From positions 2,112,001 through 2,176,000 of the forward strand of contig CAXXQS010000002.1 of assembly GCA_963674735.2 (NCBI GenBank): a stretch of DNA of 64,000 nucleotides, read 5' to 3'. Numbering within the stretch: the stretch's first letter is position 1; each line of letters opens with the position of its first letter. This DNA comes from Myxococcota bacterium. Its GTDB lineage: Bacteria; Myxococcota_A; SURF-8. The translations under genes and the position numbers were made by a program. The notes under the pieces are model-generated. The model worked only from the letters and a program-made list of their open reading frames with translations, did not search any database and was not told the origin of the DNA. Below, piece after piece: positions 1 to 64,000 of this stretch.

Positions 1-248
1 ATATAGTTGCCCGTATTCACGGCCATAAACAAGATTCGCGCGCCCACCAGTCCGGCGAGCAGCGACCAGAAAGCCAGATCGAGGATCAAACCCGGATCGA
101 TTTTTTCTTTATGAGCCAGCCAGGCCGCCAGCGCGGTACCGAGGGTGAAACCCAGCGCGACCAGTACGCCGTAGCTATGGACTTCGATGGGACCGAATTG
201 AAAGCCGAAAAGAGTGAAATCGCCGATCCGCAGCAGGATGGGGTGCAT
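1..248 (-). CDS. lgt: Prolipoprotein diacylglyceryl transferase, N-terminal part (runs off window)
   Basis: Manual translation from ATG at 248: MHPILLRIG...EVHSYGVLVALGF...GLVGARILF (MHP, YG and GAR motifs of Lgt); directly downstream of lspA. Confidence 0.9.
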   Translation of the reverse strand, partial: MHPILLRIGDFTLFGFQFGPIEVHSYGVLVALGFTLGTALAAWLAHKEKIDPGLILDLAFWSLLAGLVGARILFMAVNTGNY

Positions 249-250
249 GG

Positions 251-802
251 TCAGCCCGCCGGAGTGTCGTTGGGAGGCGTGTCAAGCGCCTTGGCTTTGG
301 AGGTTTCTTCACGGCGAAAGAGCGACAGCTCGCCGGTTCCGAACAGCATTTCGAACAGCATCAGCGCTACGCCGACCGAGATGAAGACGTCGGCCACGTT
401 GAAGGTGGGCCAGTGATGGGTGTAGTAATGCCAGTCGATGAAGTCGATCACCGAGGTGTAGGCGATGCGGTCGATGAAATTTCCGATGGCTCCGCCCAGG
501 ATGCACGACAGTGCGATGATCAGCCCGATCTGCCTGTCTTCGACGCGGCGCAGAAAATAGAAGATGAACGCCACCGCCACGCAGGAAATCATCAGGAAAA
601 ACGGCACCCGAACGCCGTCGGGCAGATTGGAAAACATGCCCCAGGCGGCCCCGCGATTTTCGACGTAGACGAAATGAAAGAAGTTGTCGATCACGGTGAT
701 GGCCGGGCGTCCCCGAAGGCCTTTTGCCCACCATTTCGTGAGTTGATCGAGAATGACGGCAACGACACTGATGATGATCAGAATTTTGTATTTTCGCTTC
801 AC
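251..802 (-). CDS. lspA: Lipoprotein signal peptidase II
   Basis: LDQLTK, NRGAAWG, GGAIGNFIDR, VIDFI, WPTFNVAD motifs. Confidence 0.97.
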   Translation of the reverse strand: MKRKYKILIIISVVAVILDQLTKWWAKGLRGRPAITVIDNFFHFVYVENRGAAWGMFSNLPDGVRVPFFLMISCVAVAFIFYFLRRVEDRQIGLIIALSCILGGAIGNFIDRIAYTSVIDFIDWHYYTHHWPTFNVADVFISVGVALMLFEMLFGTGELSLFRREETSKAKALDTPPNDTPAG

Positions 803-1081
803 GCTGCTTTTCCTTGATCGGCCTGGGGTCGATAGGCTGTCCTGTGCGTAGCCAAACGACTGGAATTGTTGAAGATAAAACGTTTCATGGTCCTTGCGAG
901 AACCGGCTTATGCTAGCAGATGGGACTCGCCTGTCAAGCAATTTCGCTGCTTGACTTATCCGGTTTAACCGGCATGAGCGCCGAAATCTTCCAGAAATGT
1001 TTTGACGGGGGCTTTTCCCAATGCCAACATAGGGGCAAGATCCATGGAAGAAACGGGCCATACGGCCGGTTGGTGGGGAAT

Positions 1082-2086
1082 ATGGAAGCCGCGATTTACG
1101 TACAGAATCTGACCAAGGTTTACCGCGTCGGGCGGCATCGCGAAGGCGTGTGGGGCGGTCTGCTCGATCTGGTGGCGCGTCGCTCCCAGCCGGTCAAGGC
1201 GGTGGACAACCTCAGCTTCTCCATCGAGCCGGGTGAAACCGTGGGCCTGATCGGACCCAACGGCGCGGGCAAGTCCACCACCATCAAGATGTTGACCGGT
1301 ATTCTCAAGCCCACGACGGGCGAGGTGCAGGTGCTGGGCGTGACGCCCTCCAAGGAACGCAACCGCCACGCGATGCAGATCGGGGTGGTGTTTGGTCAGC
1401 GTACCCAACTCTGGTGGGATCTGGCGGTGATCGAAGCCTTTCGGCTGCTGGGCAAGATCTATCGGGTTCCCCCCGCCGATTTCGAGGCGCGGCTGGCGCA
1501 TTTCAACCGCATCCTCGAATTGGAAGATCTGCTGCACCGGCAGGTGCGCAAGCTGTCGTTGGGGCAACGAGTGCGCTGCGACCTGGCTGCCTCGCTTCTG
1601 CACAACCCGCCCGTGCTGTTTCTGGACGAACCCACCATCGGTATGGATGTGGCCGTCAAAGCGCGTATGCGCACGTTTATCAAGGAGATTCGCAAGAACT
1701 ACGGCACCACCATCATTCTCACCACCCACGATACCGCCGATATCGAGGAGTTGAGCGAGCGCTTGATGATGATCGACAAGGGGATGATCCTGTTTGACGG
1801 CAGTCTGGCCCGCTTCAAAGAAAGCTATGGCCGCACCCGCACGCTGTACATCGATTTCACCGCTGAAGTCGAACTGGAGAGCCTGCGGGCGCTGATTGTC
1901 GACTCCGATGTCAAGCTTTTGCGACCCATGCCCAAGCGGGTGGAGATCGTGTTCGATCGCAACGCCTATACGGCCCAGGATCTGATCGGCAAAATCGGAG
2001 CGCAGTTCCCTATCGGTGATTTCTCCACCGCCGAAACGGCCGTCGAAACCATCGTCCGCGACATCTACGAAGGCTTCTACGCATGA
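1082..2086 (+). CDS. ABC-2 type exporter ATP-binding protein (COG4586-like)
   Basis: Walker A GPNGAGKST, VFGQRTQLWWDL, LSLGQ signature, LFLDEPT; start moved to ATG 1082 behind a purine-rich RBS. Confidence 0.92.
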   Translation: MEAAIYVQNLTKVYRVGRHREGVWGGLLDLVARRSQPVKAVDNLSFSIEPGETVGLIGPNGAGKSTTIKMLTGILKPTTGEVQVLGVTPSKERNRHAMQIGVVFGQRTQLWWDLAVIEAFRLLGKIYRVPPADFEARLAHFNRILELEDLLHRQVRKLSLGQRVRCDLAASLLHNPPVLFLDEPTIGMDVAVKARMRTFIKEIRKNYGTTIILTTHDTADIEELSERLMMIDKGMILFDGSLARFKESYGRTRTLYIDFTAEVELESLRALIVDSDVKLLRPMPKRVEIVFDRNAYTAQDLIGKIGAQFPIGDFSTAETAVETIVRDIYEGFYA

Positions 2087-2886
2087 GACGCCTGGGCGCT
2101 TATCTCTATTTCCTACGTTTAGGATTCATGGAGTTGGTCGCTTATCGCATCACCGTGCTCATGCTGGCCTTGTCGGTTCCCATCGTGTTGTTCGCACGCT
2201 ATTACGTGTTGGCCGCGTTATACCAGCGTCCCGGTCAGATGGTGGAGGGCTACAGCCTGCAAGGCATTCTTACCTACCTGATCTGCGCCTGGCTTTTGCG
2301 CTCCTTCTTCCGTAGCGCCGTCGATCGGCGTATCGGGCGTGACGTGCGGTCGGGTGATATCATTTTCGATCTCATGCGCCCGCTCGATTATGCGGTGATG
2401 ACCTTCTTCCGCGCTTTGGGAAAAAGCCTCAACCGTATGTTGTTCATTTCGGTGCCGCTATTGGTGCTGTTTTTGAGCACCGACGTGCTGACTCTGCCGC
2501 GTGAAGCGGCCATGTGGCCGGTCTTTCTTTTAGCGGTGGGCATCGGCTTTCTGATCGCTTTTCAGTTTCAGTTTCTGGTCGGAATTTTCACTTTTTTCAC
2601 CGGCTACAATATCGGGTTGATCTGGACTTTCGATTTGATCGTGCAGGTTTTATCGGGTCTGCTTTTACCGCTGCATTTCTTTCCGGGCGTCATGCAGAAC
2701 TGGCTGATGGCGCTGCCGTTTCGCCATATCTACTACACGCCCACGCAGATTTTCGTCGGTCATATCGCGCCGGGCGAGGCGGTTCCCTATTTGATAAATG
2801 GGGGGCTGTGGGTGATCGGGATGGGGCTGCTCAATCTGGTCGTCTACCGCGCCGGACGGCGGCGGCTGACCATCGCAGGCGGCTGA
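2083..2886 (+). CDS. ABC-2 family permease (COG4587-like)
   Basis: About 6 TM segments, VRSGDIIFDLMRP and LSGLLLPLHFFP motifs, terminal IAGG; ATGA overlap with the ATPase. Confidence 0.88.
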   Translation: MRRLGAYLYFLRLGFMELVAYRITVLMLALSVPIVLFARYYVLAALYQRPGQMVEGYSLQGILTYLICAWLLRSFFRSAVDRRIGRDVRSGDIIFDLMRPLDYAVMTFFRALGKSLNRMLFISVPLLVLFLSTDVLTLPREAAMWPVFLLAVGIGFLIAFQFQFLVGIFTFFTGYNIGLIWTFDLIVQVLSGLLLPLHFFPGVMQNWLMALPFRHIYYTPTQIFVGHIAPGEAVPYLINGGLWVIGMGLLNLVVYRAGRRRLTIAGG

Positions 2887-2925
2887 GCGTTCTCGCCCCT
2901 GTCGATGCGAGTGTGGAAGGTCGAT

Positions 2926-3180
2926 TCAGCTCGGGTCGTTGTCCTCGTCGGAAACCGGTGCGTCGGCGGGTGTTTCTTCCGGTGTGGCGACCGGGGCGAT
3001 CGGGGCCGCCGTTTCCGGACGCGGCGCGTCGGCTTTCCAAATGTAGAGGGCCAGACACGCCAAGCCGAGGCCGAATCCGGGCCAGAAGAAGGCCGTATTC
3101 ACTTTGGCGGCCAAGACACCGCCGAGAACGCCCAGCACCAGCGCGAGTGTCAGCACGATCCAACTCAGCCAACCCGGCAT
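2926..3180 (-). CDS. Small two-TM membrane protein with acidic/Pro tail
   Basis: ATG at 3180 with GAGG RBS; two hydrophobic helices. Confidence 0.6.
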   Translation of the reverse strand: MPGWLSWIVLTLALVLGVLGGVLAAKVNTAFFWPGFGLGLACLALYIWKADAPRPETAAPIAPVATPEETPADAPVSDEDNDPS

Positions 3181-3313
3181 GTTTTCCTCCCTTGCACAAT
3201 CAAAAGCCGTTCGATCATCAAGCCCAATGTGAAAGCGGCGGCAAATTCTTTCATCGGGGATTGTTAGCATATGGCAAGCCGCGACGCAACCATGTTGTGC
3301 GTTCGGTATACAT

Positions 3314-3346
3314 AAAAAAACGAAGGGGAGCGTGGCTCCCCTTCGT
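3314..3346 (-). terminator. Intrinsic terminator of the 3384-4010 gene
   Basis: 12-bp perfect stem acgaaggggagc/gctccccttcgt followed by a T-run on the minus strand. Confidence 0.85.
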
Positions 3347-3383
3347 CGTCATCCGACAATCAGTCGAAAGCGGTCGGGTCGAC

Positions 3384-4010
3384 TTATTCGCCGGCCAGCG
3401 CCGCAGCGGCGGCCGCCACCAGAGCGTCGGGCATGCAGACGGTCAGGTCGCCGAAAACGGCGTCGGCAGTGGCTTGGTCGAGCAGCTCATCGTCAACCCA
3501 GGTCTGCGGGTCGAAGCAGTTGATGCTGTCTTCGGGACGGCAGTCGGCGTCTTCGGCGCAGGGGGCCAAGCAGATGTTGAAATCTTCGTAGCCTTCACCC
3601 AGGAAGCCGGCGTTGACGCAGGCACCGCCGGTGGAGTCGTCGCACACGCCGCAATCCAGCGCGGAGCAGTAGCCGTTCGGCACTTCGAGGCCGTCCTGGC
3701 CCAGCAGCGCGGCCAAAACCGCGGTGGTCAGGCAGAAGCCGGTGGCGCAGTCGTCGTTGACCGCACAAGCCGCGCCGGCGAGGCCGGTCTCAGGATCGTC
3801 GCCGTCGGGATCGTCGCCGTCGGGATCGTCGCCGTCGGGATCGTCGCCGTCGGGATCGTCGCCGTCGGGATCATCGCCGTCAGGATCGTCGCCGTCGGCG
3901 TCGCCGTCAGGGTCGTCGCCATCGACGTCGTCGTCGTCACTTCCGCAACCACCGAAGGCCAACATACACGCCAGGGCCATGATCAAAAGCAATGCATACC
4001 ATTTTTTCAT
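3384..4010 (-). CDS. Cys-rich lipoprotein with DGDDP repeat linker
   Basis: RBS GAGGAG, signal peptide with lipobox-like FGGC, acidic repeats, C-terminal domain rich in Cys. Confidence 0.85.
   Translation of the reverse strand: MKKWYALLLIMALACMLAFGGCGSDDDDVDGDDPDGDADGDDPDGDDPDGDDPDGDDPDGDDPDGDDPDGDDPETGLAGAACAVNDDCATGFCLTTAVLAALLGQDGLEVPNGYCSALDCGVCDDSTGGACVNAGFLGEGYEDFNICLAPCAEDADCRPEDSINCFDPQTWVDDELLDQATADAVFGDLTVCMPDALVAAAAAALAGE
3792..3923 (-). repeat. Coding 15-bp tandem repeat: (DGDDP)x7 plus DGDA plus DGDDP
   Basis: Near-identical units gggatcgtcgccgtc on the + strand. Confidence 0.95.
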
Positions 4011-4305
4011 TACGTTCTCCTCTTTCACAATTGTTGACAAGTCTACTTGTTTTTTGGCTTATCGCCGCGCTCCTCTGCCTTTTCCCCACATACAAGTATT
4101 AAAACTTTGCAAATAGTTTTCCATATTCTGCGCGTAATGGTACTCAGTCAGCCCCGTTAAGTCAAGCAAAAGCGTGAATTGGGAAACCGTTTACCTAGTT
4201 TTTTCTTTACATTAGGAGAGACTCATACTAAAAAGGAGACGCCAGAAGTTCGAATTAAAATCATTCACGGCGACAATTTGCCAGCACGGAAAAGGGGTTG
4301 TGTTC

Positions 4306-5805
4306 ATGTATCGCAAATGGTTGGTAAAGTTCATTGCGATGAGCGTGATGTGCTTGGCCGGTCCGGTCTGGGCCAACGGGGTGGAAACCCTGCCCGAGGG
4401 CATATTCGCGGTTGGCCTTAAATTCGGCTACAAATTTGCAAACGAGCGTTTCGACAAAGATTTCAGTTCCGATACCGTCTCAATTGTCGAGGATTATCGG
4501 CTTGTCGTCAAAGGTACCGATATCGACCCCTACATGTTCGCGGAGGACGATGTCGTGGGGCGGCTCGATCCCACCTATAGCAACTATGGTCTACAATTCA
4601 CCGTCACGACTGCCTTCGGGATCACCGACAATCTGGCCGTCATGATGATCCTTCCCATTCAGTACGTGCACAACGAGTTCGGGGTGGAGTTGTACGACAG
4701 CAATCTCTACATGGTGCGCAACGAACGCGGCGAGCCGTCTTTGATCGTCAACGAAGGCTTGAAGGCCGGTTTTTCCAATGCGTCCGAGAAACCGCTGAGC
4801 ACCGAGGAATTTCAAGACGCCCTCACCTGCACCGCCAATACCCAGCTTTGCCGTTTTCGCTACAAGCCGGTGCGCAACTGGTCGCGCTGGGGTTTGGGCG
4901 AGATCATTCTCGGCATGCGCTACAAATTCGCGGAGAGCGAGCACTGGCGGCAGGGCATCACCTTGTTCGGTAAAGTGCCCACCGGTCGGCAGGTGGACAC
5001 GGACGATCTGTTCGACACCAACTTCGGCGATCAGCAGGTGGATATCGGTTTCTGGTACGGCATCGATTACATGCCCATCAAAGACCTCACCTTGAATGTT
5101 AGCTTCGGCTACACGGAGCAGTTGCCGCAGGTGATCAACAAACGCATCTTCTCGACCATGACGGACGAAAATGGCAAAGAAACCGGTGTGTTGCCGTTGA
5201 CCCAATACTGGCAGAAGATGAAAGTGCACCGCGACATTGGTGGTAACTGGGATCTCTACTTCGGTGGCGCCTACAACTTCACCCACTACCTCAATTACTC
5301 CAACGAGTTTTATTTCTTCTGGAAATACCTCGATAACTATTGGGCCGCCGAAGAGATTCCGCGCGACCCCAACGGCGGTCTCTGGACCCCGGATTTCCGT
5401 GCTATGGAGTACGGAACCGACCAGAGCGCCCTGGAAATGACCAACGCCCTGTCCTTCAACACCATCGGTTTCATGCAGCGCGGCGAGTTCCCCATTCCCA
5501 TCATTTTCTCGATCGGTTATACGGTCGGCCTGGCGGGGCAGAACTTCGAGCGCAATCACAGCATCTGGACCTCCATCGATCTGGTGGGCTCAATCTACAT
5601 GTTCGAGGATATGAGTGGCGAGGCCGAGGAAGAAATGACCGAAATGCAGTTGCCCGCCCAGGTGCGCAACGAAGACGAAGCCGACCCGGACGGCTTGGTG
5701 GCGGTGGACGATGCCGAGCCGCAGGAATCGCGTAAAGCGCAGAAGATGCGTGAGGCGATGGAGTATCGCAACACCTTCGGCAAGGTCAACAAATTCGACT
5801 GGTGA
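4306..5805 (+). CDS. Exported protein, probable outer-membrane beta-barrel (MetA-pathway/SphA-like transporter family)
   Basis: Signal peptide (VWA-NG), alternating aromatic/Gly strands, GLGEIILGMRYKF and KVPTG motifs. Confidence 0.65.
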   Translation: MYRKWLVKFIAMSVMCLAGPVWANGVETLPEGIFAVGLKFGYKFANERFDKDFSSDTVSIVEDYRLVVKGTDIDPYMFAEDDVVGRLDPTYSNYGLQFTVTTAFGITDNLAVMMILPIQYVHNEFGVELYDSNLYMVRNERGEPSLIVNEGLKAGFSNASEKPLSTEEFQDALTCTANTQLCRFRYKPVRNWSRWGLGEIILGMRYKFAESEHWRQGITLFGKVPTGRQVDTDDLFDTNFGDQQVDIGFWYGIDYMPIKDLTLNVSFGYTEQLPQVINKRIFSTMTDENGKETGVLPLTQYWQKMKVHRDIGGNWDLYFGGAYNFTHYLNYSNEFYFFWKYLDNYWAAEEIPRDPNGGLWTPDFRAMEYGTDQSALEMTNALSFNTIGFMQRGEFPIPIIFSIGYTVGLAGQNFERNHSIWTSIDLVGSIYMFEDMSGEAEEEMTEMQLPAQVRNEDEADPDGLVAVDDAEPQESRKAQKMREAMEYRNTFGKVNKFDW

Positions 5806-5824
5806 GGCGAAAACGAATCGAACG

Positions 5825-5856
5825 AACGGCGGCCTGCGGGTCGCCGTTTTTCGTTT
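5825..5856 (+). terminator. Intrinsic terminator between convergent genes
   Basis: aacggcggcc-tgcg-ggtcgccgtt followed by T-rich tail. Confidence 0.7.
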
Positions 5857-5892
5857 GAGGATTGACGCGGCTTGTGAAAAGCCGAGCGATAC

Positions 5893-7098
5893 TCAGAGTT
5901 TCTTGAGATCCATGGGGGAGGCGCACAGGCTCTGCCCGCCGGTCTCGGTGATGACGTAGGTGTTTTCCGCGCCCACGCCGCCGATGCCCGGCAGAAAGGC
6001 TTTGGGTTCCACGGCGACCACCATCCCCGCCTTGAGGGGCAGATCGATGCGGTCGGCGATCACCGGCCACTCGTCCAGTTCCAGCCCTACGCCGTGACCG
6101 AAAAACTTGACCCGGTTTTCGCCGCAGCCCATGAATCCCGGCGGTTCGCCCGTGGCCTGGACCCAGTCGTTTACCTCGCGAAATACCTCCGCGCAACGAC
6201 GTCCGGGGATGAGCGCCTGGGCGAGGCGTTCCAGACATTCGAGACAGAACAGGTGGGCCTGTTCCACCTCGGCGGGGATGTGTTCGCCGAAATAGAAACT
6301 ACGTGCGTTATCGGCGTGGTAGCCGTTGTGTGAACTGACGATGTCCACCATGAGTGTTTCACCGGATTTGAGCACCTTGAAGCCCGGTCCGGGCGCGGAG
6401 GCCGGGAAGGGCGCTTCGCCGCCCACCGGACCGTCGAAGTTGGTGGGATAGCAAGCGGAATTGCCCGCGACGGCGTAAAGCAAGGTCAGTTCCTGGCCGA
6501 TACGGCGGATGCGTAGAGACCCGCCGTGACCCATGCGGCGCAGTAAGGATTCCAGATCGGCCGAGACATCGAGTTCGGTGAGTCCCACCCGGGCCAAACT
6601 CGGCACGGCGTTGAAGGCCCGTTCGGCCTGGGCGACCGCCTGACGGATCTGCTCCAGTTCCCACTTCGACTTCACCGTGCGTAGCCCGCGCAGGGGCAGG
6701 GTGAGGTCGGCCAGTTTATCGTGCGACAGCTTCGCCGCCAGTCGGACATACAGCGCCGCGCTGGTGATATCGAACGACACTCCCAGCTTGGCATCGCCCG
6801 TCAGCCGGGCGGCGGTGTCGATCAAGGCGCTGAGCCCCGGAAAGGGTTGGGGGGCGAGAGGCGATTCCACTTTGGCGCGGGTGGCGCTCTTGCGGGCGTA
6901 ATAGGTCGGGTCGCCCTGGGCGGGGATCAGCAGCACGGCGTCCTGGATGGAGCCGGTGTAATAGTATAGGTCGGTGGCGTGTTGAATCCAGGCCACGGCG
7001 ATGTCGGCTTCGGCCAGCGCGGTTTGCAGCGCTTGCAGGCGGGTGAGAACTTCGCGTTCGGGGACGAAGGCCATGCGGTGACGTTGAGACGGAATCAC
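5893..7098 (-). CDS. Xaa-Pro peptidase family protein (M24B)
   Basis: Creatinase-like N-domain, RTVKSKWELE, GYHADNARS, GHGVGLELDE, VAVEP; GTG start with AGGAG RBS. Confidence 0.92.
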   Translation of the reverse strand: MIPSQRHRMAFVPEREVLTRLQALQTALAEADIAVAWIQHATDLYYYTGSIQDAVLLIPAQGDPTYYARKSATRAKVESPLAPQPFPGLSALIDTAARLTGDAKLGVSFDITSAALYVRLAAKLSHDKLADLTLPLRGLRTVKSKWELEQIRQAVAQAERAFNAVPSLARVGLTELDVSADLESLLRRMGHGGSLRIRRIGQELTLLYAVAGNSACYPTNFDGPVGGEAPFPASAPGPGFKVLKSGETLMVDIVSSHNGYHADNARSFYFGEHIPAEVEQAHLFCLECLERLAQALIPGRRCAEVFREVNDWVQATGEPPGFMGCGENRVKFFGHGVGLELDEWPVIADRIDLPLKAGMVVAVEPKAFLPGIGGVGAENTYVITETGGQSLCASPMDLKKL

Positions 7099-7146
7099 GG
7101 CAAACTCCTGTTGATCAATCGAGGTTCCAGCTTGGTAAACGCCGTT

Positions 7147-8499
7147 CTAATGTCCACCGGCCTTCTTGCCGGTCGGCATGGCTTTCCAAATCGTCAGCAG
7201 CAGGCCGAAGCCGATCAAACTGAACGGCAGCAGGAACACGGGCCAGTAAGCCCAGTTCCATTCGGTGATGAAACCCAGCGCGATGGACTGCAAGCCGGTT
7301 CCGAGGTAGACGAAACCGTCGATCACGCCCACCGCCGTGGCCGCGCCCTGGCGTCCGCCGAAGTCCATGGTGGCGGTGCCCGACAGCAGACCGTGGGTGC
7401 CGATGACCGCGATGGACATGATGAAGCCGATGACGCCCAGAATCCAGCCGTTATGCAGCGAGAAGATCATGCCGAGGGTGGAGACGGCCAGGATGCCGTA
7501 CATCAGTCCGGCGGCCGGTGCGCGCCGCGAACCGAACACCTTGTCGGAGATCACCCCGGCGGTCATGCCGCCCGTGCATCCGGCGATCCACAGCACTGCG
7601 CCCCAATTGTCCATCATGAACTGCCAGCCCTCGGTGAGTCCGGCGGCGATCTGCTCGTTGGCGAAGATGCGGTACCAGTGCATGATGCCGTTGCGCAACA
7701 CGCCGGTGCAGAATTCGATGCCCGCCACGGTGAGAATTACCGGGTTGGTGAGGATGCGTTTGTAGAGGTCCATGGTGCTGATTTTGACGTTCAGATCCTC
7801 ACCCGACGACGCGTCGGCGGTGTCGAAGTTGCTGTGACCGGTTTGGGCGGGCGTATCTTTCAGGATAAACAGCTCGATGAAGAAGAAGCTGAAGAGCAGC
7901 AGGGCGGGAGCCATGAAGACCCACATCACCGCCGATCCGCCGCTGAAGCCCAGACCTTCGGCGAACTGCAGGATACGCGGCGGAACATCGAAAGCCAGGA
8001 AGATACCCGAACTGATCATGACGCCGAAGATGCCCGAGAAAGTGCCGCGTTCGGTGACGTGGAACCAGTTGGCGTTGACTTTGACGATGGAGACCGCGCC
8101 GTAGCTCTGGAAATACATATTGAGGGCGTACAGCAGGATGAAGATGCCGAGAATCGGCGTGGAGGACGGGTCGTCGAGGCCCAGCAGATAGAAGGTGAAC
8201 AGAGCCATCAGCAGGTTCATCAGGCCTGCGCCCGCCGCGCCGATCAGAATGCCGCGCTTGCCCCCGATGCGATCCACCAGCGGTCCGTTGACCAGGAAGG
8301 AAAAGGCATACACCACCGCGCCGATGCCGAAAATCTCGCCGTAATCCGACTTGGTCATCAGGTCGCCCAACTCGGTTTTAGCCACATTCAGATTGTAGCG
8401 GCCCATGTACAGCAGGGCGTAGGTGAGCCCCATGGGAAACCAGTTGAGAAAGCGCCGGTATCTGAATGCCTTGGAATGCAGAACGGCCGGTTGTGCCAT
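7147..8499 (-). CDS. MFS transporter, GlpT/UhpT-like organophosphate:Pi antiporter family
   Basis: YALLYMGRYNL, WFHVTERG, SDKVFGSRR, AVGVIDGFVYLG; 12 TM pattern. Confidence 0.85.
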   Translation of the reverse strand: MAQPAVLHSKAFRYRRFLNWFPMGLTYALLYMGRYNLNVAKTELGDLMTKSDYGEIFGIGAVVYAFSFLVNGPLVDRIGGKRGILIGAAGAGLMNLLMALFTFYLLGLDDPSSTPILGIFILLYALNMYFQSYGAVSIVKVNANWFHVTERGTFSGIFGVMISSGIFLAFDVPPRILQFAEGLGFSGGSAVMWVFMAPALLLFSFFFIELFILKDTPAQTGHSNFDTADASSGEDLNVKISTMDLYKRILTNPVILTVAGIEFCTGVLRNGIMHWYRIFANEQIAAGLTEGWQFMMDNWGAVLWIAGCTGGMTAGVISDKVFGSRRAPAAGLMYGILAVSTLGMIFSLHNGWILGVIGFIMSIAVIGTHGLLSGTATMDFGGRQGAATAVGVIDGFVYLGTGLQSIALGFITEWNWAYWPVFLLPFSLIGFGLLLTIWKAMPTGKKAGGH

Positions 8500-8611
8500 G
8501 ATGAATCCTCTCCATGCGGGTTATCGAATCCGCCAACCCGGTAAGCATACCGATTGGGATTCAAAGCGCAAATGAAAGTTTGACGAGCGGAGGCCGCCGC
8601 GCCGCCTTCGC

Positions 8612-9391
8612 CTATTCCTTGAATTTGGCGGCCGGGGGATCCAGCGCGTTCAGGGAGCGTGTTTCCACCATCAGGGCCGTTGCGCCCACCACGCAGGCGG
8701 GGATGCAGACCAGATTCAGGAAGGGAACGATCAGCAGCAGCATGGCGCCCGCACCGAAACCCACGCACAGCCAGCGGCGGCGGTTTGTGAAATGTACGAT
8801 TTCGCTGAAGGCGTAGCCGTGGCGGCTCATGGGGTAATCGAGATATTCGATGGCCAGAAACCACGAACCCGCTCCCACCGTGACGCCAATCGACAGCAGT
8901 GAGCCGAGACCGGGAATCAGGTTGAGCAACAGGCCCACCAGTAAGATCAGGCCCATGACCATCAGCTTGGCCAGTTCCTTGCGCAAGGTCAGCGCGATGG
9001 CGGCGAAACTGACGGGAAGGTCTTCCTCGGGCACCTCTGGGTCGAGCGCCTGCTCGGTGCGACCCGCCAGGGCGTCGTTGAACGGCGAGGCGATCAGACA
9101 GCCGATGGGGGTAAAGAGGAAATAGGCCAGCAGCAGGGTGACGGCGAACAGGGCGCTTCCCATAATGTACCACATGCCCTGGAGGTACCAGCCGTCCGGG
9201 GGATAAGCCCACACCAGTTCGATGAGGTTGACCCGAAAGATCCACAAAAGGGTGAAACCCACGGTGAACAGCAAAACGTTGATGGCCAGGGGGACGACGA
9301 CCACGCGACGCAGTTGGGGATGGGCCTTGATGATGGAAAAGGCGCTGAAGGGGAAATTGAATCCGTGCAACAGATCCTGAAACAGGGTCAT
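8612..9391 (-). CDS. EI24/CysZ family membrane protein
   Basis: VPLAINVLLF, LIASPFNDALA, LAIEYLDYPMSRH motifs. Confidence 0.85.
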   Translation of the reverse strand: MTLFQDLLHGFNFPFSAFSIIKAHPQLRRVVVVPLAINVLLFTVGFTLLWIFRVNLIELVWAYPPDGWYLQGMWYIMGSALFAVTLLLAYFLFTPIGCLIASPFNDALAGRTEQALDPEVPEEDLPVSFAAIALTLRKELAKLMVMGLILLVGLLLNLIPGLGSLLSIGVTVGAGSWFLAIEYLDYPMSRHGYAFSEIVHFTNRRRWLCVGFGAGAMLLLIVPFLNLVCIPACVVGATALMVETRSLNALDPPAAKFKE

Positions 9392-9546
9392 GACGTCTCC
9401 TTGCCGGTTGGCCCATGGACGGCGGGATGGAAGAACCGATGTCCCGCTGGTGTCCCGTGGGGTCTGGTCTGATGGAAAACGATGCCTTGTTGCCTCTTTT
9501 AACGGATTCTGCTAGAACGGGCAAGACCTATTTACGAGGAGATTCC

Positions 9547-12543
9547 ATGCGCCTGATCGTACTATGCCTGTTTTTCGTGTCCGGGGCCACCGGGCTTGTG
9601 CTGGAAACCGTCTGGTTTCGCCAACTCGCCTTGATCTTCGGGTCCACCGGCTGGGCAGCCGGAACGGTGACCGGAGCCTTTCTGGGCGGGCTGGGGGTGG
9701 GCAGTCTGATTGCCTCGCGCCTGGCCGACCGCCTCAACCGGCGGCTGGCCGTCTACGGCGGTCTGGAGTTGTTTGTCGGTCTGTTCGCCTTGGCGTCGCC
9801 TTGGCTGATCGGGGCGCTGGACGCTTTGCAGTACCGCCTGTTGGGCGGGGCGATGTTGAGTGCCGGTTTCTATGCGGCCGTTCGTTTCGGCGTGGCGTTC
9901 GCGGCGCTTTTACCTGCCACCCTCGCCATGGGGGCCACCTTGCCGTTTCTGGCGCGCGCCGTGACCGAGCGCGAGACGGCCATCGGACGCCGCCTGGGTT
10001 CGTTGTACGGGGTGAACACCCTGGGTGCGTTCGCGGGGGCGTTGATCGGCGGATTTGCACTTCTGCCGATTCTGGGACAGGCGGCGTCCACGCGCGTTGC
10101 GGCCGCAGCGGCGTTGACGGTGGGAGCGGTGGCCCTCGCGCTCGGCCTGGTGTTGAAACCGACGGCCGCCCCGGCGGCCGAGGCGGCGCGCGCCCACGAC
10201 AAACCCCTGCGTCCCTACGTGCTTCTGGCTTTCTTCGTCTTTTCGTCGGGCTTTACGGCCATGCTGATCCAGGTGGCCATGACGCGCCTTCTGGCCATCG
10301 TGTTGGGCAGCTCGGTGTACAGCTTCACGCTGACGGTGGCCGTCTTTCTGGCGGGGATCGGGCTGGGCAGCCTGGTGTACGCCTTCGGCTTGTCGCGCCG
10401 CGTGAGCGACTACCTGGTGTTGGCGGTGTCGCAGGGCGTATTGGCGGGGTCGTTGGCGCTGGCGCTGCTGCTCGTCGACCGCATTCCCGGCTGGCTGTAC
10501 GTCTATGCCGGAACCGACCTGGTGGGGGTTCCCTCGATTTTCTTCGTGCATGCGGGTTTCATCGCCCTGCTGCTGTTTTTGCCGACTCTGGCCATGGGTG
10601 CGGCCTTTCCCGCCGCCATGCGGCTGATCGCCGCCGGGGTTTCCCGGCTGGGCCGCGACGTGGGCTGGGCGTATTTCCTCAACACCCTGGGTTCCATCGT
10701 GGGCAGCTTCGGCGCCGCTTTCGTGTTGATTCCGAATCTCGGGCTGCATGCCACCCTGGTGTACGCCATCGGGCTGGCCATCTTCTGGGCCGGGGCTTTT
10801 TCGGCGATACGCGGCGGCTTTCTGTTGCGGCGGCGCTTGTTGGTGGCCGCGCCGCTGGTGTTGGTGGCGATGCTCATGGCGCAGTCGTTGCCGCGCTTTG
10901 ATTTGGAGCAGCTGACCTCGGGCATGTTCCGTGTGGGGCTGGCCAAGAAAGTGGCGGCGCAGAAATCCAAGGCGCGCTCGACGCTTTTGTATTACCGCGA
11001 CGGACCAGTGGGCTCGGTATCGGTGGAGAAGCTGGGCGATGTTCTGTCGATGCGCGTCAACGGCAAGGTGGAGGCCAGCAATCGATTCGATATGCCCACG
11101 CAGATTTTGGCCGGGCTGCTGCCGGTTCTGTTGCAGGAACGCGCGACAGGTCAGCGGGCGGCGTTGATCGGCTACGGGTCGGGCGTGACCGCCGGGGCCA
11201 TGCTGAGTGCGCCGATTGCCGGTTTGGCGGCGGTGGAGCTGGAGCCGCGTGTTTTGGAAGCGGCACGCTTTTTCAAGGGCGTGAACTTCGCGGCGGAGAG
11301 CGACGAGCGGTTGCAACTCGTAGTGGGCGACGCACGCACGGTGCTGGGGTACAGTGCGTTGAAGTTCGACGTGATCGTCTCGGAGCCGTCCAATCCCTGG
11401 GTGGCGGGGGCGTCGGGATTGTTCACGCGCGACTTTTACGAGCTGATGCGGGCGCGTCTGTCCGAGGACGGTGTGTACGCGCAGTGGGTGCAGCTCTATG
11501 AAATGTCGGCCGAGCATTTGCGCTCGCTGGTGCGCAGCTTCCGGGCCGTTTTTCCCAATACGCTGGTTTTTTCCACCTCCGAACGCGGGGTGGACCTGGT
11601 GTTGTTGGGGCGCGCCAAGCCCTGGACGCTGGATGTGGGGGCGTTGATGGAACGCACGGCGCGACCGGCCGTGCAGGCGGCGCTCAAAAAAGCCGGTGTG
11701 GGCGGCGGGCTGGATATTCTGGCGCTGTTGGCCGTCACCGATGCGGAGTTGCAGGATTTCGTAGGCGAGGGACCGCTCAACACCGACGACAACGGGCTGA
11801 TCGAGTTTGCCGCGCCCAAGGACATGCTGTTTTACGAGGAGTATGCCGAGAACATCGTCGATTTCCATTTCTCGGTCGAACGCGGGCGGCTGCTGCCGCT
11901 TCTGACGAATCTCGGCGATACGCATGAACGGCGTGCCGAGAACCTGGCGCGGATCGCGTTGCATCTGCTGGCGCGCGGGCGCACAGACGTGGCCTATGAA
12001 ATCGCCTCGGCTTCGCGCAAGCAGGCGGTGGTGGCGCTGGCGGACGAAGTGCAGGAAGTGTGCGAGCTGATCTATCTCAAGCCGCGCGAGTGGCCGCCGT
12101 TGCCCAACGGTTGGCTGGTGAGTGAAAGCAAGGGCGAGGGCTACCTGTTGCTGGCGGCGGGCATGTCGCTCGATCAGAACGTGGAGGCGCTGGAAGCGGC
12201 CATGAAGCTGATGGAGGACGATCCCGACCCGCGTTTGCGTTACCTGGCCGGGGCGCTGGCGCTGAAAACCCTGCAATTCGAGGCGGCGGAAAAGTGGCTG
12301 GTGGTCCTGGCGGAGGACGCCGCTTTCCGCGCGGCGCATCCCGAGGTGGATTTCTTCGCGGGCCGGGCGCTCGATCGGCAGATGAAGTTCGGGCAGGCCA
12401 CGCGGCATCTGGCGCGTTACAATCAGGTGCGTCGCAAGCTGGGCTGGCCCCTGGCCTTTTTGCCCGAAGCCGCCCCGGCGGATGCGCCCGTTTCTCCGGA
12501 CGACGCGGCTCCGACCGAAGCCGCACCGCCTCTACCCGAGTAG
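9547..12543 (+). CDS. Fused membrane/spermidine-synthase-like SAM-dependent transferase with helical C-terminal region
   Basis: SGATGL, two LYGVNTLG/YFLNTLG repeats, IGYGSGVT, VELEP, GDAR, FDVIVSEPSNPW, NTDDN; RBS GAGGAG before ATG 9547. Confidence 0.9.
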   Translation: MRLIVLCLFFVSGATGLVLETVWFRQLALIFGSTGWAAGTVTGAFLGGLGVGSLIASRLADRLNRRLAVYGGLELFVGLFALASPWLIGALDALQYRLLGGAMLSAGFYAAVRFGVAFAALLPATLAMGATLPFLARAVTERETAIGRRLGSLYGVNTLGAFAGALIGGFALLPILGQAASTRVAAAAALTVGAVALALGLVLKPTAAPAAEAARAHDKPLRPYVLLAFFVFSSGFTAMLIQVAMTRLLAIVLGSSVYSFTLTVAVFLAGIGLGSLVYAFGLSRRVSDYLVLAVSQGVLAGSLALALLLVDRIPGWLYVYAGTDLVGVPSIFFVHAGFIALLLFLPTLAMGAAFPAAMRLIAAGVSRLGRDVGWAYFLNTLGSIVGSFGAAFVLIPNLGLHATLVYAIGLAIFWAGAFSAIRGGFLLRRRLLVAAPLVLVAMLMAQSLPRFDLEQLTSGMFRVGLAKKVAAQKSKARSTLLYYRDGPVGSVSVEKLGDVLSMRVNGKVEASNRFDMPTQILAGLLPVLLQERATGQRAALIGYGSGVTAGAMLSAPIAGLAAVELEPRVLEAARFFKGVNFAAESDERLQLVVGDARTVLGYSALKFDVIVSEPSNPWVAGASGLFTRDFYELMRARLSEDGVYAQWVQLYEMSAEHLRSLVRSFRAVFPNTLVFSTSERGVDLVLLGRAKPWTLDVGALMERTARPAVQAALKKAGVGGGLDILALLAVTDAELQDFVGEGPLNTDDNGLIEFAAPKDMLFYEEYAENIVDFHFSVERGRLLPLLTNLGDTHERRAENLARIALHLLARGRTDVAYEIASASRKQAVVALADEVQEVCELIYLKPREWPPLPNGWLVSESKGEGYLLLAAGMSLDQNVEALEAAMKLMEDDPDPRLRYLAGALALKTLQFEAAEKWLVVLAEDAAFRAAHPEVDFFAGRALDRQMKFGQATRHLARYNQVRRKLGWPLAFLPEAAPADAPVSPDDAAPTEAAPPLPE

Positions 12544-12554
12544 CGTTCCGCCGT

Positions 12555-15500
12555 TTACGGCAGGTCGATGGCGCAGCGGAAGCCGCTGGCGTAGGTCCAG
12601 TTCACCGTTCCTTCGGGCGGCAGGCTGAAACGGTTGGACAGGCGTAGTTCCACCGCTTCGGCGTAGAAGTTGCCGCCGCGCAGGCTGCGGTAGGTGCAGA
12701 CGCCGCCGCTTTCCGAGTAGCAGTCGGCGGTCCATTCCCACACATTGCCGAGCATGTCGTAAAGCCCGAAATCGTTGGGCAGCTTTTCGCCCACCGGGTG
12801 GGTGGCGAAAGAGGCGTTGTCCTGGTACCAGGCGATGGCGTCGAGGCAGCCGGCGTCGTCGCCGCAGCCGTAACGCGAGGTGGTTCCGGCGCGCGCGGCG
12901 TATTCCCATTCGGCTTCGCTGGGCAGACGCGCATCGAGGGCCGCGCAGAACGCCTGGGCCTGGCTCCAGGTCACGTTTTCCACCGGGCAATCGGGACAGC
13001 CGCCGAAGGTGCTGGGGTTGACGCCCATCACCAGCTCGAACTGTTCCTGCGTGATTTCGGTGGCGGTGAGATTGAAGCCGTCGCCCATGTACTGGGTCTG
13101 GCCCGCTTCGTCCGGCTCGCAGTCGGGGTCTTCGATGGAACAGCCCATGGCGAAGGAACCCGGACAGATATAGGCGTAGTCGAGTTCCACCAGCGGTCCG
13201 CTCTCATCTTCCACATCGCCATCTATCACGCTATCTTCATCGCCGTCAGTCGGTACGTCGCCGTCTGTGGGCACATCGCCGTCCGTTGGCACATCGCCGT
13301 CAGTCGGTACGTCGCCGTCTGTGGGCATGTCGCCGTCTGTGGGCACGTCGCCGTCAGTGGGCACGTCGCCGTCGGTTGGGACATCGCCGTCCGTTGGCAC
13401 GTCGCCATCTGTCGGGACGTCGCCATCTGTCGGGACATCGCCATCTGTCGGGACATCGCCGTCTGTGGGCACGTCGCCATCTGTCGGGACATCGCCATCT
13501 GTGGGCACGTCGCCGTCTGTGGGCACATCGCCATCTGTCGGGACGTCGCCGTCTGTGGGCACATCGCCATCTGTCGGGACGTCGCCGTCTGTGGGCACAT
13601 CGCCATCTGTCGGGACATCGCCGTCAGTTGGGACGTCGCCGTCCGTTGGCACGTCGCCGTCTGTGGGCACGTCGCCATCTGTCGGGACGTCGCCATCTGT
13701 GGGCACGTCGCCGTCAGTCGGTACGTCGCCGTCTGTGGGCACGTCGCCATCTGTCGGATCATCGCCATCTGTCGGGACATCGCCATCTGTCGGGACATCG
13801 CCGTCTGTGGGTACGTCGCCGTCAGTCGGTACGTCGCCATCTGTGGGTACGTCGCCGTCTGTGGGTACGTCGCCGTCGGTGGGGACATCGCCGTCTGTGG
13901 GCACGTCGCCGTCAGTCGGGACATCGCCATCTGTGGGTACATCGCCGTCGGTCGGGACATCGCCGTCGGGCTCGTCTCCGTCTATTGGAATGGATTGGGG
14001 CTCACGGGCGCAACGGAAACCGACGCCGTGTTCGTACACCTGCGCCGGGTTGCCGGCGGCCCGCGCCGAGGCGCGCATGGACCAGGTGTAGCAACCCCAA
14101 CAGCCGCCGCGCATCACGCGCTGCGAGCAGTCGCCACCCTCCCAGACGCCGCCATCGGACGGCGCGTCGCTGTAGTCGGGGTGCACGCAGTCGGCCGACC
14201 ATTCCCACACGTTGCCCAGCATGTCGTAAAAGCCCCAGTCATTGGGCGATTTCTGCGCCACTATGTGCGCGTCGGGGCCCTCGCTCCAGGCGATCTCGTC
14301 GAGGCAGGCGTAATCGTCGCCGCAATAAAAACGGGTGGAGGTGCCCGCCCGCGCGGCATATTCCCACTCGGCTTCGGAGGGCAGCCGCCCGCCCACGGAA
14401 CGGCAGAAGCGGTCGGCGTCGTACCAGGTGACGGCTTCCACCGGGCAGTTTCCGCAACCGTCGCTGAAGCTCGGGTGCCAGCCGATGACCTCTTCATATT
14501 GGGACATCGTGACTTCGGTGGCAAGCATTTCGAAAGCCGCTACCGAGACCGCGTGACGCGGTTCTTCGGAACCGGTGGGATGGCAGTCGGCATCGTTGAC
14601 CGAACAGCCCATCTGGAAGCCGCCGGCTGCAACCGGCAGCCAATCGAGGGCGACGTCGGTCACCACCTCGATTTCCTCATCCGTGTCGCCGTCCACATCG
14701 CCATCGGCATCCGGATGACACTCGGCCGGTTCGTCGGTGAGACCGTTGCAGTCGTTATCCAGGTCGTCGCAGATTTCCGCCACGCCCGGATGCACGGCGG
14801 GGTTGTTTTCGTCGCAATCGAGCAGGCCGGGGCAGTCGCCGAAGCCGTCGGCGTCGCGGTCGTTGCGGTCGTCGGCCACGCCGTTGCAGTCCCAGTCGAG
14901 ACCGTCGCAGCGCTCGGCTGCGGGCGAAAGGCCGCCCGTGCATTCAACCTCCACCGCGCAACTGGCCGCATCGATCGCGCAGGCATAGACGCCCGCCGCA
15001 TTGAGGCAGCGTCCGGCCGAGCCTTGGTAGCAGGACTGGGATTGCCCGACGCGCCAATAATCCGGATCGGCCATGCATAGCGCCAAGGGGTCGTGTTCGT
15101 CGGTCGCGCCGTCGCAATCGTTGTCCAACCCGTCGGAGCAGGTGGCGTCGTCGAGTGCGCCGAGGCCGCAGGCCGACACGGTTACAGGGCATTCGTCGGC
15201 GAGATAACCGGACGGGTAGGCGCAGATCCACAGGCCCGCCGAACAGACATTCTGCGCCGCGCCGTCGGCACAAATTCCGGCGGTCGGACAGCGGCTTTCC
15301 ACGGGCGCGTCCGAGCCCGGCAGCGCTTCATCGGTCTGGCCGTCGCAATCGTTATCGCGGTTGTCGCAGGTTTCAGCCGTCGGGCCGACAGCGCCGAGAC
15401 AGGGGCCCCAAGCCGCGTTGGCGCAGAGTTGCGTACCCGTGCTGCACAGGCCGGTGTCGCTGCCGCAACTGCGCGTGAGGTTCTCGTCGGTCTGGCCGTC

Positions 15501-17150
15501 GCAATCGTTGTCCAGTCCGTCGCAGTCTTCCACGCGCGGTCCGACGATGTCGCCCGTGCAGTCGCTCCAGCGGTTGTCGCTGCAGCTTTGCACGCCCGCG
15601 ACGCATTCGCCTTCGTTCGTGCCGCCACAGATGCGTTCGCTGCCGTTGGCGCATTCGAAGCCTTCGTCGGCCTGTCCGTCGCAGTCGTCGTCGCGCTGGT
15701 TGTAGACTTCTTCGCCCGGCGTACAGACCTGATCGAGGCAGGAGCCGCAGCTGCAGTCGTCGTCGCTGTCGCAGGAGCGCACCACCACGCCCTGAATGGC
15801 CAGCCCGCCGTAACCGTATTGGGCGATGAAATCGTAGGTGAACTGGCCGTAGCCGTTGTCGCCCCAATAGGGACTCCAGGAATTGAGGAAGGTGAAGCGG
15901 CGTGAGCTTTGATCGTAGCCGACGATTAAAATGGCGTGGCCGCCGTAGTAGCCGTCGCTGCCGGTCGGGACGTCGATCACGGTGTTGCGTCCCCACACCG
16001 ACCAGGCCGAGCCGTAAACCGGGACGCCGTAAATCACGTTCTGCCCGGCGGCCAGGGCGTCTTCGAGCTGGGAGATGCTACGGCCGTAAACATTGTAGGG
16101 GCCGACGCCGCGCAGGCGACCCAGGGCGTTTTCGTCGAATCCGCTCGGTGCTGATTGCAGCCATCCGATGCAGGAATTACCCGATGCGTAGCCGCTGCAG
16201 TCGTAGGTCCAGGCCTCGTCGGTGACGAGGTAGCGCGAACCGGTGACGGCCGTCACCACGCGCGAGAGATAGGTGCCGTCGGTGCAGGAGAGCGAGAGGC
16301 CCGCCATCGACCAGGCATGAGTTTGCGAAAGATCGGTATTGGTGGAGAGGCTTTCGACCTGCAACGCTTCGAGCCCGTGGACCGTGGCGAAAGCCACGCA
16401 GGTGCCGCAGGCGCCCTGATCGTCGGCCTGGCCGAGCCCATCATCCAAATACTCGCTACGATGATCGACCGCGCTCGGAACGGACAAGGTTGGTTCGCTC
16501 GCTCCGCCGATTTTGGGAAAATACAGCGGAGGCGCATCGCCCAGCGGATTGCCCGGCGGCAGGCAGACGCTGCGTCCGTTGCCGATGTCGAAGGGATTGC
16601 AGCCCGGCGCGGGCGGATCGTCCAGACAGTGTAATTCGTAATCGTAAAAGCCGTCGGGGCACTCGCAGAAGGGTCGGTCGGCTTCGTCGACGAAGCATTC
16701 GCCCACGCCGCAATCAACGCCCTGGCAGGGGTCGGCGGCGTCGTTTGGGACGCAGGCCAGTTTGCGCGCGTGATAGCCGGGCAGGCACAGGCAGGCGGGT
16801 TGTTCGTCGATGACGACACAACGCCCCCAACCGGAGCAAAAAACACCCATGCAAAGATCGTCGCGGACCGCCGCCTCGATCGGATCGTCCGTCGCCGGTC
16901 CCGGATCGACGAGGTCGCTGTCGGTTTCGCTGACGGCCTCGAAATCGCCGTCGCCGCTGATTTCGTCATCGGAATCGCCGTCGAGCGGCACGCAATTTCC
17001 CGAGGCGTCGTCGAAACGTTCGCCCGCCAGGCAAAGACCCGCATCGAAATCGCCGAAATCGCCGCCCAGCGGGCCCGACGAACAGGCTGCCAACAGGCTC
17101 ATGACGATTAAAAGCGATGTGAAATCAGTGATGTAAGAGCGAATCGGCAT
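12555..17150 (-). CDS. Giant multidomain lipoprotein: EGF-like repeats, papain-family C1 peptidase, CDGLDNDCDG (MopE-type) repeats, two FGE/SUMF1 domains
   Basis: Lipobox LAAC; DQGACGTC, GGHAILIVGYD, NSWSPYWGDNGY; two copies of RLPSEAEWEYAARAG...DMLGNVWEW...RGG...GFRC. Confidence 0.9.
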   Translation of the reverse strand: MPIRSYITDFTSLLIVMSLLAACSSGPLGGDFGDFDAGLCLAGERFDDASGNCVPLDGDSDDEISGDGDFEAVSETDSDLVDPGPATDDPIEAAVRDDLCMGVFCSGWGRCVVIDEQPACLCLPGYHARKLACVPNDAADPCQGVDCGVGECFVDEADRPFCECPDGFYDYELHCLDDPPAPGCNPFDIGNGRSVCLPPGNPLGDAPPLYFPKIGGASEPTLSVPSAVDHRSEYLDDGLGQADDQGACGTCVAFATVHGLEALQVESLSTNTDLSQTHAWSMAGLSLSCTDGTYLSRVVTAVTGSRYLVTDEAWTYDCSGYASGNSCIGWLQSAPSGFDENALGRLRGVGPYNVYGRSISQLEDALAAGQNVIYGVPVYGSAWSVWGRNTVIDVPTGSDGYYGGHAILIVGYDQSSRRFTFLNSWSPYWGDNGYGQFTYDFIAQYGYGGLAIQGVVVRSCDSDDDCSCGSCLDQVCTPGEEVYNQRDDDCDGQADEGFECANGSERICGGTNEGECVAGVQSCSDNRWSDCTGDIVGPRVEDCDGLDNDCDGQTDENLTRSCGSDTGLCSTGTQLCANAAWGPCLGAVGPTAETCDNRDNDCDGQTDEALPGSDAPVESRCPTAGICADGAAQNVCSAGLWICAYPSGYLADECPVTVSACGLGALDDATCSDGLDNDCDGATDEHDPLALCMADPDYWRVGQSQSCYQGSAGRCLNAAGVYACAIDAASCAVEVECTGGLSPAAERCDGLDWDCNGVADDRNDRDADGFGDCPGLLDCDENNPAVHPGVAEICDDLDNDCNGLTDEPAECHPDADGDVDGDTDEEIEVVTDVALDWLPVAAGGFQMGCSVNDADCHPTGSEEPRHAVSVAAFEMLATEVTMSQYEEVIGWHPSFSDGCGNCPVEAVTWYDADRFCRSVGGRLPSEAEWEYAARAGTSTRFYCGDDYACLDEIAWSEGPDAHIVAQKSPNDWGFYDMLGNVWEWSADCVHPDYSDAPSDGGVWEGGDCSQRVMRGGCWGCYTWSMRASARAAGNPAQVYEHGVGFRCAREPQSIPIDGDEPDGDVPTDGDVPTDGDVPTDGDVPTDGDVPTDGDVPTDGDVPTDGDVPTDGDVPTDGDVPTDGDVPTDGDDPTDGDVPTDGDVPTDGDVPTDGDVPTDGDVPTDGDVPTDGDVPTDGDVPTDGDVPTDGDVPTDGDVPTDGDVPTDGDVPTDGDVPTDGDVPTDGDVPTDGDVPTDGDVPTDGDVPTDGDVPTDGDVPTDGDVPTDGDVPTDGDMPTDGDVPTDGDVPTDGDVPTDGDVPTDGDEDSVIDGDVEDESGPLVELDYAYICPGSFAMGCSIEDPDCEPDEAGQTQYMGDGFNLTATEITQEQFELVMGVNPSTFGGCPDCPVENVTWSQAQAFCAALDARLPSEAEWEYAARAGTTSRYGCGDDAGCLDAIAWYQDNASFATHPVGEKLPNDFGLYDMLGNVWEWTADCYSESGGVCTYRSLRGGNFYAEAVELRLSNRFSLPPEGTVNWTYASGFRCAIDLP
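13248..13967 (-). repeat. Coding 18-bp tandem array, 40 units of DGDVPT
   Basis: 720 bp parsed into 40 units; only two non-synonymous variants (DGDMPT, DGDDPT). Confidence 0.97.
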
Positions 17151-18003
17151 GTTGTCATCTCCCGCATGGCAAACCCCTATTCAAGTGTACAATCGGCTTT
17201 CGGCCCATATTCTTGACCGAAAAGTTAATTGTTATAAACATAGAAATATTTATAGTGTAAAATAAGTGTACACCATTTCGTGCCTGCAACCTCGCAGGCG
17301 GATGGGTCGCGGCTGGGTTGGATAGGCCGAGGCCTCAACGCCGAACGGGAAGTCGAAAAATAGATGTAGAGGAGTTGATAGGCACCCGACCACCCGCAGC
17401 GGCCTTACGGGGGCACACGAAGTAAGGTAGGACTATGAAAATACAAATAAATGCTTGATGCACAAAACCATCGGCGGTCTGTTGCGCGGCCTGCCGCGTG
17501 CGCGGGATGAAATCGTAACGAGCGGGAATCACAAGGGAAAACACGGATTCCGGCGGAGCAAGCCGGGCCAGGTCGAGGCTGTTTTGGTGAAAACGTGAAA
17601 AGATGTGTAAAAACAGGCAGATATCGTATCGACTTTGGCATGCCAAATAAATATAGATAATGGAATATAGTTAATATATTAGAGTATGCGCAACAAAACA
17701 ACCATAGAAACAACGAAAAACAGCTGTATGGACGCGTGAAAACGGAGCGTAACAATGGTGTAAGTGCTCGTAATAAAACATGAATACCGGCAGTACGCAG
17801 AGACCGGCGAGGCTTGCGGAACAACCGCCACGAAGGCCGGATTCGCAGGTTGCGGCGCACAGGTGTGACATATTAGGGCAAGCCGAGTAATCCGACCGGA
17901 AACGTTCCTGGGTGCTCTCGCAACGGCGGCGCAAACCGCGCAGCGGGCGCAACAAGCGCAAAACCACCTGACCGTGCGGGACGGCGAGGAGAGACGTGAT
18001 TAT

Positions 18004-18029
18004 AAAAAAAGAGAGCCATGTGGCTCTCT
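18004..18029 (-). terminator. Intrinsic terminator of the POT-like transporter
   Basis: Inverted repeat agagagcca/tggctctct plus T-run on the minus strand. Confidence 0.75.
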
Positions 18030-18056
18030 AAATTGTCGTTAGGCCGGGTGCTCGGC

Positions 18057-19574
18057 TCAGGCCGATTCCGGAGCGGTCTCCTCCGATCGGGTCGGGTCGT
18101 CGCCGGGCGGGTCGTCGTGGCCCGAAGCATCGTCGTCATCATGGTCGGACAACACCTCGACGCCATCGCCGCCCTGGATGATTTTCTTGAAGAACAGGAT
18201 CAAAAGCGGTGAGGAGATGGTCATCAAGCCGATGACGAACCACATGATTTCGCCCTGACACGTGGTGTGCGCCACCACGCCTTCGCAGGCGCCCTCCATC
18301 AATTCGCCGTCGCAGGTGGGCGTTTGCGGACAATAGCCCGCCAGCATGTAACCCGACATGCCGCCGACCATGAGCTTGGCGACGAACATCGGCGCGGCGG
18401 AAAGCGCCATATAGCTGCCCTCGCGGCCTTTGGGTGCGATCATGGCTGTATATTCATACAAACGTGGCGACCAGAACGCCTCGCCCACCGAGAGCACGAC
18501 CACAAACGCAATGGCGGCCCAGTAGGGCGTGATGAAATCGAACGCGCTGCGGGCGCTCGGTCCCAGGCACAGGAAAAACACCGACAGTGACGAAATCAGG
18601 GTGCCGTACACGATCATTTTGAAGGCCGAAACCTTCGCGGTAAAGGCCGTAACCAGCGGCACGATGAAGATGATCAGGAAGGGATTGATGCCGATAATCG
18701 TGCCCCAGGGCGCACCCATGCCGAATTCCCGCTCCATGTATTTTGGAAACGTGGCGTCCATGTGGCGGAAAATAAAGCGTACGCCGATGAGCAGAACGAT
18801 GAATAAGAGGAAGCGCCAGAAACGCGAGGTGGAGGCGATTTCCCACATGATCTGCCAGGGCGCACCCGTTTTGGGTTTGAACTTTTTGGCCTGGCCCTCG
18901 CTGGAGACGTCGATTTCACGCACGAAAAATATCGAGACGATCAGCATCAAGAACGTGGCGATGGTGCCGGTAAACAGAATCAGGCGGTAGTGGGACAAAT
19001 GCGTGGGAGCCATCAGACCCAGGAAATCCGTATCGATCCCCGCTTCGAAGGTGTATTTGAACGCGTCGACCAGCGGCGCGGCCAACAGCGCCGCGATGTT
19101 CATCATGACGTAGAACAGGGAAAAGCCGAAGGAGCGATTCGAGTCGTTGGTGTAGCGGCGAATGCCGGTCATCATGACCGGAATGCCGAGCGCCGTGCCG
19201 ATCGGTAAAATGGTATACAACATCGCCGACATGACGAAGGTACTGTCGGTGACCGTCATGATGAAGCGGCTGATCAGAAGCAGCACCGCCCCCAAAATCA
19301 GGGACCGCCGCACCCCCATGTTGTCGATGACGAAGCCGATCAGAAGCCCGTATACCGAAATCAGCATGCCGAACAGGCCGTAAGCCCAGCCCGCCTCGAT
19401 ATCGCTGAAGCCGAACTCGCGACTGAGGTAGAGAACCAGGATATAGGCCATGGAGAAATAGGCGTAACTCTCCAGAAATTTTAAGAAATAGACGATCCAT
19501 AGTTCACGTGGAGCGCCTTTGAGAACCGTGAATTTTTGTAGAAAGCCCTGCTCGGCCGTCTCGGTCTGACTCAT
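18057..19574 (-). CDS. MFS transporter, proton-dependent oligopeptide (POT/PTR)-like
   Basis: KFLESYAYF (ExxER-like), GFSLFYVMMNI, INP, GEAFWSPR, APKGREGSY; RBS GGAGGT before ATG 19574. Confidence 0.82.
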   Translation of the reverse strand: MSQTETAEQGFLQKFTVLKGAPRELWIVYFLKFLESYAYFSMAYILVLYLSREFGFSDIEAGWAYGLFGMLISVYGLLIGFVIDNMGVRRSLILGAVLLLISRFIMTVTDSTFVMSAMLYTILPIGTALGIPVMMTGIRRYTNDSNRSFGFSLFYVMMNIAALLAAPLVDAFKYTFEAGIDTDFLGLMAPTHLSHYRLILFTGTIATFLMLIVSIFFVREIDVSSEGQAKKFKPKTGAPWQIMWEIASTSRFWRFLLFIVLLIGVRFIFRHMDATFPKYMEREFGMGAPWGTIIGINPFLIIFIVPLVTAFTAKVSAFKMIVYGTLISSLSVFFLCLGPSARSAFDFITPYWAAIAFVVVLSVGEAFWSPRLYEYTAMIAPKGREGSYMALSAAPMFVAKLMVGGMSGYMLAGYCPQTPTCDGELMEGACEGVVAHTTCQGEIMWFVIGLMTISSPLLILFFKKIIQGGDGVEVLSDHDDDDASGHDDPPGDDPTRSEETAPESA

Positions 19575-19789
19575 GAAACCTCCGCGATGATGGGTGACGG
19601 TTCCATCCAGCTGTGAACATCTGGGACACAAACACCGGCTGCTTCCGGGGTTTGGGATATGGATCGAACCGCCAGAACTTTAGCGAAAATGGAGGTAAGG
19701 GTCAACCTTTTTCGGAAGCATCCCCATCGACAGGCTGGGAAAGCGCAGGCGGGAGTTGGCACGCGTCTCCGGCGGGCGCCGGACGGCGA

Positions 19790-20311
19790 TCATCTGGAAT
19801 TTCGCCGGATTCGTTGGATCTCCTTCTCATCAAGGCCCAAGGAACGCAGAAAATCGTGATGACAGCTTCCCGACAGTTTTTCAAAACCGCAATGCCAGCG
19901 TTGCATTCCCGCTTCATCGAGACCGGACGTGCGAAGAAGCTCGATCCACTGCTCTTTATTCATGACCTGGCCGCTCGCGCTTTTATTATCCTCTTTTAAA
20001 ATACCGACAATCACTTGCTGTTGTCGGCGCAGCGATCCGATTTCCTCATTTAAATCCGACAATCGTTTTTCAAGCGTTGCAAAGTAACTGACGGGACTTC
20101 GTTCTTCAAGTAAGCGCTGAATGTCGGATAACGATAATCCGGCCTCGCGATAGCGACAGATTCGGTGCAAGCGATCCATATCCCGCTTTTCATAAATCCG
20201 GTAACCCGCTTCACTTCGTTTCGACGGGCAAAGCAAGCCGATTGAATCGTAGTACAAAAGCGTGCTGCGAGACAGTCCGAATTCACCTGCCAATTTTCCG
20301 ATGCTGGCCAT
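19790..20311 (-). CDS. MerR-family transcriptional regulator
   Basis: SIGKLAGEFGLSRSTLLYYDSIGLL, GYRIY, GLSLSDI, coiled coil, small His-containing C-terminal domain. Confidence 0.95.
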   Translation of the reverse strand: MASIGKLAGEFGLSRSTLLYYDSIGLLCPSKRSEAGYRIYEKRDMDRLHRICRYREAGLSLSDIQRLLEERSPVSYFATLEKRLSDLNEEIGSLRRQQQVIVGILKEDNKSASGQVMNKEQWIELLRTSGLDEAGMQRWHCGFEKLSGSCHHDFLRSLGLDEKEIQRIRRNSR

Positions 20312-20333
20312 ATTTTCACCTGAAACGTCAACG

Positions 20334-20356
20334 AAAAGGCGGGGTCCGAAGACCCC
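20334..20356 (-). terminator. UUCG hairpin, weak terminator/attenuator between small ORF and merR
   Basis: Minus strand GGGGTC-TTCG-GACCCC-GCC-TTTT. Confidence 0.6.
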
Positions 20357-20375
20357 TATCGAGTGTCAGACCGAG

Positions 20376-20552
20376 TTACTTCGAGCTATCCCGAATGCGT
20401 CCGATCTCCTCGGCGTCAATCCCGAGAAGTTCGAGAAATTCCTGATGGTCTTCGCCGGAGAGCTTTTCGAATTCCCGATGGAATCTGTTCAGTCCTTCCG
20501 TATCCAAGCCGGTTTTCTTCAATAAGGTTTTCCATTGTTCCTTGTTTAGCAT
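20376..20552 (-). CDS. 58-aa stand-alone paralogue of the MerR C-terminal domain
   Basis: RBS AAAGGA before ATG 20552; 31/57 identities, ungapped by hand, to the last 57 aa of the adjacent MerR. Confidence 0.88.
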   Translation of the reverse strand: MLNKEQWKTLLKKTGLDTEGLNRFHREFEKLSGEDHQEFLELLGIDAEEIGRIRDSSK

Positions 20553-20677
20553 CGTGGTTTCCTTTTTGCGAATTCGTGTGTGCGGGCGATTGGGGCGTCC
20601 CCGGCACGGCGGCACACACATGGGTTTTACATGGCTGTCCGTCTCGCTCGATGATCATCAGCCGCGATTCGAAAAGC

Positions 20678-20708
20678 AGGCTAAACTATGAAGTTATAGA
20701 CAGGTCAA
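20678..20708 (-). promoter_or_regulatory. MerR-type sigma70 promoter with 19-bp spacer and dyad operator
   Basis: TTGACC-tgtctataacttcatagtt(19)-TAGCCT; imperfect dyad CTAT-N6-ATAG inside the spacer. Confidence 0.8.
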
Positions 20709-20850
20709 ACAAAATTTGGTTTTTTTATCAGGGTCGTGCATGCGGCATAGCTGACCGGCTCTTGCGAGATAACAGGCGCAAGGACCGGAGCCTGTTGGGA
20801 GACGCGCTCAGATCCGATGAGTGGCACCTTAACCCCCAACAACTCGCCGT

Positions 20851-21696
20851 TTACCAGCCGCAGCCGCGTTCGTACAGATCGTCACCGGCGGCCTGCAGTT
20901 CGTCCCACCAAAAGGTCCACTGGTCGCGGGCGCGCCGGGCGAACTCGGCCACGTCTGTGTCGTCTTCCGCCGCCTGTTGCATCCACTTGCTGTCGAGGTC
21001 GAGGGTGCCGGTGGCGTTGCCGAGTCCCGGTACGCGGGTTGAAAGTCGCGGAACATTCGGCGCCTCGGCCCAGCGGTCGTCGTCGGGCATGGGCAGCAGG
21101 CCCGGCAGGTCGGACCAGGCTTCGATGAAGGTCATTTCCCCCTGGTCGTTGAAGGTGAATTCTTCATAGATCGGGCAGGGTCGGCCATCGTATTCGAAAA
21201 CGATGTAGCAACGTCCGAAGGGCTGGACGGCGAAGGCACGGCAGTCGCGTTCGGGTACGGTTGATGGGTCGAAGCGGCGCAAAATCGCGGCAGTCGATTC
21301 CATCGTCTCCTTGCCATAACCGGTCAACAGCAGCCAGGGCGGCCACTCCCAGCGGGCCACCAAAGCCGAATAATTCGGGACGCTTTCCGGGTCGGCTTCG
21401 ACATCGAGCGTGTCGAAATATTTCAGGCTTTGCTCGATGTAGTATTCGGGCGGCATGGTGGGCGTCAGGCAGGCGGAGCTGGCACCGGGGGTGCCGACGT
21501 TGCGGCAGGACGAGGTGTCTGCGTCCCCGTCACCGTCTACGACGTCGTCCCCATTATCGATCGGATCTGCATCCAGGTCGACCGAATCACGGTCGCCGTC
21601 GGAGGGTGCATCGCCGTCGGTGGCGGATGGGTCGTCACCGCCGCAGCCGAGAAGCAGAAGCCCGATCAGAACAAGCACGAAGCTAGCGTGTCGCAT
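20851..21696 (-). CDS. Lipoprotein with DGD acidic linker and unknown aromatic-rich domain
   Basis: MRHASF...LLGC lipobox, DGD linker, C-terminal domain with ARWEWPPW. Confidence 0.8.
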   Translation of the reverse strand: MRHASFVLVLIGLLLLGCGGDDPSATDGDAPSDGDRDSVDLDADPIDNGDDVVDGDGDADTSSCRNVGTPGASSACLTPTMPPEYYIEQSLKYFDTLDVEADPESVPNYSALVARWEWPPWLLLTGYGKETMESTAAILRRFDPSTVPERDCRAFAVQPFGRCYIVFEYDGRPCPIYEEFTFNDQGEMTFIEAWSDLPGLLPMPDDDRWAEAPNVPRLSTRVPGLGNATGTLDLDSKWMQQAAEDDTDVAEFARRARDQWTFWWDELQAAGDDLYERGCGW

Positions 21697-21991
21697 GGTT
21701 GGTCTCGCGAATTTTGGGTGCGTAATCAAAACGACTGCTGAATCAGACTTCGCCAGATTACCATAGCTATATCGCTCAGGCAATGCCTTGCCATTTCTAT
21801 TGTACGCTGTTTCTCAATTTCCGGAATCCACCATCGCCCGTCCTGCTCGGTTCGTTTTTCGTCAAACAAGGCTCCTGCCTTGTTTTCGGCGGAATCGGTT
21901 CAGGTGAAAAAGGCAAGACACCATGCGGAGCAGAACAAAGCCCTGTTCCTGTTCAAAGAAAAACACAGCAATCCAGCTGCGGTACGCGATG

Positions 21992-23383
21992 TCACGCGTT
22001 GAGCGCCGGTTTTCGCAATTTGTAGAAGATCCGCAGAGATAAGGCCGTTCCCAAAACGGCGGTGGCGCAGAATCCAAGCAGGATCAGCTGCATGGCCTGG
22101 TTGAACGCGGGAAACGACGCGGCGTTCAAAACCTGATCGCCGACCTTGTAGGCAAGGGCCATGGAAATCGCCACCATGCCGGTGGTCATCCCCAAGGTGC
22201 GCATCTGTCCGGTGACGGCCGTCGCCACCCCGTTTTGTTCCGTCCGAATCGAACTCATGATCAGATTCATATTCGGGGCGGCGAATAGCGCGATGCCCAA
22301 TCCCAGGATTCCAAGCACCAGCATCACCGATAAAATGGGGGTATCGAGATTGAAGGTCGAGGCCCAGCCGAGGCCCACCACGTTCAAGAGCATGCCGCCG
22401 GTAACCAGCGGACCGGACGAAAAGCGGTCTGCCAGACGACCGCAAAGCGGCGATAACGCACTTTGAATGAGGGGTTGGATCACCAAGATCCGCCCCGCCG
22501 TGGCCGGGCTCATGCCGTGTCCGAATTGCAGATACAGGCTCATCAGGAAGGTCATGCCGAAGGTGGAGGAGTAATTGAAAAACTGCAGCAGATTGCCGTT
22601 GCGGAAGGTCGCGTTGCTTCGGAACAGGTTCAAGTCCAGCAGCGGATACGGCTTTTGCGATTCCAGCTTCAGAAACACGATCAGGGCGACGACCGAAATT
22701 CCGATCAGCGGCAGTCCGAGCGCGTTATTCATATTGGCTCCGCCGATCACGAACAGACCGATGGTCAACATGCTCACGAAGGTGCCGGTCCAGTCGAAGG
22801 GATCGACCGAGCGGCGAAAGTCCCGTTCGATGATGGTGAAACCCATAAACAGGGCGCTGAAGCAGGGAATGGCGCCCAGAAAGAACACCCACCGCCAGCC
22901 CCAGGCGTGCGTGATGAGTCCGCCCAAAAACGGACCCGCCGAGATACCCAGATAGACGCCGGCCAGCGCGATGCCCAAAACGCGGCCTCGTTTTTGCGGG
23001 GGAAATCCCTCGATCAGGATCGCCAGGCTGCTCGACATCTGCATGGCGCCTCCGAAGGCCTGGACCGCCCGGACCGCGATAAGCGCTTCGATGCTTTGGG
23101 TAAACCCCAGCGCGACGGTCGCCAGGGAGAAAATCGTCAATCCGCCCAGAAAGATCCAGGCGCGCCCGATCATGTCCGACGCCCTTCCGAAGACGAGGAC
23201 GCACATGGCCGATACGCCGAGGAAAACGGATTCCACCAGGCTCAGGGTCACGCCGTCCGCCGCGAATTCCCGCCCGATGACCGGCAAGGCCACCCCGACG
23301 GAGGAAATCATGAACGGCACGGCAAACTGGGCCGAGGTGACGGCGAAGATCAGCATCCATCTTTTTGACTGCTGGTCCGTCAT
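21992..23383 (-). CDS. MFS efflux transporter (DHA2, EmrB/QacA-like)
   Basis: VALPVIGREF, GRASDMIGR, RAVQAFGGA, GPFLGG, WRWVF, PLLDLNLF; ATGA overlap with marR. Confidence 0.92.
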   Translation of the reverse strand: MTDQQSKRWMLIFAVTSAQFAVPFMISSVGVALPVIGREFAADGVTLSLVESVFLGVSAMCVLVFGRASDMIGRAWIFLGGLTIFSLATVALGFTQSIEALIAVRAVQAFGGAMQMSSSLAILIEGFPPQKRGRVLGIALAGVYLGISAGPFLGGLITHAWGWRWVFFLGAIPCFSALFMGFTIIERDFRRSVDPFDWTGTFVSMLTIGLFVIGGANMNNALGLPLIGISVVALIVFLKLESQKPYPLLDLNLFRSNATFRNGNLLQFFNYSSTFGMTFLMSLYLQFGHGMSPATAGRILVIQPLIQSALSPLCGRLADRFSSGPLVTGGMLLNVVGLGWASTFNLDTPILSVMLVLGILGLGIALFAAPNMNLIMSSIRTEQNGVATAVTGQMRTLGMTTGMVAISMALAYKVGDQVLNAASFPAFNQAMQLILLGFCATAVLGTALSLRIFYKLRKPALNA

Positions 23384-23844
23384 GCCTTGACCGCCTCGGT
23401 CGCCGCACGCAGGTTCGCAATCAAGCGGTCGAGCATGTCCAAACACAGCGTGCGTTCCTGTCGGCTGAAACCGGCGAACAAGGTGTCGTTATGGGCGCTC
23501 AGCAGGGCCACCAGGGAATCTTGCAACGCGCGGGCTTTGTCGGTGGGGTAGACGCGTTTGCGCCGTCGGTCTTGCGCATCTTCTTCGCGCCGAATCAGGC
23601 CGTCATGTTCCAGGTCGAACAGGGCACGGGCGGTGGCGGCGCGGTCGATGCACAGGGCGCGGGTCAGATCTTCCTGAATGATGCCTTCCCGGCGCAGGAC
23701 GCCCATCAAAAAGCCGATTTTCCCCCGTGCGATATTCAGCTTCCCCAACGGCTCGGCCAGGTAGGCCATGCTCAGGCGATGCAGCATGCTCAAACGGCGG
23801 CCCGGGGATTGTTCCTCGAAGTCAGTCATATTTTTGTGTGTCAT
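23380..23844 (-). CDS. MarR-family transcriptional regulator
   Basis: GIIQEDL...IDRAATARALFDLEHDGLIRR...DRRRKRVYPTDKA; start could also be 23829. Confidence 0.93.
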   Translation of the reverse strand: MTHKNMTDFEEQSPGRRLSMLHRLSMAYLAEPLGKLNIARGKIGFLMGVLRREGIIQEDLTRALCIDRAATARALFDLEHDGLIRREEDAQDRRRKRVYPTDKARALQDSLVALLSAHNDTLFAGFSRQERTLCLDMLDRLIANLRAATEAVKA

Positions 23845-23862
23845 ACGGACCAACCTTTTCTC

Positions 23863-23931
23863 GCGACTTATCAATAATTGACAAGTCATTTATTGACGAG
23901 TCAACGTATACGACCGGGCGCAAGTTGTCAA
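23863..23931 (-). promoter_or_regulatory. sigma70 promoter of marR-MFS with three tandem palindromic operators
   Basis: TTGACA(23931-23926)-17 bp-TACGTT; TTGAC-N2-GTCAA-like boxes at 23863, 23878, 23893. Confidence 0.75.
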
Positions 23932-24235
23932 GGGCCTATTGGAAAAGAGGAATTCGGCAGGGGGGCAGGTGAAAAGATGCTTCTCTTTGTTATTGGACGT
24001 GAAACTTTACATGCAAAGTGGTACGAAAACGGGTAGCACGACAGTGCTTTCTGCTCTTATTTGGTATAGAAACTATTACAAAATCTTATTGGTTCAAGAT
24101 TCGGGACGTAGACCAGTTGACAATGTGCCCCGCAACACAAGCCCAATCCGGGATTCGAATAGTTTTCACTTGATTCTCTTTAACCTTATATAATATTGTA
24201 AAAGCACACATTATTTTGTTGGGAGTATTGTTCAG

Positions 24236-25441
24236 ATGGCTTTTATTAAAGATTCATCATCAGATTATTATGAGCCAATGACATCGGAAGAATTCCGCTC
24301 TTTTTACCGTAATGGTCGACGAGAATTTGTAAATATTAGCTTTTTGGATGTTGAACTTGAGAACTTTGATAATATTGAATCAGTAGTATTTTCTAATTGC
24401 ATATTTGAGTCGGTAAAATTTGAGCAACAAATAATTAGGAATCTACGTTTTAAAAATTGTCGCTTTAGTAAAACAAACTTTAATAATAGCCAGTTAAGAG
24501 TATTCTTTCAGGATTGTATTTGTGAGCACCTAAATTTCAAGGCTGACGGCAATGCACTAATAATATTTTATGATAGTCAAATTGACCAGATGTCTTATGC
24601 GGGCAATTTGCGTATTATAGTATGCAAAGGAAAGGTTAAAAAATTAACGATCAAAAACATGTCCGATGTTTCTGCATCACGATTTTCAAATTGCAATATA
24701 GAACGTTTTGAATTTCAAGAAGGAGCAATGTGTAACACTCAATTTGTCTATTCAGAATTACATGAGTTGCGTCTAAAAAAAATAAACCTATCAGGAAGCA
24801 AATTCAAACATTGCACACTCAATATTCTAAACTTTAAAAATATTATTAGCTATGATTACGTTGAATTTGTTAAGTCATCTTTTTCTACAACCATTTTTAC
24901 TACGCCTTTTAATTCACCCATATATCAAGACATACCCTGCAATGGTATCAAACTGGTAGACAATAACGGAGGATTAGAATTTCAGCGTTATCTAAAAACT
25001 CAAGCCTATATAAATGAGTTTGCGAGCCAACACTCCTTTTCAGCTAGCGTCTGGCGTTGGACTTCATGTTACGGCCAATCATTGCTTCTCATTTTAGCCT
25101 GGGCAACACTGTTCTCAATTGGTTTTGGTTTTATTTATCATCTCAATATTACGAGTCTTAATTTTCCAGAGAGTGATCAGGCATGCTATTATCTAAACTA
25201 TGAACTTTTAGGACCGAGGAGTGAAGCTCAAGAAAAAATATTTTCTTCTGTAAATTGCAGGTTTTTCTGGATCAACTCTTATTATTTTAGTTTTGTGACA
25301 TTTACGACACTTGGATATGGTGACATAACAGGAAAAACAATTCCAATACGAATCATTGTTATTCTTGAGTCCTTTTTGGGATATTTCCTTTTGGGGATGA
25401 CTTTGGGTGTAATGGTCAATAAATTTATTGTTAGGCCATAA
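24236..25441 (+). CDS. Pentapeptide-repeat beta-helix protein fused to a 2-TM K+ channel pore (Ion_trans_2-like)
   Basis: FxNCxF periodic repeats; YFSFVTFTTLGYGD filter between two TM helices. Confidence 0.88.
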   Translation: MAFIKDSSSDYYEPMTSEEFRSFYRNGRREFVNISFLDVELENFDNIESVVFSNCIFESVKFEQQIIRNLRFKNCRFSKTNFNNSQLRVFFQDCICEHLNFKADGNALIIFYDSQIDQMSYAGNLRIIVCKGKVKKLTIKNMSDVSASRFSNCNIERFEFQEGAMCNTQFVYSELHELRLKKINLSGSKFKHCTLNILNFKNIISYDYVEFVKSSFSTTIFTTPFNSPIYQDIPCNGIKLVDNNGGLEFQRYLKTQAYINEFASQHSFSASVWRWTSCYGQSLLLILAWATLFSIGFGFIYHLNITSLNFPESDQACYYLNYELLGPRSEAQEKIFSSVNCRFFWINSYYFSFVTFTTLGYGDITGKTIPIRIIVILESFLGYFLLGMTLGVMVNKFIVRP

Positions 25442-25472
25442 TAACTTAAAGATGATTTTCTTTTCTTATTTC

Positions 25473-26459
25473 TCAAGTTCCAAATAAGAATACCTTCCTT
25501 GTTCTAGTTTTCGGCTTTTCCCTCACGCAAATAGAGCCAGGAAATATCAAGTCACATCCTATTAGCCAGCTGTGATCACGCATGTTTTTTAGACAGTCGA
25601 TAACCGCCTGATTTTGATCTACCGAGTCTGTGGCAGAGCAGGTTTTTAACGGCACATCCGCAAGAATTTCTTCTAGATTGCCGGATACGGGGGGCCATTC
25701 AATTTGCCCTCTGTAAACAACTGAGTGGATTTTTTCTCCATTAGCTAGACCTAAATGTCGAATTCCACAGTAAGTCCACCCTGGTTCTTGAGGAGCTGAA
25801 CTTTCAACAAGAAGCATCGGCAACATCATTGACCCATCGTAGCCTGAATCGACCGTAAAACAAGGGGGATCATCACGTCTAAGTTTCCTGTGCCAATTAA
25901 ATTCTTTCAATTTTCCATTTTCATGATATTTCAATGCCCCGATAAACGGGATACACCTTGACCAATCAATCACAACTGTTGGCTTCGGGGTATTCCCCTG
26001 ATATTTGAAGTAGCCGTCTCCATTGTATTTTGCTTCTGAAAGCAAGTCATTTGAACCTGGTACGAAGTAAAATAAATAACCAAAACGACTGCGAGTAACT
26101 TTAGTTGTCCGAGTTTTCATTAGTTTGTAAGCCGACAACATGCTTTTTGCATCTGTAAAATGAGAGGTAATACTACCCTTAAAAGAATTCGAATCATAAA
26201 AATTTTGGATGTTGATGCAAATATAATATCCGCGGCGGTTATACTTATTTGATTTCAGACGCTCCAACTCACGATCTGTCTCTGGATGGCTTTGAAACGC
26301 CTCTAGTGCCATATCCATTCGGTTAGCATACTCGCTATATGTCTTAAGCCAAGTTTGTGCCTGGATATGCGTTTTTTCCCTTGGGCTTTTCAGATACTTA
26401 TTAAATTTCTGAGCATCTGCTTGCTTCTGATTGTTTTTTTTGGAACTGAAAAAAAGCAT
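25473..26459 (-). CDS. Hypothetical protein with C-terminal clan AA (retropepsin-like) aspartic protease domain
   Basis: VDSGYDGSMMLP, LANG flap, LIGCDLI; ATG 26459 has a GGGAG RBS. Confidence 0.72.
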   Translation of the reverse strand: MLFFSSKKNNQKQADAQKFNKYLKSPREKTHIQAQTWLKTYSEYANRMDMALEAFQSHPETDRELERLKSNKYNRRGYYICINIQNFYDSNSFKGSITSHFTDAKSMLSAYKLMKTRTTKVTRSRFGYLFYFVPGSNDLLSEAKYNGDGYFKYQGNTPKPTVVIDWSRCIPFIGALKYHENGKLKEFNWHRKLRRDDPPCFTVDSGYDGSMMLPMLLVESSAPQEPGWTYCGIRHLGLANGEKIHSVVYRGQIEWPPVSGNLEEILADVPLKTCSATDSVDQNQAVIDCLKNMRDHSWLIGCDLIFPGSICVREKPKTRTRKVFLFGT

Positions 26460-26514
26460 ATACAACTCCCGGTGGATTTGTTTTGAAAATATGTTGTTTG
26501 GGGGATAGATTACC

Positions 26515-27690
26515 CTAGCGCTCTACTATAGCTAATGAAAAATCGTCCGACTGAAATTCTGTTAATGCTTTGGGACCAACATCAAAAGTTGAATGACCAA
26601 TTACAAATCTATTCTTATCAGGTGGAACAGCGATAATTCCTGCTTTCAAATTACACTCTTCAAGTTTTTTAATGCAAAGATCATAGTTTGCTTCGATAGA
26701 AAGGAATTCGGAAGCATAGTTTGTATTGATCGTCTTAAAAAATTTACTGAAAGGATTATTTTTAGGAGCTAAGGTTCCAACTGGAACTTGACCGGATGTG
26801 GTAGGCTGTAAACACTCATTTAGTTTATTGTGAGCTGTTTTTAGGGAATGATTATTGTCGAATAAATACCGATTGTTAAAAAGTATGTCAAGCGCTTGTT
26901 CTTTTTGGGTCTCCAACTCTACGATGCGCTCATCGAACCATGTGATATGTGCTGCCCCGATTCCAACGATCCAAATGAAAACAAAAAGTAAATTTGCAAG
27001 CGATAGAAAGGTATGTGTACCCAAAAGCAAAGTAGTGGAACTACCGGAAAGAGAGAGATCCAGAAGAGGCCGAAGAAAACCTTTTGCTTGAAGAAAAGTC
27101 ATAACCACTATGCACACAATGAAGACCCATCGCCAAAGCGATGAATAGCCACATTTTTCATAGGTTCTGGAAAGAGATTGCAATAGGAAGAAAGAGGTAA
27201 GGCCGACAAAAATAAGGTCTGGAAGTTTGTCCCAGTAAAAATAAGGACTATCGGGGTTAAACCAGACTATAGCAACTGACCCACTAGCAGCTAAGAGAAA
27301 CAAGATAAATGGGGATGCCATCTTAATATAATCACCAAATACGTGGGGTGTAGTCTGCTTGCTTCCAAATATTTTTAAAAACTCTGATGAGTATCGCAAT
27401 TCGATCGCGGCCTTTAAAATAAGAGAAGTATTAAATATTGCCAATATGTCTATCAAATACGTTTTGAGCAAGCTTTTGGAAAGGATTTGACAAAAGCCAA
27501 TAACGCCTAAAAAGAAGAACGCAGCTATAAACCATTTTAGAGAAGAAGTGGAGGTTGATTTCCTAGATTTCTCAGCTTTGTATATCGAATAGAGCCATAT
27601 CGATCCAAAAATCGAAATAGCCCCTGTACCTAAGGCGATTAAACCAGAAACCAACTCCAAAGTATTTGGATCGATGTTATTGTTTATCAA
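26515..27690 (-). CDS. Multi-pass (about 7 TM) membrane protein with soluble C-terminal domain
   Basis: Hydrophobic segments over residues about 10-250, charged helix, soluble tail; TTG start uncertain. Confidence 0.75.
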   Translation of the reverse strand: MINNNIDPNTLELVSGLIALGTGAISIFGSIWLYSIYKAEKSRKSTSTSSLKWFIAAFFFLGVIGFCQILSKSLLKTYLIDILAIFNTSLILKAAIELRYSSEFLKIFGSKQTTPHVFGDYIKMASPFILFLLAASGSVAIVWFNPDSPYFYWDKLPDLIFVGLTSFFLLQSLSRTYEKCGYSSLWRWVFIVCIVVMTFLQAKGFLRPLLDLSLSGSSTTLLLGTHTFLSLANLLFVFIWIVGIGAAHITWFDERIVELETQKEQALDILFNNRYLFDNNHSLKTAHNKLNECLQPTTSGQVPVGTLAPKNNPFSKFFKTINTNYASEFLSIEANYDLCIKKLEECNLKAGIIAVPPDKNRFVIGHSTFDVGPKALTEFQSDDFSLAIVER

Positions 27691-27963
27691 ATCGAGAACC
27701 TATCAGAATATTTGCGTAAGTCCTAGCTAACCTCCACAACTTTGAATCATGTATCTAGGAAGTGGGGAATCAAATTAATTCGGAATCTGCCTTAGCAATT
27801 CATAACAAGTAATAAAGACACTAGTCAAGTAATTATTATTCCAGAATTAAATAACTATTATTATATTTCATTAAAATAATACACTAATTATTGTATACAC
27901 ACAATACTTTATTTTCGTTTCGCTTTATTTTTAAATGTCTAAATCCTTTCTTCCCTTTTCCGC

Positions 27964-27992
27964 TTGACATCTTGTGGGTGTCCGTTTATATT
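27964..27992 (+). promoter_or_regulatory. sigma70 promoter of the ArsR-family gene
   Basis: TTGACA-17 bp-TATATT. Confidence 0.8.
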
Positions 27993-28029
27993 TTAGTAGT
28001 TGCGTATGTTTGCATATATGCGAGGTTCC

Positions 28030-28425
28030 ATGTCCCAGCTTCAGCCCGACGACCGCCTTTTCGCCATTCACTCAAGCTTCTGCACCGTCATGGCCAACGA
28101 AAAACGCCTGCGCATCCTGTGGCGGCTGGGCGAACACGGCGAACATTCGGTGGGGGAGCTGGCCGAGGCACTCGGTATCTCGATGACCAATGTTTCCCAG
28201 CACTTACGTATTATGCGCGATCAGCGCGCGGTGCTGACACGCAAAGCGGGCCAGACGGTCTACTACCGCTTGTCCAGCCCGAAATTCTTCGAGGGTTGTC
28301 GGCATATCCACGCGGGCCTGGTGGATCTGTACCGCCCGCTCTCCGAGTTGCCGGATCCCCGGACCAGCGCGGCCATCGTGCCGCCGACGGATGCCGATCG
28401 TTCTCCAGCCGCTCCCGAGCGGTGA
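28030..28425 (+). CDS. ArsR/SmtB-family transcriptional regulator
   Basis: ANEKRLRIL, SVGELAEALG, NVSQHL, RKAGQTVYYRL; GAGG RBS. Confidence 0.93.
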   Translation: MSQLQPDDRLFAIHSSFCTVMANEKRLRILWRLGEHGEHSVGELAEALGISMTNVSQHLRIMRDQRAVLTRKAGQTVYYRLSSPKFFEGCRHIHAGLVDLYRPLSELPDPRTSAAIVPPTDADRSPAAPER

Positions 28426-28464
28426 TGATGCGACCCCACGGTCCCTTTCTCAACGAGGCACGCT

Positions 28465-28686
28465 ATGGAAAGAACCTGCAAAAACCATCCCGACCGCCCC
28501 GGCGAACTGTTTTGCGCCAAATATAATCGCTTCCTTTGTCGGGAATGCGCCGTTTGTCAGGATCCCACCCTTTTCTGCCGTTACCGCACCCAGTGCCTGA
28601 TTCACGAATTCGAAAAGCATGGGCGTCCCGACGACGACACGTCGAATGCCCCCGCGACCGGCACGGACGATTCCAGCCCGGTTTGA
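28465..28686 (+). CDS. Small Cys-rich protein, B-box zinc finger-like
   Basis: CKNHP...FCAK...LCRECAVC...FCRYRTQC; GAGG RBS. Confidence 0.78.
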   Translation: MERTCKNHPDRPGELFCAKYNRFLCRECAVCQDPTLFCRYRTQCLIHEFEKHGRPDDDTSNAPATGTDDSSPV

Positions 28687-29226
28687 TCCACGACTTTGCA
28701 GGATTGTCAGAATCCTGGCACGAACAGTGGCGATTTGCCGTCATGCCTATACCCCACGGTGACATGGGGGGATAAATTGCGTCTTTCCGAGAAGAACAAA
28801 GAAAACTCAGAATTTATAGAAGCTGAAAATCTCGGATTCGCGCAAATAATGCGTATTTCGGCCGATTTTGTTTCATTTCTTTACAGACGCTGTCGTCTCC
28901 TTTTTTTAGCTGTATTATCTGTTAGTTAGATTTTCTTTGCCTTATTCCTATTAAGTATTTCCACATATACGAATAAAGAGTCCGACTTAGGAAAAAATGC
29001 CTAAGATAGTGATATGGTTTGATAATTAATGATAATTACATAATAGTATGTGACAATTGTTTGGAAAGTCACCTGTCAAGATTGTTCATGAGACGGCGAA
29101 AATATTTCGCCAACACCATTTCAGGGATTATTCATATCGGAATTAGGATCTGCACTGTTGGTAGGTAAGATACTGTATTTGTTGATTAATATTAAGTTAA
29201 TAATAAATCGCCGTTCGTTCCGGCTT

Positions 29227-29242
29227 TGGCACATTCCTTGCT
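29227..29242 (+). promoter_or_regulatory. sigma-54 (-24/-12) promoter
   Basis: TGGCAC-attcc-TTGCT matches consensus TGGCAC-N5-TTGCW, in an AT-rich intergenic region. Confidence 0.8.
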
Positions 29243-29470
29243 GCTATTTATAGCTGTGGACGCCAAGGAAGCTGTCTTCCTTGTGCGCAAGAAACGTGAA
29301 ACCATCTGGATACGAGGCGATCGCTTGATATTTTTGCCGTTCTTCAGATCCGTGTTATGGTTACGTGTCGCGGGTGAAAGCCTGAGCCGTTTCCGGAACA
29401 ACTGGATAGTCGGCGGTTTGTCGATGCAGCCTGTCCCGATTTCCTCCACACGCCGTAAGGAGACACCTAG

Positions 29471-29713
29471 ATGAGCCATTCTTCCTCGGAAACCGCGTCA
29501 TACAATCTGCAGCAAACAGCGGAGAATCGTGTGGCCGTCACCAAACCGGCCGCGCAGGTCGAGACGCTCTACTTCGATGCCGACGCGCATGACGATAGCT
29601 GGTTGACCCGCGTTGCTCCCCGGATGCTCGCTTTCCTCTTCTTGACCGCTGGGATCGGAGTCGGTATCACCTGCATCGTCGGTTTCTTGCACGCGATTAC
29701 GCGCATGCCCTAA
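29471..29713 (+). CDS. 80-aa small protein with a C-terminal TM helix
   Basis: AAGGAG RBS, ATG, hydrophobic C-terminus, own terminator. Confidence 0.7.
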   Translation: MSHSSSETASYNLQQTAENRVAVTKPAAQVETLYFDADAHDDSWLTRVAPRMLAFLFLTAGIGVGITCIVGFLHAITRMP

Positions 29714-29737
29714 CGGTGTTTCAAGCCAGGCAATCGC

Positions 29738-29767
29738 ACGCGGGCTTCGGTCCGCGTTTTTCGTTTT
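29738..29767 (+). terminator. Intrinsic terminator
   Basis: acgcgggc-TTCG-gtccgcgt followed by ttttcgtttt. Confidence 0.85.
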
Positions 29768-30005
29768 ATGGGAAATGCTTCGCTTTCAGGTCGCGTAATC
29801 TCTTTCGAATCCTGCCTCTGTTGATCCCTTTGCATATTCTTCGGCGGATCGTCTTGCGGATGCGGGCGTGTCGGCTATACTCGTTCCACGCAGCCATCGC
29901 GCAACTTCGCTTTGAAAAGCCCCAGGCCGCTTCAACCTCGTTGAGCCGAGGAATGGACCATTGATCCGGATCACGATTTTTAGAAACAGCCGACGAGCAG
30001 ACCGT

Positions 30006-31544
30006 ATGCGTCGCCTCGTTTCCGTGGTGATGGGTCTTCTTCTCCCGTTTTATCTCGCAGCCTGTCAGTCCATCCCTTACCGCGACGCGCCGTCGACGGC
30101 GGTCGAGAATGCGTCCGCCGAGGCGATCACTTTCGCTTCGACAGCGGAACGTCCCAGCGCCTACCTGCTCGATCCGGCGTCCCGGAAGCTGCAAAGCTGG
30201 AGCCGTCGCGCGCCGCTCGACCTGACATCACGCGTATCCGCTTCCGACCTGGCCGCCGATCTGCGTGGGTTGCGCGCAAGCCTGCTGGCGGTTTATCCTT
30301 TTTCCACGAACCCGGACGCCTTTTCGCCCGCCCAAGCGCAGGCGATTTTCGCCGCCGCCATCGAACGGTGTGCGGGAAGCGGAACGGTCGCGCTTAGCGA
30401 GGTGCTTGTCCCGCTCTTGGCACACTGGCGTTTCGCGACGGGCGATCGGCACTTTCAGCTACAAAACGTCGCCGGGCTGGAAGCGGCTCTGCAGCGGGTG
30501 GGCTGGCGACGCAGCCTCTCTCGTCCGGTCTTTGTCTCCGCCGATCCGGCGACGACCGCACCGGCCTGCCGTTGGGTCGACTCCATTCCTTTGATTTATC
30601 CGAGCGCCCCGTGTATCTGGCGCACGCGCATGCGAAACGAGATGGGGCAATGGGTGCCGGTGTGGATGCTAAGCGCTTTCGCGGATTCCACACCTCAACT
30701 GGTTTGCGAGGGACAACCGGTTCCGCTGCAGCCCGTCGCATCCGTTGCGGAGAACGCGCGCTACGTAAACGCTCCCGACCAACCGGCCTATCGGTTCGAG
30801 CTGCAGAACGGGACCGCCTGGATCCGCCTGCACAGTTTCTCTTCCCGTTTCGATCGCGAGCTGAGGCGTTTCGTCGAGGACGTCGCGCGCCACCGAAAGG
30901 CCCGCCGTCTGGTCGTGGACCTGCGCGGCAACGGCGGCGGAAACAATCGCTACGCCTATGAGTGGTTCAACGCCCTGACCGCCCAACCTCGGGTCGTCGG
31001 GACGGCCAGCCAGCGTTATAGCGCCGACGTCGCGGCCCTGCGCGCGAATCGGGCCGTGTTGGATTGGCTCAGGCGGTCCGACGCGGGCCGACAGGAAGCG
31101 GGAGCCGCCCTGCCCAAGGAGCTGCTTCGTGTGTTCGCAGAGGTGGCGCAGGCTCCCCGTACCGCCGTGGAACAGACCGGAAACATGGAGTGGGGCGGTA
31201 GCGCCGAGCGAGACTACACCGGGCGGATTTGGGTGTTGGTGGACCGGCACACCGCGTCGTCCGCCGAGAATCTGGTGCTGGCCCTGCGCGAACTTCCCAC
31301 GACCCGGATCGTCGGCGAACCCACCGGCGGTTTGATCGAAGCCGGGGAAGTCGGCCTCGTGGTTTTGCCGCGAAGCGGCCTTGTCTGGGGGATTCCCACC
31401 AAGCGTTTCAGCTATGATACTCTGCCGATCTGTGCGGAGGGCGTGGGGATTCCGGTCGATGTTTACCTGCCCGACCTGCCCGATAATCCACTGGAGGCCC
31501 TGCAAGCCTCCGGGTTGTTCGATTCGTCCTTCACGCGACCTTAG
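30006..31544 (+). CDS. S41 family peptidase lipoprotein
   Basis: Lipobox LAAC; DRHF, VDLRGNGGG, TASSAE, VGEPTGG, EGVGIPVD. Confidence 0.88.
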   Translation: MRRLVSVVMGLLLPFYLAACQSIPYRDAPSTAVENASAEAITFASTAERPSAYLLDPASRKLQSWSRRAPLDLTSRVSASDLAADLRGLRASLLAVYPFSTNPDAFSPAQAQAIFAAAIERCAGSGTVALSEVLVPLLAHWRFATGDRHFQLQNVAGLEAALQRVGWRRSLSRPVFVSADPATTAPACRWVDSIPLIYPSAPCIWRTRMRNEMGQWVPVWMLSAFADSTPQLVCEGQPVPLQPVASVAENARYVNAPDQPAYRFELQNGTAWIRLHSFSSRFDRELRRFVEDVARHRKARRLVVDLRGNGGGNNRYAYEWFNALTAQPRVVGTASQRYSADVAALRANRAVLDWLRRSDAGRQEAGAALPKELLRVFAEVAQAPRTAVEQTGNMEWGGSAERDYTGRIWVLVDRHTASSAENLVLALRELPTTRIVGEPTGGLIEAGEVGLVVLPRSGLVWGIPTKRFSYDTLPICAEGVGIPVDVYLPDLPDNPLEALQASGLFDSSFTRP

Positions 31545-31694
31545 GCAAGCGCAATTCCGGGGAGCCCGGCGTCGGCGGCATTTTCGCGAATAGGCGAAAG
31601 CCCTTTTTGGCCGAGAATCGATTTTCTGTTATACTAAAAGTTCGTTATCGGTATCGGACAAGGTGTCGGGGGTTTGCCAGCGCGGGAGGTTTAA

Positions 31695-32834
31695 GTGGGC
31701 GCGCGTTTCAATCCGCAGATGATCGAGCGGGTCGTGTTGAAAGTGGGTAGCAGTTCCATCGTCGGAAGAGACGGCGAGGTGCGTCTGGGGTTTCTGGGAC
31801 AGCTCGTCACCCTGATCGGACGCTTGCGCGCCACCGGACGGGGCGTCACCCTGGTAACCTCGGGGGCGATCGCCATGGGCTATACGCGTCTCGGTTTTCC
31901 CCAGCGTCCCACCGATATTCCCTCACGCCAGGCCTGCGCCGCCGCCGGACAGACCGAGTTGATGACCCTCTATCAGAAGCTGCTCGATACGCTGGGCGTT
32001 CAGACCGGCCAGGTGCTGCTGACGCGCGAAGATTTCGAAAACCGCCGCCGCTACCTCAACGCGCGCGAAGCGCTGTTGAAGCTGATGGAACTGGGCCTGG
32101 TGCCGGTGGTCAACGAAAACGATTCGGTGGCGGTGGAGGAAATCCAGTACGGCGACAACGATCTGCTGTCCGCCCTGGTGGCCGGAATGGTCGACGCCGA
32201 TCTGCTGGTGCTCATGACCGATGTGGACGGCCTCTATCGCACGCCCCCCGATCCGGGCCAGCGAGGAGAATTGCTGGACACGCTCGACGGTCCCATCGAA
32301 AGCTGGCTGGCCGGTGTGAAGGATCGCGAAAACGGGTTGGGATCGGGCGGGATGCGTTCCAAGCTCGAAGCCGCCAATCTGGCGCGCCAATACGGTATTC
32401 ACTGCGTCATCGCGCGCAGTTCGGGCCGCGTACTGGCCGATGTGCTGGCCGGAAAATCCGTCGGCACTTATATCACCCCCTACGACCGCAAACTGCCGGG
32501 CCGCCAACGCTGGTTGTCCGCCGCCGCCGGAACGCAGGGCAGCCTGACCCTCGACGCCGGGGCGGTTCGCGCCGTTTTGGAAGGGGGAAAAAGCCTGTTG
32601 CCCATCGGGGTCACGAAGGTTACGGGGACGTTTTTGCGCGGCGCAGTGGTCGGACTCGAAGACGGCGACGGGTTCGAACTCGGGCGCGCCGCCGTGCGCT
32701 ACCGCTCGGATCACCTGATCCGCATTCTGGGGCGGCAGGCCAGCGAAATCGAGGCGATCCTCGGCTACACTTTCGGCGACGAAGTCGTCCACCGCGACGA
32801 CATGGTTCTCATTCAAAACGGGAGGACGACATGA
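31695..32834 (+). CDS. proB: Glutamate 5-kinase with PUA domain
   Basis: VLKVGSSS, VTSGAI, NENDSV, GDNDLLS, GSGGMRSK, KSLLPIG, VVHRDD. Confidence 0.97.
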   Translation: MGARFNPQMIERVVLKVGSSSIVGRDGEVRLGFLGQLVTLIGRLRATGRGVTLVTSGAIAMGYTRLGFPQRPTDIPSRQACAAAGQTELMTLYQKLLDTLGVQTGQVLLTREDFENRRRYLNAREALLKLMELGLVPVVNENDSVAVEEIQYGDNDLLSALVAGMVDADLLVLMTDVDGLYRTPPDPGQRGELLDTLDGPIESWLAGVKDRENGLGSGGMRSKLEAANLARQYGIHCVIARSSGRVLADVLAGKSVGTYITPYDRKLPGRQRWLSAAAGTQGSLTLDAGAVRAVLEGGKSLLPIGVTKVTGTFLRGAVVGLEDGDGFELGRAAVRYRSDHLIRILGRQASEIEAILGYTFGDEVVHRDDMVLIQNGRTT

Positions 32835-34078
32835 GTGCATTGACGCCCATACTAACCCAGGCGCGCGCGGCCGCCGTTCAGTTGGCGGACAGCGACGCGG
32901 AAGCGCGTAACCAGGCGCTCATCGCGATGGCCAAGGCGCTCCGACACGCACAGGCCGCCATCCTCGACGCGAACCGGCAGGATGTGCAAGACGCCCGCGC
33001 GGCGGGGCAGAGCGCGGCGCTCATCGATCGTCTCACGCTGACGGAAGAACGTATCGACGCCATGGCGGAGGCCGTGCTGGCCATCGCCAAACTGCCCGAC
33101 CCGCTGGGTGATATCTACGGACTGAGCTCGCGCCCCAACGGGTTGCGGGTGGGCCGCATGCGCGTTCCGCTGGGCGTCATCGGCATCATTTTCGAATCGC
33201 GTCCGAACGTCATCGCCGACGCGGCCGCCCTATGCGTCAAAAGCGGAAATGCCGTCATCCTGCGCGGCGGCTCCGAGGCGAAACGCTCCAACGCCGCGTT
33301 GGGCGATGTGCTGGGTGAGGCGCTGGCCGCATCCGGACTTCCTGCGGCGGCGGCCCAGGTGCTGCGCGACACCGACCGTGCCCTGGTTTTGGATCTGCTT
33401 ACCGCGCGCGGCCAGGTGGATCTCGTGATCCCGCGCGGCGGCGAAGGCTTGATCCGTTTCGTGGACGAACACGCGCGCGTGCCGATCATCCTCCATTATA
33501 AAGGGGTCTGCCACGTCTTCGTCGACGGCGAAGCCGATCTCGACGCGGCCGAACGCATCATCCTCAACGCCAAGACGCAACGCCCCGGCGTCTGCAACGC
33601 CGCCGAAACCCTGTTGGTGCATGCCGATGTCGCCGAGACGTTTTTACCCACGGCGGCAAAAGCCTTGCGCGAAGCCGGAGTGGAATTGCGCGGCTGCGAG
33701 CGCGCCTGCGCGTTGGTTTCCGGCATGATCCCCGCCACGGAAGCCGACTGGCCCGCCGAATATCTCGATCTGATTCTGGCGGTGAAGGTGGTGGACGATT
33801 TCGACGCGGCGGTGGCGCATATCCGTGCCTACGGTTCCGGTCACACCGAGGCCATCGTCACCGAGAACTACCATTCCGCCAGCCGTTTCCTGAACGTGGT
33901 GGACGCCTCCTGCGTGGTGGTCAACGCCTCGACGCGCTTCAACGACGGCGGCGAGCTGGGGCTGGGGGCGGAGATGGGCATCAGCACTACCAAGCTGCAC
34001 GCCTACGGGCCCATGGGTCTGCAAGAGCTGACCACCAGCAAGTTCATCGTGCTGGGGCAGGGACAGGTACGCGGCTAG
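32831..34078 (+). CDS. proA: Glutamate-5-semialdehyde dehydrogenase
   Basis: PLGVIGIIFESRPNV, IPRGG, CNAAET, NASTRF, GISTTKLHAYGPMG. Confidence 0.98.
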   Translation: MSALTPILTQARAAAVQLADSDAEARNQALIAMAKALRHAQAAILDANRQDVQDARAAGQSAALIDRLTLTEERIDAMAEAVLAIAKLPDPLGDIYGLSSRPNGLRVGRMRVPLGVIGIIFESRPNVIADAAALCVKSGNAVILRGGSEAKRSNAALGDVLGEALAASGLPAAAAQVLRDTDRALVLDLLTARGQVDLVIPRGGEGLIRFVDEHARVPIILHYKGVCHVFVDGEADLDAAERIILNAKTQRPGVCNAAETLLVHADVAETFLPTAAKALREAGVELRGCERACALVSGMIPATEADWPAEYLDLILAVKVVDDFDAAVAHIRAYGSGHTEAIVTENYHSASRFLNVVDASCVVVNASTRFNDGGELGLGAEMGISTTKLHAYGPMGLQELTTSKFIVLGQGQVRG

Positions 34079-34152
34079 GGCGCTCACCCGACCTTCGTCG
34101 CAAAGATCCGACGTTCACAGATGACGCGGCAAAAGCTTGACAGACGCCGCTG

Positions 34153-34190
34153 TGTCGTATATTTATACTCTAAGTGAATACTTATCAAAA
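34153..34190 (+). promoter_or_regulatory. Putative tandem ARG boxes upstream of argR
   Basis: GTATAtttATAC and TGAATActtATCA AT-rich dyads downstream of TTGACA (34137). Confidence 0.55.
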
Positions 34191-34205
34191 ATTTGCGGGG
34201 AGGTC

Positions 34206-34652
34206 ATGAGTAAACACAACGCCCGTCGGCAGGCGATCCAGCAACTTGTCAGCACCCAGGAGATTCGCACCCAGGACGAACTGGTGCGCCAGTTGAAGAA
34301 CCGTAATTATTCGGTCACCCAGGCCACCATCTCGCGCGATATCGGCGATCTGGGTTTGATCAAGGTCGGGGGTTTTTACCGCCTGCCGGGCGAAGCCCCG
34401 GCCCCGGCGCATCTGGAACGCACGCTGCGCGATAAAATTTTGCGCGTTGCGCCCGCCGGACCGCACCTGGTGGTGTTGCACACCAATCCGGGTGAAGCGG
34501 GGTCCGTGGGGCTGTCGCTCGACCGCCTCACCTGGACCGGCATCGTGGGGACGATCGCGGGCGACGATACGGTTTTCATTGCCTGCCATTCGGTCAAATC
34601 GGGCCAACAGATCATTAAACGCCTTCAGGCGCTACTGGGAGACGAAACATGA
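34206..34652 (+). CDS. argR: Arginine repressor
   Basis: TQDEL, VTQATISRDI, GTIAGDDT; RBS GGAGG. Confidence 0.96.
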   Translation: MSKHNARRQAIQQLVSTQEIRTQDELVRQLKNRNYSVTQATISRDIGDLGLIKVGGFYRLPGEAPAPAHLERTLRDKILRVAPAGPHLVVLHTNPGEAGSVGLSLDRLTWTGIVGTIAGDDTVFIACHSVKSGQQIIKRLQALLGDET

Positions 34653-34861
34653 AATTGATGAAAAAATTCAGCCGCAACAAGGGCAAAACCACCGCGCCGC
34701 CCGGTCAACGCCTGCTTGACCGCTTCATCAACGGATACGGTACCCCCATCATGGTCGAGCGCTTAAAGGAAATGGAAGCTCGGCTTAACAAACGGCACAA
34801 AGCCAAACCCGCCCCCGACCTCACCGAACCGCCGGAAGACGGCGATACGCCCGCGGCCTGA
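34649..34861 (+). CDS. 70-aa hypothetical protein
   Basis: ATGA overlap with argR stop, GGAG RBS, host-like codon usage. Confidence 0.6.
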   Translation: MKLMKKFSRNKGKTTAPPGQRLLDRFINGYGTPIMVERLKEMEARLNKRHKAKPAPDLTEPPEDGDTPAA

Positions 34862-34898
34862 CTTCTTTTTTCGGCTGATCTCCGAACGTAAAAATGTC

Positions 34899-35522
34899 TT
34901 AGGATTTTCGCAGATCGAAGCGAAACTCGCAGCTTTCACCGCCCTCCGACAAGGTGGCGGGCCGGGTGAGTCGCACCGGGCCTTGACTGAAGAAGGCCAG
35001 ATCGCCCTTGCAGAATAACGGAGCCAGCTCGCCGACGTCGAGCGCCGCGCACAGATCCACGAAATGGCAGTGCGTAACGCGATGGATAAAGCCCGCATCG
35101 GTGATGGCTTCCACCCGGCTTGCGGCATTGAAGAAACGCCCGGCCACCTCTTCGAGGTAGGCGCGCCGTTCGGCTGCATCCGCCCGCCGGTAGCGTTCGA
35201 TGTCCAGCGGCCCGATGGTGCGCGCCAGAAACACCAGCGAGGCCTCCAGCACCACCTGTTCCGTTATCGCCAACGCCCGCTCGCGTCCGACGGCGACGCA
35301 CAGGCGGCGGTATAGCTTGATGGCCGGGCCGATCTGTGCGCGTGACAAAATTTCGCGTTCGTCGATGGGGGGTGAAAGCGCCGCGAAAGGATCGGCGTCC
35401 CCTTCGGCGCGTCCGCCGATCCACAACGCTTGCACCCAGCCGAGTTCACGTCCCAGGACGCGCAGGCCGGTCCATTTGAGGCGCAGTTCCGTCAGCAAGT
35501 CCGGTTTCAGCGTGGTGACCAT
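34899..35522 (-). CDS. L-2-amino-thiazoline-4-carboxylic acid hydrolase-like protein
   Basis: VTHCHF, FCKGD, LTRPATLSEGGESCEFRF pattern. Confidence 0.8.
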   Translation of the reverse strand: MVTTLKPDLLTELRLKWTGLRVLGRELGWVQALWIGGRAEGDADPFAALSPPIDEREILSRAQIGPAIKLYRRLCVAVGRERALAITEQVVLEASLVFLARTIGPLDIERYRRADAAERRAYLEEVAGRFFNAASRVEAITDAGFIHRVTHCHFVDLCAALDVGELAPLFCKGDLAFFSQGPVRLTRPATLSEGGESCEFRFDLRKS

Positions 35523-35555
35523 TTACAACCTCACCTTGTTTATCGGGATTTCCAT

Positions 35556-36869
35556 TCAGTCGGGCAATTCGGCGAGCAGATTATCGAATAAGGCCTTGGT
35601 CGTCGCTCCGTGGTGCAGGTTTTCGGGTGCGCCGCCCGACAGCGTCAGACGGCCGCGATAGCCGCTTACGCCGGCCAGCACCAGCAGCCGTCGTGCAGGT
35701 GGGGCGATCAGAAAGGCGCTTTCGGCGGGCTGGTCGAAGGTGACCTGCCGCTCTTCGATCGGTCCCATGTTGGTCAGCGCATTGGCGATGTTTCCCATGC
35801 GACCCGCCGCCCCGACCATTTCCTCGCCCTTTTCGATCAATTTGGCATCGTCGAGCCAATTGACCAGCCGGGTTTCGAGCAGATAGCTGTTCATTCCGAA
35901 CCAACTGGCCTTACGCCGCCGTGTGCGCGCCACGACCCGCTTCAGGGTCTCGGCCAGATCGCCGCCCAATGTGCGTCCGAGTCTGTAAAATTCGAAGGCG
36001 CTCAGGTTACCCAACGACTCGCCGCGACCGGTGGGCAGGGTGTTCAGACGGTGATCGACGGTGGTGAATAGCCGCAGGATCGCGCGACCGTCCCAGGGAA
36101 CCGTGGCAACCTGGGCGCGCAAAAAGGCCGCAATCAGCATGTCGTTCAAGGTTGCGCCGACGGGAGTGGCGAGCTTTCTCATGCGGGTGACGCGTTCGGC
36201 CGATAGCTCGCGCAGTTCGAGCGGTCCGCAGACCGCCGACTGTTCGGCTCGGCCGTTGTCGTCGGCCATGAGGGCATGGCTGCGCAGGGGCACCATTTTA
36301 CGCCAGATTTCCGCACAGTAATTCAGGAAAATACGCGGCCAGGCCCAGGCGGGGATGCAGCGCGTAATCTGATCGATGTTGCGCGAACCGGCGAGGTTCG
36401 GCTCGGGACGGTAGCCCGGATCGTTTTTCAAGCGCGAGTAGATACCGGCCAGAAGCTCGACCGCTTCTTTCGTGCCTCCCGCATCGGCGGCCAGATGATG
36501 CACCTTCACCAGCAAGCGGTCGCCCCCCGAAGCGGGAACATGCACCAATTGAAGCTGGGGATTGTGATAGGGATCGATCATGTCTCGGCGGGCCTGCTCG
36601 AAAGCGCTTTCATCCGTCACGCAGCGCAGCAGACTGCCGGGAGCGGAATCGAGACGCGCCCAGAAGGCTCTGGGTTCGCTGCGGTCGTAGCGACAACCCA
36701 GAACCGGTTCGGCCACCCGACACAGATCGGCCGCCCGCGCCAGCCGGTCGAGGTCGAGCCTATGGGAAAAGCGACACTCCATCTGGAGCGTCAGATCCAT
36801 GTAGCGTCCCAGGACGGACACGCCGCGGTCCATGATGGCGGCGGGTAAGCGATCAGGTAAGTGTGTCAT
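35556..36869 (-). CDS. Stand-alone condensation-domain/CoA-dependent acyltransferase
   Basis: HHLAADAGG (HHxxxDG-like), GATLND, TVDHR, GNLS, TNMG; start uncertain. Confidence 0.82.
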   Translation of the reverse strand: MTHLPDRLPAAIMDRGVSVLGRYMDLTLQMECRFSHRLDLDRLARAADLCRVAEPVLGCRYDRSEPRAFWARLDSAPGSLLRCVTDESAFEQARRDMIDPYHNPQLQLVHVPASGGDRLLVKVHHLAADAGGTKEAVELLAGIYSRLKNDPGYRPEPNLAGSRNIDQITRCIPAWAWPRIFLNYCAEIWRKMVPLRSHALMADDNGRAEQSAVCGPLELRELSAERVTRMRKLATPVGATLNDMLIAAFLRAQVATVPWDGRAILRLFTTVDHRLNTLPTGRGESLGNLSAFEFYRLGRTLGGDLAETLKRVVARTRRRKASWFGMNSYLLETRLVNWLDDAKLIEKGEEMVGAAGRMGNIANALTNMGPIEERQVTFDQPAESAFLIAPPARRLLVLAGVSGYRGRLTLSGGAPENLHHGATTKALFDNLLAELPD

Positions 36870-36968
36870 GGCGACAGCATAAACCGAGTCTTGCAAATTG
36901 GCAAGTATAGCGGCTCGCAAGCCGCAAAATCGATTGACCTTTCTCAGAGCGTCCGATAGGCTGACGCC

Positions 36969-37742
36969 ATGATAGCGAAGTCGTCGCCAGCACAGAGAAT
37001 CCTCCGCTTCCGTCCGCGCCGCCGGGTGGTGTGGGGTTGTTTTGTCGCGGCGTGTTTGTTGTGGGTTGCCCTTCATCCCCGAATTGAAGCGGCTGAAAAC
37101 AACTCCGACCCCTCAACCTGCGGACCGGTTCCCTTCGTCGATGTCGCCCGGCTGATCCCCGACGCCGTCGTATCCATGAAGTATGCCACCGCCGATCACT
37201 TCCTCAAACGACCGATCGCCGATTACTCCCGTTGCGCCTTGCGCCGTCCGGTGGCCGAGCGCTTGGTCCGCGCCGCCGAGCGGCTGCGCAAAGCGGGTTA
37301 TCGCCTGGTGCTGTGGGACTGCTATCGGCCCCGGCACGTGCAAGAGGCCATGTGGCGCGTGCACCCGGTGCCGGGGGAGGTGGCCAATCCCAAAACCGGT
37401 TCTCACCACAATCGCGGCGCGGCGGTCGATGTGGCGCTGGCCGACGCGAGCGGGCGGCTGGTCGCTCTGCCCACCGGCTTCGACGACTTCAGCCCGCAGG
37501 CCTGGCGCAACGCCCGCGACATCCCCGTACAGGCCAAGGCCAACCGCGAAGCGTTGAAAAGCGCCATGGCGGCGGCGGGCTTCGGCGGCATCCGGCGCGA
37601 ATGGTGGCACTACAATGCCCCCCGTCCCAAACAATATGCCCTCTGCAATGCCCCGGTAGCGCACCTGCTCGGTCCGGTAGAGACCGCCTCGGCAAAGCTG
37701 CCGAACGAAGAGACAACTTCCAATCCGAAAGCCGAACGATGA
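36969..37742 (+). CDS. ddpX: D-alanyl-D-alanine dipeptidase (M15D, VanX/DdpX), exported
   Basis: KYAT, WDCYRP, GSHHNRGAAVDV, TGFDDF, EWWHY. Confidence 0.93.
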   Translation: MIAKSSPAQRILRFRPRRRVVWGCFVAACLLWVALHPRIEAAENNSDPSTCGPVPFVDVARLIPDAVVSMKYATADHFLKRPIADYSRCALRRPVAERLVRAAERLRKAGYRLVLWDCYRPRHVQEAMWRVHPVPGEVANPKTGSHHNRGAAVDVALADASGRLVALPTGFDDFSPQAWRNARDIPVQAKANREALKSAMAAAGFGGIRREWWHYNAPRPKQYALCNAPVAHLLGPVETASAKLPNEETTSNPKAER

Positions 37743-38428
37743 CGGAAACCGCCACGCACCTCGCCTCGCTTTACGCTCTTTTCTGCGCGGCCCTCACTCC
37801 GGCCGAAAGCGTGGTGTATGACCCCGATTTTTCCGATTCCACTCAGAACTGGTTGGCCTGCCTGGATGACCTGGGCGTACCGCTCCAGGTTCGCGGGACC
37901 ACTTCCGTGCGCGTGGGCGAAGCCGTGCCTGTTTTCCCCGTCAAGGAAATGGAAATCATGGACGACCCCGTCCTGGTTCGGCTGCTCGGCGGTCTCTCCC
38001 TGCTAAGCGGTGACCCGCTGCTGATCCACGGCGGCCCGAAACTCAGGCACCATTCTTTCGCCAAGCTGTTCGAAGTTCTGGAGGCGCTCGGCGTCGGAGT
38101 GGAGGCCGAGAACGGCGAATACTTGCCGGTTCGCCTCACGCGCCGTCGGCCCATCACTGCCGGGACCATCGTCGCGTTATCGCCCGAGGCGGCCCGCGAA
38201 GCCGGCGACGCCCTCCTGCTGACCGCCCCGGCGCTGCCCTTCGGCCTGGTCTTACGACCTGAAAATAATGATTTATTTCAACGGGTTCTGCTTCCATGTC
38301 TCACCGTTATGAAAACATTTGGCGCGCGCGTGTTCGAGGAACGGGACGGTCTGGTGGCCGTTTCACCGGGCGGATATCGACCCGCCGTCATGACCATTCC
38401 CCGCATGCTGGCAACTTCCTTGCATTAA
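37739..38428 (+). CDS. Degenerate single-lobe EPSP-synthase (AroA)-like protein, 229 aa
   Basis: Colinear with the AroA N-terminal lobe (ALFCAAL, LDDLGV, LEALGV...LPVRL, ALLLTAP, VMKTFGA, PGGY); catalytic motifs absent. Confidence 0.7.
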   Translation: MTETATHLASLYALFCAALTPAESVVYDPDFSDSTQNWLACLDDLGVPLQVRGTTSVRVGEAVPVFPVKEMEIMDDPVLVRLLGGLSLLSGDPLLIHGGPKLRHHSFAKLFEVLEALGVGVEAENGEYLPVRLTRRRPITAGTIVALSPEAAREAGDALLLTAPALPFGLVLRPENNDLFQRVLLPCLTVMKTFGARVFEERDGLVAVSPGGYRPAVMTIPRMLATSLH

Positions 38429-38512
38429 GCAGCGTGAAATGCTTGACAAAACCGGCGGTATAACTATCATTAATCGCCTTGTGACTCGGGGAGCTTTGGA
38501 AAGGATTCCCGC

Positions 38513-39064
38513 ATGAAACTCAAGCTGACCGAAATCCCCGAGGGCGGCCTTACGATCCAGGAAGAACTTCCGGTCGGTTGGCTGGTCGAACAAAGCGGCT
38601 TTGGTCCCGACGATCCGTATCGACCGACGGGTCCGGTGGTGCTGAACTTGAACGTAAGAAAAGCCAAACGGCAAGTCACTGTATCCGGTACGGCGACGGC
38701 GACCTTGGCGTTTGTGTGTTCGCATTGTGCCGAAGACGGCCTGCTGACGCCGACGGCGACTCTGCGTGAAACCTTTCTACCGGCCGACAAGTTCCGGCTG
38801 CCGGAAGGGCGCGCATTGGATCTGGAAGAGCAAGACTTCCAGAATGCGTTTTACGACAACGACGAGATCGAACTGGGTCGCTACGTGGCCGAAAGCATCG
38901 TGCTGGCCCTGCCCATGTTTCCCGTTTGCGAGCGTCCGGAATGCGCCGATGTGCCGGGCGATCACCGGGAGGACTGGGACGAGCCGGAGGCGCACAAGCG
39001 AGTGAACCCGATGTGGAAAGCGGGTCTGGCTCAGGTGAAAGACAAATTGAAGTTGAAAAAATAG
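38513..39064 (+). CDS. yceD: DUF177/YceD family protein
   Basis: CSHC, ESIVLALPMFPVC; upstream of rpmF. Confidence 0.9.
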   Translation: MKLKLTEIPEGGLTIQEELPVGWLVEQSGFGPDDPYRPTGPVVLNLNVRKAKRQVTVSGTATATLAFVCSHCAEDGLLTPTATLRETFLPADKFRLPEGRALDLEEQDFQNAFYDNDEIELGRYVAESIVLALPMFPVCERPECADVPGDHREDWDEPEAHKRVNPMWKAGLAQVKDKLKLKK

Positions 39065-39103
39065 CGGTACAAAACCGGTTCTGTATAGCGAAAGGAGTCC
39101 ATC

Positions 39104-39286
39104 GTGGCTGTCCCCAAGAAAGCGAAATCGAAATCGCGCCGTGACATGCGTCGCTCGCACGACGCCCTCAAGGCGGTCAACACCATCAATTGCCCCAACT
39201 GCGGCGAGGCCATGCGCCTGCATCGCATCTGCGGCAACTGCGGCTTCTACAAAGGGCGCGAAGTCATTCAACTCGAAGAAGACTAA
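39104..39286 (+). CDS. rpmF: 50S ribosomal protein L32
   Basis: MAVPKK...RRDMRRSH, CPNCG, HRICGNCGFYKG. Confidence 0.98.
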   Translation: MAVPKKAKSKSRRDMRRSHDALKAVNTINCPNCGEAMRLHRICGNCGFYKGREVIQLEED

Positions 39287-39314
39287 ACGCCACTGATCCG
39301 GAAAGGAGGCCGCG

Positions 39315-39758
39315 GTGATTGCATTAGCCAGTGATCACGGTGGATTCGCCCTGAAGGAGAAGGTCAAGGCCTGGCTGGCGCAACTCGGTCACGAGTGCCT
39401 GGACCTGGGCTGTCCCGATGAATCCTCGGTGGATTACCCCGACTATGCCGCCAAGCTGGCCGGGGCGATTGCGGAGAAGCGGGCGGAACGCGGCATTTTG
39501 ATCTGCGGTACGGGCATTGGTATGTCCATCGCGGTCAACAAATTCGCCGGGATCCGCGCCGCTTTGGTGCACGACGCCTTCACCGCCCGCATGTCTCGTC
39601 TGCATAACGACAGCAACGTGCTGGTGTTGGGCGGTCGCGTGTTGGGCGACGAAGTCGCCCGCGACATCGTCGGTCTGTGGCTGGAAACGCCATTCGAAGG
39701 CGACCGCCATCAGCGCCGTCTGGACAAAATCCACGCCTTTGACAAGCCCTGCGGCTGA
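39315..39758 (+). CDS. rpiB: Ribose-5-phosphate isomerase B
   Basis: SDHGG, SVDYPD, CGTGIG, HNDSN, FEGDRH. Confidence 0.97.
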
Positions 39759-39779
39759 TTCTGACGGCACGGAGATGTG

Positions 39780-40259
39780 ATGAAATGCCCGAAATGCGGA
39801 CATGACACTTCGGTGATCGATTCCCGCGTAACCCGGGAGGGGCGGGAGATTCGCCGTCGCCGTACCTGCGAGAACTGCAATTATCGCTTTACCACCTACG
39901 AGCGGCCGGAAGAGCGTCTGGTTTACATCGTCAAAAAAGATCAGCGCCGCGAACCTTTCAACCGCGACAAGATTTTCTCGGGCATGCACAAAGCCTGTGA
40001 AAAGCTGAATATTTCCAGCGACGACATCGATCAATCGGTGAACCGTCTCAATCGGCGTGTCCACGACCTCAACGTCGATGAAGTCGAATCGACGCGGATC
40101 GGCCAGTTTGTGATGGAAGCCTTATACGAGCTCGACGAAGTGGCCTACATTCGCTTTGCCTCGGTGTATCTACGTTTTCAGGACATCTCCGAATTTACGC
40201 GCCACGTGGAAGCGCTGCGCCGCAAGCGCAAGAAATCCGCCGCACAATCGAAGACCTGA
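39780..40259 (+). CDS. nrdR: Transcriptional repressor NrdR
   Basis: MKCPKC, VIDSR, IRRRRTC, RFTTYE, VAYIRFASVY. Confidence 0.98.
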   Translation: MKCPKCGHDTSVIDSRVTREGREIRRRRTCENCNYRFTTYERPEERLVYIVKKDQRREPFNRDKIFSGMHKACEKLNISSDDIDQSVNRLNRRVHDLNVDEVESTRIGQFVMEALYELDEVAYIRFASVYLRFQDISEFTRHVEALRRKRKKSAAQSKT

Positions 40260-40302
40260 AGCCACACCCGGTATCGATCCCGACGCTTCGAACGGAGAAC
40301 CC

Positions 40303-41469
40303 ATGCGTCCGCCCAGCGACAACCACGATCGCGCCCTGATGCGCCGCGCCCTCAAGCTTGCGCGCCGAGGAGCGGGATTCGTGTCGCCCAACCCGCTGGT
40401 GGGGGCCGTCATCGCGAAAAACGGGCGTGTCGTGGCCGAAGGCTACCACCATGCCTGCGGCGACGATCATGCCGAGGTGGATGCCCTCAAGAAACTCGAT
40501 TTCAAGGCCCCCGGCCTCGATTTATACGTAACTCTGGAGCCCTGCGTTCATCACGGCCACACTCCGCCCTGCACCGACGCCATCATCCGCGCCGGAATCC
40601 GGCGGGTCTGCGTGGCCATGGTCGACCCCAATCCGTTGGTGGCCGGAAAAGGCATCGCGAAACTGCGCCGGGCCGGTATCGAGGTCGAAGTCGGGCTTTT
40701 AGAAAACGATGCTCGGCGGCTCAACGAAGCGTTTATTTGCTTCATCAGCGCCCGCCGTCCTTTCGTGGTGGCCAAGGCCGCCCTGAGCCTCGATGGTCGG
40801 ATCGCTACCGCATCCGGTGACAGCGGCCAGAAAAGCGGCGGTATTTCGTCCCCCGAAGCCCATCGCTACGTGCAGGGGCTGCGGCATGATCTGGACGCCA
40901 TTCTGGTTGGGGCGGGCACCGTCACAGCCGACAACCCGCGCCTGACCTGCCGCCTCAATGGGCGTGTGCGTCAACCCCTGCGCATCGTGCTCGACGGCCA
41001 GGGGCTTTCGTCTCCGCAAGCGCAGGTGTTCGATAGCGCCGCCGCGCCCACTCTGGTGGCCACGACCCGCACCGCTTCGGCCGAGTGGCGCAAAGCCGTT
41101 TCTGCAAAAGGGGCGGAAGTGGTCGTTTTCAAAGGAAGAAAAGGTCGTTTGGATGTGCGCGACCTGTTGATGGAACTGGGTCGCCGCTGCATCGGCTCGC
41201 TGCTGGTGGAAGGCGGCGGACAGATTCTGGCGGCCTTTCTGGCAGCCGACTGCATCGACCGCCTCGATCTTCTCTATGCCCCGCGTCTGATCGGGGCGCT
41301 GGGTGTTCCGCTGATCGATACCGCGGGTCAGGCGACGCTGAGCGAGGCCTGGCGGCTCTCGCCGGGCCGTACGCGTCATTTGGGCCGCGATCTTCTGGTG
41401 CAGAGTTATCCGGAATCGCCGTGGATGGCGACGCCAGCGGCAGGAGGCCAGACATGTTTACCGGGCTGA
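40303..41469 (+). CDS. ribD: Bifunctional riboflavin deaminase/reductase
   Basis: PNPLVGAV, HAE, TLEPCVH...PPC, SLDGRIA, LVEGG. Confidence 0.97.
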   Translation: MRPPSDNHDRALMRRALKLARRGAGFVSPNPLVGAVIAKNGRVVAEGYHHACGDDHAEVDALKKLDFKAPGLDLYVTLEPCVHHGHTPPCTDAIIRAGIRRVCVAMVDPNPLVAGKGIAKLRRAGIEVEVGLLENDARRLNEAFICFISARRPFVVAKAALSLDGRIATASGDSGQKSGGISSPEAHRYVQGLRHDLDAILVGAGTVTADNPRLTCRLNGRVRQPLRIVLDGQGLSSPQAQVFDSAAAPTLVATTRTASAEWRKAVSAKGAEVVVFKGRKGRLDVRDLLMELGRRCIGSLLVEGGGQILAAFLAADCIDRLDLLYAPRLIGALGVPLIDTAGQATLSEAWRLSPGRTRHLGRDLLVQSYPESPWMATPAAGGQTCLPG

Positions 41470-42089
41470 TCGAAAATGTGGGGAAACTCAAAGGGATCGA
41501 ACGCCAAACCGACGGCCTGGTAGTGGAGATCGCCACCGCCATTCCCACCGGGGAACTGGCCATCGGCGACTCGGTCGCCTGCGACGGCGCTTGTCTGACG
41601 GTGGTGGCCACCACGGCGACGACTTTCAAAGCCGAACTCTCCCACGAAACCGTGGCGCGTACGAGCTGGAAAACCGCCGCCGTCGGTCGTCCGGTCAACC
41701 TGGAGCGCGCCCTCAAGCTCGGCGACCGCCTGGGCGGACACATCGTCAGCGGTCACATCGACGCGGTGGGACGGGTGGCGCGGTGCAATCCGCGCGGTCG
41801 CGCCCTCGACATCGTTATTCATTGCGAACACGAGATTCTGCGTTATATTGTCGAGAAGGGTTCGATCGCCATCGACGGCATCAGCCTGACCGTCAACACG
41901 GTGGATACGCAAGGTTTTCAGATTACCTTGATCCCCCACTCCCAAGGTGCAACCACGCTGGCCGACAAGCGGCCCGGCGATGTCGTCAACCTGGAGGCGG
42001 ATGTTTTAGGTAAGTATGTGGAAAAACTCATCATGAAGGACGGCAAAATCGACCGCACCTTCTTGGCCGAACACGGCTTTCTCAAATAA
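41454..42089 (+). CDS. ribE: Riboflavin synthase
   Basis: MFTGLIE, GACLTV, VNLERA, GGHIVSGHID, KGSIAIDGISLT. Confidence 0.97.
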   Translation: MFTGLIENVGKLKGIERQTDGLVVEIATAIPTGELAIGDSVACDGACLTVVATTATTFKAELSHETVARTSWKTAAVGRPVNLERALKLGDRLGGHIVSGHIDAVGRVARCNPRGRALDIVIHCEHEILRYIVEKGSIAIDGISLTVNTVDTQGFQITLIPHSQGATTLADKRPGDVVNLEADVLGKYVEKLIMKDGKIDRTFLAEHGFLK

Positions 42090-42102
42090 GCGGAGTTAAA
42101 CG

Positions 42103-43389
42103 ATGGACACCCAAGCAGTGGAACTCGCAATCGAACGGATACGCGAAGGCCGTATGGTCATTATGGTTGACGATGAAGACCGCGAAAACGAAGGTGATTT
42201 CGTTTTAGCGGCCGAGTTCACCACCCCTGAAGACATCAATTTCATGGCCACGCACGGTCGTGGTCTGATCTGCTTGTCGATGGATCTCAACCACGCCAAG
42301 CAGGTGGGGCTGACTCCCATGGTGCCGGCCGACCTCAACCGCGCCCGCTTCAACACCAATTTCACCGTCAGTATCGAGGCGGCTCGCGGCGTCACCACCG
42401 GCATCTCGGCGGCCGACCGCGCCACGACGATTCTCGCTGCCATCGCCGATGACGCCGCTCCCGAAGATATCGTCTCACCGGGGCATGTTTTCCCGATCGT
42501 AGCCCGCGAAGGCGGCGTGCTGGTGCGTACCGGACAAACCGAAGGCTCGGTGGATCTGGCACGTCTGGCCGACCTGAAACCGGCGGGTGTGATTTGCGAA
42601 ATCATGAATGAAGACGGCACCATGGCGCGTCGTCCGCAGCTTGAGATCGTATCCAAAAAATTCGACATTCCCATCGTTTCGGTGGCGGAGATCATCGCCT
42701 ACCGCATGCGCAAAGACCGCCTGATCCGGCGGGCCGCCGAATCCCGTCTGCCCACCGAGTTCGGCGGGGAATTCCGCGTCATTGCTTACGAAAACGATGT
42801 CGATAAGAAATCGCATCTGGCGCTGGTGAAGGGCGACGTCAACGACGGTAAACCGGTTTTGGTGCGCGTGCACTCCGAGTGCCTGACGGGCGACGTCTTC
42901 GGCAGCCTGCGCTGCGATTGCGGTCCGCAACTGCACGAGGCCATGCGTATGATCGAGCGCGAAGGCCATGGCGTCATTCTGTATTTGCGCCAGGAAGGCC
43001 GCGGCATCGGCATCGTCAACAAGATCCGCGCCTATCATTTGCAGGAGAACGGTGCCGATACGGTGGAAGCCAACATCAAGCTGGGCTTCAAGGAAGATTT
43101 GCGCGATTACGGCATCGGCGCGCAGATTCTGGCCGATTTGGGTCTCAAGCAGCTCAAACTGATGACCAACAACCCCAAAAAGGTCGTAGGTCTCGAAGGT
43201 TACGGGATGAAAGTGGTCGAGCGCGTGCCCATCGAAGTGGAACCGCAGCCCTTCAACCTGCGCTATCTGCAAACCAAAAAAGACAAGATGGGTCACAAGC
43301 TGCATTTCGAGGATAACCCGACAGCGGAAGCGACGGCCCAGGCTGAAAGTGAAGCTGAAAAAGCCGATCCCACGGGTTCGGAAGCCTGA
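42103..43389 (+). CDS. ribBA: DHBP synthase / GTP cyclohydrolase II
   Basis: DDEDRENEGD, TTGISAADR, RVHSECLTGD, RCDCG, QEGRGIG, TNNPKK. Confidence 0.98.
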   Translation: MDTQAVELAIERIREGRMVIMVDDEDRENEGDFVLAAEFTTPEDINFMATHGRGLICLSMDLNHAKQVGLTPMVPADLNRARFNTNFTVSIEAARGVTTGISAADRATTILAAIADDAAPEDIVSPGHVFPIVAREGGVLVRTGQTEGSVDLARLADLKPAGVICEIMNEDGTMARRPQLEIVSKKFDIPIVSVAEIIAYRMRKDRLIRRAAESRLPTEFGGEFRVIAYENDVDKKSHLALVKGDVNDGKPVLVRVHSECLTGDVFGSLRCDCGPQLHEAMRMIEREGHGVILYLRQEGRGIGIVNKIRAYHLQENGADTVEANIKLGFKEDLRDYGIGAQILADLGLKQLKLMTNNPKKVVGLEGYGMKVVERVPIEVEPQPFNLRYLQTKKDKMGHKLHFEDNPTAEATAQAESEAEKADPTGSEA

Positions 43390-43494
43390 TAGACGGAAAA
43401 GGAACGGATTTTGCCAGAAAATCCTTGCGTTTTGCGGTGATGTCATTTAATTTTCCACAACTGGATTTCCACCAGCCGGAAATTCGGAAACGTT

Positions 43495-43582
<88 letters not shown>

Positions 43583-43588
43583 GCGATC

Positions 43589-43617
43589 AACGCCGGCCCC
43601 TATGGGGTCGGCGTTTT
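43589..43617 (+). terminator. Terminator after tRNA-Ser
   Basis: aacgccggcccc-tat-ggggtcggcgtt plus T-run. Confidence 0.8.
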
Positions 43618-43748
43618 CGTTTGCTTTCCATAACGCCCTGAGTCATTTACACGGAATAATCCCTAACCAACCATGCTCCCAACATAAGCAAATGCTGACA
43701 AAGTCTAGCAGGTTTATCAACATTCACGTCATTCGGTGAGGCTCTCTG

Positions 43749-45332
43749 ATGAAAAACCATGTGTCACTGGAAGAGGTCGGGCTGCAGAATTACAAATCGG
43801 TGTTTCACAACACCCCCATTCCTCTGTTGATGGAAGAAGCGTTGAAGCGCGGCGAAGGCGTTTTGGCTTATAACGGCGCACTGCTGGTGCAGACCGGCGA
43901 ACGTACCGGCCGCTCGCCCAACGACAAGTACGTCGTCAAGCAGGCTCCCTCCTCCGAAAATATCTGGTGGAGCGATATCAATATTCCGACCGATGCGGAA
44001 ACCTTCGATCGCCTGTATGCCAAGGTTTCCACCTACATGCAGGGGCGCGACCTGTTCGTGTTCGACGGTTTTTCCGGGGCCGATCCCAATCACCGGCTGC
44101 CGATTCGTATCGTTTCTCCCATGGCGTGGCACGGAATCTTCTCCGAGACCCTGTTCGTGCGTCCCACTCCCGAGGAACTGGCCGACCATAAGCCGGAATT
44201 CACGGTGGTCATGGCCAACGACTGCTTCATGGACCCGGAAGCGGACGGTATCAATTCGAAGGTGTTCGTAGGTTTGAACTTCGAAAAACGTCTGGTGGTG
44301 ATCGCGGGTAGCGGCTATGCCGGGGAGATCAAAAAATCGATTTTCACCGTCATGAACTACCTGTTGCCCCAGAAGGGCGTCATGACCATGCATTGCTCCG
44401 CCAATCAAGGCGAAGACAAGCGTGTGGCGCTGTTCTTCGGTCTGTCGGGCACCGGCAAGACCACCCTCTCGGCCGATCCGACGCGCCACCTGATCGGGGA
44501 CGACGAACACGGCTGGACCGACGAGGGCGTCTTCAATTTCGAGGGCGGCTGCTATGCCAAGTGCATCAAGCTGAGCCCCGAAAACGAGCCGCAGATCTAC
44601 AACGCCATCCGTTTCGGTTCGGTGCTCGAAAACGTGGATTACGATCCCGATACGCGCAAAGCGGATTACGACAGCGACCGCATTACCGAAAATTCGCGCG
44701 TCACCTATCCGGTGACCTACATTCCCAATTGCATTCTGGAGGGAAAAGGCGGACATCCCTCCGACATCTTCTTCCTCACCGCCGACGCCTTCGGCGTGCT
44801 GCCTCCGATTTCGCGTCTGGACGGCCCGCACGCCATGTACCATTTCCTGTCGGGTTACACGGCCAAACTGGCGGGTACCGAGGCGGGCATCACCGAGCCC
44901 AAAGCCACATTCTCGGCCTGCTTCGGCGAGCCTTTTATGCCCCTTCATCCGGCCAAGTATGCGGAATTGTTGGGTGAACGCATTGCCAAGCACAACGTCC
45001 GCGTGTGGTTGGTCAACACCGGCTGGACCGGCGGTCCCTACGGCGACGGCCACCGCATGTCCATCAAGCACACCCGTGCTTTGTTGAATGCCGCTCTCAC
45101 CGGCCAACTGGACGAAGTGAGCTATCGCAAGGATCCCATTTTCGGTATCGAGGTTCCCGAAAGCTGCCCCGAGGTGCCCAGCGACGTGCTCAACCCGCGT
45201 GACACCTGGAAGGACAAGGCCGCGTACGACAAGAAAGCCGACTACTTGGCGGGTCTGTTCATCGAGAACTTCCGTAAGTATGCGGACCAGGCCGGGGCCG
45301 ATATCCAGGCCGCCTCGCCGCTGCGCAAGTAA
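43749..45332 (+). CDS. pckA: Phosphoenolpyruvate carboxykinase (ATP)
   Basis: TGRSPNDK, YAGEIKK, MHCSAN, GLSGTGKTTLS, IGDDEHGW, NFEGGCYAK. Confidence 0.98.
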   Translation: MKNHVSLEEVGLQNYKSVFHNTPIPLLMEEALKRGEGVLAYNGALLVQTGERTGRSPNDKYVVKQAPSSENIWWSDINIPTDAETFDRLYAKVSTYMQGRDLFVFDGFSGADPNHRLPIRIVSPMAWHGIFSETLFVRPTPEELADHKPEFTVVMANDCFMDPEADGINSKVFVGLNFEKRLVVIAGSGYAGEIKKSIFTVMNYLLPQKGVMTMHCSANQGEDKRVALFFGLSGTGKTTLSADPTRHLIGDDEHGWTDEGVFNFEGGCYAKCIKLSPENEPQIYNAIRFGSVLENVDYDPDTRKADYDSDRITENSRVTYPVTYIPNCILEGKGGHPSDIFFLTADAFGVLPPISRLDGPHAMYHFLSGYTAKLAGTEAGITEPKATFSACFGEPFMPLHPAKYAELLGERIAKHNVRVWLVNTGWTGGPYGDGHRMSIKHTRALLNAALTGQLDEVSYRKDPIFGIEVPESCPEVPSDVLNPRDTWKDKAAYDKKADYLAGLFIENFRKYADQAGADIQAASPLRK

Positions 45333-45355
45333 GGAAGCTTCCCCATATTTAAACG

Positions 45356-45383
45356 AAACCGGGTCCGATGGCCCGGTTTTTTT
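45356..45383 (+). terminator. Terminator after pckA
   Basis: aaaccgggtc-cgat-ggcccggttt plus T-run. Confidence 0.82.
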
Positions 45384-45407
45384 CGTTGGGAAAAGGAGTT
45401 TACGTGG

Positions 45408-46130
45408 CTACGCAAGTGATTGAGTGGCCAGTCCGGATTTGGGACACATGTCATCGAGCGGACAGCTTTCGCAACGGGGGCGCGGCTTGCAGTACGTCGC
45501 GCCCAACGCGACCAGTTGTGCGTGGTAGTCGTTGAAAAGGGCGACATCGAGCGGCAGATGGGTGGTGAAAAAGGCTTGTAAGTGGCGGTAATCGCTTTCC
45601 GGCGGGCACAGCCCGAGGCGTCCGGCGATGCGGCGCGTGTAGGCGTCGCATACGAAGAGCGGACGATCGAAGGCGTAAAGCAGGATGGAGTCGGCGGTTT
45701 CCGGGCCTACTCCGTAGACGGCCAACAGCTTTTCCCGAAAGGTCGCGTCCGTTTCCTCGGCGAAGGCGGAGAAGTTGGAACCGCCTTGCTCCACGAGAAA
45801 TCGGACCAGCGCCTTCAAGCGGCGGGTTTTCAAATTGAAATAGCCTGACGGCTTGATCAGCGAGGCCAATTCCGTATCGTCCAGGGCCATTAATTTCGCA
45901 GGCGATAACGCTCCGGCTGTTTTGAGATTGGCGATGGCTTTTTCGACATTCGACCAGGCGGTATTTTGCGTGAGAACCGCCCCCACGCACACCTCGAAGG
46001 GACTCTCGGCGGGCCACCAGCGGCGCGGACCGAAATGGGCGAGCAGGCGGTCATAAACGGAGCGAACCCGCCGGGTGGTGGCGGGTCCGTTGCGATTTAT
46101 TTGGGGCCTTTTCGCGGAGGCCGCAGACAT
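45408..46130 (-). CDS. Endonuclease III-related HhH-GPD protein
   Basis: WWPAESPFEVCVGAVLTQNTAW, GVGPETADSILLYA, C-x5-C-x2-C-x5-C Fe-S-type cluster; start uncertain. Confidence 0.9.
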   Translation of the reverse strand: MSAASAKRPQINRNGPATTRRVRSVYDRLLAHFGPRRWWPAESPFEVCVGAVLTQNTAWSNVEKAIANLKTAGALSPAKLMALDDTELASLIKPSGYFNLKTRRLKALVRFLVEQGGSNFSAFAEETDATFREKLLAVYGVGPETADSILLYAFDRPLFVCDAYTRRIAGRLGLCPPESDYRHLQAFFTTHLPLDVALFNDYHAQLVALGATYCKPRPRCESCPLDDMCPKSGLATQSLA

Positions 46131-46143
46131 GATAACGGTGTGC

Positions 46144-47349
46144 CTAGCGACCGAAAGCGGAGCCTTGGGCTTTGTTTTCACGTGCTTTGATCTGCCGCAC
46201 CACTTCCAGAATTTCGATTTTGATCATCTCCATTTCTTCGGATTTCATCTTGGCGGCGTCCATGGCCTTGTAAAGCTTGACGAAAGTCGACAGCGCATCT
46301 TCGTTCATATCGGGCGACAGATACTGCGCCCAGGCCTTTTTGTAGAGGATACGGTAGTAGGTTTTACCGGGTTGATAGTATTTAAATGCCAGATCGTAAT
46401 AGTTGACCGCCGTGGTGAAGTGATCGTAGCTGGTGGGGGTTTCGAACTCGAATTCGGCCAGACGGAAATACGTGTCGCCCAGGTAGCGGCTGTTCGGGTA
46501 ATCTTTGATCAATTCCTTGTAAAGGTAAAGGGCGTCTTCGGTCATACCCAGTTCCATCTTGCAGACGGCCATCAGGCGAATGACGCGGTCCATGTACTCG
46601 AATTCGGGGAAGCGCGTGCGAATTTCCTCGGTGGCCGCCAGGATGATTTCGTAGTTCGACTTGAATTCCCGCTGCACCGTCACCGACGGCGTGCCGCTGG
46701 GTTTGGGGGTCTGGACGGGCTCCGGCTCGGCCTTGACATCGGCCTTGGTGTCGGTCGGGGCTTCGGCAGACGCTTCGGCAGACGCTTCGGAAGCGGCTTC
46801 AGGGGTCGCCTCGTCGGCCGGCGCATCGGCGGGCTTTTCGATCGGGGCGGTGGCGGTTTCGATCAACGCCGGGGGCTGTCCGCGCAACCCGTAAAGCTCT
46901 TGGGCCATGAACAGCAGCACGTAAGGATCCCCGTCGTTTTTGAGACTTTCCCGCACCAGAAACAGAAAGGCTTTGCGTAATTCGGCGAGTTCGCTATTGA
47001 GAGCGGCCAGCTTGGTTTGGAAATCCCGATGTGCGGTGTCGATGCGGGCCTGCTTGTTGAGGGCGTCGAGCGGTTCTGTCACCACGGACTGAATGGAGTC
47101 GTCGAGAGACTTTTCCAGCGCCGCCAATTCGGCCGGGTAGCGCAGCAAGGATTTGTGCGCCTGGTAAAGGGCCGGGTCGCTTTCGTTGATTCGTTCGGGA
47201 AATTCAATGAGTTCCGGACGGAATTCATGCGTATACTGCAATCCGGGGGCTTTGATGGCCAGCGCCGTCAGGGGTACAAGCAAGATCAGGGCGGCCAGTA
47301 TCAGGCCCGCCATCCGTTTCCGTTGATTCGTCCACGCTTGGTGTCGCAT
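46144..47349 (-). CDS. Exported tetratricopeptide-repeat protein
   Basis: Signal peptide, Ala/Glu/Pro linker, YKELIKDYPNSRY...YFRLAE, YKKAWAQY TPR motifs; AAGGAG RBS. Confidence 0.82.
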   Translation of the reverse strand: MRHQAWTNQRKRMAGLILAALILLVPLTALAIKAPGLQYTHEFRPELIEFPERINESDPALYQAHKSLLRYPAELAALEKSLDDSIQSVVTEPLDALNKQARIDTAHRDFQTKLAALNSELAELRKAFLFLVRESLKNDGDPYVLLFMAQELYGLRGQPPALIETATAPIEKPADAPADEATPEAASEASAEASAEAPTDTKADVKAEPEPVQTPKPSGTPSVTVQREFKSNYEIILAATEEIRTRFPEFEYMDRVIRLMAVCKMELGMTEDALYLYKELIKDYPNSRYLGDTYFRLAEFEFETPTSYDHFTTAVNYYDLAFKYYQPGKTYYRILYKKAWAQYLSPDMNEDALSTFVKLYKAMDAAKMKSEEMEMIKIEILEVVRQIKARENKAQGSAFGR

Positions 47350-47592
47350 CGCCACTCCTTCTCGATTCATCCACCCCGTAAACCGAAACCGCTCGCCGGT
47401 GCATCGGGGAGCGCACCAGTGTAAGCTTGGTAGATTCTCCTACAAAGTGGGGCAACGGTAGCATCGGGTCCGGCGCAGTGTCAAGAGTTTTCGGGTCGTT
47501 GAACGGCCAATTCATTAGAAAATCCTTGACCTTGCACCGCCGACGCAGGTAGCTTGGCGTGAGTTGCGAAATCGGATGTCAAGGAGGCAATT

Positions 47593-47970
47593 ATGCCGCG
47601 TGGTTTATCCGTCGTGTTGGTACTGCTGCTTTTTCTGACCGCTTTCGCTCCCGAGGCGGCGGCGAAAACCAAGCGGGATTTCGATGTTAATTACGACATC
47701 CTCTATTACACCTGCGTGCGCCTGATCCGTGTCGACATGAACTGGAAGATTGTCGACAAGGATAAGGAAGCGGGCTACATCCTGTTCGAGTTCAGCGCCA
47801 AAGACATCCCGCCCACGCGCGCGTCGGTGGAATTGCTGCGTTCCGCCGCCCCTGCCAAAAAGAACGCGCCGGATCCGATCACCGTGCAGGTGACTGTCGG
47901 TGCCGCCAGCAGCATCGAAGAGCGCATGTTCTTATCCGATCTATCGAAGAAACTCAAAGAAGAAAATTAA
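47593..47970 (+). CDS. Exported hypothetical protein
   Basis: AAGGAGG RBS, signal peptide, host-like codon usage. Confidence 0.8.
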   Translation: MPRGLSVVLVLLLFLTAFAPEAAAKTKRDFDVNYDILYYTCVRLIRVDMNWKIVDKDKEAGYILFEFSAKDIPPTRASVELLRSAAPAKKNAPDPITVQVTVGAASSIEERMFLSDLSKKLKEEN

Positions 47971-47994
47971 GCCGCGCTCGTTTGTCGACCGTTT

Positions 47995-50229
47995 TCACGG
48001 TGTGGGCTTGGGGAGCGTTTGGCCCATCAATCCCGCCGCGCGATAGAGGCCGACGGTCAGTGTGGCGCGTGGTGGATACCAGTGGAACGCACCCTCCGGC
48101 TCGGCGTTGGGCGCTTCCCATTCCCAAACCGGTTCGAGTTGGATGGACCTGCGCACGCGCTGACAGGCCGGGTGCAGGTAGTCGCGACCCGCCTCGCTGG
48201 GCGATTGACCCGCCCCGGTCAGCGAGTCGTGCAAAAGGGTGTAGCAGCGCATGCCGAGGTAGATGTAACTCGATTGATCCACGCTTCCACGACGGGCGGC
48301 GTTCAGCCAGGCATCCAGCCCCATGGTTCGGACTTGCGAGGGAAGAAGATAATCGGGGTAATCGTAAAATAGGCCCCACACCTGCGGATCGTCCTCCGCT
48401 TCCAGGCGCGCCAGCACGACCGGTGCGTCAGGCAGGTGGGCGATTGCCTGTTCCAGTGCCTGGTGTTCGTGATCGGGATTGGTCGGCCGCCACAGATTGA
48501 AAGCGGGGGGCAGCAGAGACAAAATCCAAATGGCTACCCACAAAGCCGGATGCCGCCAGATTTTCGGCGCTTGTGTTTGTCGCCGCCACCCTTCGAGCAG
48601 GCCCAGTGCCGCGACTGCACACAGGAAGTAAGCCGCCGGAACGTGCAGGCGCGGAAGCGAGGGGGGAGTCATATCCACGAAGTACGGGGCGAAAAAAACG
48701 CAGGATACAAGAAGCAGGCCGACCAGCCTCCGCCGTTCCGTGACGGGAGCCCATAGCCAGGCGGCCAGCCAGAAAAGCGGATACACGATGGGGGTTGCGT
48801 CGGGGCGCAGAAAGAGGTTGTGCGGCGTGATGAATTTCAGCACTCCGCTCAAGATATACCCAATGCCGCTGATCTGGTTCTGTTCGCCTTCGATAGCCCA
48901 GAACACGGCTAGATAGGCCAGATGCGGCAGCAGTAGCAGAAACAGTCCCGCCGTACTCAACCAGAGGCGGCGCGCCGAAACGACCGGCCGTTTGTTGGGG
49001 AGACGGAAAAATTCAAGCAGGCTCAGGCTGAGCGGAACGAAGAAAAGAAACAGCGGGCGTGAAACAGTGGTGAAGCCGAAGGCCGCCACCGCGAACAGAA
49101 AGGCCGTCCACGTGTTTTTACGGCGTGCCTGCTCCCAGTGCCACAGTCCGACGAAAAAGGCGAAAAGTGCCGGAATCAAATTGCTTTCCGAGTTGTGGTC
49201 TTTGAGCAGAAGCGGGTGCAGGGCCAGCAGCGCCAGCATGGCCAGACCGCTTCCCGGTCGGAGTGTGTAGCGGCGCAGCCAGGCGGCGGCGATCAACGTG
49301 GTGGCCCAGCCGAGCCAGGTATTGATCGTCAGCAGCCACGCGCCTCCACCCGGAAGCAGAGCGATCAGGCTGTGATATAGAACAGGCGCGCCCGCTCCAT
49401 AGCGTTTGAGTTGCACGATATCCAGTGCTTGTTCGATCAGGGCGTAGCCGCTATAGGCCATCACGAAACGATGCGGGATCATCAGCCGCAGTATCAGTCC
49501 AAAAAGCGCCAGACCGATCAGTCCGATCTGCACGCGACGCCCGAGGCTTTGCCAGTCTTTTCTGTTCTGGAGCGGCAGCGCGATCACGGCCGCGAGGAGT
49601 CCCAGCATGAAAAGCCAGGCCAGAGTCCGTTCGGCGGTGTCGAGGGGCCGCCAGCGGTCCGGTGTGAGCCACGGGGGAGCGCCGTCGGGGAGTTGCAACG
49701 GTGCAAGATCCGTTGGAGATGTCTCGGGGGACGGCGGTCCGCGGGGTGCTGGAGTGGCTGGGCGATGCGCCAGCGGGGACAATCCCGCCTCGTTGGTCCG
49801 GATACGGGCTAGGAGTTCTTTTAACAGGGTTTCCATTGCCGGAGTGAGGGTCATCCCCGGTTTGCCCATTTTGACGATCAGGTTGAAGTTTTGGGTGCGA
49901 GCATAGGCTCCTTGGTTATCGTCACGTGCGATCAGTTGCAGGTGCAGATCGGATGCGCCTGCCTGCTCTGTCGAAAAAAAACAGTCGATCCGCCACGTTT
50001 CGCCATCACTAGCCGTCAGTTTCCAGTCGCCTATGCGACCCGTGAAAGCTCCCTGCGAATCGCTGAGGAGAGTCTTGGCTGTGGGGACGTTCGGGGTTAC
50101 AGGGGACGGGGTGTTTTCGGTCTGGGCGCAGAGGGTTGGCATCCAAAGCAGCCACAAGCACCACACCCCGATTGCGACCCGGCGGCAGCGATGTAAATCG
50201 GTGAAAAGGACGCAGGTTTCTGCGGACAT
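47995..50229 (-). CDS. Large multi-pass membrane protein, possibly GT-C (PMT/ArnT-like) glycosyltransferase
   Basis: Soluble N-domain then more than 10 TMs with LILR, ALHPLL, SES, SRP patterns; start uncertain. Confidence 0.55.
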   Translation of the reverse strand: MSAETCVLFTDLHRCRRVAIGVWCLWLLWMPTLCAQTENTPSPVTPNVPTAKTLLSDSQGAFTGRIGDWKLTASDGETWRIDCFFSTEQAGASDLHLQLIARDDNQGAYARTQNFNLIVKMGKPGMTLTPAMETLLKELLARIRTNEAGLSPLAHRPATPAPRGPPSPETSPTDLAPLQLPDGAPPWLTPDRWRPLDTAERTLAWLFMLGLLAAVIALPLQNRKDWQSLGRRVQIGLIGLALFGLILRLMIPHRFVMAYSGYALIEQALDIVQLKRYGAGAPVLYHSLIALLPGGGAWLLTINTWLGWATTLIAAAWLRRYTLRPGSGLAMLALLALHPLLLKDHNSESNLIPALFAFFVGLWHWEQARRKNTWTAFLFAVAAFGFTTVSRPLFLFFVPLSLSLLEFFRLPNKRPVVSARRLWLSTAGLFLLLLPHLAYLAVFWAIEGEQNQISGIGYILSGVLKFITPHNLFLRPDATPIVYPLFWLAAWLWAPVTERRRLVGLLLVSCVFFAPYFVDMTPPSLPRLHVPAAYFLCAVAALGLLEGWRRQTQAPKIWRHPALWVAIWILSLLPPAFNLWRPTNPDHEHQALEQAIAHLPDAPVVLARLEAEDDPQVWGLFYDYPDYLLPSQVRTMGLDAWLNAARRGSVDQSSYIYLGMRCYTLLHDSLTGAGQSPSEAGRDYLHPACQRVRRSIQLEPVWEWEAPNAEPEGAFHWYPPRATLTVGLYRAAGLMGQTLPKPTP

Positions 50230-50440
50230 GGAACGGGTCTCCCGGCTTGGGCCGTTGGTGTGTGGCGATGCTATCAAAAGGGGGCCGGTGGCGTCAAACA
50301 ATTCGAAAATCTTCATGTTTTCCGGTTTTCAATTCCGTCCCGACTCCGGGAATAATAATCACAAAATCGGTCTCTATTTTAAGGGCTTATCTGAAATTGA
50401 TACAAAGGCGCAATCATTCTTTGGCAAGGAGTGCATTATC

Positions 50441-51199
50441 ATGCCGAACCGACATACCCCCCCGATCTTCTCCTGCCGCGATCTTCACGTGAGCGTGGAT
50501 GACATCGAGATCGTCAAGGGAGTGGATTTAGATATCTATCGAGGCGAGAAACACGCCATTATGGGCCCCAACGGCTCGGGAAAATCAACCATGGTCGCGG
50601 CGCTGATGGGCCATCCGGCCTACTCGGTGGAAGGAGAGATTCGTCTCGACGGTCGCGATATCAGCGAATACGAAGCGGATGAACGTGCCCGTGCGGGTTT
50701 GTTCCTCGGTTTTCAGTACCCGGTGGCCGTGCCCGGCGTGACCGTCAGCAATTTCCTGAAGGCGGCGTTGACGGCCAGGCGCGGCGAAGAGTTGCGCGTG
50801 CGTGATTTTCAGCGCGAGTTGATGGACGCGTTCGAGGAGTTGGACGTACCCCTGGAATTCACCCGCCGCTACCTCAACGACGGGTTTTCCGGCGGCGAGA
50901 AAAAGCGCCTCGAAATTCTGCAGCTGATGATGTTGAAACCCAAGGTGGCGTTGTTGGATGAAACCGACTCCGGCCTCGATATCGACGCCCTCAAGGTGGT
51001 GTCGAAGGGAATCAATACCGCGGCTGCCGACAACATGGCGGTGCTGCTCGTCACGCACTATCAGCGCATCCTCGATTACGTCAAACCCGATCACGTGCAT
51101 GTGTTCATGGATGGCCGCATCGTGCGTTCGGGTGGGCCCGAGCTGGCCCGGTCGTTGGAGGATCGCGGTTATGAATGGGTGGGAGCCCAGACACCATAG
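50441..51199 (+). CDS. sufC: Fe-S assembly ATPase SufC
   Basis: [43 protein letters not shown]. Confidence 0.97.
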
Positions 51200-51215
51200 G
51201 CGAAAGGAAGTCACC

Positions 51216-52634
51216 ATGAGTCAGAACAACACTATCGCCGATATCAATCAGGACTACGCGAGCAAATATGGTTTCCACGACCCCGAAGCTTTTCTCTATA
51301 AAGCGCCTAAAGGGTTGTCGCATGATATCGTAGAGGCCATTTCGCGTCATAAAAACGAGCTCGACTGGATGCGGGAGTTTCGCCACCGGGCGCTCGATCT
51401 GTTTTTAGCGAAACCCATGCCGCGCTGGGGCAACACCGGCTTGATGGGGGAAATCGATTTCGATAACATCCACTACTACCTCAAATCCAGCGAGCGTGGC
51501 GAACGCAACTGGGACGATGTGCCCGAAGACATCAAAAACACCTTCGAGCGTTTGGGTATCCCCGAGGCCGAGCGCAAGTTTCTGGCCGGGGTGAGCGCCC
51601 AGTACGAATCCGAGGTCGTCTACCACAACATGCGCGATGAGCTTTCGGAGCAAGGTGTGCTCTTCGCCAGTATGGACGATGGTCTGCGCGAGTATCCCGA
51701 CATTGTGAAGAAGTACTTCGCCAGCGTCATTCCGCCTGCCGACAACAAGTTCGCGTCGCTCAATTCGGCCGTGTGGTCGGGAGGCTCGTTCATTTACGTG
51801 CCACCCGGCGTTCATGTGGAGATTCCGTTGCAGGCCTACTTCCGCATCAACTCCGAGAACATGGGCCAGTTCGAGCGTACTCTGATCATCGCCGACGAAG
51901 GATCGTCGGTTCATTATATCGAGGGATGCACGGCTCCGGTGTACGCCAGCGACTCGCTGCACTCGGCCGTGGTGGAACTGATCGCCCTCAAGGATGCGCG
52001 CATTCGCTACACCACCATTCAGAATTGGTCCACCAACGTGTTCAACCTGGTGACCAAACGCGCCGTGGCGCATGAAAACGCGGTGATCGAATGGGTGGAC
52101 GGCAACATCGGATCGAAATTGACTATGAAATTTCCCTGCGTTTACCTGGTGGGCGAGGGGGCGCACGGTGAAGTGCTGTCCATCGCCTTTGCCGGAGACG
52201 GCCAGCACCAGGACACCGGGGCGAAGATGATCCACGTTGCTCCGAATACCACTTCGCGCATCATCTCGAAATCCATCTCCAAGGATGCCGGGCGTTCCAG
52301 CTATCGCGGTTTGGTGAAGGTGGAGCCGGGAGCCAAGGGCAGCAAAACGCACGTGGAGTGCGACGCGCTGTTGATCGGCGAACAAGCGCGTTCCGATACC
52401 TATCCCACCATGGAAATCAAAGAGGACGATGTGCGAGTCGAACACGAGGCGCGCGTCTCCAAGCTGGCCGACGAGCAGCTATTTTATCTGCAGAGTCGTG
52501 GGATCGATCTCGACCAGGCGCGCCTGATGATCGTCAATGGTTTCATTGAGCCGTTTGTGCGCGAACTGCCGATGGAATACGCCGTGGAACTCAATCGCCT
52601 GATCGAGCTGGAAATGGAAGGTTCGGTGGGCTGA
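51216..52634 (+). CDS. sufB: Fe-S assembly protein SufB
   Basis: [35 protein letters not shown]. Confidence 0.98.
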
Positions 52635-52650
52635 GTGTAAGGAGTGTGTC

Positions 52651-53910
52651 GTGAAAACCGAATTGACTCCGGCGTACATCGACGAGGTGTCGCGCCGTTT
52701 GAAAGAACCGAAAACCCTGACCGATTGGCGACATCGGGCGCTGACGGCCTATCACGAATTGCCCATACCCGATCGCGTGCAACATCTGTGGCGCTACAGC
52801 GATCCGCTGCATTATTTTCCGAATGTTTTGACGGCCGAGTTGTCGGGGTCCGCGCCGATTTTACCCGATTTGCCTGCGGGCGGCGCAGCGGCGCTTCTGT
52901 TGCCCGATAGTCGATTTCAATTGAATCTGTCGCCCGAGGCCGAACGCGCGGGGGTTACGGTGAGTCGCTTGAGCGACAATCCCATCGCAGGCGAGCTTTT
53001 GGGACGGGCGGTAGACCACGACTTCGGTTTGTTCGAGGCCTTGAACGCCGCCGCCTTCGAGGGCGGAATTGCGGTGCATGTTCCCGCGCGGGTGCAGTTA
53101 GACGGCCCCATTCACGTGCGGCTGCCCGCCTATCACGGCGCGACGCTGCCGCGCATCCTGGTTGTGGTGGGGGAAAATGCCGAGGCCACCGTCATCGAAG
53201 AGTACGTAGGCGGCGGTCCGGGCGACCACGTCATCGGCGTGAGCGAATATTTCGTGGCGGCGAGTGCGCGGTTGAAGCAAATCTTTTTCGAGCGCTGGAA
53301 CCCTGGCGTGGTGGGGCATCTCACCTTGCGGGCGCGGCTCGACCGTCAGGCGGACTTTCTGTCCACCGGGGCGAGCTTCGGGGGTTCACTGCTGAAGGTC
53401 GACCTGGGAAGCATTCTCGATGGCGAAGGAGCCCGCAGCGAGCTATCGGGTATGACCATGGGGGAGAAGCGTCAGCATTTCGATCACCACACCGTGCACG
53501 ATCATCGTGCTCCCCGTACCTGGTCGAATATCGATATCAAAACGGCGCTCACCGGGCGCGGGCATGCGGCGTATACAGGGTTGATTCGTATCGGAGAGGC
53601 CGGCGTGCAGAGTGAGGCTTATCAGGAGAATCGCAATCTGATGTTGTCGAGCAAGGCCAAGGCCGACACCATTCCGGAACTGGAGATCCTCACCGACGAC
53701 GTGCGCTGCACCCATGGAGCCACCGTGGCGCCGGTCGATGACGCGCAGTTGTTCTATCTGCAAAGTCGCGGGATCGAGCGTTCCGATGCGTTGCGCCTGA
53801 TCGTGCGCGGGTTCATGGAAAAGAACCTCGCGCGTTTCCCCGAATCGTTGCGTGACGCGGTGGATGGCTTCGTGATGGAGCGTCTGAACGGAATCACGGC
53901 GGGCTTTTAG
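52651..53910 (+). CDS. sufD: Fe-S assembly protein SufD
   Basis: [30 protein letters not shown]. Confidence 0.95.
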   Translation: MKTELTPAYIDEVSRRLKEPKTLTDWRHRALTAYHELPIPDRVQHLWRYSDPLHYFPNVLTAELSGSAPILPDLPAGGAAALLLPDSRFQLNLSPEAERAGVTVSRLSDNPIAGELLGRAVDHDFGLFEALNAAAFEGGIAVHVPARVQLDGPIHVRLPAYHGATLPRILVVVGENAEATVIEEYVGGGPGDHVIGVSEYFVAASARLKQIFFERWNPGVVGHLTLRARLDRQADFLSTGASFGGSLLKVDLGSILDGEGARSELSGMTMGEKRQHFDHHTVHDHRAPRTWSNIDIKTALTGRGHAAYTGLIRIGEAGVQSEAYQENRNLMLSSKAKADTIPELEILTDDVRCTHGATVAPVDDAQLFYLQSRGIERSDALRLIVRGFMEKNLARFPESLRDAVDGFVMERLNGITAGF

Positions 53911-53934
53911 CCTGATCATTGAAAGAGAGCGAGA

Positions 53935-54249
53935 ATGTCTTTTGTGAAAGCGGCCGCTTTAAATGAGTTTCCCGTGGGCGGATCACGGGCTGTGGAGCTG
54001 GACGGCGTCCCTGTCCTACTGGTGCGGCTCGGCGAGAACGACGTGGCGGCGGTGGAAAACGCCTGCTCCCACGACGGTTCCGAACTCGTCGGCGGTGCGG
54101 TGGAAGGGGCGGTCATTACCTGCCCGCGCCACGGCGCCCAGTTCGATCTGCGGCAGGGAAAGGCTCTGCGCATGCCCGCTGCTTCTCCTATCGAAATCTA
54201 TCCGGTGCGGCTGTCTGATGACGGCTGGATCGAAGTCGATGTGGATTGA
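53935..54249 (+). CDS. Rieske-type [2Fe-2S] ferredoxin
   Basis: CSH...CPRHGAQFD. Confidence 0.94.
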   Translation: MSFVKAAALNEFPVGGSRAVELDGVPVLLVRLGENDVAAVENACSHDGSELVGGAVEGAVITCPRHGAQFDLRQGKALRMPAASPIEIYPVRLSDDGWIEVDVD

Positions 54250-54253
54250 TGCC

Positions 54254-55525
54254 ATGGAACCGCAACATGTGACCGACTCCCGCTGTTTGTGTACGACCCT
54301 GTCGGGGCGCAGCGGTGGAAATCTGCGCGAACAATTTCCGTTGCTTTCGGAAGCGGCGGACGGAAAGCGGCTGGTCTATCTGGATAGCGCCTCGACGGCT
54401 CAGAAGCCGCGTGCGTTGATCGAGGCCGAATTGCGTTTTGCGACGAACCGCAATGCCACCGTTCATCGCGGCGTTTATGCCCTCAGCGAGTCTGCCACCG
54501 CAGCTTTCGAGGAAGGACGGCGGCGTGTGGCGCAGTTCGTCAATGCCGAAGGGCCGGAATGTGTCGTGGTCACGCGCAGTGCCACCGGATCGCTCAATGG
54601 CCTGGCGCGCGGCTTGGAACACGGACTGAAGGCGGGTGACGAAATTCTGCTGACCGAAATGGAGCATCATGCCAACCTGGTTCCCTGGCAGATGTTGGCC
54701 AAACGGCGCGGCGTGCATCTTCGTTACATTCCCTTTGATGAAAACGGCGAATTGAATTTGGATTCGTTGCCGGAGCTGTTGACGGCCCGGACGCGCATCG
54801 TCTCATTGACGCTGCTTTCCAACGTGCTGGGGACGCTCAACCCGGTGGCGGCTATTTCGGAAGCGGCTCGGTGCGTGGGGGCGCGGGTGATCGTGGATGC
54901 CGCCCAGGCGGTCGGCCATCGTCCGCTCGATTTCCAGGCGCTGGGGGCCGATTATGTTGTTTTCTCCGCTCACAAAGCCTACGGGCCCGGCGGGCTTGGG
55001 TTTCTTGTCGGAAGCCGGGACGCCTTGGAGTGGCTCGAACCCTTCGAGGGGGGGGGGCAGATGATCGAATCGGTCACGCTCGACGAGGTGCGTGTCGCCG
55101 CTATCCCCACCCGTTTCGAAGCGGGTACGCCCAACGTTCAGGCTTTGGCGACCTTTCCGGCGAGCCTGGATTTGTTGGAGTCGGTCGGGCTGCCGGAGAT
55201 CGAGCGCCATGAACGCGAGTTGACCGGCTACGCGCTCGATCGTCTGGCGTCGCTCGGCGGTCTGCGGATCGTGGGACCGCGAGACCCACAAAAGCGCGGC
55301 GGCCTGGTGAGCTTCGTCGATGAGCGGGTGCACGCGCAGGACTTGGCCCTATTGCTCGACGAACAAGGCGTAGCTATCCGGGTGGGGCATCATTGCGCCC
55401 AACCCTTGCATGCGCGTCTGGGATTACCCGCCACGGCGCGTGCGTCCTTCGGGATTTACTCCGAGCGTGACGACGTGGACGCCCTGATCAACGGCATTCG
55501 TTTTGCTCGAAGTTTCATGACGTAA
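54254..55525 (+). CDS. sufS: SufS-type cysteine desulfurase
   Basis: YLDSASTAQKP, EHHAN, DAAQ, SAHK, FEAGTPN, RVGHHCAQP. Confidence 0.96.
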   Translation: MEPQHVTDSRCLCTTLSGRSGGNLREQFPLLSEAADGKRLVYLDSASTAQKPRALIEAELRFATNRNATVHRGVYALSESATAAFEEGRRRVAQFVNAEGPECVVVTRSATGSLNGLARGLEHGLKAGDEILLTEMEHHANLVPWQMLAKRRGVHLRYIPFDENGELNLDSLPELLTARTRIVSLTLLSNVLGTLNPVAAISEAARCVGARVIVDAAQAVGHRPLDFQALGADYVVFSAHKAYGPGGLGFLVGSRDALEWLEPFEGGGQMIESVTLDEVRVAAIPTRFEAGTPNVQALATFPASLDLLESVGLPEIERHERELTGYALDRLASLGGLRIVGPRDPQKRGGLVSFVDERVHAQDLALLLDEQGVAIRVGHHCAQPLHARLGLPATARASFGIYSERDDVDALINGIRFARSFMT

Positions 55526-55536
55526 AAGCCGTGTTC

Positions 55537-57984
55537 CTACTTTTGTTCCCGCAACATCACCACCGTGACGCCGTCGCGTCCTTCGCCGCGTTCGCCGGGG
55601 CGAAAGCTGACCACGTAGGGGCTGCGACTGAAATAGTCGCGCAGGGCGGCTTTCAGCTTGCCGGTGCCATGCCCGTGAATCACGTAGACGAAGGGTGCAT
55701 TCTGACGCATGGCGCGGTCGAGAAAGGCGTCGGTGGCGTCCAGCGCCTCGTCCACGCGTTCCCCGCGCAGATCGAGAGTCATCCCCGAATCGCGGTCGTC
55801 GCCACCCTGGCGTGATTTTGTGAGGGCCACCTCCAAGGTGTTGGTTTGGCCTTTGAACATGGTTTTACGTTCATCGGGATCGAGGGCCTGCAGGCGCTCG
55901 ACCGGGATGCGCATCTTGAGGCGTCCCACCTCCACCAAGGCCAGCCCGCGTTTGTCGGGCGGCTCCACTACGACACCTTTCTGATCGAGGTTGACCACGA
56001 ATACCGGCAGGCCGGGTTTGAGATGTTCGATGCCGACCGGCGGACGCTTCGGGGTGCTGCGCTCGCGTGGAGGCGGATCGCTGGCGCTGCGCTGTTCGGC
56101 CTGGGCGACTTTGGCCGCCGCTTCCCGTTCGCGTGCCTTGAGCTCCTCCATGGCGGCGGTGGCTTCGGCCATACTGGCCCCGCGTTGCAGGGTGCGGATC
56201 ACTTCCCGCGCCTTGGCCTGCGCCTCGCGGATTTCGTCGAGCACCTCGCGGCGTCGAGTCAGGATATCTTCCCGCTCGCGTGATTCCAGAAGCTTGAGCT
56301 TGCGTTCGTAGGTGGCCTTGAGCAGTTCGAGGTCGCGTTTGGCCGCCTCCAGGCGTTGCACTTCGCGGCTCTGGCGTTCGATTTCACCTTCCAGCTTGGC
56401 CACCATCCCGTCGAGTTCGTCCGCCTCGCCGTCGAGCAATCCCTGGGCGCGGCTTAAAACAGGCTCGGTGACGCCCAGCGCTTCGGCGATTTTGAGAGCC
56501 GCCGAGACGCCCGGGACGCCGATGGTGATGCGATAGTTGGGGGTAAGCGTGTCTTCCGCAAGCCCGACCGCCGCATTGGCGAAGTCGTCGCGCGTCAGGG
56601 CCAGACGCTTCAAGCGTTCGTAATGGGTAGTAACGATGCAGCGGGCGTGGCGGTCGGCCAGTCCTTCCACGAGTGCCTGGGCCAGCGCGGCTCCTTGACG
56701 CGGGTCGGTGCCGATGACGATTTCATCCAGCAACACCAGGGATGTCTCGTCGCAGTTGAGCAGCACGTCGTTTAGGTTGCGGATGTTGGCCGAGAAGGTT
56801 GAGAGGTCGTCGGCCAGGGACTGTTCGTCGCCCATGACGGTGAAGATACGTCCGAAGCGGCCTACCCGTGAACCGGGCGCGGCCGGAATGTGCAACCCCG
56901 ACCATGCCATCATCACGCATAGTCCCAGTGTCTTGAGACCAACGGTTTTGCCGCCGGTGTTGGCGCCCGAGAGCACCAGCACGTTGAAGGCGTCGCCGAT
57001 GAGCAGATCGTTGGCCACCACCGGTGCGTCTTTGAGTACCAACAGCGGATGGCGCGCCTCCAGCAGGTGGCAGGCGGCGCGTTCGTCGATCTCGGGAATG
57101 TGGCAATTCATCGATTCGGCCAGCCGCGCTTTGGCCTGCACCACGTCGAGTTGGGTGAGGACATCGAGGTTGGCGGCGATGACGCCCGATTCATCGGCCA
57201 GCTTGCGCGAGAGATTGCGTAAAACCTGGCGTTCCTCACGTTCCACCGCCATTTGCGACAGCATCAGATCGTTGTTGATGCCCACCATTTCGCGCGGTTC
57301 GACGAACAGGGTTTGTCCGGTGGCCGAGGAACCATGCACGATGCCTTTGACCGCGGCCTTGTCCTGCGCCTTGACGGGCAGCACATAGCGGTCGTCGCGA
57401 ATGGTGTAGTAGGCTTCACGCAGATTCTGACGCACCGTTTCGCTTTCCAGCATGGCGTCGAGCTTGCGCTTCACGCGACCCATGAGGTCGCGCACCTTCT
57501 TGCGCAATCCACCCAGATCGGGGGTGGCGCGGTCGCGGATTTCGCCGTTATCGCGGTCGATGGCGTAGTTGATGGCGGCCAGCGAATCGTCGATGGGGGT
57601 GAGGCCCTGGCAGAGATCGGCCAAGGTCGGGGCGCGTTCGGCCTTTCGGCTCATGGTTTGGGCGATGCGATTGCTCGCCTCCAGCGTCGCGGTGACTTCG
57701 TTCAGTTCGGACACCGTGAGTACGCCGTCCTTCTGTGTTTGTACCAATAGTCCGCTCACGTTGGAGGAGACGCCCGCCAGCGAGGGGGCCTGGTCGTCCC
57801 AGATCAACTCGCGGAATTCCTGCACGCGTGTGAGATCTTCCACGGTGCGTGCCGGGGAATCGTGAAAGGAAAGGGACAGGCAGCGGGCGCGCCCGCGCAG
57901 AGTGGAGGAATAGCCCGCCAGGGCATCGACCACCCGATCCCATTCCAGATCGTAAGAAGCTTTGTCGGAAACGGTCAATCGCAT
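55537..57984 (-). CDS. mutS2: MutS2 family protein with Smr domain
   Basis: GIVHGSSATGQTLFVEP, ARHPLL, GANTGGKT, GDEQS, LDE...GTDP, TTHY, LDLRG...IHGHGTG. Confidence 0.97.
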   Translation of the reverse strand: MRLTVSDKASYDLEWDRVVDALAGYSSTLRGRARCLSLSFHDSPARTVEDLTRVQEFRELIWDDQAPSLAGVSSNVSGLLVQTQKDGVLTVSELNEVTATLEASNRIAQTMSRKAERAPTLADLCQGLTPIDDSLAAINYAIDRDNGEIRDRATPDLGGLRKKVRDLMGRVKRKLDAMLESETVRQNLREAYYTIRDDRYVLPVKAQDKAAVKGIVHGSSATGQTLFVEPREMVGINNDLMLSQMAVEREERQVLRNLSRKLADESGVIAANLDVLTQLDVVQAKARLAESMNCHIPEIDERAACHLLEARHPLLVLKDAPVVANDLLIGDAFNVLVLSGANTGGKTVGLKTLGLCVMMAWSGLHIPAAPGSRVGRFGRIFTVMGDEQSLADDLSTFSANIRNLNDVLLNCDETSLVLLDEIVIGTDPRQGAALAQALVEGLADRHARCIVTTHYERLKRLALTRDDFANAAVGLAEDTLTPNYRITIGVPGVSAALKIAEALGVTEPVLSRAQGLLDGEADELDGMVAKLEGEIERQSREVQRLEAAKRDLELLKATYERKLKLLESREREDILTRRREVLDEIREAQAKAREVIRTLQRGASMAEATAAMEELKAREREAAAKVAQAEQRSASDPPPRERSTPKRPPVGIEHLKPGLPVFVVNLDQKGVVVEPPDKRGLALVEVGRLKMRIPVERLQALDPDERKTMFKGQTNTLEVALTKSRQGGDDRDSGMTLDLRGERVDEALDATDAFLDRAMRQNAPFVYVIHGHGTGKLKAALRDYFSRSPYVVSFRPGERGEGRDGVTVVMLREQK

Positions 57985-60560
57985 GTTTTTTCTCTTCGTT
58001 TCAACGTGAACAATCCAACTAACATGAACAGAAGCAGAAGCGACGATGTGGAAGCGGCGCTATGGCAGCCACCACCGTTCGTCGGTTCGTAGGGATCGCC
58101 TGCATCGCCGTCGGGGGCGGGATCGCCCTCGGCTTTATCGTCGTCACCGTCGGGAGCATCGCAGGGGCCTTGAGCGATCAGCGCGTAGCCGGTGCCTTCG
58201 CAGCAGTCCGTCCCGGCGAGGATACGGCAATCGATCGTTTGGCCATCGATGCAGGCCGGGAAGGCGTTGGGTGTGTAGACCCGGCCATGTTCGCTGAGGA
58301 ATTCTTCGCATAGGGCGATGGTATCGCAGTCCGGGTCGCAGGCGAGATCCGCTTCCGGTTCTTCATCGCCATCCGTTTCCATTTCGGTCTCGGCTTCCAT
58401 CTCGATTTCGTCATCCAGGTCACCGTCGCTTTCGGCATCCATGTCGCCGTCGACCGGGTTCGGATCGAGGCAGAAACGATCCTCGCATACCCAGCCTTCC
58501 GGGCAGTCTTCCTCCACCCATTGCCAGTTGCGGCAGGTGCGTAGGCGGGTGTCGCTCAAGCATTCGCCTGCGTGGTTCAGGCAGACGGGATCGGCGTCTT
58601 CCTCCACCTCGATCAACTGGTTGACGGCGACGTCGGTAAGGGTTGTTTTGCTGCCGTCGGTCCAGGTGACGGTGAGAGAATCGACGCTCTGGGCGTCGCC
58701 TAAGCCGACATGCTGGACCAGGGAGCTTTGCACGCCGGTGCCCTTGCCGCCTTCCACCTGGCGAATTTGAGTGTGCTCGCCAGTGGTGACGCTCAGACGC
58801 ACGCCGATTCCGGCGGCATTGGTCTTATGACCGATTACGCGCACTTCCAGCCAATTATTGACGGCGGTTTTAGAACTGGGGCTCAGCAGTCCGTTTTCGA
58901 ACAACTTGCGCGTCATCAGGTCGAGATCGCCGTCGCGGTCGATATCGGCCGTCGCGACGCCCCAACCGTTTTTCACCCACGCGCCGCTGGCATAGCTCTG
59001 TTCGACAAAGTCCCCCGCGCCGTCGTTGCGGTAGAAAAAGCTGACGCATTCCGAGTAGATGCTGGTGATAAACAAGTCGAGAAAGCCGTCGTTGTCGGAG
59101 TCCCACCAGAGCGGATCGGAATGGGTTTCGGCGTAAGTGATGGCGGTCTGTTCGCGGATGTCGCTGAAGGTGTAGTCGGGCGCGCCGGAGTTGACATACA
59201 GCATGGATTTGTCGGAGGAACTGATGAAGCGCGGGTGGGCCAGGTTACCCACGAAGAGGTCGAGATCCTGATCGTTGTCGAAATCGCCCCACACCGAACC
59301 GATGCTGTGCCCGTAGCTGCCGAAGGCCCATTTCCCTTGCACGCCGCGCGCCTGCGCTTCTTCGGTGAAGGTGCCGTCGCCGTTGTTATGAAAGAGGAAA
59401 TTAGGATCGAGGCGGTAGTTGGAGACGTACAGATCGATAAAGCCGTCGTTGTCGAAATCGCCCCAACTGACACCGCGTCCGCACTGGGGATACTCGCGGT
59501 AAACGCCCGCCGCGCGGGTGGCGTCGACGAAATGACCGTCGCCCAGATTGCGCCACAGGAAGTTGGGTGTGCCGTTGCTGATCTCCTCGCCCGACTCTTC
59601 GTAGTTGGCCACGTACAGATCCACCCAGCCGTCGTTGTCGTAGTCGGCCCAACCGACCGCTTCGGTGGGATAAAGATCCCAGGGTGTGTGCGTGCTGTCC
59701 TCGACGGGCAGGAAAGTGCAGTCGCCTTCGTTGTGCACCAGCCGGTCGCGGGTGTCGAAACTGTCACCGCGCGAGAAGGCGTAGTAATCGAGACGGCCGT
59801 CGTTGTCGTAGTCGGCCCACATGCCGGAGCCGGGCAGGCCGCTGATGCCCGCCGCCTCGGAGATGTCGGTGAAGGTGCCGTCGCCGTTATTGCGGTAAAG
59901 TTTGGAGGCCGAGAGCAGCAGGTCGTCGTCGCCGTCGTTGTCGCAGTCGCCCCAGGCCAGCCGCGATGCGCCCGTAACTCCGGCCGTAGCGGTGATGTCG
60001 GTGAAACGCTGATTTTCGTTGATGTCGTGGAAGGTTACGTCCGTCTGCACCATGAAATTACCGTCGCTGATGCCGTATTTGACGGTCGGGTCGTCATCCG
60101 GGTAGAGAAACGACATGCCCTGTCCGGCGGTAGAGGTATCGACCATCAAGCCCGGTCCGTCTTCAAGGCGGATCAGTCCGACATGTAAATTGCGTAGCGC
60201 CTCGATTTCCAGGTCGCCCTCGCTCATTTCGAACGTCACCCATTGGCCAACTTCGCTGGACGAAACCGTATAGCCGATGGGAGTGATGCGTTCGCGGCTG
60301 CGATCGGGGTCGTTGCCGCCGCCGTCGTGCCAGATGTGCACGCTTACCGGGCCTTCCGTTGCGAAAACCATCCGCACACGCAGCAGGGTGGCCGGATGCT
60401 CGACGAAGAACATAACGTCTTCCAGGCTGTCGGGTTCCACATTCGACATCCAGCCCTCGCCCGTGCCGTCGTCATAAGACAGGGTGGTTTCCTGAGCTTG
60501 AGCGAAGGTTGCGGGGAGCAGCAGCCAACAGAGGGTCAGGATGGCAAACATGCGTTGCAT
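57975..60560 (-). CDS. CRTAC1/ASPIC-UnbV family FG-GAP repeat surface protein with GGGC-TM-RR sorting tail
   Basis: Seven DxDxDGxxD-type repeats, GIGVR...VGLG...VTW ASPIC domain, DGD linkers, GGGCHSAA-hydrophobic-KRR. Confidence 0.9.
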   Translation of the reverse strand: MQRMFAILTLCWLLLPATFAQAQETTLSYDDGTGEGWMSNVEPDSLEDVMFFVEHPATLLRVRMVFATEGPVSVHIWHDGGGNDPDRSRERITPIGYTVSSSEVGQWVTFEMSEGDLEIEALRNLHVGLIRLEDGPGLMVDTSTAGQGMSFLYPDDDPTVKYGISDGNFMVQTDVTFHDINENQRFTDITATAGVTGASRLAWGDCDNDGDDDLLLSASKLYRNNGDGTFTDISEAAGISGLPGSGMWADYDNDGRLDYYAFSRGDSFDTRDRLVHNEGDCTFLPVEDSTHTPWDLYPTEAVGWADYDNDGWVDLYVANYEESGEEISNGTPNFLWRNLGDGHFVDATRAAGVYREYPQCGRGVSWGDFDNDGFIDLYVSNYRLDPNFLFHNNGDGTFTEEAQARGVQGKWAFGSYGHSIGSVWGDFDNDQDLDLFVGNLAHPRFISSSDKSMLYVNSGAPDYTFSDIREQTAITYAETHSDPLWWDSDNDGFLDLFITSIYSECVSFFYRNDGAGDFVEQSYASGAWVKNGWGVATADIDRDGDLDLMTRKLFENGLLSPSSKTAVNNWLEVRVIGHKTNAAGIGVRLSVTTGEHTQIRQVEGGKGTGVQSSLVQHVGLGDAQSVDSLTVTWTDGSKTTLTDVAVNQLIEVEEDADPVCLNHAGECLSDTRLRTCRNWQWVEEDCPEGWVCEDRFCLDPNPVDGDMDAESDGDLDDEIEMEAETEMETDGDEEPEADLACDPDCDTIALCEEFLSEHGRVYTPNAFPACIDGQTIDCRILAGTDCCEGTGYALIAQGPCDAPDGDDDKAEGDPAPDGDAGDPYEPTNGGGCHSAASTSSLLLLFMLVGLFTLKRREKTCD

Positions 60561-60786
60561 CGGAATCTCCTTCGTTTTTCTCGGTCATGCGGCCAAAACC
60601 GCGTAGAGTAGCCTTACCACGTTCCACCGGGTGTGGCAACTGGCGGATGGCTGGTGGTTTCCCTTTGATAATCGGCTTTTTGGAGCCGAATTTGAGTGTT
60701 TGTCGGTTGGCCAATTCGCTTGACAGCGCTGCCCCATCAAAGGTAACGTAGCCTCGCCGGAGGACGGCGGAAGGATCAGGATACAG

Positions 60787-61251
60787 ATGAAAAGACAAGT
60801 TGTTGAAATAATTGCGTTACTCGTGTTGGTTGGCGTGGCTTTGACGATCGATGCCGGGTACGGTCGGGCTTCCGGAAACGATGTGGGTGCGGCTTGGTGT
60901 CAAAGCTGCCATCCCAATCAGCACGCCGCCTGGCAGGAAGGTCCGCACGCCGGAGCGCTGTTTGTCTTGGATGCCGAACGGCGCAACGATTCCAAATGTG
61001 TGGGCTGTCATTCCACTCAGTCCGCCGATCCGACGGCGGGTGTCGAATGCGAGTCGTGCCATGGCGGTGGGGCACACTACGCCAAAGATTACGTCATGCG
61101 TGATGCCAAGTTGGCCGAAGCGCTGGGGCTTAAGGCCAAACCCCATGATATTTGTATGGAATGTCACAACTGCGACCAACCCAAGATTCGTGAATTTCAT
61201 CCGGGAGAGGCCTGGAAACGCTTACCGCATGCCCGGACCGCTGGCCAGTAG
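60787..61251 (+). CDS. Tetraheme c-type cytochrome (c554-like domain)
   Basis: Four CxxCH motifs (CQSCH, CVGCH, CESCH, CMECH) after a signal helix. Confidence 0.92.
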   Translation: MKRQVVEIIALLVLVGVALTIDAGYGRASGNDVGAAWCQSCHPNQHAAWQEGPHAGALFVLDAERRNDSKCVGCHSTQSADPTAGVECESCHGGGAHYAKDYVMRDAKLAEALGLKAKPHDICMECHNCDQPKIREFHPGEAWKRLPHARTAGQ

Positions 61252-61295
61252 CCCCCCAGACGCCGTTTCGCCAGCCAAGGAGACCCGAAAAAGCC

Positions 61296-62660
61296 ATGTC
61301 AAAACCTTCCAACGCGACCCATCCAACCGAGCGCGTCTGGCGCTTTTTCGTCTCGATTAAAGTGACGATAGTCTTGTTGGTGCTTTGGGGGCTGGGCTCG
61401 GTGGCGGGCACCTTGATTCCGCAAAATGCCGAAGCTTGGCGTTACGTGCAAGCCTATGGTCCCGAGACGGCCAACTGGTTGAGCAAACTCGGCTTTTTCG
61501 ATGTCTACCATAGTACCTGGTACTCCCTGATCCTGCTGTTGTTGATTCTGGCCATCGTCGCGTGTTCTCTCAATACGCTCTCTGCAAAGATCGCCCTGGC
61601 TGTCACACAGCCGAAAACGCGCCGGGTCAGCGGTACGAGCAAACACCACATCACCCGCGACATTCCCTGCGACGATCCGCCCACGGCCTTGCAGGCACTG
61701 AAACGGGAAATGGAAAAAGATTATAAAAACGTGCATGTAGACGATAGTCCCCAGGAAGTTCGGCTTTACGCACACAAGCAGGCCTTCGCTCATTTCATGG
61801 TTTACGCTGTTCATCTGGGTTTGGTGATCATCGTACTGGGCGGGGTGATCTCAGCCTTGTTCGGCTTCGAGGGCGTGATGGAAATTCCCGAGGGGGAGAG
61901 CCGCGATGTCGTTTTCAAACGCAATGAAAGCGGCCATGCCCCCGCCGCCTTACCCTTTGCCTTACGGCTCGATCGTTTCGAGCTGCAGCGCTTCGATACC
62001 GGTGCGCCGAAGGATTATGTGTCGGAACTGACCGTGCTCGACGGCGGGCAGGCGGTCAAGTCCAAGCGCATCGAAGTGAATACGCCCCTTAACGTAGGCG
62101 ATTACAATTTTTATCAATCGAGCTACATCGAGCAGGCGGCGTTGCTCGTCACCGAACGCGCCACGGGCAGAACGGCTCAAGCGGTGCTGCAGCCTTTCGA
62201 GCGTCGTTTCCTTGCCGACCTGGACCTGTGGGTGAGGCTCGACACTTTCAGGGTCGATAGTCAAGGCATGAGTGCGGCGGTCACCCTGGCCCGGCCGGAT
62301 GGCTCGGTGCAGCAGGTGACGCTTTTACCCGATCTTGAGAAAAACCGCGTCCTACAGGCCGATCAACCGCTGACTGTGGCTTTTGCCAAGGATCGACCGG
62401 CCTACACCACCGGGCTGATGGTGGTGCGCGATCCCGGAGCGCTGTGGATCTGGGTCGGGAGTTTTTTGATGGTGCTGGGTTTATATTTGACCTTTTACAC
62501 CTCGCATCGGCGTCTGGCTGTGCAATCGGGAGGCGCGGGCGTGATCCTGCGTGGATGGTGCCAACGTAACCCGCAGGCTTTTTCCCGTGAAATCGATGCT
62601 CTGATCCGCCGCGCAGGACTGCCCACCGGCGATCATGGCGCAAAGGATTCCAACGCATGA
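61296..62660 (+). CDS. resB: Cytochrome c biogenesis protein ResB/CcsB (system II)
   Basis: [38 protein letters not shown]. Confidence 0.95.
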
Positions 62661-64000
62661 TCAACACCACGCTGTTTACCGCTTGTTTCTATGTCTATAC
62701 CCTGGCGCTGCTGGCAGCGATCGTCGCCCTGACGTCGTCGAAACGCTGGCCGTCACGTGTCGCGCAAGGGCTGTTTATCACGGGCTTTGCCTTGCACACG
62801 GTGGCGCTTCTCGTGCGCTGGGCCGAGGCGGGTGACGTGGAGGTGGCTGCTTTCGAGGGAGCCGAGGGGCGTATTCTGGCGGGCTGGGAATGGTTCAAGG
62901 TGTGGACCAGCCACCCGCCCTGGTCGAATCTCTACGAATCCCTGGTGTGTTTCGGCTGGGGGGCGTCACTGGTGGCGTTGGTGGGCATGCGCCGTTTCAA
63001 GGTGCCGGTGCTGCCGGTTCTGGCCATCGGTTTGTCGATGGTGGTGATGGGGGCGGCTTCGTTGTTGATCAACCAGCAGATCAGCCCGCTGGTTCCGGCT
63101 TTGCAAAGCACCTGGTTGCATCTGCATGTGGCGACCGCCATTTTCAGTTATCCGGCCTTCGGCCTGGCCGCCATGCTGGGATTTCTCTATCTCGTGAAGG
63201 ACGGCGTTCCCTCCGAGACCTTCGGAGCCGTGGCCGCCGCGACCGCCTTGTTGATCATCCTGGCCGTGGGTGGCGCAAGCCTGATCTTGCAGGCCGAATA
63301 CACCTTGACTCCATTGGTCGAGCACATGGGCAAGCTCATGCCGCTTACCTATGCCGCCCAGGATGCCGAGGGACAGACGCTGGTTTCCAATGCGCGGCTA
63401 CGTGTGCCGGTGGCAGGTATGGGACCGGTTTTGATGCTGGCGGCGTTGACTTTCCTCGGGGCGTTGGTTGTTTACGCGTTCACCCGCAAACGCCCGGAGA
63501 TGGTTCCGCTGTTTCGTTGGATGCTGCTTGGAGCCACGGCGTTATTGACCGCCGCTTTGCTGATTCTGGTGGGGACGGTGGTCGTCAACGGCAGTTTGGA
63601 TCTCGATTCCCAGCAGGCCGCCACCCGCGTGGCGCTCAATCACATGGGCGGGGATGGCCGCACCTTGGTGGCCAACTTCCAATTGCACGGTCGCGGACCG
63701 TTTGTGCTGTCGCTCAAGGGCAACCCCTTCGAGTTTATGTTGTTGGTGGTGGCTTGGATCGGGGCGTTGGGTAGCTGGGTTCTGGGGCTGAAACGCGATT
63801 GGCTGGAGACACAACTCCCCGCCGCCGAGCGTCTTGACGAAGGCTCCTACAAAACGATCCTGTTCGCCTTCCCGTTCATGACCCTGCTCATCATCACCGG
63901 TGCTATCTGGGCTTATTATGCCTGGGGCCGCTATTGGGGTTGGGATCCGAAAGAAACCTGGTCGTTGATCACCTGGATCGTCTACAGTATTTATTTGCAC
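62657..64000 (+). CDS. ccsA: Cytochrome c biogenesis protein CcsA/ResC (partial, runs off window)
   Basis: Manual translation from ATG 62657: [47 protein letters not shown]. Confidence 0.95.

Follow-up and report, generated by a model that had tools for sequence, protein, structure and literature searches.

Why should the gene for a MerR-type regulator be preceded by a small gene that encodes a free copy of the regulator's own C-terminal domain? This arrangement lies on the minus strand of the DNA analyzed here, a 64,000-nucleotide stretch from a Myxococcota bacterium (the window, to which all coordinates refer). Among MerR regulators, which are one-component sensors, TipAL/TipAS is the classic example of a sensor domain that serves as the resistance product. 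In TipAL/TipAS and AlbAL/AlbAS, a MerR-family activator induces its own gene, and a form without the DNA-binding part captures the inducer (as outlined in PMC6078987).

We found that the product of the small gene is a true paralogue of the end of the regulator. The regulator gene, merR (19790-20311, minus strand), encodes a 173-residue protein, P0002 (Pfam MerR_1, E 9.2e-18). The small gene (20376-20552, minus strand) encodes the 58-residue protein P0001. Its open reading frame is the first behind the promoter, has AAGGA 7 nt ahead of the ATG, and ends 64 nt upstream of merR. P0001 aligned by BLASTP without gaps to residues 116-173 of P0002 (the C-terminal domain, encoded at 19790-19966, minus strand), with 31/58 identities and 42/58 positives (E 3e-20). 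The first-pass annotation of this DNA had noticed the likeness to the tail of the adjacent MerR and counted 31/57 identities; the alignment stands, with the count corrected.

The rest of P0002 has the features expected of a MerR-family protein. Residues 1-101 match the Pfam models MerR_1 (64.6 bits; cut-off 21.6), MerR (E 2.1e-11) and MerR-DNA-bind (E 1e-7), and the solved structures nearest to the N-terminal part are TipAN (2vz4, E 6.8e-21), MtaN and SkgA. The AlphaFold2 model of P0002 (pLDDT 92.5) contains a winged helix-turn-helix and a long dimerisation helix (residues 73-108), followed by a linker of approximately 10 residues (pLDDT 72-76) and a four-helix C-terminal domain (residues 119-172). 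Judged from sequence and model, the winged helix-turn-helix, the predicted dimerisation helix and a promoter with a 19-nt spacer place P0002 in the MerR family.

The C-terminal domain is common and nameless. A profile search found it, free as well as MerR-fused, in 700 representative clusters at E<=1e-3, of which 465 reach E<=1e-10. A word-based protein search, which matched P0003, P0004 and P0005 only, would have suggested rarity, and the profile search corrected this. The tail of the window MerR had no Pfam match above threshold, and the domain had no match in Pfam, NCBIfam or the PDB. NCBIfam gave nothing for five free proteins and for three SRPBCC-like proteins from related loci; one free protein had a chance-level match of 15.9 bits (E 0.004) to an M20 peptidase model whose cut-off is 503. 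With PADLOC, the helix-turn-helix of the MerR matched mad1 and the small proteins matched nothing. The ESM Atlas returned unnamed clusters of hypothetical proteins of approximately 60 residues (score 0.90) and no usable named cluster. In a plasmid collection the domain occurred in seven records, all fused; four bear the annotation "MerR family transcriptional regulator" and three list no feature. Our literature search, to which supplements and subscription journals were external, found no description of the domain or of the two-gene layout.

P0001 is modelled with confidence as four helices (AlphaFold2, pLDDT 95.9). Fold searches with this model returned no match at E<=0.001 in the PDB (Foldseek) or in the BFVD viral library, and VIA-align against 48,161 chains gave a best Z of 4.2, with none at Z>=5 and 370 chains at Z>=2; these null results exclude no family. 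Four residues, His25, Phe28, Glu29 and His36, are invariant in 122/122 free and fused copies, which bears out the two conserved histidines pointed out previously. In the window MerR, Cys141 and Cys150 adjoin the invariant His140 and His151. These are the cysteines of the WHC and SCH motifs that had been reported as present in MerR and missing from the free copy, and the translations agree. Both window copies have a Gly at position 33, a residue present in only 6/122 sequences.

We found that the two-gene layout recurs in other genomes, and for this reason the arrangement is more than chance. Related loci were found with a seven-sequence alignment and ranked by likeness to P0001. In 17/80 of these loci a small domain ORF immediately precedes merR on its strand, a fraction that is not an unbiased frequency because of the ranking. 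The order in all 17 is operator-promoter, small free-domain gene, stem-loop, merR. These pairs come from Beta- and Gammaproteobacteria, Nitrospirota and Verrucomicrobiota, and cultured carriers include Stutzerimonas sp. S1, Azoarcus taiwanensis NSC3 and Opitutaceae bacterium EW11; Aliivibrio fischeri ES114 has the single-gene form. The first-pass annotation had proposed a two-gene circuit and a profile search for stand-alone copies next to merR and a 19-nt-spacer promoter. Such copies exist, and the two-gene unit is not unique to the window but a recurrent, unannotated cassette.

The position of the small gene is sometimes taken by something else. It is occupied by an SRPBCC-like protein in four loci (L017, L019, L028 and L047) and by an EamA transporter in two (L043 and L087), and the spacing is the same in L072 and L093. 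Each of five genomes checked has one locus. Integrase, Abi_C, AbiEii, DruA-Tn5, GmrSD and HEPN genes lie near 3/17 pairs. We considered a toxin-antitoxin or defence role and rejected it, as the neighbours vary and a toxin-like partner is nowhere recurrent. Downstream of merR in the window is a gene for an MFS transporter (18057-19631, minus strand; Pfam MFS_1, E 1.5e-26), whose membership in the unit is uncertain. It lies approximately 215 nt from merR and has its own sigma-70-like site (TTGACC-17-TAAAGT, 19705-19677). No MFS gene was found by Pfam among the neighbours of related loci (107 of 169 called neighbour ORFs scanned).

The small gene is preceded by a conserved MerR-type promoter with an operator (20678-20708, minus strand) to which MerR is predicted to bind. 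TTGACC (-35, 20708-20703) and TAGCCT (-10, 20683-20678) are 19 nt apart, at the position claimed previously, and spacers of MerR promoters are described as 19-20 bp (PMC8113463). The window promoter scored 41.6 bits with a position weight matrix, against a shuffled maximum of 11.6. The promoter upstream of the small ORF is near-identical base for base in 9 proteobacterial and Nitrospirota pairs, and a variant of it precedes the small ORF in 8 verrucomicrobial pairs. Most related loci have matches above the shuffled maximum upstream of merR and on its strand. One detail of the earlier description proved weak. The internal dyad is merely CTAT (20699-20696) and ATAG (20689-20686), 4 bp with a 6-nt gap, and central dyad complementarity is at most 37% across 62 unique related sites.

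The distribution of the operator indicates what it may control. In 47/80 loci the site lies 6-140 nt ahead of merR alone, so that merR looks like its own sole target there, as in tipA. We scanned the window's own 5.26-Mb genome with a 22-nt operator pattern, allowing up to 3 mismatches. The window site was the only match, and the reversed-pattern control gave none. The operon thus looks like its own regulon, in partial support of the earlier interpretation.

Between the promoter and the small gene is a predicted 5' leader of approximately 119 nt (20553-20671, minus strand; start inferred from the -10). It contains a 13-nt inverted repeat (20576-20588 / 20607-20619) and the AAGGA. The whole leader folds no better than shuffled sequences (z 0.1) and is without the 5'-terminal hairpin that other pairs show.

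A stem-loop lies in the gap between the small gene and merR (20331-20356, minus strand), and is a candidate partial terminator or 3' stabiliser. A terminator scan found the previously noted c(UUCG)g hairpin, GGGGTC-UUCG-GACCCC, at 20356-20341, followed by a short U-tract, GCCUUUUCGU. The scan reported six pairs, five of them G-C, and the tail GCCTTTTCGT, with 1.8 such sites expected by chance in the region. Folded alone, the hairpin has -12.8 kcal/mol (z -1.46) and was equalled by 19/200 shuffles, so it is not above chance on its own. With its 6-bp stem and four U, it is also not the preferred structure when the whole intergenic stretch is folded. A GC-rich stem-loop directly 3' of the small-ORF stop codon is present in 17/17 other pairs, followed by a good U-tract in some of them only (e.g., L065 and L054).

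Is the small ORF a working gene? It might instead be a functionless remnant, left by a partial duplication or by truncation of a merR and now in decay. P0001 is nearest to fused domains from Hydrogenedentota (67% identical to P0004, compared to 53% to its own MerR and 36-45% to the classic free subfamily), and a solitary free copy of the fused type exists (L058), both as such a remnant might look. However, the frame is intact with all invariant residues kept, the ORF has its own ribosome-binding site, and the model is confident. The ORF also sits in the exact slot, behind the same promoter and ahead of a stem-loop, as in 17 other loci. Compared to its nearest relative, P0001 has a dN of 0.29 with dS saturated. 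Twelve computable proteobacterial comparisons of small ORFs gave dN/dS of 0.10-0.31, and L037/L069 gave 0.08; some verrucomicrobial comparisons, with dS < 0.2, gave 0.75-1.54. With its four invariant residues kept, the divergence from its nearest relative and mostly purifying selection in relatives, the small ORF is a separate, real gene, as had been claimed, and decay is extremely improbable.

The free copies of the other 17 pairs have in common a signature of their own that spans phyla, RYP and FLEW around the second His, and a quick, poorly resolved tree groups them apart from the fused domains (SH-aLRT 83). This suggests a specialised role rather than that of a plain extra copy of the sensor. 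In the same tree the window copy groups with Hydrogenedentota fused domains (SH-aLRT 82). Placement in the free subfamily was not rejected by an AU test (p 0.73) of a group named with the tree already in view, and the constrained tree gained 17 log-likelihood units, so that the tree decides nothing on an independent origin of the window copy. Fused proteins often have a Met at the domain boundary, and the same Met persists within free proteins whose start lies 5 residues earlier. This Met is therefore probably structural, and an internal start in the fused genes is unsupported.

What, then, might the free domain do? We tentatively favor, at somewhat less than even confidence, a self-regulated circuit like that of TipAL/TipAS split into two genes, in which the free domain is an inducer buffer. 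One MerR-type promoter would transcribe the free-domain gene first and merR second, and the stem-loop between them would probably stop or stabilise part of the transcripts. MerR, bound to its own promoter, would activate when its tail domain meets the inducer, and we infer that the free domain would then be the main product, made in excess. With the same invariant His25-Glu29-His36 face, it would bind the same signal. Free inducer would be lowered as a result, and we propose that this gives both protection and negative feedback. The alternatives found in the slot, SRPBCC-like proteins and EamA transporters, bind or export small molecules, and we count them in favor of a buffer. Against it we count the size of the domain, as four helices in 57 residues leave little room for a pocket. 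Furthermore, the sensor and the free copy are 53% identical, and only the sensor has Cys beside both invariant His, so the two may not bind the same thing. The weak hairpin and weak dyad of the window, its leader unlike those of other pairs, the high dN/dS of some verrucomicrobial comparisons and the separate signature of the free copies elsewhere also speak against a buffer.

Our results might instead indicate that the free domain, rather than taking up inducer, contacts MerR directly, by pairing with the tail or taking its dock, and so caps or re-tunes the activator in a negative feedback at the protein level. We regard this anti-activator or co-regulator as a serious rival to the buffer, and as possible, if on the unlikely side. 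The cross-phylum signature and separate grouping of the free copies in the 17 pairs fit a specialised interaction surface. The linker before the tail is of low confidence, approximately 10 residues here and 30-60 in some relatives, and the tail should thus behave as a tethered module able to pair with one of its kind. The pair is also inherited as a unit. In the family of the L077 genome (an Opitutaceae MAG), 22/151 genomes carry the domain; the pair is adjacent in 17 of these, two copies lie on different contigs in 3, and a single match occurs in 2. The cysteines found in the window sensor and missing from the free copy would likewise fit a cap. In contrast, the retention of H25, E29 and H36 in both free and fused copies is expected if they share a small partner and is unneeded for capping, and the slot alternatives handle small molecules, not regulators. 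Prediction of a complex of two P0002 and one P0001, from their own alignments, gave ipSAE of 0.01 and 0.00, where the mark is 0.32, in runs without controls, and weighs neither for nor against contact.

The small protein could instead be independent and act as an adaptor or effector on a separate target, such as nucleic acid, RNA polymerase, a methyltransferase or an SRPBCC-like protein; MerR would then merely set its level, and the tail would meet the same partner. We consider this quite unlikely. The domain is fused to SAM methyltransferases in P0014 (MerR, domain and methyltransferase) and P0129 (domain and methyltransferase), and in three verrucomicrobial pairs (L046, L052 and L077) a methyltransferase gene is found on the opposite strand, 1.0-1.1 kb downstream. 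There is also a weak likeness to interaction domains of the sterile alpha motif type. The best profile match in the PDB was Sla1 SHD2 (3idw; E 0.016, non-significant), and VIA-align gave Z 3.7 for KSR1 CC-SAM and 2.9 for both 3idw and ASK3 SAM. However, these structural likenesses are at noise level, the neighbours of the pairs vary with no partner gene recurrent across phyla, and the genomes checked have a single locus each.

A joint reading, which we hold to be unlikely, would combine several of these elements in a large TipA-related clade of MerR regulators. The His/Glu/His four-helix domain would define the clade, with its own operon as the sole regulon and the sensor domain as the output. 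The pair would have arisen at least twice, first in the old free subfamily of Proteobacteria, Nitrospirota and Verrucomicrobiota and then in the window lineage, by copying of the fused domain already there; Gly33 is common to both window copies. The signal would be a metal or tetrapyrrole between two domains, and the free copy would thus serve at once as a sponge and as a cap for the tethered sensor.

The favored buffer circuit resembles, and differs from, known systems. Like TipAL/TipAS of Streptomyces lividans and AlbAL/AlbAS of Klebsiella oxytoca, the window locus specifies a MerR-family regulator and a form without the DNA-binding part. The N-terminal domain of its regulator is nearest to TipAN (2vz4), and its promoter has the 19-bp spacer of TipAL/TipAS. 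The TipAL/TipAS short form arises from an internal in-frame start, whereas in the window it has a gene to itself upstream of merR, with a start of its own and a stem-loop behind it. The domain is also different from TipAS, a much smaller unit of 57 residues in four helices. No Pfam TipAS model matched P0001 or P0002 at E<=1, and in the profile search of the PDB, TipA and SkgA matched over the N-terminal ~110 positions only. Unlike in TipAL/TipAS, the free and fused copies have diverged (to 53% identity in the window, and into separate subfamilies in other pairs). Inducer capture, observed in TipAL/TipAS, is proposed here from sequence.

Two further comparisons are informative. Cass2, related to the C-terminal domain of BmrR, is a stand-alone effector-binding module of the GyrI-like type, for which drug binding and, possibly, complexes with regulators have been proposed (PMC3048380). 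Like P0001, it is an independent gene for only the effector-binding module of MerR/AraC-type regulators. However, it has a beta-barrel fold and no sequence relation to the window domain, and it resides in an integron cassette, outside the operon and promoter control of a cognate regulator. In metal-sensing MerR proteins, Cys loops bind the metal where the dimerisation helix ends. CueR, ZntR, MerR and CadR share with P0002 the winged helix-turn-helix, dimerisation helix, long-spacer promoter and suspected metal-type residues. In contrast to them, the window MerR has a separate, tethered helical domain with invariant His/Glu/His, and its operon slot contains no P-type ATPase or usual metal-resistance gene. 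The best scores with NCBIfam equivalog models for metal sensing were 51-57 bits against cut-offs of 143-168 (ZntR, 56.9 against 143; CueR, 53.4 against 147.4).

The locus appears to build the logic of TipA from two genes and a very small, nameless domain that occurs in hundreds of clusters from several phyla, and the tail domain points to a gap in domain libraries. If confirmed, this would be a new sensor domain with a defined candidate site, His-x3-Glu and then a His seven residues on. It would also be a natural design for feedback by a free copy of the sensor, one that could be compared with loci in which the same promoter drives an SRPBCC-like protein or an exporter.

We found that the small protein encoded upstream of merR is a free copy of the MerR tail. 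The 58-aa ORF (P0001; window 20376-20552, minus strand) matches residues 116-173 of the adjacent 173-aa MerR (P0002; 19790-20311, minus strand) without gaps (31/58 identical, 42/58 similar, E 3e-20), as the first-pass annotation had proposed. Comparison of the two protein sequences also bore out its statement that Cys residues adjoin both His in the MerR copy only. The HTH and DNA-binding region in MerR residues 1-101 is of the standard MerR kind; neither Pfam nor NCBIfam has a family for the tail.

The two genes lie in a minus-strand series. An MFS transporter gene (484 aa; 21992-23446) comes first, followed by the gene for a 310-aa protein without a Pfam match (20851-21783), a gap of 300 nt, the small ORF, a gap of 64 nt and merR; another MFS transporter gene (18057-19631) lies ~215 nt beyond merR. 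The start of this last gene is more likely the ATG at 19574, preceded by GGAGG, than the TTG at 19631, and a sigma-70-like site (TTGACC-17-TAAAGT; 19677-19705, minus strand) separates it from merR. GC content is 0.48-0.49 in the small gene and merR, compared to 0.59 in the window and 0.57-0.62 in flanking genes. Elsewhere, the window encodes a 1531-aa protein (12555-17150, minus strand) in which papain-type Peptidase_C1 and FGE-sulfatase domains occur with a putative metal-binding motif of MopE type, and a 401-aa protein (24236-25441, plus strand) that joins pentapeptide repeats to an Ion_trans_2 ion-channel pore.

A word-based protein search returned one free relative and two MerRs only. The search for stand-alone copies that the annotation had called for was made with a domain profile built from eight sequences and run against 1.84 billion representatives; it matched 700 clusters at E<=1e-3, of which 465 reached E<=1e-10, free proteins included. 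Among the 150 matches listed were many MerRs of ~170-215 aa with the domain C-terminal, many fragments, some two dozen free proteins (58-78 aa) and a few fusions with SAM methyltransferases. Fusions in the representative library include P0014 (MerR, domain and SAM methyltransferase; 434 aa), P0129 (domain and methyltransferase; 212 aa) and P0049 (SRPBCC-like and domain; 240 aa), the last with an internally duplicated stretch, possibly a misassembly. The domain is absent from Pfam, NCBIfam, PADLOC and the PDB. Public records name the fused forms only as 'MerR family transcriptional regulator', free forms in Atlas clusters carry the label 'hypothetical protein', and a full-text literature search found no account of the domain or the two-gene layout.

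The two-gene layout recurs. Scanning one genome per species gave 219 relatives, and we analyzed the best 80 of these by likeness to the window small protein. Profile searches of six-frame ORFs found two domain copies in 17/80 loci, and in 17/17 the small ORF was directly upstream of merR on the same strand. These pairs come from Betaproteobacteria (Sulfuricella, Rhodocyclaceae, Azoarcus and one MAG), Gammaproteobacteria (Stutzerimonas, Competibacteraceae, Chromatiales and one MAG), Nitrospirales and eight Verrucomicrobiota. Each of five genomes examined (5/5) had a single domain locus. In the family of the genome carrying pair L077, the domain occurs in 22/151 genomes: 17 with an adjacent pair, 3 in which the two copies are on separate contigs, and 2 with one match. 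It is rare in the window's own phylum (6/401 genomes, including the window's) and was found in 0/5 sampled members of the window genome's family. The small ORFs appear to be mostly under purifying selection. Their dN/dS was 0.10-0.31 in the 12 computable of 15 proteobacterial comparisons, 0.08 for L037/L069, and 0.08-1.54 in 28 verrucomicrobial comparisons, with the highest values at dS <0.2.

Two loci depart from this layout. In L003 (1049-1686, minus strand; genome G258, from the window's phylum) the small ORF (68 aa) belongs to the free subfamily, the merR behind it loses its HTH reading frame ~60 residues in, and a scan of the G258 genome found no merR C-terminal domain; decay of a pair or faulty assembly may account for this. 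In L058 a lone free domain (62 aa; 3995-4180, plus strand), fused in type, lies behind a degenerate operator copy, and no merR was found on the same strand there. It resembles a MerR from which the DNA-binding part has been lost. Mobile or defence genes adjoin 3/17 pairs: an integrase and Abi_C in L022 (1017-2850), AbiEii and a DruA-Tn5 transposase fusion in L036 (2094-3038, 4319-6616), and GmrSD and a RiboL-PSP HEPN in L050 (1947-3786). These neighbours and the low GC of the window pair hint that the cassette moves horizontally.

The window promoter is where the annotation had placed it: TTGACC (20708-20703), a 19-nt spacer and TAGCCT (20683-20678), minus strand. The internal dyad that it described proved weak; the window spacer holds just CTAT-N6-ATAG, and symmetry is weak overall across 62 unique sites, in which the left half, TTGACCTGTCTA, is the best-conserved stretch. 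Nine proteobacterial and Nitrospirota pairs have a near-copy of the 31-nt promoter upstream of the small ORF (TTGACC followed by yGTCTAT and CTT, the -10 coming after 19 nt), and the eight verrucomicrobial pairs have a variant centred on GGTGA...TCACC. A weight matrix built from extracted sites gave the window site 41.6 bits, and 40 shuffled loci reached 11.6 at most; 67/80 loci had a site >13 bits upstream of merR on its strand. A 22-nt version (3 mismatches allowed) occurs once in the window's genome.

We grouped the 80 loci by how far the -10 lies from the start of merR. In 47 loci merR is directly behind the site (6-140 nt, mostly 10-30 nt). The small domain gene intervenes in 17 (~290-510 nt in the 14/17 where the site was located), an SRPBCC-like ORF of ~160 aa in 4 (528-643 nt; broken in L028), and an EamA transporter in 4 (912-973 nt; L043 and L087 inspected, L072 and L093 of equal spacing). 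No distance applies to the other 8: loci in which no site was identified, loci on cut contigs and the solitary free copy L058. The site in L004 is oriented towards a divergent SRPBCC-like gene. In the single-gene form (L021, L025, L029, L038, L039, L048 and ~40 more), just 6-30 nt separate the end of the -10 from the start codon of merR; these merR mRNAs would be leaderless or almost so.

A GC-rich stem-loop begins directly after the small-ORF stop codon in 17/17 pairs, with good U-tracts in only some. The UUCG hairpin reported for the window is present (GGGGTC-UUCG-GACCCC with tail GCCUUUUCGU; 20356-20331, minus strand), but taken alone it folds no better than shuffles (z -1.46). Among the 14 pairs with a matrix-located promoter, 13 minimum-energy folds had a 6-9-bp stem within a few nt of the predicted 5' end (z -0.4 to -4.2, individually weak). 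The short palindrome there, CTGACGGC...GCCGTCAG (L022 3357-3377, L041, L024, L050, L064, L077 and other pairs) or GTCGGC...GCCGAC in Verrucomicrobiota, could stabilise the 5' end as a stem or provide another protein-binding site. The window leader, which is longer, does not fold into this stem; its own inverted repeat, of 13 nt, is a different one.

AlphaFold2 predicted four helices for both the free protein (4-13, 18-32, 34-42, 47-57; pLDDT 95.9) and the MerR tail (119-128, 133-146, 148-157, 162-172; pLDDT 92.5 for MerR, 72-76 in the linker ahead of the tail). We found no clear solved likeness for the domain by PDB profile (best E 0.016), Foldseek (no match at E<=0.001) or VIA-align (best Z 4.2). 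Among solved structures, the family's N-terminal part is nearest TipAN, MtaN and SkgA; no solved chain covered the tail in the PDB profile comparison. Across 122 free and fused domain sequences, His25, Phe28, Glu29 and His36 are invariant, and Trp24, Pro33, Phe39, Leu40 and Leu43 nearly so. Since His25 and Glu29 are one helical turn apart and His36 follows a tight turn at position 33, the predicted secondary structure suggests that His25, Glu29 and His36 could together make one site.

One operator fronts the regulator's own operon, whose first gene is, depending on the locus, a free tail copy, an SRPBCC-like gene or an exporter. From this arrangement, the cassette is best read as a self-contained sense-and-remove module. 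The free domain would take up the inducer via the same His/Glu/His face as the MerR tail, and the stem-loop would make the small protein much more abundant than MerR.

Together with 11 metagenomic free proteins, the small proteins from the 17 pairs form a cluster (SH-aLRT 83, in a poorly resolved tree) with its own motifs: RYP ahead of the second His and FLEW behind it. This conserved signature counts against inducer uptake, as do the extra Cys of the window sensor and the tiny size of the domain. Protein contact, in which the free domain caps the tethered MerR tail, is therefore a strong rival to the proposed sense-and-remove reading.

The window small protein shares 67% identity with the domain fused in one Hydrogenedentota MerR (P0004, locus L015), 53% with the neighbouring MerR's tail and 36-45% with the free subfamily. 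Both window copies have Gly at position 33, otherwise found only in Hydrogenedentota MerRs (6/122 sequences, one duplicating L015), and the N-terminal part of the window MerR is also closest to Hydrogenedentota MerRs (56-57%). Together these patterns suggest a within-lineage copy or gene conversion, but resolution in the tree is poor and an AU test did not reject free-subfamily membership (p 0.73).

The circuit logic is already known from TipA and AlbA. Passages of PMC6078987 describe tipA as induced by its own product, with a free drug-binding form that captures inducer, and PMC3048380 describes a free effector module, Cass2. The two-gene cassette is a real feature, and what is new is the domain, the two-gene build with its conserved promoter and stem-loop, and its spread across phyla.
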